This document shows positions 1 through 64,000 of a stretch of DNA of 64,000 nucleotides, one piece after another (the stretch's first letter is position 1; every line of letters starts with the position of its first letter). The notes under the pieces are model-generated. The model made no database searches, had not been told where the DNA came from, and saw only the letters and a program-made list of their open reading frames with translations. Position numbers and translations under genes: made by a program. The DNA comes from the human T2T-CHM13v2.0 reference genome, Homo sapiens, in NCBI RefSeq assembly GCF_009914755.1, contig NC_060928.1; one strand, written 5' to 3'.

Positions 1-108
1 ACTCTCATAGACGCTACAACTTGCAATGAACCTCAAGCTTACAATGACGCCATAACTCCTAGAATGTTATGTGCTGGCTCCTTAGAAGGAAAAACAGATG
101 CATGCCAG
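1..108 (+). CDS. TMPRSS11E: TMPRSS11E (DESC1) penultimate coding exon, 3' part; serine protease domain
   Basis: Frame 1 reads [36 protein letters not shown], then a CAG|GTAAAC donor at 108/109 (phase 0). The MLCAG and DACQ motifs, with the S1-pocket Asp, mark a trypsin-like protease. It joins in frame to GDSGGP at 17724. Not listed in the ORF track. Confidence 0.95.
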
Positions 109-149
109 GTAAACAGTTTTGCCCATTAGTAGGTTGTGTAATTTTTTGT

Positions 150-500
150 TTACTTTTCTTTGAAATAATTATATATCTACAGGAAGTTGCAAAGATAGTA
201 CAGAGGAGTCACAACATCTCACCCAGTTTTCTCCAATGATTACATCTCACATAACTATAGTTCAATATAAGATCTGGGAAACTGACAGTCGTACAAAGTA
301 TGTGTCTAATTCTATGGCATTTTGTCACATCTGTAGATTTGTGTAACCACCACTACAGTTAAGATGAAGAACTATTCTATCACCACAAAGACCTACCTTT
401 TTCCCTCCTCCTACTATCCCTAACATCTGGCAATCACTAATTTATTCTCCATCTCTATAATTTTTCAATTTTCAGAATGTTATATAAATAGAGTAACAGT
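150..500 (-). mobile_element. Old L1M (L1MC/MD-like) 3'-end fragment
   Basis: Motifs such as acaggaagttgcaaagatagtacag and tggcaatcactaatttattctccatctctataattt are typical of old L1M 3'UTRs. A related copy lies at about 21000-21740. Confidence 0.55.
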
Positions 501-929
501 AGCTTTTTAAACAGAATTTAATTTTGGATCATCTATTGGTATTTTTGGCTTTTTTTTGTAGAAAAATTTTAGTGGTTCCTTTAAGTTATATATATGTGTA
601 TATAAATATATATTTATTTATATATACATACATAACATCACTGTCTATGTGTATTGAAATTTTACTAGTTTTGGTGGAGTATAGAATAAAAAACTTACTT
701 CCCCTTAAATCCCTTTGCTTTTCCCTCTTTAAAATTAAACATTAACAAATATAAACATTAAATATTAATAAATATAAATATTAAATATTTGCTTTATATT
801 TTGAGAACCACAGAAGACAATGTTTTGCTTCAACTGTCAAATGTAATTTAGAAAACATAAGAGGAAAAGGAAAGACTATTTACCTATGGATTTCTTCTTT
901 CCTCTTTCCTGATTCCTTTTTTAAAAACA

Positions 930-1800
930 GTCATTTCTGTTTTAGGAACTTCTTTTAGCCACTCTTTTAGTATAGGTAAGCTGGTGAAAAATTCTCTTAG
1001 ATTTTCTTTGTCTCTAACAGTCTTTATTTCTTCTTCATTACTGGAGCATAATTTAGCACTGACAGTTCTTTTCTTTCAGCATTTAAATCATTGCCTCTGT
1101 GATTTCTGCAAGGAATTTGCTGCTATTAGAATTATTTTTTTCCAATAGATGAGGTGTCATTTCTTGCTGTGTTCAAGAGTTTGTCTTTAGTTTTCAGAAG
1201 TTTGATTATGTATCTTGGCATGGATTTCTTTGGGCTTATCCTGTTTGAGGTTTGCTCAGCTTTTTGAATATGTAGATTTATATCCTTTGTCAAGTTTGAG
1301 AAATTTTTGGTCATTATTTCTTAAAATACTCTTTCAGTCCCACCTTCTTTCTTCTTTCCTTCTGGAACTCTAACCACAGCAATGTTTACTCTTTTATTAT
1401 AGTCCCAGAGTTTCCTAAGCTTTTGTTTATTTTTTTTGCACTCTAGTTTCTCTCTGTTTTTGAGATTGGGTAATTTCAATGTATCTTCAAGTTTACTGAT
1501 TCTTTGCTCTGTCTTCTCTATTCTTATGTTAAGCCCATCCAGTGAGTTTTGAATTTTGCTTATCATATTTTTTAGTTCCAGGGTTTTTCTTTGTTTCTTC
1601 TTTTTATATTTACTATTTCTTTGTTGACACTTCCTATTTCTTTTCCTTTGTTTTAAACATGATGGTAATTGCTCATTGAGATGTATTTATGATGGCTGCT
1701 TTAAAATCTTTGTCAAATAATTTCAACATTTGTGTTATCTCAGTGTTGGTATCTGTTGATTGCCTTTTCTCATTCAAGTAAAAACTTTTATATTTCATTG
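930..1800 (-). mobile_element. Old L1M ORF1-region fragment
   Basis: Minus-strand ORFs 1132-1314 and 1321-1566 are degenerate ORF1p (LWDYNKRVNIAVVRVPEG; NFSNLTKDINLHIQKAEQT; PRYIIKLLK). Confidence 0.7.
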
Positions 1801-2762
1801 TATGATGACTGATATTCAGATATATGCTGAGCATCTAATTATTATTTATTCTGTTTTGTTGTTGTTGTTATATCATGCTTTTAAATTTATATTATTTTAT
1901 TTAATTAATTACTTTGCTTTTTCCAACTTTTATTTTAGGTTCAGAGGTTACATCTGCAGGATTGTTACATGGGTAAATTGTGTGTTGCTGGGGTTTGGTG
2001 TACAAATTATTTCATCATGCAGGTAGTAAGCATAATAACCAATAGGTAGTTTTTGGTTCTCATCCTCCTCCCACCCTCAACCCTCAAGTAAGCCCCAGTA
2101 TGTATTGTTCCTCTCTTTGTGTCCATATGTACTCAATGTTTAGCTTCCACTTATAAGTGAGAACATGAGGTATTTGGTTTTCTGTTCCTGCATTCATTTG
2201 CTTAGTATAATGGCCTGTGGCTGCATCCATATTGCTGCAAAAACCATGGTTTCATTTTGCTTTCTGGCTCCATAGCATTCCATGGGGTATATTTACCACA
2301 TTTTCTGTATCCAGTCCACTGTTGATGGACATTTTAGGTTGATTCCATGACTATTGTGACAATTGCTGCCATGAACATATGCATACATGTGTCTTTATGG
2401 CAGAACAATTTGTATTCCTTTGTGTATAATATACCCAGTAATGGGATTGCTGGGTCAAATTGTAGTTCTGTCTTAATTTCTTTGAGAAATCTCCAAGCTG
2501 CTTCCCACAGTGGCTGACCTAATTTACATTCCCACGAGCAGTGTATAAGCATTCCCTTTTCTCCACAACCTCAACAACATCTGTTGTTTTTTTGACTTTT
2601 TAGTAATAGCCATTCTGACTGGTTTGAGATGGTATCTTATTATGGTTTTTAATTTCCCATTTCCCTGATTAGTGATGTTGAGCATTTGTCCATATGTTTG
2701 TTGGCTGCTTGTGTGTCTTCATTTGAGAAGTGTCTGTTCCTGTCTGTATTAGGCTGTTCTTA

Positions 2763-3100
<338 letters not shown>

Positions 3101-3575
3101 CAATATTAGGTAATGTATAAAGAGAAAAGGTTTAATTGGCTTATGATTCTGCAGGCTTTATGGGCAGCATGGTGCTGGCATCTGCTCGGTTTCTAGGGAG
3201 GAAGCTTACAATCATGGCAGAAGGTGAAGTGTGAAATGGGAGGGAGCAGGTACATCACATGGTGAAAGCAGGAGCAAGAGGGATAGAGGTGCCATACACT
3301 TTTAAACAATCCGATCTCACAAGAGCTCACTCACTATTGCAAAGATAACTCCAAGCCGTGAGTGATTGGCTCCCATGACCTGAACACCTCCCACCAGGTC
3401 CTACCTTCAGCATTGGGGGTGACAAAGCAACATGAGATTTGGGCAGGGATAAATATCCAAATTATATCATTCTGCTCCTGGCCTCTCCCAAATCTCATGT
3501 CTTCTCACATTGCAAAATATAATTATGCCTTCCTAACAGTCCCCAAAAGTCTTAACTCATTCCGACTTTAACTCA

Positions 3576-3895
<320 letters not shown>

Positions 3896-5419
3896 GTCTG
3901 AAGTCCAAAGTCTCATCTGAGATAAAGCAATTCCCTTCCACCTCATCAATCTGGATTTCACTGTCGATGTAACTATCAGCATTTTGGTCACAACCATTTA
4001 ACCAGTTTCTAAGAAATTTCAGACTTGATCATATCTGTCTTCTGAGCCTTCAAAATTCTTCCATTCTTTACCTGTTACCCAGTTGCCAAGTCGCTTTCAC
4101 ATTTTCCAATATCTTTATAGCAATGCCACACTCATAGTTACCAATTTTCTGTGTTAGGCTGTTCTTGCATTGCTATTAAGAAATATCTGAGGCTGGGTAA
4201 TTTATTAGAAAAGATGTTTAATTGGCTCATGGCTTTTCAGACTTTATAGTAAGCCTGATGCTGGCATTAACTTAGCTCCTAGGGAGGCATCAGGAAGCTT
4301 ATAATCATGGTGGGAGGTGAAAGGGGAGCAGGAACATCATGTGGTGAAAGCAGGAGCGAGAGAGAGAGAGAGTGGGAGGAGGTGCCACACACTTTTAAAC
4401 AACCAGATATCGTGACAGTTCACTTGCTATCGCAAAGACAGCACTATGCCGTCAGGGATCCGTTACCCAAACAACTCCCACCAGCCTCACTTCCAGCAAT
4501 GGAGATTAAACTTCAACATGAGATTTGAGAGGGGACAAATATTCAAACTGTATCTATGTTTTTTTTCCCCATTTTAAAAGGGAGTTGTTTGTTTTTTGCT
4601 TGTTGATTTGTTTAAGATTTCTTAAAGATTCTGGATATTAGACCTTTGTCAGATGCATAGTTTGCAAATATTTTTTCCTATTCTGTAGGTCGTCTGTTTA
4701 CTCTGTTAATAGTTTATTTTGCTGTGCAGAAGCTCTTTAGTTTAATTAGATCCCAGTTGTCAATTTTTGTTTTAGTTGCAATTGCTTTTAGGGTCTTTGT
4801 TATAAAAGCTTTGCTAAGGCTGATGTCCAGAATGGTAGTTCCTAGGTTTTCTTCTAGAGTTTTTATAGTTTTAGGTTTTACACTTAAGTATTTCAACCAT
4901 CTCAAGTTGATTTTTGTATATGGTGAAAGAAAGGGGTTCAGTTTTAATTTTTTGCATATGGCTAGCCAGTTATCCCCAGCACCATTTATTGAGTAGGGAG
5001 TCCTTTCCCCATTTCTTGTTATGGTCAGCTTTGTCAAAGATGAGATGGTTGTAGACATGCAGCTTTACTTCTGGCTTCTCTATTTGGTTCCATTGATCTA
5101 TGTGTCTACTTTTTTTGTACTAGCACCATGATCTTCTGGTTACTATAGCTTTGTGGTATAGTTTGAAGTCTGGTAGTGTGATGCCACCAGCTTTGTTTTT
5201 TTGTTTAGGATTGCTTTGGCTATTAAGGCTCTTTTTTGGTTCCATATAAATATTACAACAGTTTTTACTAATTCTGTGAAAAATGACATTGGTAGTTTTA
5301 TAGGAATAACATTTAATCTGTAAATTTCTTTGAGCAGTATGGCCATTTTAACAATACTGATTCTTTCTATTCATGAACACAAACTGTTTTACCATTTGTT
5401 TGTGTCAACTATGGTTTCT

Positions 5420-5716
5420 TTCTTTTTTTTCTTGAGACAAGGTCTTACCCTGTTGACCAGGCTGGAGTGCAGTGCCACAACTATAGTTCACTGCAGCCTT
5501 GAACTCCTGGGCTCAAGCGATCCTCCCACTTCAGTCTCCTGAGTAGCGGGGACTATAGGCATTCACCACCACACATGGCTAATTTTTTAGATTTTTGGTA
5601 GAGATGGAGTCTTGCCATGTTGCTCATGCTGGTCTTGAACTCCTGAGCTCAAGCAATCCTCCTGCCTCTGCCTCCTAAAGTGCTGGGATTACGGGCATCA
5701 GCCACTGTACCTGGCC
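5420..5716 (-). mobile_element. Alu (AluJ-like)
   Basis: Antisense Alu; TSD tcaactatg(g/a)tttcttt on both flanks. Confidence 0.88.
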
Positions 5717-6244
5717 TTCAACTATGATTTCTTTCAGCAGTGTTTTTAATTCTCATTGTAGAGGTCCTTCACCTTCCTAGTTAGCCATATGTCTATGTAT
5801 TTTATTCTTCTTGTGGCAATTGTGAATGAGATTGCACTCTTGATTTGGCTCTCGGCTAAGATGTTAATGTTGTATAGAAGTGCTCCTCATTTTAGTACAT
5901 TGATTTTGTATTCAGAAACTTTACTGAAGTTGTTTATCAGTTCTAGGAGCCTTTGGGCAGAGACTGTGGAGTTTTCTGGGTGTAGAATCATATCATTTGT
6001 GAAGAGAGATAGTTTGACTTCCTCTCTTCTATTTGGATGCCTTTTATGTCTTTCTCTTGCCTAATTGCTTTGGTCAAAACTTCCAGTACTATGTTGAATA
6101 ACAGTGGTGAGAGTGCACATCCTTGTCTTTTCTGGTTCACAGGGGAATGCTTCTAGCTTTTGCCCATTCATTATGATGTTGGTTATGGGGTTGTCATAGA
6201 AGGCTTTTATTATTTTGAAGTATGTTCCTCTGATGCCTAGTTAG

Positions 6245-6555
<311 letters not shown>

Positions 6556-8363
6556 ATATTTATTTATTTTCATATGTTGAACCAGCCTTGCATCCTAGAA
6601 AATAAGACTACATTACTGTGGTGGATAAGCTTTTTGATGTGCTGCTGGATTTGGTTTGCAAGTATTTTGTTGAGGATTTTTGCATCAATGTTCATCAAGG
6701 ATATTGTCCTGAAGTTTTCTCTTTTTGTTGTGTCTCTTCCAGGTTTTGGTATCAGAAAAACACTGCCTTCATAAAATGTGTTAGGGAGGCTTCTCTTTTT
6801 CTAGAATTTTGGGAGTATTTTCAATATAATTGGTAACAGCTCTTCTTTATATATCTGGTAGAATTTGGCTGTGAATCTCTCTGTTCCAGGGCCTTCCTTG
6901 TTGGCTGTTTTTTTAAAATTACTGGTTCAATTTTGGAACTCATTATTTATCTTCTCAGGTATTCAATTTCTTCCTGGTTCAATATTGGGAGTTTGTGTTT
7001 CCAAGAATTTATCCATTCCTTCTAGATTTTCTAGTTTGTGTGCACAGAGGTGTTTACAATCATCTTTGAAATTTTTTGTAAAAAATATTTCTCTTCCCTT
7101 TGGCATTTCTGATGGTGCTTATTTGAAAGTTCTTTCTTTTTTTTCTTTGTTAGTCTTGCTAGCAGTGTATCAATCTTATTTATTCTTTCAAAGAACAAGT
7201 TGTTTGGTTTCATTGATCTTTTATATGGATTTTTGTGTCTCTATTTCATTCAGTTCAGCTCTAATTTTGGTTATTTTTGTCTTGTGCTAGTTTAGGGGTT
7301 CACTTACTCTTGTTTTTCTAGTTCCTCAAGGTGTGATGCTACATTGTTAATTTAAGATATTTATATCTTTTCGATGTTGGCATTTTGCCCCATAAACTTT
7401 CCTGTTAATACTGCTTTACCTGTGTCCCAGAAATTCCGGCATGTTGTATCTTTATTTTCATTAATTTCAAAGAATTTCTTGCTTTCTGTCTTAATTTCAT
7501 TCTTTACTCAAAAGACATTCAGGAGCAGGCTGTTTAATTTCCATGTAATTGTATAATTTTGAGAGATCTTGGTATTGATTTCTATTTTTATTGCACTGTG
7601 GTCTGAGAGTGTGATTGGAATGATTTTTAAAAATTTGTTTAGAATTGCTTTATGGCCAAGTGCATGGTTGATCTTAGAGTATGTGCCATACATATGCAGA
7701 TGAAAAGAATGTATATTTTCTTGTTGTTAGGTGGAGTGTTCTATAGATATCTCTTAGGTTCATTTGGTCAAGTGTTGAGTTTAGGTTCGGAATATCTTTG
7801 TTAGTTTTCTGCCTTTATAACACCTTTAGAGGGGTGTTGAAATCTCCACTATAATTTTGTATTTATCTAAGTCTTTTTTGTAGGCTCTAAGAACTTATTT
7901 TCTGAGTCTGGATGCTCCAGTGTTGGATGCATATACATTTAGATAGTTAATCTTCTTGTTGAATTGAACACTTTATCACTTTGTTACACCATTTTTTGTC
8001 CTTTTTAATTATTGTTTTAAAGTCTGTTTTGTCTGAAATAAGAGTAGCAACCCCTGTTCTTTTTTGTTTTTCATTTGCTTGGTAGATCTTTCCTTATGCC
8101 TTTACTTTGAGACTATGAGTGTCATTGCATTTGAGATGGGTCTCCTGATGATAGCATACAGTTGGGTCTTGCTTCTTTATCCAATGGGCTACTCTGTCCC
8201 TTGTAAGTGGGGCATTAAGCCTGTTTATATTCAAGTTATAATATTGATATGTGAAGATTTGATCCTGCCATCATGTTGCTAGCTGGTTATTCCACAGGCT
8301 TGATTGTATAGTTGCATATAGTGTCAGTGGACTATGTAATTGTCTTTTCTGTGGTGTCAGGAA

Positions 8364-8660
8364 TTTTTTTTTTTTTTGAGACCGCGTTTTGCTCTTGTTG
8401 CTCAGGCTGGAGTGCAAAGGTGCGATCTGAGCTCACTACATCCTCTACCTCCTGGGTTCAAGCGATTCTTCTGCCTTAGCCTCCTGAGTACCTGGGATTA
8501 CAAATGCATGCCATTACACCTGGCTAATTTTGTATTTTTAGTAGAGATGGGATTTCGCTATGTTGGCCAGGCTGGTCTTGAACTCCTGGCCTCAGGTGAT
8601 CTGCCCACCTCGGCCTTCCAAAGTGCTGGGATTACAGGCGTGAGAAACCATGCCTAGCCA
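8364..8660 (-). mobile_element. AluS
   Basis: Full antisense Alu; it is the source of the spurious ORF 8340-8657. Confidence 0.9.
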
Positions 8661-8849
8661 GGTAATGGTCTTTTGTTGCCATGTTTAGCACTCTCTTAAG
8701 GACTTTTTGCAAGGCAAGTCTGGTGGTAATAAATTCCCTTAACATTTGCTTGTCTGAAAAAGATTTCGTTTCTCCTTCGCTTATGAAGCTTAGTTTGGCT
8801 GGATATGAAATTCTTGATTGGAATTTTTTTCTTTAAGAATGCTGAATAT

Positions 8850-9070
<221 letters not shown>

Positions 9071-9601
9071 GAATGCTGGCTGAGTATAGGTCCCCAATCT
9101 CTTTTGGCTTATAAGGTTTCTGCTGAAGGTTCTGCTGTTATCCTGATATCACCCCCTTTGTATGTGACCTGTCCCTTTGCTCTACTGCTTTTAAGATTTT
9201 TTCTTTCATGTTGACCTTGGAGAATCTGACGACAAGGCATCTGGAGGATGGGTGTCTTGTATATTATATCTCTGGGGTTCTCTGAATTTCTTGAATTTGT
9301 ATGTTAACCTCTGCAGCAAGATTGGGGAAATTTTCAGGAACGATATTCATAAATGAGTTTTCCAAGTTGCTTGCTCTCTCTCTTTCCTTGGGGATGCCAG
9401 TGAATTGTAGATTTGGTATATTTATATAATTCCATATTTCTTGGAGATTTTGTTCATTAAAGAATATCTTTTTCTTTATCTAACTGAGTTGATTTGAAGA
9501 ACTGGCCTTCAAGTTCTAAAATTGTTTTCAGTTTGATCTGTTCTGCTGTTAATACTGCCCATTGTATTATGAAATTCTTGTAGTGAGTTTTTCAGCTCTA
9601 G

Positions 9602-9945
<344 letters not shown>

Positions 9946-11791
9946 TGATTCTTTCTTAAAATGGCAATTTCATCTTTCAGCTCTTGTGTTATTTTATTGA
10001 TGCCATAAGTTCCTTAGACTGTGTTTCAACTTTCCCCTGAATCTTGATGATCTTCATTGACATCCGTATTCTGAATTCCATGTCTGTCATTTCAGTCTGG
10101 TTATGAACCATTGCTGGGGAGCTAGTTCAGTCATTTGGAGGTAAGAAGACACTCTTGCTTTTAGAGTTACCAGAGTTCTTGCATTGGTTCTTTCTCATCT
10201 GTGTGTGTGAAGTTGTTGTCCTTTGTATGGAGCTTTTTACTTTTATATTCTTTGATGCCTTTTGTGGTTTGATTGTGGTATTAGTTGTGCTTAGTTAATT
10301 TCATTCGTTTTTGGATGATTTCAGGGGTCCAAGGGTTAGCTCAGCACTCCTGGGCTGCATGCTGTACCAGGCTGTAACCTTGGGAAATTGGGACCAGGTC
10401 TGAGGCGGTTTTCTCTAGCCCCTAGAGGTTAAGTACCTCCTGGGTTGGAAGGAATGAGGTGTTCCTGGTCCACTGGCAACAAAACTGTGCTGGCAAAGGC
10501 ACTTTGGCGGGGTGGCAGTGGGTCAGTGAGGGTCCTTGTGCTCACATACGTGCTGGTGGTGGGGTAGTGGCAAGTCCTGCACAGGCATGCGTGCTGGTGG
10601 TGGGGCAGTGATGGGGTCAGTGTGCATGCATACACCAGTGAGTCAGTGGCTGGAGGCTGCAGGCAAAGGCATGACAGCAAAGCAGCAGGTAGAGGCTGCC
10701 AGTGAGTGCATGCTGGTGGGTGCTCACTGACAGGGACCTGCCTTCAGGAGCTCTCCAGCTGTTAGGCAGGGTCTGCCATCAAAATAGCAATGGCTGTGGC
10801 TGTCAAAAAATGCCTTGGCTGGGCAGCTGAGGCAGTGCTGCAAGTTTGTGTAGCCAGGCAGGGAATTTGGCATAGGCCAGCAGACAAGCGAGTGCTTGGA
10901 TCAGATTGTTCCCATCCCACAAGCAAGAGAGCCCTGTGATGTCCAGGTCTGTCCATCAACAAAGGCGAAAGCCACCTAGAGATGTATGATATTTGGGGGA
11001 TGGGCACCCATGCCATGCTCTGCTGTAGCCATTCTCATGCCAAACCCTGTGGACTCTGTGCAGGCTAGAATTCTGTCTCTTTCAACTCTCCAGGCCGTTC
11101 TCCCTGCCACCTTAACTGTCCATGGGGGATGAGGGGTCTCCTGCAGCTAAGATTCTGGAGGTCTGTGGTGTGAGTTGGCCACTCCATGACCATTTAACTT
11201 ACTCCTTCCCCAGGAGCCTCTCCAGGCTAGGAACAAGTTCTGGTGCTTGGCAACCCTGTGCAGGGTTACCAGCTTCCTTCCCTTTCAGCCTGGGGTCTGC
11301 ATTCTCCTTCCATCAACTCTCAATGCCTTCTTTCTGAAAATTTGTTCAGAGTGTGCCAGTCTTCTTGATGGTCTGGTCCCTCACTGGGAGAAGGTCTTCT
11401 TGTCTGCGTCTGGTCGGCCATTTTGTTTTAGTATTTATTAAATAATGAAATAATAATAATTTGAAAAAATTAAATTATTTAAAACTCTAGATCTTATTTA
11501 AATTTTCTATTTAACCATGCCTCAGCAGACATTGTGATGCAGAGGGAGGGGGATGTATGAAGGAATTGCCTCATTTCCCACTCAGCTTCCTTTGATGCTC
11601 AGGTGAGGGACTAATGCTCATTACTACTGCATGGAGGTTAGGCCTCTTCTGATAACACTCTGGCTGAAGGTACTTTGTTACTGCTCCCCTTTTGGCCTCC
11701 ACTGACATCATGGGGTAGTGATTTCATTACTGCTTCGCAGTGGTGAAAGACTTGACTTCCCACTACATCTCCTCAGACATGGTTCTAGTAG

Positions 11792-12153
<362 letters not shown>

Positions 12154-13313
12154 CCTATTCAGCATATTCTGACATCAATCTAGTAGGGAATTGGGCCTTC
12201 TTACAGCCTGGTAAGCATGGAAGTCTTTTCAGTTGGGATTTATTGTCTTCCTGGATTTGCTGTTTTCCCAAGTTGTCCTCTTATTGATTATTTTACTAGG
12301 GAGAGCAAGATTTTCTTGGAGCCTTTTAAAAAACTTGCACTTGTTGGCAGGTTGCCAGGTTGCTGGCTTCTTCCAAGTCCATGATATATGAAGCAAAAAA
12401 AAAAAAAAAAAAATTGAGAGCGCTCACTCTTGTATCATTCCTTTTGTCCTGCATTTCTGAGCCCACCTGTCGTCTTCTCTCTAATTTTCAGAGTCTTTTT
12501 ATGTTTGTTTTATTTGTAATGCCCAGGTATTTTTTTGTTTGTTTTAGCCATATTTAGCTGGGGAAAAAAGAATAAGTAAGTCTGTCCCATATTGGTCTGG
12601 AGCGTTTACATATTTTTGAAGCCGGGTTTTGTTTTCCAGTGTTTGGCTATTGCCACCAATTTTGTGCCTTTGGTGGATACAAAAATTTTGACCTCTATGT
12701 CTTCATGTGCATCACTCACAAAATCATGGAGGGGGCCAATAACTGGTTCCTTCTGTGTGTCACTAAATGCTTTCATAATTTTCATTTTGTGATTTGACAG
12801 AATTTTTGTTTAATGTGCTTTCTAAGCCCTATAGTTCTCTTCAGAATTCCATGTTACTCTGTGTGCTTTCTAATCTGTATTCATTAAATGGTACCATTAA
12901 TTTCTAAGATTTTTTTTTACAATTTTTAATGTTATTCCTTTCAAGCTTTCGCATGAACACTGTATCTGTATTGCCTTCATTTGCTCCACCTCATTTAATT
13001 CCCTGTTGGCATCACTATAGTTCTTTCCCAACTTTTACCTTTGGGTTAGTCGTTTTAGCAATGTTCAGTTTGCTACATTAAATTCTTTTATTCAGTTGAC
13101 CTTTGTTTATACTCTGGCAAATGCCCAAGTTTAGACTCACTTCATTTTGTTTCTTTTTCTGTGTTTCCTAATTGCTCCTGGAGGAACACACGGAACAAAG
13201 TAGATTGGTCCCATTACCACACACTACTAAAAATTCCTTCCTAACAATTGAAATTGATTCTGTAATTCAATCTCCTGAAATGAATTCAACTTAAAAGATG
13301 ACTTGAAAATATA

Positions 13314-13945
13314 CTTGATCCTTGTTATTTGCAGATTCCATATTTGCAAATTCACCTACTCACTAAAATTTATTTGTAACCCCCAAATCAATACTCAAGG
13401 CACTTTTATGATCGTTCACAAGCATGCACAGAGTGGCAAAATATCTTATTACTCAATGAGCATATTCTTACCTGAGGTTGAAAAATGTGATACTGTGCCT
13501 TTTTGTTTCAGTTCTCATTCTGTAAACAAGTGTCTTTTCTTGGTCTACATAGTGCTACATTTTTCACATTTTTATTATCTTTGCTGGCGATTTTGCTGTT
13601 TAAAATAGTCCCCAACTGTAGTGCCAAAGTATAGTGCAAGAAGGTTGTGATGTGCCATATGGAGAAAATATGTATATTTGGTAAGCTTTGTTTAGTTATA
13701 AGTTTTAGCGGTGTTTACTGTGAGTTTAATGTTAATGAATCAACAATGTATATTAAATAGAACGTCTTTAAACAGAAACACACACGAAATCTGTTTATGT
13801 CTTGAGCAGTTGACAAAAATGTGACCAGAGTCTCCTGGAAAACCAACCCTGTATTTCTCCTAAGAACAAGGACTCAACAGTCATTAATTCAGCATTTGTG
13901 GTGACTTCACAGAACACGACTACCATGAATAATGAGAATAACCTG
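13314..13945 (+). mobile_element. MER82-like TcMar-Tigger DNA transposon, complete
   Basis: Degenerate terminal inverted repeats (cttgatccttgttatttgc / catgaataatgagaataacctg), TA on both sides, about 630 bp, body matches recalled MER82. Confidence 0.75.
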
Positions 13946-14559
13946 TATTTTATTTGTCTTCTTGATGGTCATGGAATCATTGATGGTTTAGATATTATGC
14001 TAGACCTTCTTTTGTCCTAATCATCATCATCCTACTTGCCTCCAACTTTCCTGAAACTGTTGAAAACATCGTGCACTTTTACATTTATGATCATCCATTA
14101 TTTTCTTTATTCAACTATCTCGGTTTCTATAGTCTCTATAGTAATGTCCTTCCTAAAAATTTCAGAGAAACAGATGTATGCCCTCTTAATCTTTTATTTT
14201 ATAATTTTTATTATAAAAATTTCAATGGTATGCAAAAATAGGGAGGATAAAATAATGAACTTTCATGTACTCATCACCTAGTTCAAAAATTTACAACTCA
14301 TGGCCAACCTTACGTTATCCGTACATACCCTGATAAAATCCCCTCATCCCCTTTCCCTACCAAAATATCAAATCTATTTTGAAGTTAATCCCAGATGTTA
14401 TATACTTTCATCTGAAAATGTCCCCATTCAAAAATACTATTTTGATGGTGATATTAGAGGTACACGCTTTACAAACTTTGTGAGCTACAGAAGAGAAGCC
14501 AAATTTGCCCTATGATTACAATATTCTACTTTCTTATCTCTGGGAAGACATGGCACCCA

Positions 14560-14878
14560 TTTTTTTGGGGGGGAGGGATGGAGTTTCATGCTTGTCACCC
14601 AGGCTGGAGTGCAGTGGTGTGATCTTGGCTCACTGCAACCTCCACCTTCTGGGTTTAAGCTATTCTCTCGCCTCAGCCTCCTGAGTAGCTGAGATTACAG
14701 GCAACCGCCACCACACCAGACTAATTTTTGTATTTTTAGTAGAGACAAGGTTTCACCATGTTGGTGAAAAATTCCTTCCTAGCTTCCAGGCTGGTCTCAA
14801 GCTCCTGACCTCAGGAGATCTACCTGCCTCAGCTTCCCAAGGTGCTGGGATTACAGGTGTAAGCCATCTTGCCCAGCC
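14560..14878 (-). mobile_element. AluS with a 21-bp non-Alu insertion
   Basis: Antisense Alu in which catgttgg^ccaggctgg is interrupted by tgaaaaattccttcctagctt (14765-14785). Confidence 0.88.
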
Positions 14879-16749
14879 TCCATTTAAAAAATGTTCATGT
14901 CTAGCATCCACAGTTTTTACCACTTGCCTTGCTCTTTATATTTTAATATCACAAAAACCACTAATAACCTCATATGTAAAAATTTTTCCTTGGATCTCCT
15001 ACTGTTTCTCATCTCAGTGGTATTTGGCGACCTTGCCTTTCTTAAGACATATCCCTTGTTTGAATTTCATAATTCTGAAATTTGCTGATTTCTTTCCTCC
15101 TCCTCCATCTACTCATTTCTGGCTGTATCCTTTGATTAATCTTTCTCTCTCTCTCTCAATCTGGCTATGCTCAAGATTCAGATCTCAGATAAAATTTTTA
15201 TCTGCTGTCTATATTCTCAAAGAAGCCATCTTTTCTTTGAACTCAGCTATCACCTTAATGAGTGCCAAACCTGTGTCTCCAGAATTCAACTCTTGCCCAT
15301 ATTTAGTCTTACATTTCTACCTACTTCAAAGTGATTTCTATTTATATATTTTAAGTTCTTAATAGGAAATGAAAATTTGTATATGTGCCATTTGAAACTC
15401 AACAGGCATCATGAAATGTTGCCTGGGTTTTTAAGTTTCTCGCTCATATTATTAGGGTTCACTATTAGAGTTTTTTTTACTCTTATGTTTCCTCCACATG
15501 TATTCAGTTAAGTCCTAGACTATTTTCCCACTTTACCATATCTTTTATGTTTATTTCTTATGCCCCTATTATTTCTGTTAACACCCTAATCTATTCCCTC
15601 ATTTCTTTGTGTCTTAATACTTCCACGGCTTCCTGTTTGGCTTCTTCCAATTTTAGAAGTTTCTGAATACACTTCCTGTTCTGTTTCTCACTAAACCATT
15701 CACTAAAAATAACAGGATTAATGAGACAAATAGAGACAGACTGGTCCCTCAAAAGCTATGCAACTTTATAACTGAAGAATTAACAAATATAATAATTGGT
15801 ACCTTTAAAAATAGCTTGCACAGTGTAGGCAGGCAAAACGCCCAAAGTCTGGTGGCTTACTCAGGGCATGTTAAAAATGCAAAGAAAAATAATGTGGAAA
15901 CACAGGTTTGCTGGTGCTAAGGCAATATACACAGGGAAGTGTAGTCCTGAGCAGAAGAGGAAATGCAACCTAAAACTGATACAAAGCTAGGATACATCTC
16001 TCTGGGGAGGGAGTTTTGGGTACAGGCACTCAGGCATTTTCTTAAAACAGTGCCCCAAATGTGTCTGCCTGTGTAATAGCTGAGTTGAAAGGGTTTTCCT
16101 TTTCTTCTGAAGTTTATAATTCTACTCCCATTATTCTGGCTCCCTTGCCTAAAAAAAAGCATATCTAAACCATCATAATTTCCATCTTCTACTGACATAA
16201 CTCTGCCATTCACTAATCAAATGTGAGCTAATTAGTGCTGGTAGAATAGACTCTATATTTTTTTCTATTTGATACTTGCTGGACATCACCTTACTTTTCA
16301 GCTTGTAATGCTATTTACTGCTATTTATATACTATTATTTATATTATTTACTATTTGTATACTGCTATCTCTTTAAAATAATTATTTATTCTCGGACTCA
16401 TTTATTCCTGTCTCTTATGCTGATTAAAGCTTTGTTTTCTCTTGTATCTTCTATTTCTCTATCCTGATTTTCTCTGCCTGTATATAGACTTGGGATTTTA
16501 TTATCAAAATTATTTATTTTTGAATAGCTTCATATGGCATATCTTATTTCTATAAGCAGATTGCAGGTTTCTAGAGGACAAGATCCATGTGTTTATAATA
16601 CTCTTTTTATATCTCCTCCTACATACGAGGGTATCAGTAAATGCTTATTGGTTAGTTGATTTAAAATCACAAATGTATTATTTCAAATTTACTATTATAT
16701 TAGTTAATTTTTTAAATGGACAAAAGAAAATTCACAAGGAAGTTAGCAT

Positions 16750-16880
16750 AATGTAGGGAAAAAAGCATGGGCTTCTGAATTAGATCGCTCTGGATTCAAA
16801 TTCAGGGCCTGCCACTGATTAGCACGTGATCTCAGGAAAATTACTTAATGTTTCTGAGTTTCAGTTTTCTTAGTAACCCA
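16750..16880 (+). mobile_element. MIR fragment
   Basis: ctggattcaaattc...gccact...gtgatctcagg...ttacttaat...tctgagtttcagttttct is the MIR core. Confidence 0.6.
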
Positions 16881-17723
16881 GAAAAAATTAACCTAGTTCT
16901 ATGTTTTTTGTAAACAAGAATTACATGAATTAATGAGATAATATTTTAATCAATTAAGAACTTCATAGAGTGAGTATGAATACTTAATGGGTGGTCAATA
17001 ATTAGAAGCGCCAGGATCTTGAGGAATAATCAGCCAGTACCTCATTATTACAAGCCATATAAAGAATCAAAACTCTGGAGTTTGCAGGATATAAATAATG
17101 AGAATTTGTGATTTTATATATGCATTTCCTAAGTTCTGCCTTTTGCTAGACTAAGCACTTTACATTCACTGTCTTACATCATCTTCATAGCACTCATCAC
17201 AGGTAGGTATTATTAGGAGCATTTACAGATAAATAAATTAAAGGTCTTAGCCAGCATGGAAAGGCCAAACTTGAGATAGAAACCCTGGTGTCTGACTCTA
17301 ATGTCTGTTTTTTTTTGTTTGTTTGTTTTTTTAAAATCAGTAATAGACTCTTCACTCCCTTTTTTGGGGGGTTATGTTACACTAATAAAGAGTATAGACA
17401 AAATAATTAGGGAGTTATTTTGTCAGATGTGTCACATAAGTTAAGAGTACCGTTCTTCAAAGAGATGGAGGCTTCAATCTCATTGTTTTGAAGGTTTCAA
17501 GGTATTTCAAGGTTTCAAGGTTTCAATCTCATCAGTTTTCAAGGTATTGGAGGTCCTCTTTTAGGTGGATAACTGACATAGATGGAGAAAATCACTTATG
17601 CATGCGAACACACGGAATACTTTTGAAAATTACCCCTTTCATTACATTCTTAAGTTAGAAAAAGAGCCAATTCCTCTGTAATGAACTGAATTATGAATTA
17701 CTAATTTCTGTCTTCTCCTTTAG

Positions 17724-17885
17724 GGTGACTCTGGAGGACCACTGGTTAGTTCAGATGCTAGAGATATCTGGTACCTTGCTGGAATAGTGAGCTGGGGAGA
17801 TGAATGTGCGAAACCCAACAAGCCTGGTGTTTATACTAGAGTTACGGCCTTGCGGGACTGGATTACTTCAAAAACTGGTATCTAA
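17724..17885 (+). CDS. TMPRSS11E: TMPRSS11E last coding exon containing the catalytic Ser
   Basis: Polypyrimidine tract and tag acceptor at 17721-17723. Translates [53 protein letters not shown], with TAA at 17883-17885. Matches the recalled DESC1 C-terminus. Confidence 0.95.
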
Positions 17886-18690
17886 GAGACAAAAGCCTCA
17901 TGGAACAGATAACATTTTTTTTTGTTTTTTGGGTGTGGAGGCCATTTTTAGAGATACAGAATTGGAGAAGACTTGCAAAACAGCTAGATTTGACTGATCT
18001 CAATAAACTGTTTGCTTGATGCATGTATTTTCTTCCCAGCTCTGTTCCGCACGTAAGCATCCTGCTTCTGCCAGATCAACTCTGTCATCTGTGAGCAATA
18101 GTTGAAACTTTATGTACATAGAGAAATAGATAATACAATATTACATTACAGCCTGTATTCATTTGTTCTCTAGAAGTTTTGTCAGAATTTTGACTTGTTG
18201 ACATAAATTTGTAATGCATATATACAATTTGAAGCACTCCTTTTCTTCAGTTCCTCAGCTCCTCTCATTTCAGCAAATATCCATTTTCAAGGTGCAGAAC
18301 AAGGAGTGAAAGAAAATATAAGAAGAAAAAAATCCCCTACATTTTATTGGCACAGAAAAGTATTAGGTGTTTTTCTTAGTGGAATATTAGAAATGATCAT
18401 ATTCATTATGAAAGGTCAAGCAAAGACAGCAGAATACCAATCACTTCATCATTTAGGAAGTATGGGAACTAAGTTAAGGAAGTCCAGAAAGAAGCCAAGA
18501 TATATCCTTATTTTCATTTCCAAACAACTACTATGATAAATGTGAAGAAGATTCTGTTTTTTTGTGACCTATAATAATTATACAAACTTCATGCAATGTA
18601 CTTGTTCTAAGCAAATTAAAGCAAATATTTATTTAACATTGTTACTGAGGATGTCAACATATAACAATAAAATATAAATCACCCATTTGC
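17886..18690 (+). other. TMPRSS11E: TMPRSS11E 3'UTR with candidate polyadenylation signals
   Basis: AATAAA at 18002-18007, ATTAAA at 18615-18620 and AATAAA at 18666-18671. The 3' end is inferred from the distal signal. Confidence 0.7.
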
Positions 18691-20989
18691 TTGACATTAT
18701 GATATGATAATCCACAAAGAAGGGGAAGATGGGAAAAATGTTACTAGTCAATTTATTGTAAATTTTTTTAAAATTTGAGGCTAGGATGAAAATTAATTTA
18801 ATAACAATCAGCATGCTTATGTACTAAAATAATTGCGTTGTGGAATGGGAGGGAACGAAGAGTTCAAACAATTGACTGGAAAGGTTTTATTCATCTAAGA
18901 CTTTCCCAAACAGCAAATCCTTGAAGGGAATGAGATCCAGGTGTTAGTGTACAGTCTAGTGATGCAACTGAACTGGGGCTCAGACCTCTATTTTGAGATG
19001 ATTGTAGATATTTTTCTTCCCCTGCTGCTGTGTTTACAGTTCATACATGGTTAATGGTCCTGTTAGACTCCTCTTCGCTGAGATGGAAAGATACCATAGA
19101 GAAAATATCCTGGAAGCTGCCTCACTGCTGCATCTAGTGTGACACTGAATGGCTAACTGCCTGGATAACAAAACTGAAGAGTAAAAGCATGATATTGGCC
19201 ACCTTCATGATTTTTAGTTTTGGTAAATTATTACTGAGCTGTTAGAGACACAGCTTTCAAGTAATCCAGACCGTAATGAAGTTAGGACTGGTACCATGAT
19301 GTACGGCATGTTAATGGTGAGATTTCACCAAGTCTGTCCTCATTGCATATAGCTACTCATATAAGTTCTATATTGTACAATAATTACCCTGAAAACCAGT
19401 ATTGCCACGAAAAATTTAAGTTTATTGATCTGAATAACACTGGAGTATGAACTGATAACATTTAGGCACTTGGCAAAAATATGAAAACTGACATGAATTG
19501 ATAGTGCTAAATATTTTGCATAAGCTATTTTTGTTTCATTTAGCAAAATGCTCTGGGAAAAAACAAAATTGAGGAAAACCTTGAATTTTAAGCAAGGATA
19601 TAAGTACCTTTAAAACTACTCTCAGTGTTCTGTTAAAAATGGATTCCTCTTGTTTCAGTGTATTCTGTAGTTGGGCCTCTAGGTGGCACCCACAAGCTGT
19701 AGGAAGCTATGGGGAAGCCTGACATCAAGAAGGATGTCTAGATCTGTAAGTAATAATGAGAACTGTACCTGAAATTAGAGTCTCGTGAAACCAAAAGAAT
19801 ACAGTTTTTCTTTGCAAATGGCGTTTAAAAATTAATTCGTGTTGATTTACATCATTATTCGTATTTTTCAAATTTCTGGACATTTGATTCCAAACTAAAA
19901 TAAAATTTATGTTGCATGATTTGAGGAACTCCCTCTGCAAAAGCACCTGGAGCAATTTAAATTAAGAAGAAATTTTAAAAGCTTAATTTTGCAATGACAT
20001 CTTATTCCTAAGAGAAATACTTTTGCTATTTCCTTCTACAAAGGATTTGAGAAATAGAAGTTTGGGTCAAAGTGAAAATATGAGCGATAGTTCAAACTTT
20101 ATGTACATAGAGAAATAGGTAATACATTTCTAAAATGGTAACTTCTTTTGAAAAGTAATTACCAAAGGGTTTTATCTGCATGTCTGTGTTAACTGTTTCA
20201 TTGGAGATAGTTAAGAAGATGTGAAGATAATATTTATTACTTTTTTCAAGAGGGCAGGCAGTTCCTCTTCTATATCTTCGATCTCTCTTCCTACAGCACT
20301 AGTAAAGTACTCTGTATATAACAGTCCTTCAATAAATGTTGTTGAATGACTCTTTTATTTTTACATTATGCAGAAAACATAGCTTTATTATTATTTACAC
20401 ATTGATTTTTAAAAGTAATCCCAGATTTTACACTGAGTGAATTAAGCCGGTTACTATTTATCTAAGCCTATAATCTCACCCGTAAGATAGAGATGATATT
20501 TGCTCAAATGATTGTTGTGGAAATAAAACTGTGAATGTTTAAAAAGTGCTTAGCACAGTTCTTGGAACATTAGTAGGTGTTCAAGAGACCATAGTAATAA
20601 TAACTGTTGCTATAATGAAACTACACTCTTGTTTTAAAAAATATGGTATTTGATTATAACAGGCTGAATACCTTTTTTTTTGAAATGACAAGATAATTAG
20701 ACCAACAAAATGTGCTAGTTAAAAAAATTTCTGATTCTACAAAAAGTTTTACTGGGATAATTCCGAAACATATTTATCAAAGTGGTCTGTCAATGTGAGG
20801 GTTCATTCTAACTTTTGACTTCAATTTTAAAAAATGATAAACTTTATTAACCACCGAGTGGCTGGATTATATCAAGATCTATGGTGTAGTTCAAATGTCG
20901 CCTCTTCCCTGAAGCCTTTTTTTACTTCCTCAAGTGGATGTACTATACGTTTTTTCTGAACTTCCTTACCATTAATTTTTTTTATTTTC

Positions 20990-21740
20990 AGATAATCATT
21001 GATTCAGATACGGTTAAGATATAACTGTAAGATATAATTCACAGAGATTCTGTGTACCCTTTACTCAGTTTACCTCAATAGTAAGATCTTGCTTAGGTGT
21101 AGTATAATATTACAATGAAGAAGTTGACATTGAGACAATCCATTAACTTTATTAGGATGCAATCAATTATATATGTGTGTGTAGGTGTGTGTGTAATTAG
21201 TTCTATGTAATTTAATTACATATGTAGATTCATGTGATTACCAAGATACAGATAGTTTGTTCACAAGGCTACATCACGCTACCGACAGCCATCCAGCTCC
21301 CTCCCTAGGCCTGTGTCTAGTCTCTAATCCCTGGCAACCACTAATCTGCTCTCCATCTTTATAATTTTTATTATTTCAAGAATGGTATATAAATATATTA
21401 TACAATATGTAACTTTTTCAGGTTGGCTTTTTCGCTCAGTATAATTTTCTTGAGATCTGTCCAAGTTGTTGTGTGTGTCAGTAGTTAATTCTTTTTTTAT
21501 TACTGAGTAGTATTACATGATAGGGCTGTACTTCAGTTTGTTAACTGTATACCCACTGAAGGGCATTTGGATTGTTCTCAGGTTTTGGCTATTACAAATA
21601 AAGCTGCTATGAAGATTTGTGTGTAAGCTTTTGTGTGGACATAAGTTTTATTTTTCTGAGATTTATGGCCTAGAGTATGCTGGGTCATACGGTAAGTACA
21701 TGTTTAGATTTTTAAGAAACGGCCATATTCTTTTCACATG
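20990..21740 (-). mobile_element. Old L1M (L1MC-like) 3'-end fragment
   Basis: ccctggcaaccactaatctgctctccatctttataatttt and ttttggctattacaaataaagctgctatgaa. Confidence 0.65.
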
Positions 21741-22634
21741 GCTCCTTACTACTTGTAAAACTCTCTGTACTTAGAATATCTACCTGTGTATTTCAGATGT
21801 GCAGATAGATGTGATTTCAACAACTAGACTGTAAACTCCATGAGGGTGGGGACACTAACTGGTTCATTTTTATATCCTTCACAGTTCACAGAAAACTATA
21901 ATATTGTTTATGGCAGTTGTTCTATAAAGATTTATTAAATAAAAATAAAGAGTAATAAAAGCAAACAAATAAATATACGTGAAATAAAAAAGAAGAAATG
22001 GCTTTGGGTAGAAAAGAATGAACAGTATTTCCTTCATGAAGGTATTACTGCTCAATTTCTGTAATTCTGCATGGACTCTACCATGGCACTTCCATGTATC
22101 TTATGTTGGTTGATATAAAGTCTGTTTTTCACCTTTCCACAGGGTACACAATCAAACATAGACTAAAGACATGGTTGATATGGAGAATCTCTCTTTATAC
22201 CTGAATTTAGTTTCTGATACATGTTATATTTAAGAGTTTTCTGACACATCTGTATCAGCTTCTACTGTATTTGTGGAATGGATTCCAGTTTAGGAGCACA
22301 ATCAATAAATATTTGTTGCTCTTACTTTTTATAACTATGATTCTATAATTTGTCCTAATGTAATTTTTATTATATAACTCAAGGTGGAGTGAAAGACAGA
22401 GACCTGTGAAATGTAATCAGAAGTTCTCTCTTAATTGTCCCTAACACATTAATCAGTACCTCTTTGGCGTAGATGTAGTCAGCTTAAATTTTACAATCAC
22501 TGTACTCACTGCCTTGCATATACCCCTCACCTGCTTGTTCTCTTGCTCCACCACTCTGTGACACTTGCTTTTTACTATGATCCTGGTAAAATTTAACTCT
22601 CCACTTACTGTTTTTAAAAACTAATTAATTTCCC

Positions 22635-23245
22635 CCAATTTTATTAAAGTATAATTGGCTAATAAAAATTGTATATAATTACAGTGTAAAATTTGATGTT
22701 TTGATATATGTATACATTGTGAAATTATTAAATCAAGCTAATTAATATATTCATTACCGCAATACTATTTTTTAAAAGAACATTTAATATCTACTCAGCA
22801 ATATCTACTTTTAACAATTTAAAAATACTCAATACATTATTATTAACTGTAGTCTCCATGCTGTAAATAGGCCTCCAGAACTTATTTCTTCTATGTAACT
22901 GAAACTTTGTACCTTTTAATCAATATCTTCTCATTTCTACCACACTCCAGCCTCTAGCAACCACCATTTTACTCTCTGCTTCTATTAGTTCAGCTTTCTT
23001 AGATTCCACATATAAGTGAGATCATGTAGTAATCAGCACTCTGTGTTTGGCTTATTTCACTTAACATAATATCCTCCAGATTCATCTATGTTGTCACAAA
23101 TGACACGATTCCCTTCGTTTTTAAAGCTGTATCATATTCCAATGTGTGTATTTCTTTATTCTTCCACCAATGGACATGTAGGTTGATTCTATATTTTGGC
23201 TATTGTGAATAATGCTACAATAAACATGAGAATGCAAGCATTTCT
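22635..23245 (-). mobile_element. L1MA-like 3'-end fragment
   Basis: ttagattccacatataagtgagatcatg and ttggctattgtgaataatgct. Confidence 0.7.
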
Positions 23246-23735
23246 GTACCAAAAGTGAAAAACAGAATGGTTGTATGGTACTTAAAGTATGGTTTCTACT
23301 GAATATTTCAATTAATCACTGCTGAGATAACCAAAATAGTGTGTAAAAAACAAGCAAATCAGCAAAACCAAAATTGCACTTTTTCAAAATGTCAGATAAA
23401 TGACTAATCTTTTAACTAGACTGAACTCCCATAAAGGAGATGATTCACATTTTAATAATAAAGTCAGATATAATAGTAAAGACATTATTACCAATCATAC
23501 AGAAATAAAAGAATTATAATTGTATATTAGGAGCACTGGTATGTCAACAAATTATAATAACTTAGATGAAATGAACAAATCTCTAAAAGACACAGTCATA
23601 CAGACTCAAGAGTTCTAACACAATTCTATTATGTTCAAAGGACACACTTCGTATGATTTCAGTACTTTTATTGAGAGATACGGCCTAGCAATGGCCTATC
23701 TTGGAAAATGTTAATGTACTTGAGAATATTATATA

Positions 23736-24416
23736 CAGTCATGCATTGCTTAACAACAGGGATATATGAACTGCATTGTTACATGATTTTGTTGTGTGAA
23801 CATCATACAGTGTACTTACATAAATCTACATGGTGTAGCCTACTACACACCTAGGCTGTATGGCATAATCTATTGCTCCTAACTTACAACCTGTACAGCA
23901 TATTACTATACTGAATACTACAGGGAATTGTAACACAGTGGGAAGCATTTGTGTATTTAAACATAACTATACGTAGAAAAGTTACTGTACAAATACAATC
24001 TAAAAAATTAAAAAATGGTATACCTGTTAAAATTCTTATCATGAATGGAGTTTTCAGGGCTAGAAGTTGCTCTGGGTGAGTCAGTGAGTGAGTGGTGAAT
24101 GAATGTGAAGGCATAGGACATTATTATACACTACTGTAGACTTTATAAACACCATGCACTTAGGCTACACTAAATTTGTAAACAATTTTCCCTCTTCAAT
24201 GAAAAATTAACTTTAGCTTACTGTAACCCTTTTAATTTATAAACTTTAAATTTCTTTTACTTTTTGACTCTTTTATAATAGCACTTAGCTTAAAAACAAA
24301 CATATTTTTCAGCCATACAAAAATATTTTTTCTTTATACCCTTATTCTATAAGCTTTTAAAAATATTTTAATAATTTATTATTTTTTACCTTTAAACTTT
24401 TTGGTTAAAAACTAAG
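23736..24416 (+). mobile_element. Tigger3/Golem-like DNA transposon, truncated
   Basis: TA followed by the cagtcatgcattgcttaac terminus and gtagcctactacacacctaggct. Breaks off at about 24416 with no second TIR. Confidence 0.75.
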
Positions 24417-26009
24417 AGCCCACCACAGCTCAGCAAGGCCACTGTGGCCAGACTGACTCTCTAGATTCCCTCCTCTCTGGGCAGAACATCTCTGAAAAAA
24501 AGGCAGCAGCCCCAGTCAGGGACTTATAGATAAAACCCCCACCTCCTGGGACAGAGCAGCTGGGGGAAGGGGTGGTTGTGGGCACAGCTTCAGCAGACTT
24601 AAATGTTCCTACCTGGCAGCTCTGAAGACAGCAGTGGATCTCCCAGCACAGCGTTCAAGCTCTGATAAGGGACAGCCTGCCTCCTCAAGTGGGTCACTGA
24701 CCCCCGTGTATCCTGACTGGGAGACACCTCCCAGTAGAGGCCGACAGACACCTCATACAGGAGAGCTCTGGCTGACATCTGGTGGGTGCTCCTCTGGGAC
24801 GAAGCTTCCAGAGGAAGGAACAAGCAGCAATTTTTGCTGTTCTGTAGCCTCCGCTAGTGATAGCCAGGCAAACAGGTTCTGGAGTGGACCTCCAGCAAAC
24901 TCCAGCAGACCTGCAGCAGAGGGCCCTGAATGTTAGAGGGAAAACTAACAAACAGAAAGGAATAGTATCAACATCAACAAAAAGGATGTCCACTCAGAGA
25001 CCCCATCGGAAAGTCACTGACTTCAAAGACCAAAGGTAGATAAATCCACGAAGATGGGGAGAAACAAGTGCAAAAAGGCTGAAAATCCAAAAACCAGAAT
25101 GCCTCCTCTCCTCCAAAGGATCACAACTCCTCACCAGCAAGGGAACAAAATGGGATGGAGAATGAGTTTGATGAATTGACAGAAGTAGGCTTCAGAAGGT
25201 GGGTAATAACAAACTCCTCCGAGCTAAAGGAGCATGTTCTAACCCAATGTAAGGAAGCTAAGAACCTTGAAAAAAGGTTAGATGAATTGCTAACTAGAAT
25301 AAACAGTTTAGAGAAGAGCATAAATGACCTGATAGAGCTGAAAAACACAGCAGGAGAACTTCATGAAGCATACGCAAGTATCAATAGCGAACCAATCAAG
25401 CAGAAGAAAGGATATCAGAGATTGAAGATCAACTCAATGAAATAAAGCAAGAAGACAAGATTAGAGCAAAAAGAGTGAAAAGAAAAGAACAAAGCATCCA
25501 AGAAATATAGGACTATGTGAAAAGACCAAATCTATGTGTGATTGGTGTACCTGAAAGTGATGGAGAGAATGGAACCAAGTTGGAAAACACTCTTCAGGAT
25601 ATTATCCAGGAGAACTTTCCCAACCTAGCAAGGCAGGCCAACATTCAAATTCAGGAAATACAGAGATCACCACAAAGATATTCCTGGAGAAGAGCAACCC
25701 CAAGACACATAATTGTCAGATTCACCAAGGTTGAAGTGAAGGAAAAAAATGTTAAGGGCAGCCATAGAGAAACGTTGGGTTACCCACAAAGGGAAGCCAA
25801 TCAGACTAACAGCAGATCTCTCTGCAGAAACCCTACAAGCCAGAAGAGAGTGGGGGCCAATATTCAACATTCTTAAAAAAATTTTCAACCCAGAATTTCA
25901 TATCCAGACAAACTAAGTTTCCTAAGCGAAGGAGAAATAAAATCCTTTACAGAAAAGGAAATACTGAGAGATTTTTGTCACCACCAGGCCTGCCCTACAA
26001 GAGCTCCTG
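24417..26009 (+). mobile_element. L1PA7-like fragment: partial 5'UTR plus disrupted ORF1
   Basis: ORF1p pieces 25155-25445 and 25517-25876 (KRPNLCVIGVPESDGENGTKLENTLQDIIQENFPNLAR). Ends abruptly at caagagctcctg, just before the ORF1 C-terminus. Confidence 0.88.
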
Positions 26010-26575
26010 CAGTAGTTTCTGCTGCCTTTTGTTCAGCTATGACCTGCCACCAGAGGTGGAGTCTGCAGAGATAGGCAGGGCTCCTTGAGCTGCAGTGGGC
26101 TCCACCCAGTTCGAGCTTCCTGGCTGCTTTGTTTACCTACTCAAGCCTCAGCAATGGCGAATGCCCCTCCCACAGCCAGTCTGCCACCTTGCAGTTCTAT
26201 CTCAGACTGCTGTGCTAGCAGTGAGCAAAGCTCTGTGGGCATGGGACCCGCTGAGCCAGGCACGGGATATAATCTCCTGGTGTGCTGTTTGCTGAGACCA
26301 TTGGAAAAGGTGGGAGTGTCCCAATTTTCCTGGTAGAGTCTGTCATGGCTTCCCCTGGCTAGGAAATGGAAATCCCCCAACTCCTTGCACTTCCAGGGTG
26401 AGGCGATGCCCTGCCCTGCTTCAGCTTGCCTTCTGTGGGCTGCACCCACTGCCCAACCAGTGCCAGTAGGATGAACCAGGTACCTCAGTTGAAAATGCAG
26501 AAATCACCCATCTTCTGCATTGATCATGCTGGGAGCTGCAGACCAGAGCTGTTCCTATTTGGCCATCTTGGTTCT
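26010..26575 (-). mobile_element. L1PA (about PA5/6) 5'UTR terminal ~560 bp only
   Basis: Ends gttcctatttggccatcttg, the reverse complement of the L1 start and YY1 site. Contains an ORF0-like frame at 26154-26336 on +. Confidence 0.85.
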
Positions 26576-26579
26576 TCAC

Positions 26580-27450
26580 TATAGACACGTTACAAAGGAA
26601 GATATACAAGCAGCCAACAAGCATATGAACAAAAAGATCAATATCACTGATCATTAGGGTAATGCAAATTGAAACCACAGTGAGATACCACTGATCATTA
26701 GATAAATGCAAATCAAAACCACAGTGAAATACTATTTCACACAAGTTAGAGTGGCTATAATTAGTCAAAAAATAGCAGATACTGGTGAGGTTGCAGAGAA
26801 AAGGGAACACTTATACACTGTTGGTGGGAGCGTAAATTAGTTCAACCATTGTGGAAAGAGGTGTGGTGATTACTCAAAAAGCTAAAAGCAGAACTACCAT
26901 TTGACCCAGCAGTCCTATTACTGGATATATGCCCAAAGGAATATATATCGTTCTACCATAAAGACACATGTACATTTATGTTCATTGCAGCACTGTTCAC
27001 AATAGCAAAGACATGGAATCAACCTAAATGCCCATCAATGGTAGACTGGATAAAGAATATGTGGTACATATACACCATGGGATGCTATGCAGCCATAAAA
27101 AAGAATGAGATCATGTCCTTTGCAGGAACATGGATGGAACTGGAGACCATCATCCTTAGCAAACTAACACAGGAACAGAAAACCAAATGCTGCATGTACT
27201 CACTTATGAGGGGGAGCTAACTGATGAGAACACATGGATGCAAAGAGACAACAGACATTGGGGTCTACTTGACGGTGGAGGGTTGGGGAGAAGAATAGGA
27301 TCAGAAAAAATAACTATTGGGTCCTAGGCTTTGTACCTGGGTGATGAAATAGTCTGCACAACAAACTCCCATGACAGGAGATCACCTATATTAGAAGCCT
27401 GCACTTTTACCCCTGAACCTAAACTATAAGTTTTTTTTTTAAAAAAATCT
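26580..27450 (+). mobile_element. Older L1PA (PA13-16-like) 3' end
   Basis: ORF2 C-terminus 26978-27220 (MFIAALFTIAKTWNQPKCPS) followed by 3'UTR and an A-rich tail. Confidence 0.85.
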
Positions 27451-30400
27451 TAAGAAAGAAACATAAAGTCAAAAGTTTTGTGAATATTATGTCAAAATTA
27501 TGTGCTTATCATTTTGCTGCTGTTCCTTTTTTAAAAATGCTTTTTTTTATCTCTCTGTAAAATAATGGTGTTCCCTTTCTAATGCAAACATACTTTCAGA
27601 TCCTAATCATTGGGGTAAACATTCTTTTTAAAACTATTGTTTACAAAAGTAAAAATCTGACTTTGTCCATGCAGATCATATATTGACAAGTATTTTTCAA
27701 CAACATAATTTTAACCTTATGACATCAGTTTTAATAGCAGTCATTACACTATTATTCCAGGTGATTCTGGGACACCTGAGTACTCTGTGTAATTGAAGTT
27801 ATCTGTAGCCACATTTAATATGACATGTTCAATGTTTGGTCTCACAAGCTCACTGCTTAGAGTCTTCTTCATCCACCCAATATTGAAGTAATGAAATGGC
27901 TGTTAATAGATTCATCACTGATCTCATTCTGCGACATCTTTATCAGAATAATATAAAATCAATGTAAGAAATTTGGTGAAATTATGAAAATTTAGGAAAA
28001 AATAAATTTCATTTATAAAATCTGTGTGATTTCATTATGGTTTTATTCTATTTATGTAACTCAAAGTACATATATTATGTTTACATAAAAATTTTTTATC
28101 TCATTGCATGTATCTTTTCTTCTGACACAAAAATTGTGATATTTTTCTGTTCATCATTTTGTTCCGTAGTATTCAACAATACCTGTACTATGGCTGACAG
28201 TGTAATTTAACATTTTTTGATAAAACAATTGTAATGGCATGGTACACACATTGTATACATTTTAAATCATTTCTCAATGTAAAATATTTGAATTGTCTCC
28301 AGTGTTTATTTTATGAATGTCTGCCACAAATATTGAATCTGACCATCGTGATTTAGTTGTTCTCTGTATAGTTTCATATGAGTATATTATGAAGCCAATG
28401 TCTATATGCATTTTTATAATACTTAATACTTTTCCCCAAGTGTCTGATTCTTTTAAAATATGCAATCATTATCTGAGAATCTAATACATAATGGAAAAGC
28501 AAGAAAATTTGTGACAAAAATTATTTTATGTAAGAAAGAAGTAGAGGACAGGCTGCACAACTATTGACCTGGATTCGAACCTACCTTCTGCAAATGAATA
28601 ACAACAGCTAGTATTAGTATTTATCACTATTGTTCTAATAGTCATTCTTGCCCTTGTCTTCCTTCTCCACCTACTCTCTTCCCCCTTCTAATGGCACCAT
28701 CACTTTCCTCTAATGTGAATGGGAAAAGTTTTTGAGAATAAGGTTAGAGTGCATAGAATTTTCATTGGTCTTACCTCTGCCTTTGTCCTTTGGGAAATTA
28801 CCACATAGAGCCTATGCAATTTTCATTCAACATAAACATTGAGTTTTAACTCAAGTAAGATTTCAGTTTTCTGTTGCTGCTTATAAGAAGGTAGACAAAA
28901 AGATCTCTTAAGGCTTATATAATAAAGTAGTGAGGAATGCTTGCTTCCTGCTTATGTCTCAAAAGAATAACATTAAAGTAAAATATATGAGGTTCTTTTG
29001 TTTCTTCGTAAGGAAGATCATCCTATATCCTGACAGAATTCTTTTGTAAATCTCAGTGTAGTTTTCAGATGCAAGTGGTAGACATTATTTGGATCTTATT
29101 ATACATGCATTGTTCATTTTTTTTTGGTGCTTCTCTGTCAGGCAGCTGTGATGATGAGTCCCAAGTTTCCCAGAGATTTTTACTGAGGTGTCCTATAGGC
29201 TTGGTATAAGGCAGAAAACATTGAAAGGGTAGGCTGACCCTTTTATGCTCTAAGATATAAACCTCTGTCATCTCACTGACTAATGTTTTAAATGCTAGAG
29301 TGAAAGCAAGTAAACATTGGCTTTGGCTGCGAATATTCTGGTGGCACACATTTATGTCGTTGAGGAATAGTGTACCTTGAAAAGCCTTAACCCTTACACC
29401 GTTAGCATTTCATCTTGTTCATCTGACTGCCCAAACATCTATATTTAAACAAATCCACAGGGGATCTGTTCTCTAGGACTTTGCTGGAGAACCTTGATGT
29501 GTCGGAAAACTGTTCCTATTAATAGAGGAATTATATCTCGAGTGGCTGGCATATGTTAACTAATGGATACTATTAATAGTAATAACAAAAATAAAAAATC
29601 ATTACAATATTACTACTATTTGAATCACTGACTATGTATGAGAGACATTATAAGTGTTTTATCTATGTTAAGTATATTTCCAACACGACACAATAGGAGG
29701 TAATTGCCATTATTATAGAAGTAGGCATAATTATCTCTATCAACATTCTAGTCCACTTTTCCATTATTATCTGTTGCATAAACTCATGCAAAATCTTCTA
29801 AATGATCTACACTTTTCACAATCTGGCCTTTTTGCGATGTAATCCATTGACAACATTGAGAGCGTTTTAAAGAAAGGGAATCTGATAATATCTCTCCATT
29901 TCTGAACTCTGTGCAGTAGCTCCCCTTTGCCCTTAATAGATACTTAGATCTCCTTATAGTTATATTGCTTCAACTTACCTCTCTAGCATCATCTGCTACT
30001 TTACTCAGCTTTTTCCTGCATACTAATTTGAAACCTTAGGCACTGCCTTTACTTCACTACCTGCTTTTCTTTTTGTGTTTTCCTCTCCCCCTCATCTTTT
30101 CATCTACTCCTAGACATTATTGAGGACTCACTTTATCAATGACTTTGAGATCTCTTCTACATGTTTCCTTAGCATTGTGACCTTATAACACTTTTAGACT
30201 TTTCCTTTTTACTTGCTTATAGTCTATCTTTCAAAGTACAACGTAAGGCATGAGGGAGCAGAAAGTGCCTACATTTCTTCTCTGAAAATCCAGCACTTAT
30301 CCGTGGTTTGTGCTGATCAATTCATAAATATTCCTTGAAGGAATGACTTATTTTTTTTTTTACATTGCACAATGAAGGCTTTCATTGAATCAACCCTGTT

Positions 30401-30612
30401 TTCAGAGTCTCTTTAGTATCCCTCTTTGATATTTAATGACACTAAAGTTTACACAGTTGTGATGATATAGCAACATATGAGTTTCTAATGGTAGGTCACT
30501 TTCTTTGACCTCCCGTATTTCTCTCACTGTGAGTCAAACACTCTGAATGAAAACATATCTGGCCATTCCTTCTGAAATGCAAAGCAAATAAATCAAACAT
30601 GAATACATTTAC

Positions 30613-30751
30613 CTTAGGCAGGGTTTTGGCTGGTTTACAGTGGAGTTCCCCCACAAAATCGACATTTGGTAAGGGTGGGTGAAGAAATTCAAAATCCCAG
30701 TACGTTTGAATGAGCCACACTTCAGCTTTCCCCATTGTCTCAAATAATGTA
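30613..30751 (-). pseudogene. UGT2B29P: UGT2B pseudogene exon 2 remnant, splice acceptor lost
   Basis: [46 protein letters not shown] followed by an AAG|GTAAAT donor. The first ~10 nt of the UGT2B exon 2 and its AG are absent. The symbol is inferred from the position between TMPRSS11E and UGT2B17. Confidence 0.88.
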
Positions 30752-31099
30752 CATTAATAAAATAAATATATACATATATTTTTATATATAAGCATAACAA
30801 TTTTATATATTGCATATTACTTATATATAAGGAAAGCAAAATGTTCAGATAATTAAGAGGAAATTACATATATTTTTTTCTTTTTCTTTTTTTTATTATA
30901 CTTTAAGTTTTAGGGTACATGTGCACATTGTGCAGGTTAGTTACATATGTATACATGTGCCATGCTGGTGCACTGCACCCACTAACTCGTCATCTAGCAT
31001 TAGGTATATCTCCCAATGCTATCCCTGCCCCCTGCCCCTACCCCACCACAGTCCCCAGAGTGTGATATTCCCCTTCCTGTGTCCATGTGATCTCATTGT

Positions 31100-34942
<3,843 letters not shown>

Positions 34943-34990
34943 TTATTTTGCTAGTTAGTTGATGCAGTTTCTTCCTAGTCTCAATGGTCT

Positions 34991-36007
34991 TTACATTTTG
35001 GCATGATTTTGCAGCAGCTGGTACCGGTTGTTCCTTTCCATGTTTAGCATTTCCTTCAGGAGCTCTTTTAGGGCAGGCCTGGTGGTGACAAAATCTTTCA
35101 GCATTTGCTTGTCTGTAAAGTATTTTATTTCTCCTTCACTTATGAAACTTAGTTTGGCTGGATATGAAATTCTGGGTTGAAAATTCTTTTCTTTAAGAAT
35201 GTTGAGTATTGGCCCCCACTCTCTTCTGGCTTGTAGGGTTTCTGCCGAGAGATCCACTGTTAGTCTGATGGGCTTCCCTTTGAGGGTAAGCCCACCCTTC
35301 TCTCTGTCTGCCCTTAACATTTTTTTCTTCATTTCAACTTTGGTGAATCTGACAATTATGTGTCTTGGAGTTGCTCTTCTCGAGGAGTATCTTTGTGGCG
35401 TTCTTTGTATTTCCTGAATCTGAATGTTGGCCTGCCTTGCTAGATTGGGGAAGTTCTCCTGGATAATACCCTGCAGAGTGTTTTCCAACTTGGTTCCATT
35501 CTCCCCATCACTTTCAGGTACACCAATCAGACGTAGATTTGGTCTTTTCACATAGTCCCATATTTCTTGGAGGCTTTGCTCATTTCTTTTTATTCTTTTT
35601 TCTCTAAACTTCCCTTCTCGCTTCATTTCATTCATTTCATCTTCCATTGCTGATACCCTTTCTTCCAGTTGATCGCATCGGCTCCTGAGGCTTCTGCATT
35701 CTTCACGTAGTTCTCGAGCCTTGGTTTTCAGCTCCATCAGCTCCTTTAAGCACTTCTCTGTGTTGGTTATTCTAGTTATACATTCTTCTAAATTTTTTTC
35801 AAAGTTTTCAACTTATTTGCCTTTGGTTTGAATGTCCTCCCATACCTCAGAGTAATTTGATCGTCTGAAGCCTTCTTCTCTCAGCTCGTCAAAGTCATTC
35901 TCCATCCAGCTTTGTTCCGTTGCTGGTGAGGAACTATGTTCCTTTGGAGGAGGAGAGGTGCTCTGCTTTTTAGAGTTTCCAGTTTTTCTGTTCTGTTTTT
36001 TCCCCAT
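34991..36007 (-). pseudogene. L1 ORF1p, 338 codons with one nonsense codon (E65*)
   Basis: ORFs 35813-36007 and 34991-35737 are in the same frame, separated only by TAA at 35813-35815. Confidence 0.92.
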
Positions 36008-36458
36008 CTTTGTGGTTTTATCTACTTTTGGTCTTTGATGATGGTGATGTACAGATGGGTTTTTGGTGTGGATGTCCTTTCTGTTTGTTAGTTTTCCTTC
36101 TAACAGACAGGACCCTCAGCTGCAGGTCTGTTGGAATACCCCACCGTGTGAGGTGTCAGTGTGCCCCTGCTGCGGGGTGCCTCTCAGTTAGGCTGCTTGG
36201 GGGTCAGGGGTCAGGGACCCACTTGAGGAGGCAGTCTGCCCGTTCTCAGATCTCCAGCTGCGTGCTGGGAGAACCACTGCTCTCTTCAAAGCTGTCAGAC
36301 AGGGACATTTAAGTCTGCAGAGGTTACTGCTGTCTTTTTGTCTGTGCCCTGCCCCCAGAGGTGGAGCCTACAGAGGCAGGCAGGCCTCCTTGAGCTGTGG
36401 TGGGCTCCACCCAGTTCGAGCTTCCCTGTTGCTTTGTTTACCTAAGCAAGCCTGGGCA

Positions 36459-36674
36459 ATGGCGGGCACCCCTCCCCCAGCCTCACTGCCACCTTGCAGT
36501 TTGATCTCAGACTGCTGTGCTAGCAATCAGCGAGACTCCATGGGCGTAGGACCCTCCGATCCAGGTGCGGGATATAATCTCGTGGTGCACCATTTTTTAA
36601 GCCCGTCGGAAAAGCCCAGTATTTGGGTGGGAGTGACCCGATTTTCCAGGTACGTCCCTCACCCCTTTCTTTGA
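36459..36674 (+). CDS. L1 ORF0, antisense 71-aa ORF, intact
   Basis: GCAATGG Kozak context; MAGTPPPASLPPCSLISDCCASNQRDSMGVGPSDPGAGYNLVVHHFLSPSEKPSIWVGVTRFSRYVPHPFL*. Expression unknown. Confidence 0.7.
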   Translation: MAGTPPPASLPPCSLISDCCASNQRDSMGVGPSDPGAGYNLVVHHFLSPSEKPSIWVGVTRFSRYVPHPFL

Positions 36675-37993
36675 CTCGGAAAGGGAACTCCCTGACCCCT
36701 TGTGCTTCCCAAGTGAGGCATTGCCTCGCCCTGCTTTGGCTCACGCATGGTACGCGCACCCACTGACCTGTGCCCACTGTCTGGCACTCCCTAGTGAGAT
36801 GAACCCGGTACCTCAGATGGAAATGCAGAAATCACCTGTCTTCTGCGTCGCTCACACTGGGAGCTGTAGACCTGAGCTGTTCCTATTCAGCCATCTTCGG
36901 AAATTACATATTTAATGTAACATTAGTATATTCACAATCTCAAATAGTTATTAAAATAAGCCACTATGGACTTAAATATGCATTTGTTTCCTCTCTGAAA
37001 CTGCAGTAGTAACTGATATACATTTAAACAGCTCTTTGAGCTCCAGGATGAATTCATCTTACTATACTCATAAAAACAGCTTTCTACGAAGTGCACAATC
37101 TCGTTTCCACAATTTATCAAGTCAGTCCCTTGATCCTTGGTTCTCCAAGTGAACTGTGAGTTTTCTGAGAGTATGCCTGAAATCCTTGAACATACTACTG
37201 CTTCTAGTTCACGTTAAGATTTTAACAATATTAGCTTTAAAATACATACATTAAAAATGATAGCTAGTATATTTTCAGAATTTATTGAAACAGAGATATG
37301 TGCTCCCCCTTAACTTGGCCCATATTTTCCCTAATAAAGAGATGTAGTTAATAAAGTATAGATTAAAAGCTTGAATGTTCACTTTCAACAAGATTTTAAT
37401 TCACAAAGCAAATAATTTCTCAGTTGTTAGTGAATGATATACAAACACTAGAAACCTCAAATTTTAGGTTTCTGTTTCTGAAATAGAGCCAGTATACCTC
37501 TCAACTGTGAAGGAATCCTTCTGTTTATAGAGAAAAATATTTTAATACCTAAATAAGAAAACTGAGGTACACAAAGAGAAACAAGTTTCTCAATGCTGCA
37601 TTGATAGTTATGCTAGAAATATGTGTAGCTCCTCATCTAAATGTCTGCCTTCATCAAGTTGTTTATTGATATATATTTTGCCTTTTTTAAAGATGAAAAA
37701 AGTATAGTAAAATACGTATATAGTTGCTTAAAGAAATCATAAGTGCTTTACTTTGTAGTTTTTTTTTTTTAATTCCTGTAGTGTCCTATAGGAGTGATGA
37801 CCAAAGGGTTCTAGCTGAGCCTATAATATCAACATTTCTATAATATTTGTGAGATTGATAGATCATCTTACATTTGCCATTCATCATTTCATTTAAACAA
37901 CACTATCCTCTTACATTATATTTATATACGCTCACCTTCAAAGGCAAAAGGAAAGTTAGGACTTATTAATCATTGATTAGAAACATGACTTAC

Positions 37994-38720
37994 CTAGAAC
38001 TTCACTGTAAAACTTCTCCCACTTCTCGTATCAAACATTTGAAACCAAAAGTCAAAATAAAGCACATGTATTAGATTTTTAATCCTCTCCACGAATGTCA
38101 TTTTACCACTTAATTCAGACAGAACAGCAGGTATGCGGGAAATGGGGAATGGAAGTCCTCCATTATACTTCTCAAGTGTGTAGCCAGGAGACTGTCAACA
38201 AAGGACATGTATTTAACATGCCTTTAACATGCTCAGCTAGCAGTTCACCACAGGCACCAAGGGCATCTGCAAGAACGACATCAAACTTTGACTCTTGTAG
38301 TTTTGTCGTAATTTTCTTGTTCAAAACTACATCTTTACAGAGATTATTAACACAGTCTGTAGATTCCCAAAAGAGTTCTTGTGCTTGTGAAAAATATGAC
38401 CAAAATGCATCTTTTGGAAGATCGTATATCCATCTATTGATCAGTTTCACAACAAGACCCTCAAAATTATTTTTAATTAGAGATGTTGGATAAACTTCAA
38501 ATTTAATAGCAGATGATTTACTAGGGTCAATAATAATGGAAGCCGAAGATGTCAACACAGTCATCTTGTGGCCTCTCCAAACAAGTTCATCCAGGATTGT
38601 CTTTATATTCATCCAATGGCTGTATTCTGTGGGCCACAGCAGCACCTTTCCACAACTCCCAGAGCTAAAGTAACAACTGAGTTGTATCAGGAGAATATTT
38701 GACATCGATTTCAATGTCCT
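37994..38720 (-). pseudogene. UGT2B29P: UGT2B pseudogene exon 1
   Basis: [24 protein letters not shown]...[14 protein letters not shown] is the UGT2B N-terminus. The ancestral ATG reads AGG (38718-38720). Frameshifting indels at about 38190-38230, including a GCATGTTAAA duplication, give a stop at 38172. A further 1-nt deletion lies near 38027. The CTAG|GTAAGT donor at 37994/37993 is intact. Confidence 0.92.
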
Positions 38721-38830
38721 CCTGGTGCAATGCAATGTTTCTTTTCAAATTGCTGTTTCTTTCTGTCTTTCTCATACTTACATCTGAGCATAAATCAATC
38801 AAGTGAAAGTATAACTGCTACAATTCAAAG
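38721..38830 (-). promoter_or_regulatory. Decayed UGT2B proximal promoter and 5'UTR
   Basis: Minus strand reads GTTATACTTTCAC (degenerate HNF1-like, 38803-38815), then TGATTGAT (PBX-like, 38794-38801), then TGTAA where a TATA-like box is recalled, then the gcattgcaccagg leader typical of UGT2B genes. Confidence 0.55.
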
Positions 38831-39741
38831 TAGCAGTTACCATATAATTTCTAAATTATCATAGGAATTGTCTGTTACCATACAATTTCTAAATTACCAT
38901 AGGAATTTTCAGATTGTTTTTCACAGTGGTTGCTTCCATTTCCATTCTCACCAGCAATGTATAAGAATTTTAATTTCTTCCCAACATTGCCAACACTTGG
39001 GATTACATTTCGTTTGATTATAGCCAGTGTGAATGAAGTGATATCTCATTATGCTTTACCTTTCCTTGATATGAAATCATGTTGAGAATGTTTTGCCTAG
39101 TTTTGATTGAATTATTTGTCTTCTTATGGACTTGTGTTTTTAATATATTTTTGATGTAAGAACCTTATCACATGTATGATTTCCTTGTATTTTTTTATTC
39201 TTTGGGCTGTCCTTTTACTTTCTTAATGGTGTTCATTGAAGCACAAAAGTATTGATTTTAATGAAGTCCAACTAATCAATTTTAATTTGGTTGCTTTTAT
39301 TTTTGATTTTATATCTCACAAACCATTTCCAAGTTATGAAAATTAGTACCTGTTATTTATTATTAGAGTTTTATAGTTCTAGTGCTTACATTTAAGTTTT
39401 TGATCACCTATGAATTAGCTTTTGTAAGTGATTTGAGGTAGAGGGTCCCAACTTAATTATTTTGTATACAGATAATCATTTTTCCCACTTATATTTGTTG
39501 AATAATCTATTCTTTCCCCTATTAAAACGTTTTGAAACTTTTGTCAAAAACTTTAAATGCATGGGCATATTTCTATGTTCTAAAATCATTCCATTGATCT
39601 ACATGTCTATCTGTAGGCCTGTATCACACTCTCTTGATTATCATATATTTGTATTTGTCTTTAAAGGCAGGAAATGTAAGTTTTCCAGCTTTTTTTTATT
39701 TAAATTGTTTCAGTTTTTTTTAAAATTTTTTTCTTCTTGTT

Positions 39742-39875
39742 TTTTTTTTTTTTTTTAAGAGATAGAAGTCTTACTATATTGCCCAGGCTAGATTCAAATT
39801 TCTGGGCTCAAGCAATCCTCCCAACACAGCTTCTTGAGTAGCTGGAATTACAGGTGTGTTTCACTATACCTAGCT
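39742..39875 (-). mobile_element. FLAM / Alu monomer
   Basis: Poly-T plus a single ~120-bp Alu arm. Confidence 0.7.
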
Positions 39876-40105
39876 TCTTTTGGCTATTAGTATGTCTCTT
39901 GAATATGTACATAAATTTCAGGATCAGTTTGTCTGTTTATACAAAGAAGCAATCTGGGATTTTGATACGGATTGCATTGATTTGGTATATCAGTTTGGGG
40001 AGTAGAGTATGGTCATTATCACAATTTTAGGTCTTTCAATAAATGAAAATGAGATGCCTTTCTATTTATTTAGATGTTCTTATTTCCACAGTGTTTTGTA
40101 GATTT

Positions 40106-40797
40106 TGTTACAGTGGCTAGCTAGTCAGACACAAACAGGGCAGAAGAGGGCTCCCACACCCTACCAGGAAAGTCAGGTGACCATCAGTTAATGGCCAGGC
40201 AGTTGTCACACTGTTTAAAACAATAATTGGTTGCAGCCAGCCAGGGAAAGGCAGATTTCTTATAGATAGAAAAAATCAAATCTGGTAATCAGCAGCTTCC
40301 TGATAAGATCTCAGCAGTTGGGAGAGTGGGTTCACACACACACATTAAGAGGCCAAATGGTGGAGTACGACATTCCGGGGGCACCAGAAAAGGGAAGAAT
40401 GCCTCAGGGGAGCATGCATATGACTCCAGTAAATATACTGTGCATGCTCATCTCCTAAGTGGTAGCAGGCCATCACACATGCCAGCAGGTCATTCTAAGG
40501 AAAGAATCAAGGAAAAGGGAAGCAGGACCCGGAAAGTATGCCAACATATAAAACCCTAAGTCAAAGGTCAAACACCACACTTTACCTTCAAAATGGCTAC
40601 TTGTATCTATCCCAAGTGTACTTTCCTTTCTTTCCTGCTATAAAACTTTTTAATAAATTTTCACTTCTGTTCTGAAACTTGTGCTGGTCTCTTTTTCTGC
40701 CTTATGCCGCTCAGTCAAATTCATTCTTCTGAGGAGGCAAGAATTCAGGTTGCTGCAGAACCATAAATACTTGCTGCAGTAACCACCGCTGGTAATA
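40106..40797 (+). mobile_element. ERV1 solo LTR (MER50-like)
   Basis: Starts tgttacag...gctagtcagac; contains tataaaa and aataaa; ends with ttcttctgaggaggcaagaatt...gttgctgcag. Confidence 0.7.
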
Positions 40798-41435
40798 ATG
40801 TCACAGTAAGAGTTGTACAATTTTTTGATAAACTTATTGCTAAGAATTATATTTTTTCATGGTATTATAGGGGTGACTGTGTAATCTTTATTTTAGTTTA
40901 AATTTCCATTGCAATTGTGTAGATTTTTTGTTTGTTTATTTACCTTGTATCCCAAAATCTTGTTTTATTAGTTTACTTGAATATTTTTTAGTGGATTTGT
41001 AAAAATTTTCTATTATAAGATCATGATATATGCCAATAGAGACAGTTTAACTTCTTTCTTTCTAATGTGGATTCCTTTTATTTCATTTTCTTTCCTATTT
41101 GTTGGCTGAAAGTTCTACTGCAATATTGAGTGAAAGTGAGAAGAGTCAGTTTAGTGTGATGTTAGCTGTGTGTTTTTTTATAGACACTATTGATCAGTTT
41201 TAGAATGTTCCCCTTTACTTCTAGTTTAAGTGTTCTTATCATGAAGAATATTGAATTTCATTAAGTAAGTTTTTCTGCAGTTATCGAAATGATTATGCAG
41301 TTTTTTCCTTTATTCTAATGATATGATATATTAGTTGGCTTTTTCAGATGTTAACATAACTTTGCATTCCTGGAATAAAGTTCATTTGTTTATGGCATTT
41401 AAGCTTTTCATGTGTTCCTGAATTTTGTTTGCTAG

Positions 41436-41712
41436 TGTGAAAAGAAAGTAAAAATCTTGAGTCATTAAACTCACTATGTCAAAGAGAAAAGTTAATCTTG
41501 GGAAATGAAGCATGTAAAATTGGCTCCCATTTTGTTCCTAAACAGATAGCTGCAAAGATAGAAGGCCACATACCTCCCCAGATGGCCTCCTTCCCAATTT
41601 ACTCACAAGGAAATTCACAAGGCCCTAAAACAGAGTTCTCTTGAATTTTACCCTGACAATATAAATTAACATTTTATATTCACAGGTATATAAAAGACAG
41701 GACTTGAAGCCA
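41436..41712 (+). mobile_element. MER4-family LTR 5' fragment
   Basis: tgtgaaaagaaagtaaaaatcttg...ctcccattttgttcctaaa...cacaaggaaattc. Confidence 0.6.
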
Positions 41713-42559
41713 TTGTGTGGTTTTTAGCATAAGGGCTTACTGAATGGTGGTTATGTTTTCTCCTTTTTTATTTTTTGGAGAATTAGTTATTTTAAATACT
41801 TGATAGAAGTATAGAGCTTTTATATTTTCTACTCTACCATTTCCAGTTATTACCCAGCTATGTTTTTCTAAATAATATTTCATTGGAAGCCGTCAGACAC
41901 TGGGCTTTTCTTTTATGGGAGACTTTTTCTTACAGCTTCAATCTTGTTACTTGTTATTAGTTTGTTCAGGTTTTTTATTTCTTCATGGGTCTATTTTGGC
42001 CGGTTGTATGTGTCCAGGAATTTATTAATATCATCTAGGTTTTCCAAATTGTTGGTATATAGTTGTTCATAATATTCTGTAATAATTTGTGTTTCTGTAA
42101 TCTCAGTTTTTATGTCTCCTCTTTCACTTCTGATTTTATTTAGTGGGTCTGTTCTCACTTTTTCTTACTTAGTCTAGCTAACAGTTTGTTGATTTTGTTT
42201 ACTTTTACAGAGTTTACCTTATTGACTATGGCTGCTTTTGTACTACAATGGAAGAGTTGAGTAGGCACAGGAGTCCAAAGGGTTTGCAAATTCCAAAAAT
42301 GTTTACCATCTGAGGCTTTATAGAACCTATTCTGATCTCTGCTCTACAGTAAGCAGGTTCGTTTTTTCCTTTAACCTTTCTATATATTCAATGCAATTTT
42401 ACTAAAACAGTATAGATTTTTAGTGAGTGAGCCAGATGGTTTACGTTTAATTTTGTTAATAATTAGTTAATAAATTAATCTATTTGTATTTCCATTTTAT
42501 TTAGAATAGGTGAATTTGTTTATTATGTGGAATGGTGCTTCTGTTTTGCCTTTTTTTTT

Positions 42560-43990
42560 TGAGAAATCTCTAAACTGCTTTCCACAGTAGTTCAACTAAT
42601 TTGCATTCCACCAACAGTGTATAAGCATTTCCTTTTCTCTGGATCCTCACCAGCATATGGTTTTTTTTTTTTTTTTTTACTTTTTAATAATAGCTGTTAT
42701 GACTAGTGCGAGATGGTCTCATTGTGATTTTGATTTGCATTTCTATGATGATTAGTGATGTTGAGCATTTTTGTCATATGTTTGTTGGTTCCTTGTATGT
42801 CATCTTTTGAGAAGTACCTGTTCACATCTTTTGCCCAGTTTTTCATAGGGTTACTTGATTTTTGCTTGTTGAATTATTCAAGTTTCTTATAGATTCTGGA
42901 TATTAGACCTTTAACAGATGTGTAGCTTGCTAATATATTCTTCCATTCAATAGGTTGTTTGTTTATTCTCTTGATAGTCTGCTGTGCAGAAGCTCTTCAG
43001 TTTACATCTCACTTGTGAATTTTGAGTTTTGTTGCAATTGCTATTGAGGACTTAGTTATAAATTCTTTCCCAAGGCTGATGTCTAGAATGGTATTTCCTA
43101 GATTTTCTTCAATTATTCTTATAGCTTTAGGTCTTATATTTAAACATTTAATCCATCATGGGTTAATTTTTGCATGGTGAAAAGTAGAGGTCCAGTTTTG
43201 TTCTTTTCCTTATGGCTAGCAAGCTATCCCACCATCGTTTATTGAATAGGGAGTCCTTTTCTCCTTTGCTTATTTTTGTTGACTTAGTGATGGATGACTA
43301 TAGGTCTGTTGCTGTATTTCTGGGCTCTGTATTCTGTTTCATTGATTTATGTGTCTGTTTTTGTAACAGAACCATGCTGTTTTGGTATCTGCAGCCTTAT
43401 AGTTTGAAGTTGGGTAATGTGATGCCTCTGGCTTTGTTCTCTTTGCCCAGGCATGCTTCAGCTATTTGGACTAACTTTTGGTTTTATGGAAATTTTTGAA
43501 TATTTTTTTCTAATTCTGTGAATAATGACATTGGCATTTTAATAGGAATAGCATTTAATGTGTGGATGGCTTTGGTTAGGATGGTTATTTTAATGATACT
43601 GATTCTTCCAGCCTTGAGCATAAAATGTTCTACCATTTGTTTGAGTCATCTATGATTTATTTCAGCAGTGCTTTGTAGTTCTTGTAGAAATCTTTTGTCT
43701 CCTCGGTTAGATGTATTTTTAAGTATATTTTGTTTGTGTGACTGGTGTAAATGTGATTTTGTTCTTGATTTGATTCTCAGCCTGAATTCTTATTGGTGTA
43801 TAGAAATGGTATTGATTTTTGTACATTGATTTTGCATCTTGAAACCCTACTGAAGTCATTTTTCAGTTCTAGCAGGCTTTAGGCAGTCTTTAGGATTTTC
43901 TAGGTATAGAATCATATCATCAGGAAAGAGAGATACCTTCAATTCTTTTCCTGTTTGGATGCCTTTTATAGCTTTCTCTTGCCTAAGTGC
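42560..43990 (-). mobile_element. L1 (old L1PA/L1PB) ORF2 fragment
   Basis: gctgtgcagaagctctt, ttattgaatagggagtcctt and other conserved antisense ORF2 blocks. Confidence 0.8.
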
Positions 43991-44119
43991 TCAATTAGTA
44001 CATTATTGAAATAGAAAGTGCTGTTATTTTAATCATTTATATTTGAAACATAAAATTTAAAAAATGTATTAGCCTATGTTAAGTCCAAATTCATTGCGGA
44101 AATGTACTCATCCACCTAA

Positions 44120-44370
44120 TAATAATAATAGTTGTAGCAAATTGAATATTACTATATACAGCAATTACTTACAGCAACTCTTTTAGCCTCAGCAATGCTA
44201 TTAAGTAGGTAGTGCCATTGCCTCATCTCCATTTCACTGAAGGAGAATGTGAGGCATAGACCTGATAAGTAATTTGCTTAACCATAAGTGATTCTGTAAT
44301 GGTTTTGCAAAGATGATATAGGTTATCTGGATTCAGAGTGCAAGCTCTTACCCACCATCCTATGCTGACT
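44120..44370 (-). mobile_element. MIR fragment
   Basis: ctccatttcactgaaggagaatgtgaggcataga...aagtaatttgcttaa. Confidence 0.5.
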
Positions 44371-45863
44371 ACTCTTTCTGGGTTACAGGTAGTTACAAAA
44401 TGTAACATAGAATCACATTTTTTTCATACATATATATTAATTATAATATTATTACAGGTGTATGATTCAAATATGTAAAAATATTTTTCTGGTTGTCTAT
44501 CACTGCTTAACCAACTGCTCTCAAATGAAGGTGCTTAGAACAGCAACATTTTATCATCACCTGTTTTAATTCTAGGTTGTTGGCCAGGCTCAATTAGGTG
44601 TTTATGGCACAGCATTTCTCAACTGGTTACTGTCCTAAGGTAGCTTAGGCTAATCATCTGAAGGTTAATCACTCACATATCTGGTAATTAGTATTAAAAG
44701 TCTCAAGCTACTGGAGTGCTGGACCAATTGTGACTTCTTAGGCATACATATGTATTTCTACACCAAATGGTATATTTCTCCTGGGGACTGTGGATATGGC
44801 ACAGGGCTCCAAAGTGAGTGGAGAGACCGAGAGAAAGGAAAAAAAATGACAGAAACACAGAGAAAAGGACAGAAGGACAGACAGAGAAAATGTATTCACA
44901 ACTTTTTTGAGCTTTGGAAGTTAAGCTCCTCACTTCCACTATATTTTCTTTTTTAAGACAGCCACAAAGTTTGCTAAATTTCACAGGAAGGGTATATGAC
45001 TTGATTAGAGGATTGCCAATGCATTTGTAATCACATCCCAAAATTACTGCAAATATAACCTTAAAAATTAGAAGAAATCACTAAATTACTATAGAATTCA
45101 TAAAATGTTGACATAAGACAGTAAAATTTAAAAAAATTTTTTATTTAAATTTTAACCATGATTAAAAATTTTAATTAACATTCTAATATATTTATTCATA
45201 AATATTTAAAATATCAAGTAGGTGTCCAAAAACAGTCTGTAAATTTATCAGATAGAGAGTACCAGATTCCTGGTCAATTTAAGTTTTCTAAATGGCACTA
45301 ATAGATTGATAATATTATATTAAAACCTAAGAACATGCTATCTCAAATCAATGTTTATTTCACTAATTAATTTTTAAAACTATATAATTAAATATAAAAA
45401 CAAATTTGTGCAAGGTTAGTGAATGAAGTATGTAGAATCAAAATTAAAAGTAGAATCCTCGATGTTTATACAGATTTACAGATTCTTAATTTTATTTCAA
45501 AGAAGTATACTCATTTTTTTCTGGAACTTGTTTTTCATTTAGCAATGTGATGTGGAGAACATTCCCTGATATTGTCTGTAATATGCCTGTTCTCTGTAAT
45601 TGCTTCATACCTTCTACTTTTTGTGGGAGGTATGTATGTGCACTGACTGATAGCCATGTAAGTGATGGAGGGAACAACCTGTACATACATGCACTCAGGT
45701 GCAAGTGTATCTGGATAGCAGATGACTAGATGTAGAATTGCAGAGTCAAACTCTAAGTATAATTTTTTTTGTAAGGGTTATTTCACTTTATACTCTCTCA
45801 CAAACTCTTTTCTCAGGTTCTTATGTTTGATCAATCTCCTGTGGGAAAATAATTCATTGACTT

Positions 45864-46319
45864 TTTATGGCTACATAGTAATCCATGGTGTATACATACT
45901 GCACTTTCCTTATTCAGTCTATCATTGATGGACATTTAGGTTGATTTCATGTCTTTGCTATTGTGAATAGTGTTGTAATCAACATATACATGCATGTGTC
46001 TTTATAATAGAATGATTATATTCCTTTGGGTATATACCCAGTAATGGGATTGCTGGGTCAAATGGTATTTCTGTCATTAGGTCTTGGAACAGACAACCAA
46101 ATGCTGCATGTTCTCACTTACAAGTGGAAGCTAAATAATGAGAACACCTGGAACACATGAACAACACACACTGGGGCCTATTGGAGGGTAGAAGGTGGGA
46201 GGGGGGAGAGGATCAAGAAAAATAAGTAGTGGGTTCTGGGCTTAATACCTGGGTGATGACACATATTTGCCTATGTAACAAACTTGCACATGTACCCCTG
46301 AACTTAAAAGTTAAAAAAG
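45864..46319 (+). mobile_element. Short 5'-inverted (twin-primed) L1
   Basis: Antisense ORF2-end segment 45864-46085 joined to sense 3' end 46086-46319. TSD ttcattgactt at 45853-45863 and 46320-46330. Confidence 0.85.
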
Positions 46320-47463
46320 TTCATTGACTTAACATTATTGACTTAATAAATTATAATGTCCAATTTTCTAGTACAAGTAGCTTTTGTCATCTTTTTTATG
46401 TGATTGGCCATTTTTACTTCTGTGAATTGTCAATTCATATCCTTCATCTATTTTCATATTGGTCTGTTTGTCTTTTTGGTTGGTGATATATAATAGCTCT
46501 CATTGTACAAGGGATACCAGTCCTTTGTCTACGTATTGCAGGATAGGCTTGATGTAAATTACTTTAGGTTGGTATGCATGATGTAACAATATTATCTGCT
46601 ATGACACTATATTTATTCAATATTTCTTAAAAATGTTTCATTTATCTGGATACATTTTATAAAAATTCTGCTGCAATCTCTTCCAATAATTCCCTTAGCA
46701 TCAAAGTTTTAATTTATTTTTAGAATACATTCATGCCATAGGTCATAGAGTGGTTGTTGTGAGACTTGGATGATGGTCTTCTTGCCAATAAAGACACAAA
46801 GGTTTTTGTTAACCCATACTACTTTGATCACAAAGTGTTTCCTTGATGTGTAGCTTTTAGGAGGGCCTTGAGAATTCCTGAGATTTTATTATTTGCCATT
46901 TTTTGGGTAATTTTTGTGTTCTTGATATTATTACTGATTATGATTAGTTGCAATATGTTTACATTAAAAATGATTATCTTATTTTTAGTCATGCTAAATG
47001 ACTTATGTTTTCATATTAGTGTTATGGGATGAATAGAGCTACAGGCTTCTGTGGAAAGAGAGAAACATGAGACATCCTTATATAAAACAGGGTTATATAG
47101 AATAATGGTCACTTTTAACTGTCTTCTACAAACACATTCAGTTTCAGAAACATCTGTAAGGTAGCTCAATAATTCTGTGCCTTGTTTTGGAAGAAGTGAA
47201 CACATATATACATGTACAGTTGTGATAATCAAAATCGGTAAGTCCCCTTAAAGTGCTGGTTCTATATTATCACAACCTACAATTCAGGCATTTAATCCAC
47301 TATTAACGTTTAAAAATGACCGTGAAAGCAACCAGTTCACACTTTAGAAAAGTTCATGGGGAAAAGACAATTAGCTTGTGAACAAAGGTTTTCCCAAATA
47401 GTTAAATTTTGTAGTATTTGTCAGGTAGGAGTCATTCTATCTCTAATTTGTCATATATTGTGC

Positions 47464-47902
47464 TTTTGATCCTTGAACAACATGGAGGTTTGAACTGAAC
47501 CTCTGATTATATGCAGATTTTCTTTTGCCTCTGCCAGCCTGAGATAACAAAGCCAACTTCTCTTTCTCTTCCTCCTTTGCCTACTTAATGTGAATACATG
47601 AAGAAGAAAACCTTTGTGATGATCCACTTCCACTTAATAAATAGTAAACATATTTAACCTTCCTTGTGATTTTCTTAATAACATTTTCTTTTGTCTATCT
47701 TACTTTATTGTAAAACTATGGTATACAATACATATAGCATGCACAATATGTGTTAATTTACTGTTTATGTTATTGGTAAGGCTTCTGGCCAACAGTAAAC
47801 TATCTGTAGTTAAATTTTGTGGAGTCAAAAGTTATAAATGGCTTTTTGACGGTGTGATAGGAGAGATTTGCCCCTAGGTCCACTGCTGTTCACAGGTCAA
47901 CT
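47464..47902 (+). mobile_element. Tigger2a/MER28-like DNA transposon
   Basis: Inverted termini ttgatccttgaaca / tgttcacaggtcaa; body contains gatgatccacttccacttaa; about 440 bp. Orientation is nominal. Confidence 0.7.
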
Positions 47903-49318
47903 TTACTGCAAAATGATTTAAGTTGGCAGAAGCCAAATGCACTGCCATATTTTTTTAGAAAAGAGGTCATGTTGTAGCCGGATGCACATTAAGGACTAGC
48001 AGCATTACTTGTCTCCAAACCACAGAGGAATATGGTGGTCCCAGATTTTCAGTTTTGTTCCCCAACTCCATGTATCTGAGTCCCATTATTTTGCTCTTCA
48101 GGCCCTGAATTTGGCATAAAGTGTAGTAGAGGCGGACAGTGTCGTCTCCTGTGCATCACTGTTGTTTTGCGATGAAATTCTCAATGTGGTCAGCTGCTGC
48201 TGCTGCAGAAGTCGATTTTCTTCAAACACTGCCAAGAACATCTGACTTACATAGCATATTTTGATTTGATATTTATTCAAACTGAGCCTGCTTTTTTCTT
48301 TTTACAAGCTCTCTGAAACTGTTAAAAGTCTTCACTTTATAAACTATGTAGTTACCATGATCTTTATACTGTTGGTAAAGCAATGATTCACTTTCCCCGT
48401 GTCTTTCACCTCAGTTCTTTTCTTCCCTGTGTGAATTGTATCCATTTTGATCAAAGTGATTTTACTGAATACCAGGAGTTATCACCTCTCAAGTGTTGTT
48501 GGCAAGGAGACTGTTTTTGCCAGTTATCAGTGAATTATTAAATTCCAAAGTCCCATTTTGAGGGTCTGCTTTTTAGTGCCACTTGCCCAAGCTGCCATAG
48601 TCTATTTCTCTCAGAAAGCAAAGCCTGAGATAAGAATTAGTGTGCAATAACTAATTTGAGAAATGTTCTTAGGGTACAGGAGTAGGGGACAGGAAAGGGT
48701 GAAACAAGAAGGGAGAAAAGTCAGTACAAGAATGTGTTACCAAACTAATCATCACCGTGACTGTTGGGACTTAAGCTCATGTGGACCCAGTAGGAAGCTG
48801 TGTGGATGTAAGGCGTGATCATTAACCATCACTTTCTATTGTTCACACTGCCAGGTTATGCATATGTGAGTGAGGGCTAGCTGAGTTTCTTTGACGGTTC
48901 CATGAAGAGATGTTAAAGAAGACTGGTGCAGAAAATGAGAGACCTGTCCTATCAGAAGATGACTTTACAAAGCTCCTTGACACAGCAAAGGCTAGAGAAA
49001 AAAAAATTAGCTGAAAAATATGAGGTGCAACCTAATTTGATCAAATGTATTAGAGCTTTCTTTTTTCTTTTGTTTCATTTTCACAGTATATTACATTTCA
49101 TATGATTGAATACTGTAAATTTTCTCAGTTTTCTGATAAAGTTATGTCTGTGATACAGGAACTAGAAAGAAATTATTCAGGCAGATAGTGAGGGTGAGAG
49201 TCCTCGGTAAGGTTTTGTTTTAATAAAAAGCAGCTCCGCAAATCATTTCCTTGCTAACAAAAAGCAGCCTGAAAAATCAAGCTTCAAACATAGAGAAACA
49301 AGCTAAAAGCTTGCATAG

Positions 49319-50350
49319 GTAGGGAAAAGAAAGAGAGATCAGACTGTTACTGTGTCTATGTAGAAAGGGAAGACATAAGAGACTCCATTTTGAAAAAGAC
49401 CTGTACTTTAAACAATTGCTTTGCTGAGATGTTGTTAATTTGTAGCTTTGCCCCAGCCACTTTGCCCCAGCCACTTTGACCCAACCTGGAGCTCACAAAA
49501 ACATGTGTTGTATGAAATCAAGGTTTAAGGGATCTAGGACTGTGCAGGACATGCCTTGTTAACAAAATGTTTACAGGCAGTATACTTGGTAAAAGTCATC
49601 ACCATTCTCTAGTCTCAATAAACCAGGGGCACAATGCACTGCGGAAAGCCGCAGGGACCTCTGCCCTTGAAAGCTGGGTATTGTCCAAGGTTTCTCTCCA
49701 TGTGATAGTCTGAAATATGGCCTCATGGGATGAGAAAGACCTGGCTGTCCCCCAGCCTGACACCCGTAAAGGGTCTGTGCTGAGGTGGAGTAGTAAAAGA
49801 GGAAAGCCTCTTGCAGTCGAGATAGAGGAAGGCCACTATCTCCCGCCTGCCCCTGGGAACTGAATGTCTCAGTATAAAACCCGATTGTACATTTCTTCAA
49901 TTCTGAGATGAGAGAAAAAAACCACCCTATGGTGGGAGGTGAGACATGTTTGCAGCAATGCTGCCTTGTTATTTTTTACTCCACTGAGATGTTTGGGTGG
50001 AGAGAAACATAAATCTGGCTTACGTGCACGTCCAGTCATAGTACCTTCCCTTGAACTTAATTATGACATAGATTCTATTGCTCACATGTTTGTTGCTGAC
50101 CTTCTCCTTATTATCACCCTGCTCTCCTACTACATTCCTTCCTGCTGAAATAATGAAGATAATAATCAATAAAAACTGAGGGAACTCAGAGACCGGTGCT
50201 GGTGCAGATCCTTGGTATGCTGAGTGCTGGTCCACTGGGCCTACTGTTGTTTCTCTATATTTTGTCTCTGTGTCTCATTTCTCTTTCTCAGTCTCTCATC
50301 CCACCTGACTAGAAATACCCACAGGTGTGGAGGGTCAGGCCACCCCTTCA
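49319..50350 (+). mobile_element. HERV-K(HML-2) solo LTR, LTR5A-like
   Basis: gtagggaaaagaaagagagatcagactgttactgtgtct ... ggccaccccttca, about 1030 bp. TATAAAA at 49873-49879 and AATAAA at 50168-50173. Confidence 0.92.
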
Positions 50351-50444
50351 CTTGCTAACAAAAAGCAGCCTGAAAAATCAAGCTTCAAACATAGATAAAC
50401 AAGCTAAAAGCTTGCATAAGTAAATGCTGGCAACTGTGCCAATA

Positions 50445-51015
50445 ATTCCTCAAGGATCTAGAACTAGAAATACCATTTGACACAGCAATCCCATTACTGG
50501 ATATATACCCAAAGGATTCTAAATCATTCTACTATAAAGACACATGCACACATATGTTTATTGCAGCACTATTCACAATAGCAAAGACTTGGAGCCAACC
50601 CAAATGTCCATCAATGATAGACTGGATAAAGAAAACGTGGCACATATACACCATGGAATACTATGCATCCATAAAAAAGATGAGTTCATGTCCTTTGCAG
50701 GGACATGGATGAAGCTGGAAACCATCATTTTCAGCAAACTAACACAAGAACAGAAAACCAAACACCAATTGTTCTCACTCATAAGTGGGAGTTGAACAAT
50801 GAGATCACATAGACACAGGGAGGGGAACATCACACACTGGGGCCCGTTGGGGTGTGGGGGACTAGGGGAGGGATAGCATCAGGAGAAATATCTAATGGAG
50901 GTGATGGGTTGATGGTTGCAGCAAACCACTGTGGCACATGTATGCCTATGTAACAAAACTGCATATTCTGCACATGTACCCCAGAACTTAAAGTATAATT
51001 AAAAAAAAAAAAAAG
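50445..51015 (+). mobile_element. 5'-truncated L1PA 3' end
   Basis: ORF2 C-terminus, 3'UTR and poly-A (51001-51014) inserted inside the MER61-like LTR. Confidence 0.88.
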
Positions 51016-51499
51016 AAAGAAAAGGGATGGGATACCTTGAAGCCAGGTATATTCAACAGGGAGGTTCCCTCTTTCCTTTCCTTTGTCAACCACACGTGCA
51101 ATAAAGAAGCAGGCAACATGGCACTGGCCAGGTAGAGAAAGCATATGCATGATAGAAGATTAGGGTGGGGCAGCAAGCTTCTTCTTACACTATGTAAATG
51201 GCACCCCTGGTTCCACCAATCCTTTGGGCCCTATATAAATCAGACACTGCTTCCTCAAGCTTGTCTATAAAACCCAGTGCATTTCGCCATGGAACTAGAA
51301 GATCTATTTGGGATCACCTTTCTGCAGGAAAGAGAGCTATTCTCTTTTCTCTTTCTTTCCCCTATTAAACCTCCATTCTTAAACTCACTTCTCGTGTGTC
51401 CGTGTTTTCAGTTTCCCTGGAGTGAGATGATGAGTCTTGGGTATTTACCCCAGACAATGATGCTGCTTAACCTGTTACTTTTATTTATTCTTACTTTAA

Positions 51500-57825
<6,326 letters not shown>

Positions 57826-58239
57826 ATCTTCTCAAAGTTTTACTGTTTCTAGTCTTATGTTGCCATCTTTCATCCATTTTGAGTTGATTTTTGTATATGA
57901 TAAAAAATAAGGGTTCACTTTTTTCTTTTGGTTGTGGACATCCAATTTTCTCAGCACCATTTTTTGAAGAAACTCATCTTTCTTCATTGAGTATATTTGG
58001 GACTCTTATTGAAGATCAGTTAGCTGTATATATTCATGGATTTATTTCTAGGCTTTCTAGTTTGTTATGTAGATCTGTATCTGTTAATGTGGTATAATAT
58101 ACGTGTTAATTTTTGTATGTGAAACTATCTTTCATTCTAGGAATAAACTTGCCATGTCTTCTAGGAAAGAAGTGATGCTGAGTCTGAATACACAGTAAAA
58201 GCCAAGCAACACTACTGGTCTTGCAATCTCAAAAGGAAG

Positions 58240-58699
58240 AGTGAGACTTTTTACATAATTTAATTATTGAAGATTTCATTGGCAAAATTAAAAACAAAAA
58301 TTCTGCTCAAAATGAAGCCAAAATATTCTGAGTATTTGCAAAACAATGTTGATACTATGAGTGGAGTTGTTAATGTTTTGTGATCAAATACAATGTGTGA
58401 AACATAAGGAAGCTCAGTAACTTTTGTGTGGGGTAACTTTTGGATTAGAATAATAAATTTCAATATAAGCCCATAAGGTTTTATATTATTATTTTTCATA
58501 GCTTAAAAATCATTGACATAGAATAATTCCAACTAAAGTACATATTAAATTCCTGGAAAATAAATTTTGACTTAACAGGGTAAGTTGTGAAAAGACGTTT
58601 TGTCGCAGGAAAAAGGAAATCCTCCATTTAAAACCCTCCATGCTGGAATAAAGGAGGAGTCCCATCTTTTGGTCATTCCACTTCAGGCTTTTGATATAA
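58240..58699 (-). other. UGT2B17: UGT2B17 3'UTR with ATTAAA polyadenylation signal
   Basis: tttaat at 58259-58264 is ATTAAA on the minus strand. The cleavage site is inferred. Confidence 0.6.
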
Positions 58700-58979
58700 C
58701 TAATCCCTTTTCTTCTTCTTTCCTGTTTTGGCAAGCTTTCGGAAACAAAACAGGCAACATTTTGTGATCATAAATATCATAGTTGCCACGCAGGCCAGCA
58801 GGAATGCTATCACATCCAAAGAGTGGTACTGGATCCAGGTGAGGTTGTGGGCTGCGACCCGAAGGTGCTTGGCTCCTTTATGGCGCATGACAAACTCAAT
58901 CCAGAAGACTGCTCGATCCAGGGGCTTCACCGGTTGATCATGATGAATTCTTGATAATTTCATGATATTCTCTTTATAG
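58700..58979 (-). CDS. UGT2B17: UDP-glucuronosyltransferase 2B17, last exon (exon 6): transmembrane helix and lysine-rich ER tail
   Basis: Acceptor tttatccttcag|C at 58980/58979; 280 nt encoding [40 protein letters not shown]...[33 protein letters not shown]. The [11 protein letters not shown] segment fits UGT2B17 rather than UGT2B15 as recalled. Confidence 0.92.
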
Positions 58980-59309
58980 CTGAAGGATAAATATAAAGAT
59001 ATCAACATTAAAAGTAAATTTATTGCTTAAGCATATCAAGTCTATGGATGGTCTTTGAAAAGCGCCACACAAGTGATTCAAAGTAAGTGTCATTGAATTG
59101 ACATAAAATATTAATGTTTTAATGTATGTCATTACAGAAAGTTTGGTTTTTAAATTGGAGTTTTATCATTGACAAATACCTTTAAAAATGAAAAATGGAA
59201 TTTTCGGTGGGAAAGTTAATGTTTTTCTAGAGCAGAAAATATTGTGAGCCATTCTAAGTGCTATAAGTAAGATAGTGGAAATAGAATCTGGGAATGATCA
59301 TTTTGATAT

Positions 59310-59612
59310 TTTTAGTTTTTATTTTTTTTTGAGACAGGCTTTTGCTCCATTACACAGGCTGAGTGCAGTCACATGATCATGGCTCAGTGCAGCCTTTCCG
59401 TTTCGGTCTCAGGTAATCCTCCACCTCAGCCTCATGAGAAGCTGGGGCTACAGCTGCGCACCACCATGCCTGGCTATATTTTTTATTTTTTACATTTTTA
59501 GATATGAGGTCTTGCTGTAGTGCCCATACTCATCTGGAACTCCTGTGGTCTAATCATTCTGCCTCTGTCTCCCAAAGTGTTGGCCCTACAGACATGAACC
59601 ACTGTGCCCAGC
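59310..59612 (-). mobile_element. AluJ-like
   Basis: Diverged antisense Alu flanked by cattttga on both sides. Confidence 0.8.
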
Positions 59613-60859
59613 CCATTTTGACATATTTAAAGAAGAATTGTGTCACAACTGGTGAAATGTCTCCTAACTAGTTTCTCAGCTTCTACTCTAATCTTCTGTC
59701 TTCTACCGTATTTTCCTACTAGTAGCCAGAACATTTTCTAAATTAATGTCAAATTATGACAGTTGCCTGTCAAGATTTCCATCTGGTTTCTTGTTACATT
59801 AAGAATAAAATCCAAATCTGTCTGTGGTCTAGAGAACGCTACACAGACACCTACTTGTCCTAACCCTTTCCCCCTGTACACTTTCTTCTAGAGACAATGG
59901 CCTTCTGTTGTTCTTTAAACTCCTGAAGGTGTTCTCACCTTAGCCCGTTTACACCTTTTGTTCCCCATGTCTCTCTCATTGAGCATTCTTTCTTGCAACT
60001 ACTTGAGGTTTGCTTCTATTTCTTTTTGAGGCTTCCCCTTAAATGATACCTCTTAGAGAGTGTTTTCCTGGCCACACTATAGGCACCCATAGGATTTCTC
60101 TACTGCTTCGTTCTTATTTTGCTATTTGATTTCTGGAACTTTAAAATATGTTATATATCTTCCACAATAAAAGTTTAAGTATGAAATACATAGGATAAAT
60201 GTATATACGCTATGTGACTATCTCAAAATTTTAAGATTATCTTAAACATTATCCAAAAGTGAAAACACCAATTTATCACAAACTGCATAGAAGAACTCTT
60301 TCTTCCTGGGCCATTTTAGTCACTACTTTTATCCTCAAAGTAAGTATTAACCTGAATTCTAATATCATAGATTATGTTTATATAATTGAATTAAATAATA
60401 CTTATTCATTTCTGTTTTTGTTTAGCAGTTGTTTAATTGCACTGGTGTAGAGTATTCAGTTGATTGACAAAGACCACAGATCTCTTCATTTATGATTAAT
60501 GGATATTTGTGTTGTTAACATTTTTTGATCTTACTAATAATTATGGTATTAAGATATTTATATATTTTATTAGATTTACATATTTATTCATTTTTGTTGG
60601 ATGTATACTTGGAAGAATAGTTGATGAGAGAAAGGCATATTTATAATTAGAATTTTTTGACTGAATTTTTTAAAAAATATTTTTTATTTTAAAGAATCAG
60701 AGATTGTTTTTAGTTATCATTTTCTGGATGATTTATAATTTGATTCTAGTATGACTAGAACATACTATTTTTATGAATTTGAATCTTATACAATTTACTT
60801 AGCATTTTTTTATGGCCCAGCATATGGTCAATTCCAGTAACTATTTCATACATATAATC

Positions 60860-61165
<306 letters not shown>

Positions 61166-61399
61166 TAAACTCTTTTAAAAATGTTTATTTTCTGTCTACA
61201 CACACACAACCAGAGATATATATATGGATACATATATACAGATATATGTGCAATATATATACACACACACATATATAACACATAGGTTACATTTAATTGT
61301 GTACTTCAAATGTTTTATCTCCTTAAATAAAAGTTTTCAAAGATCATTATTTTGTCTACTTTGGTCTGTTTAAATTTAATGCGAGTACTGGTAGGTTCA

Positions 61400-61700
61400 C
61401 TTTTTTGTTGTGATCTTTGAGATGGAGTCTCGCTCTGTCACCAGGCTGGAGTGCAGTGGCACTATCTCAGCTCACTGAAACCTCCGTCTCCCAGGTTCAA
61501 GTGATTCTCCTGCCTCAAACTCCTGAGGAGCTGGGACTACAGGTGCACACCACCATGCCTAGCTAATTTTTGTATTTTTAGTAGAGACAGGGTTTCACTA
61601 TGTTGGCCAGGAGTATGGTCTCGATCTCTTGACCTCGTGATCTGCCCTCCTCAGCCACCCAAAGTGCTGGGATTACAGGCTTGAGCCACCACATCTGGTC
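61400..61700 (-). mobile_element. AluS (Sc-like)
   Basis: ctgtcaccaggctgg and tcgatctcttgacctcgtgatc diagnostics; ggttcac on both flanks. Confidence 0.85.
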
Positions 61701-61719
61701 GGTTCACATTTTTTAAAAA

Positions 61720-63530
61720 CAGTTTTATTTTAAGTTCCAGGATACATACGCAGAATGTGTGGGTTTGTTACATAGGTATATGTGTGCCATGGTGGTTTGC
61801 AGCACCTATCAATCTGTCATCTAGATTTTAAGTCCCTCATGTATTAGCTATTTGTCCTGATACTCTCACTCCCATTCCATGCCCCGAATGGCCCCGGTGT
61901 GTTTTGCTCCCCTCCCTGAGTCCATGTATTCTCATTTTTCGACTCCCTCTTATGAGTGAGAACATGTGGTGTTTGGTTTTCTGTTCCTGTGTTAGTTTGC
62001 TGAGGATAATGGCTTTGAGTTTCATCCATGTCCCTGCAACAGACATAATCTCATTCCTTTTTATGGCACATAGTATGCCGCCATACTGTACATGCATCAT
62101 ATTTTCTTTATCCAGTCTATCATTGATGAGTATTTGTGTTGGTTCCATATCTTTGATATTGTAGATAGTGCTGCAATAGACATACATGTGCATGTGTCTT
62201 TACAGTAGAATGATTTATATGCCTTTGGGTATATATCAAGTAATGAGATTGCTAGGTCAAATGGTGTTTCTGGTTCTAGATCTTTGAGGAATCACCACAT
62301 TGTTTTCCATGATGGTTGAACTAACTTACATTCCCACCAAAAATGTAAAAGTTTTCCTATATCTCCCCAGTTTCACCAGCATCTGTTGTTTTTTGACTTT
62401 TTAATCATCTCCATTCTGACTGGCATGAGATTGTATCTCATTGTGGTTTTGATTTGCATTTCTCTAATGATCAGTGATATTGAGCTTTTCTCATAAGTGT
62501 GTTGGCTGCATAAATGTATTTTTTTGAGAAGTGTCTGTTTATATCCTTTGCCCACTTTTTGGTGGTGGTGTTTTTTTTCTTGTAAATTTGTTTAAGTTAC
62601 TTGTAGATTCTGGATATTGGACCTTTGTCAGAGGGATAGATTGCAAAAATGTTCCCTCATTCTGTAGGTTGCCTGTGCCCTCTGATGATGGTTTATTTTG
62701 CTGTGCAGAAGCTCTTTAGTTTAATTTGATCCCATTTGTCAACTTTGGCTTTTATTGTAATTGCTTTTGGTGTTTGTGTCATGAAATTTTTGCCCACGCC
62801 TATGTCCTGAATGATGTTGCTTAGGTTTTCTTCCAGGGTTTTTATGGTTTTGGGTTTTACATTTAAGTCTTTAATCCATCTTGAGTTAATTTTTGTATAA
62901 GGTGTAAGGCAGGGGTATAGTTTCTGTTTTTTGCATATGGCCAGCCAGTTTCCCCAGCACCATTTATTAAATAGGGAATCCTTTCCCATTGCTTGTTTTT
63001 GTCAGTTTTGTCGAAGATCAGATGGCTGTAGATGTGTGGTGTTATTTCTGAGGCCTCTGTTCTGTTCCATTGGTCTATATGTCTGCTTTTGTTCCAGTAC
63101 TATGCTGGTTTGGTTACTGTAAGGTGTAAGGAAGGGATCCAGTTGCAGTTTTCTCCATATGGCTAACCAGTTTTTCCAAAACACCATTTATTAAATAGGG
63201 AATCCTTCCCCTAATTGCTTGTTTTTGTCAGGTTTGTCAAAGATCAGATGGTTGTAGATGTGTAATGTTATTTCTGAGGCGTATGTTCTGTTCCATTGGT
63301 CAATACATCTTTTTGGTACCAGTACCATTCTGTTTTGGTTATGTAGCCTAATAGTATAGTTTGACATCAGGTAGCGTGATGCCTCCAGCTTTGTTCTTTT
63401 TGCTTAGGTTTGTCTTGGCTATATGGGCTCTTTTTTGGTTCCATATTAAATTTAAAGTAGTTTTTTTCTAGCTCTGTGAGGAATGTCAATGGTAGTTTGA
63501 TGGGAATAGCTTTGAATATATAAATTACTG
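61720..63530 (-). mobile_element. L1PA8-10-like 3' portion in UGT2B17 intron 5
   Basis: 3'UTR plus ORF2 C-terminal fragments (62373-62555, 62693-62989), with an internal ~222-bp repeat. Confidence 0.88.
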
Positions 63531-63531
63531 T

Positions 63532-64000
63532 GGGAAGAAGCCAAGATGGCCGAATAAGAACAGCTCCAGTCTACAGCTCCCAGTGTGAATGACACAGATG
63601 AGGAATGATTTCTGCATTTCCAACTGAGGTACTGGGTTCATCTCCGAGGGGACTGTCAGACAGTGGGTGCAGGACAGTGGGTGCAGCGCACCACGTGTGA
63701 GCCAAAGCACGGCGAGGCATTGCCTCATCAGGGAAGCACAAGGGGTCTGTGAATTCCCTTCCCTAGCCAAGGATAGGGGTAACAGATGGCACCTGGAAAA
63801 TTGGGTTACTCCCACCCTAATACTGCGCTTTTCCAAAAGGTTTTAGCAAACGGCACACCAGGAGATTATATCGCGCACCTGGCTCAGAGGGTCCTACGCC
63901 CACGGAGCCTCGCTCATTGCTAGCACAGCAGTCTGAGATCGAACTGCAAGGCAGCAGTGAGACTGGGGGAGGGGCGCCTGCCATTCCCATGGATTGAATA
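63532..64000 (+). mobile_element. 5' end of an L1PA (about PA4/5), running off the window
   Basis: gggaagaagccaagatggccgaataagaacagctcc is the L1 start with the YY1 motif, followed by 5'UTR. Confidence 0.9.

What the first reader, a model, noticed from the sequence alone, without database searches (positions are those of the whole stretch)
49250..50422. HERV-K LTR5A flanked by a 68-bp duplication instead of a 5-6 bp TSD
Seen: 49250-49317 and 50351-50418 are direct repeats (cttgctaacaaaaagcagcc...aagcttgcata, 67/68 identical) bracketing the LTR. The U5 end is a clean ...CCTTCA. The U3 end lacks its terminal T (ggtaggg, not tgtaggg) and shares GTA with the host LTR, whose other copy continues ataagtaaatg. 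Known: HML-2 integrase makes 5-6 bp TSDs, and only a few HML-2 loci with long TSDs have been reported. Inference: one end was joined by integrase and the other was rescued by microhomology-mediated strand invasion. The 68-bp repeats could also recombine and excise the LTR, mimicking an empty allele. I cannot tell whether this locus is already catalogued.
Basis: partly seen in the sequence, partly recalled or inferred. Interest (0 to 1): 0.8.

Follow-up and report, generated by a model that had tools for sequence, protein, structure and literature searches.

The report
Retroviral LTR flanked by 72-bp duplication

Summary
A published list has this element as HML2.LTR243, type LTR5A, about 14 My old.

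The UGT2B15-side paralogue 110.8 kb away is an uninterrupted empty site with one copy of the segment. Eight other genomic copies of the host repeat also carry it once. All nine read ...GCATAGGTAAATG. So the G at 49318 is host sequence, not a mutated LTR base. The duplication is 69 nt plus a GTA shared by host and LTR, and the right copy later changed G to A.

The U5 end is a full-length ...CA with no homology at the junction. The U3 end has lost 1-4 nt. In a control set of 39 related LTRs, 34 have 5-6 bp duplications, none has a long one, and none starts with G.

This anatomy matches experimentally described one-ended integrations: integrase joins one end, host enzymes join the other, which is truncated, shows short homology and carries a long duplication. 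Long duplications are published for LTR5_Hs loci, but that survey excluded LTR5A.

Verdict: real, new member of a known kind, moderate interest.

The parts
49147..49249 (+). Start of the host interspersed-repeat fragment, upstream of the duplicated part. The family element is about 640-650 bp in other copies.
   Evidence: about 40 scored genomic copies match window 49151-49321 at 83-90% identity (996 candidates); pairwise matches among 8 copies start at the equivalent point and run about 640-650 bp. The family name was not tested.
49250..49318 (+). Left copy of the duplicated target, the 69 nt that are unambiguously host. It carries one derived change (T>G at repeat position 46, window 49295).
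   Evidence: Position 69 is G, as in 9 of 9 outgroup copies. Position 46 is T in 9 of 9 outgroups, G here.
49319..49321 (+). GTA shared by the host sequence (GGTAAATG) and the LTR start (TGTAGGG). This is the microhomology at the aberrant U3 junction.
   Evidence: host copies read GGTA at repeat positions 69-72 (9 of 9); most relatives begin TGTAGGG (4 to 7 of 39, depending on the position, differ at positions 2-7); 0 of 39 non-self hits align to query position 1.
49322..50350 (+). Body of the solo HML-2 LTR (type LTR5A in the published list), ending in the intact U5 ...CCACCCCTTCA.
   Evidence: 39 non-self hits at 92-96% identity over positions 2-1033. HML2.LTR243, chr4 +, span 1032, LTR5A, 14.1 My; 37 of 38 relatives end in CA.
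50351..50422 (+). Right copy of the duplicated target (72 nt). It carries one derived change (G>A at repeat position 69, window 50419).
50423..50444 (+). Remainder of the host repeat fragment, up to where L1-like sequence begins.
   Evidence: family copies continue AATGCTGGCAGCTGTGCCAATA and then diverge from the window. The NCBI mask starts at 50441 (hub table). The paralogue shares this junction.

Best explanation
This is a fossil of a one-ended (aberrant) retroviral integration. About 14 My ago linear DNA of an HML-2 virus of the LTR5A group entered a germ-line chromosome on the UGT2B17 side of the UGT2B15/17 duplication. Integrase processed the U5 end to ...CA and joined it to the top strand immediately before CTTGCT (window 50350|50351). 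The U3 end was not joined by integrase. It lost at least its terminal T. Its 3' strand paired through GTA with the target 69-72 nt downstream of the first join and was extended or ligated by host repair enzymes. Filling the two single-stranded stretches copied the 69-72 nt between the joins onto both sides. LTR-LTR recombination later reduced the provirus to a solo LTR, and each target copy then acquired one substitution. Shown: both junction sequences, the duplication, its single-copy state elsewhere, and the normal pattern in relatives. Inferred: which enzyme made which join, the host pathway, the former provirus, and the date.
For: (1) The duplication is real and abuts both LTR ends. (2) It is tied to this LTR. 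The paralogue at C4:72.080 Mb aligns without interruption across the site. Window 48055-49321 and 50347-51913 both align to it, and paralogue bases 1648-1721 are used twice. The paralogue and 8 family copies each hold the 72-mer once (9 of 9). (3) The ends are asymmetric. U5 ends in CA like 37 of 38 relatives, with no shared base at the junction. U3 lacks the T that 37 of 39 relatives have, and none has G. The G at that place is the host base in 9 of 9 outgroups, which leaves a 3-nt GTA overlap. (4) Control survey of the 39 closest relatives. Normal 5-6 bp duplications were exact in 23 by script. Four further copies of one acrocentric locus are exact when read by eye, and 7 have one mismatch. 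None of the 39 has a long in-register flank repeat, apart from one low-complexity flank. (5) PMC5041404 (Discussion read; passages) describes the same product in ASLV and HIV-1 vectors: one normal end, the other often truncated, usually a short homology at the aberrant junction, and most commonly a large duplication of host DNA. (6) Timing is compatible. The two copies differ at 2 of 72 sites, one derived change each. The published age of the LTR is 14.1 My.
Against: No orthologous pre-integration allele was seen, because no primate or pangenome data are in the tools. The empty site is a paralogue, and it could in principle have lost an LTR by recombination between the repeats. Flank divergence between the paralogues is 4-8%. 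At the published LTR-pair rates that gives about 9-33 My, which overlaps the LTR age, so the clock does not fix the order of duplication and insertion. Three nucleotides of homology arise by chance about 1 time in 64. Terminal substitutions do occur in relatives (CC, CG and TA starts in L047, L051, L052), so a T>G change cannot be excluded outright. The solo LTR hides whatever the original proviral ends looked like. The host pathway (priming and recombination versus end joining) cannot be read from the product.
Confidence: 0.72

Rival explanations
1. Integrase joined both ends, but in two uncoupled half-site reactions 68 nt apart. The LTR's first T later mutated to G.
For: Both ends would then be essentially full length. 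Terminal substitutions exist in relatives: 3 of 39 have a changed first dinucleotide.
Against: It needs two coincidences. The host must already read GTA at the three bases matching LTR positions 2-4 (about 1/64). The T must then change to exactly the host's G, whereas 0 of 39 relatives have G at position 1 and both changes seen there are T>C. The fixed geometry of the integrase complex, which sets the short duplication length (PMC5041404 Background passage), does not predict a 68-nt stagger.
Confidence: 0.08
2. Pseudo-TSD: the flanking repeats come from later rearrangement, not from the insertion. Possible routes are a pre-existing tandem duplication, recombination between two LTRs inserted 70 nt apart on homologues or paralogues, or a template-switch duplication after a normal integration.
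For: PMC5488345 (Discussion read) proposes such a model for long HML-2 duplications in segmentally duplicated DNA. This locus lies in a large segmental duplication.
Against: No trace of a normal 5-6 bp duplication at the LTR borders: the last bases of the left flank and the first of the right flank do not match. The tandem state is absent from the paralogue and from 8 family copies. Repeat borders coincide to the base with the LTR ends. Two independent same-orientation insertions 70 nt apart would also leave an intact TG, which is not seen.
Confidence: 0.07
3. Integrase-independent capture: viral DNA was pasted into a staggered chromosome break wholly by host repair, as in the published non-classical HML-2 insertions.
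For: Microhomology and loss of viral bases at the U3 junction. The review PMC10742618 (section 6 passages) describes microhomology-mediated HML-2 insertions.
Against: Those insertions lack both viral ends, have no target duplication and delete target DNA. Here the U5 end stops exactly at CA with no junctional homology and the target is duplicated.
Confidence: 0.08

Closest known systems
Long target-site duplications at HERV-K(HML-2) LTR5_Hs loci (Kahyo et al. 2017, PMC5488345; Mamedov et al. as cited there)
   Same: HML-2 LTR or provirus bracketed by direct repeats of tens to hundreds of bp (13-450 bp at 8 loci, Table 2 passage). A single copy is present at the pre-integration site where that was determined. 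The authors raise the same concern that the repeats could recombine and imitate an empty allele.
   Different: That survey covered LTR5_Hs/LTR5 only and says LTR5A and LTR5B were left out. This locus is older (14 My in the published list). In the parts I read, the authors left the mechanism open and did not analyse the state of the viral ends. Here the junctions show one intact and one truncated end with microhomology.
Experimental one-ended (aberrant) integrations of ASLV/RSV and HIV-1 vectors (Hughes laboratory; Varadarajan et al. 2016, PMC5041404, citing Oh et al. 2006, 2008)
   Same: One junction normal. The other viral end is often truncated, usually with a short homology to the appended host DNA. 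Most commonly the flanking host DNA is duplicated well beyond the normal length.
   Different: Those are somatic events in culture provoked by mutant ends, inhibitors or weakened integrase, with duplications often of hundreds to thousands of bp. This is a fixed germ-line event of a betaretrovirus-like ERV with a 69-72 nt duplication and an unknown trigger. I could not read the original ASLV papers or the 2013 HIV paper (not held).
Non-classical (double-strand-break repair) HML-2 insertions, as reviewed in PMC10742618
   Same: Host repair joins viral DNA through 1-7 bp microhomologies.
   Different: Those lack both viral ends, have no duplication and delete target DNA. Here only the U3 end is affected, the U5 end is canonical and the target is duplicated.

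Membership tests
HERV-K(HML-2) LTR, subgroup LTR5A (solo LTR) | Full-length sequence similarity to other LTRs of the subgroup | tested here: met
   39 non-self hits at 92-96% identity over positions 2-1033 of 1033. Lengths of relatives are 1014-1040.
HERV-K(HML-2) LTR, subgroup LTR5A (solo LTR) | Assignment to LTR5A rather than LTR5B or LTR5_Hs | tested here: inconclusive
   The published list gives HML2.LTR243, chr4 + 69393957-69394989 (hg19), span 1032, type LTR5A. My mapping to the window uses UGT2B17 coordinates recalled from memory and predicted 69,393,961; strand and span agree. The paper defines LTR5A by an insertion near consensus position 135. A 14-nt tandem array sits at LTR positions 129-170 and is shared by 38 of 39 relatives, but I had no LTR5B or LTR5_Hs copies to compare.
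HERV-K(HML-2) LTR, subgroup LTR5A (solo LTR) | TG...CA termini | tested here: not met
   CA is present at 50349-50350. The 5' TG is replaced by GG, where the G is host sequence. This is loss of the terminal base at insertion, not a sign of a different family.
HERV-K(HML-2) LTR, subgroup LTR5A (solo LTR) | 5-6 bp target-site duplication | tested here: not met
   69-72 nt instead. Relatives: 34 of 39 have 5-6 bp with at most one mismatch (with 4 read by eye). This is the anomaly under study.
Long-TSD HML-2 insertions (Mamedov; Kahyo) | Direct repeats over 10 bp abutting both ends of the element | tested here: met
   72 nt, 70 identical, flush with both ends.
Long-TSD HML-2 insertions (Mamedov; Kahyo) | The repeated segment is single-copy at the pre-integration site | tested here: inconclusive
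   Single copy in the UGT2B15-side paralogue and in 8 of 8 family copies.
One-ended (aberrant) retroviral integration | One virus-host junction of normal form (processed CA end, no homology) | tested here: met
   The U5 junction is ...CCCCTTCA|CTTGCT. The host base before the target is C, the viral last base is A.
One-ended (aberrant) retroviral integration | Other viral end truncated and joined at a short homology | tested here: met
   1-4 nt missing and a GTA overlap. Relatives start TGTA.
One-ended (aberrant) retroviral integration | Large duplication or deletion of flanking host DNA | tested here: met
   69-72 nt duplication.
One-ended (aberrant) retroviral integration | Direct evidence that integrase made only one of the two joins | not testable with these tools
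   This can only be inferred from junction anatomy in a 14-My-old fossil.
Non-classical (DSB-repair) HML-2 insertion | Both viral ends missing, no target duplication, target deletion | tested here: not met
   The U5 end is complete and the target is duplicated, not deleted. Definition from PMC10742618 passages.

The most novel reading that the evidence does not exclude
Long-TSD endogenous retroviruses as a class are germ-line fossils of one-ended integrase events. If so, every such locus should show this asymmetry: one canonical CA/TG end, and one trimmed end sitting in a microhomology. The fraction of such loci would estimate how often natural, drug-free retroviral integration fails at one end. 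The published figure is 8 of 451 for LTR5_Hs. Here it is 1 of the 40 LTRs looked at, a set built around this locus. The same process should also have left deletions at other ERV borders. At this locus the 72-nt repeats and the surrounding common UGT2B17 deletion could both yield LTR-free haplotypes that imitate a pre-integration allele.
Probability: 0.45. Interest if true: 0.5.

Novelty: new member of a known kind. Interest (0 to 1): 0.35.

Why it matters
The published survey of long HML-2 duplications left their origin open and offered rearrangement as an alternative (PMC5488345). This locus has junctions clean enough to link that class to the one-ended integration products seen in cell culture. 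It has an intact U5 end, a trimmed U3 end in a 3-nt overlap, and an internal control in the paralogous empty site. It extends the class to the older LTR5A group, which that survey skipped. There is also a practical point. The LTR lies inside the interval bounded by the 4.9-kb repeats that fit the common 117-kb UGT2B17 deletion. A 92-96% identical empty paralogue lies 110.8 kb away. Genotyping this LTR by PCR or short reads could therefore easily report a false empty allele.

Tried and rejected
- Secondary structure of the 72-nt target as single-stranded DNA: -7.5 kcal/mol, z = -1.1 against shuffles. There is no sign that a hairpin set the second join.
- Tandem Repeats Finder around the site: only a 14-nt array inside the LTR, which 38 of 39 relatives share. 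It is a family trait, not part of the event.
The survey stays at 39, which are the most similar copies and not a random sample.
I only showed that it is an interspersed element of about 640-650 bp with many copies.
- Original ASLV and 2013 HIV papers: not held. I rely on their description in PMC5041404.
- Prior description of this locus's long duplication: searches found none. Subramanian et al. 2011 lists the LTR but its main text has 0 mentions of target-site duplication. Subscription journals, including Mamedov et al. 2004, are not in the library, and I did not open the spreadsheet supplement of PMC5488345.
- Assembly artefact: unlikely, since the hg19-based list gives the same span.

Full report
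**1. The observation.**
The sequence and the repeat finder (family D1) show a direct repeat at window 49250-49321 and 50351-50422. It is 72 nt long, 97% identical, with 1101 nt from start to start. The only two differences in the 72 nt are at repeat positions 46 (G left, T right) and 69 (G left, A right). The left copy runs straight into GGTAGGGAAAAG. The right copy starts directly after ...GCCACCCCTTCA. Other direct repeats in the surrounding 4 kb are 14-25 nt at 68-85% identity, so this one is not a chance match.

**2. What the insert is.**
I searched the window's own assembly with 49318-50350. This gave 39 non-self hits at 92-96% identity out of 40 scored (1500 candidates). None of them aligns to query position 1. 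Read at their ends, most relatives begin TGTAGGG and end CCCCTTCA, with a few changed bases at either end.

The supplementary list of Subramanian et al. 2011 (PMC3228705, file 1, row 244) has HML2.LTR243. It is on chr4, + strand, at 69393957-69394989, span 1032, type LTR5A, age 14.1 My (12.31-15.92), with no comment. From UGT2B17 coordinates that I recall from memory, I had predicted hg19 69,393,961 for the LTR start. Strand and span (49319-50350 = 1032 nt) agree. So the element is a catalogued LTR5A solo LTR. The main text of that paper never mentions target-site duplications (0 occurrences).

**3. What the target is.**
The flank belongs to an interspersed repeat. It has 996 candidates in the genome. 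The 38 scored hits other than the window itself and its paralogue match window 49151-49321 at 83-90%. Pairwise comparison of 8 copies gives an element of about 640-650 bp that starts near window 49147-49151. The window holds only its first ~197 bp, ending at 50444 where L1-like sequence begins. I could not test the name MER61.

**4. Is the duplication tied to the LTR?**
One hit differs from the rest. C4:72079945-72080165 is 94% identical and also covers the unique sequence upstream of the repeat. BLAST of the region against it aligns window 48055-49321 to paralogue 453-1721 (95.8%) and window 50347-51913 to paralogue 1648-3221 (92.0%). Paralogue bases 1648-1721 are used by both alignments. The paralogue is therefore an uninterrupted site without the LTR and with one copy of the segment.

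The paralogy covers window 28.7-63.5 kb at 90-96%. The offset is 109.4 kb at the UGT2B17 3' exon, the spacing I recall for UGT2B15. The paralogue and the 8 family copies each hold the 72-mer exactly once (9 of 9).

**5. Polarising the differences.**
In the alignment, all 9 outgroup sequences have T at position 46 and G at position 69, and all read GGTA at 69-72. Each copy therefore carries one derived change: left T>G at 49295, right G>A at 50419. The ancestral target read ...GCATAGGTAAATG.

The G at 49318 is host sequence, not a mutated first base of the LTR. The duplicated host segment is 69 nt for certain. The next three bases, GTA, belong equally to host (GGTAAATG) and LTR (TGTAGGG). The LTR has lost 1-4 nt at its U3 end.

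**6. Control survey.**
I examined the 39 relatives for which I held flanks: 29 and 10 fetched. They are the most similar copies, not a random sample. They are also not all independent. L015/L019 share flanks, as do L033/L034/L035/L049. The script gave these results:

| Class | Count | Notes |
|---|---|---|
| Exact 5-bp duplication | 15 | |
| Exact 6-bp duplication | 8 | |
| 6 bp with one mismatch | 9 | 4 are the acrocentric locus; the script set the LTR start one base late, and by eye they have an exact 5-bp CTCAC |
| 5 bp with one mismatch | 2 | |
| None | 4 | L021, L037, L032, L050; the last two follow a purine-rich tract, which I read as the polypurine tract of a provirus (an inference) |
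| Not assessable | 1 | L053, truncated |

Long in-register flank repeats occur in 0 of 39. The one exception is L024, whose flanks are CTTTT low-complexity sequence. Position 1 is T in 37 of 39, C in 2 (L047, L051) and G in none. The last two bases are CA in 37 of 38 (L048 has CC).

**7. Mechanism.**
The U5 junction is what integrase makes. It is a full-length end stopping at CA, joined with no shared base: the host has C before CTTGCT and the virus ends in A. The U3 junction is not what integrase makes, because the terminal base is gone and the join lies in a 3-nt overlap.

Varadarajan et al. 2016 (PMC5041404) describe this product in ASLV and HIV-1 vectors (passages, Discussion read). One end is inserted by integrase. 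The other is inserted by host enzymes and is often truncated. There is usually a short homology to the appended DNA. Most commonly the flanking host DNA is duplicated far beyond the normal length.

In their model the free viral 3' end primes on nearby host DNA and recombination completes the join. A join on one side of the first insertion gives a deletion, and on the other side a duplication. Applied here, the bottom-strand 3' end of U3, trimmed by at least one base, pairs with GTA 69-72 nt downstream of the U5 join. The interval between the joins ends up on both sides.

The structure is shown. The assignment of enzymes, the pathway and the former full provirus are inferred. I put this reading at 0.72.

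**8. Rivals.**
- **Two uncoupled integrase joins 68 nt apart plus a later T>G change.** This needs the host to match LTR positions 2-4 by chance (about 1/64). It also needs a change to exactly the host base, a state seen in 0 of 39 relatives. Confidence 0.08.
- **Pseudo-TSD by rearrangement**, the alternative raised in PMC5488345. No short duplication remains at the borders. No tandem state is seen in 9 outgroup copies. The repeat ends coincide with the LTR ends to the base. Confidence 0.07.
- **Wholly integrase-independent capture**, like the non-classical HML-2 insertions reviewed in PMC10742618. Those lack both ends, lack duplications and delete target DNA. Here U5 is canonical and the target is duplicated. 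Confidence 0.08.

**9. Weak points.**
- The empty site is a paralogue, not an orthologue. A single copy could also arise by recombination between the two repeats.
- Flank divergence between the paralogues is 4.2-8%. At the pair rates of 0.24-0.45% per My used by Subramanian et al., that gives roughly 9-33 My, which overlaps the 14-My age of the LTR. The clock alone therefore does not order the events.
- The 2 differences in 72 nt between the copies give about 6-12 My at the same rates, with a very wide error. That is compatible with the LTR age but not informative.

**10. Comparison with the literature and novelty.**
- Kahyo et al. 2017 (PMC5488345; abstract, passages and Discussion read) list 8 LTR5_Hs loci with flanking repeats over 10 bp (13-450 bp) among 451 estimated duplications. 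Supplementary figure S4 gives the total of 451.
- They credit Mamedov et al. with the first three of these loci.
- None of the listed loci is at this position.
- My searches found no description of this locus's duplication. Subscription journals are outside the library, and I did not open that paper's spreadsheet supplement.

The finding is therefore a new member of a known kind. The phenomenon and a tested mechanism both exist in print. What is added is an LTR5A example whose junctions and paralogous control tie the two literatures together.

**11. Context noticed on the way.**
Window 26007-30871 matches C4:72063255-72068126 over 4884 aligned bases at 95.0%, with an offset of 117,248. [quoted passage not shown] The 4.9-kb size of those duplications is my recollection. 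If these are the recombining repeats, the LTR (49.3-50.4 kb) lies inside the deleted interval, and the empty paralogue at 72.080 Mb lies outside it. On deletion haplotypes only the LTR-free paralogue would remain. This is a second way, besides recombination between the 72-nt repeats, to get an apparent empty allele.

Noticed in passing
window 26007-30871 and L054/L041 (C4:72063255-72068126): A 4884-bp aligned block at 95.0% identity with an offset of 117,248 bp. Size and spacing fit the published 117-kb UGT2B17 deletion mediated by flanking duplications (passage in PMC13702348). The LTR and UGT2B17 lie between the two blocks, and the empty paralogue lies beyond the distal one.
   Followed up: partly
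window 28743-63534 versus C4:72066001-72092979: Large paralogy between the UGT2B17 side and the UGT2B15 side at 90-96% identity. It is interrupted in the window by a 6-kb L1-rich stretch (30.9-36.9 kb) that matches other places.
   Followed up: partly
window 47452-48054: About 600 bp present in the window but absent from the paralogue: blocks 46126-47451 and 48055-49321 abut at paralogue position 72078897. It is another insertion or deletion since the duplication. Its nature was not examined.
   Followed up: no
L047 (C1:152225059-152226085), L051 (C22:17735855-17736889), L052 (C19:21758717-21759731): LTR5A-type relatives whose first dinucleotide is CC, CG or TA instead of TG, yet with exact 6-, 5- and 5-bp target duplications. 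These are ordinary substitutions at the LTR tip.
   Followed up: partly
L021 (C4:107482202-107483228), L037 (C4:42968999-42970029): Apparent solo LTRs of the same group with intact TG...CA ends but no recognisable 5-6 bp duplication. They may be products of recombination between different proviruses, or of insertions with target deletion.
   Followed up: no
window 49446-49487: A 14-nt tandem array (2.7 copies) inside the LTR, shared in 2-3 copies by 38 of 39 relatives. It lies where Subramanian et al. place an LTR5A-specific insertion, near consensus position 135.
   Followed up: partly
window 50531-51018 and 51503-52000: L1-like segments in inverted orientation (arms of 38-120 nt at 77-97% complementarity, pairs I1-I6) just downstream of the LTR. 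The paralogue has the same arrangement.
   Followed up: no
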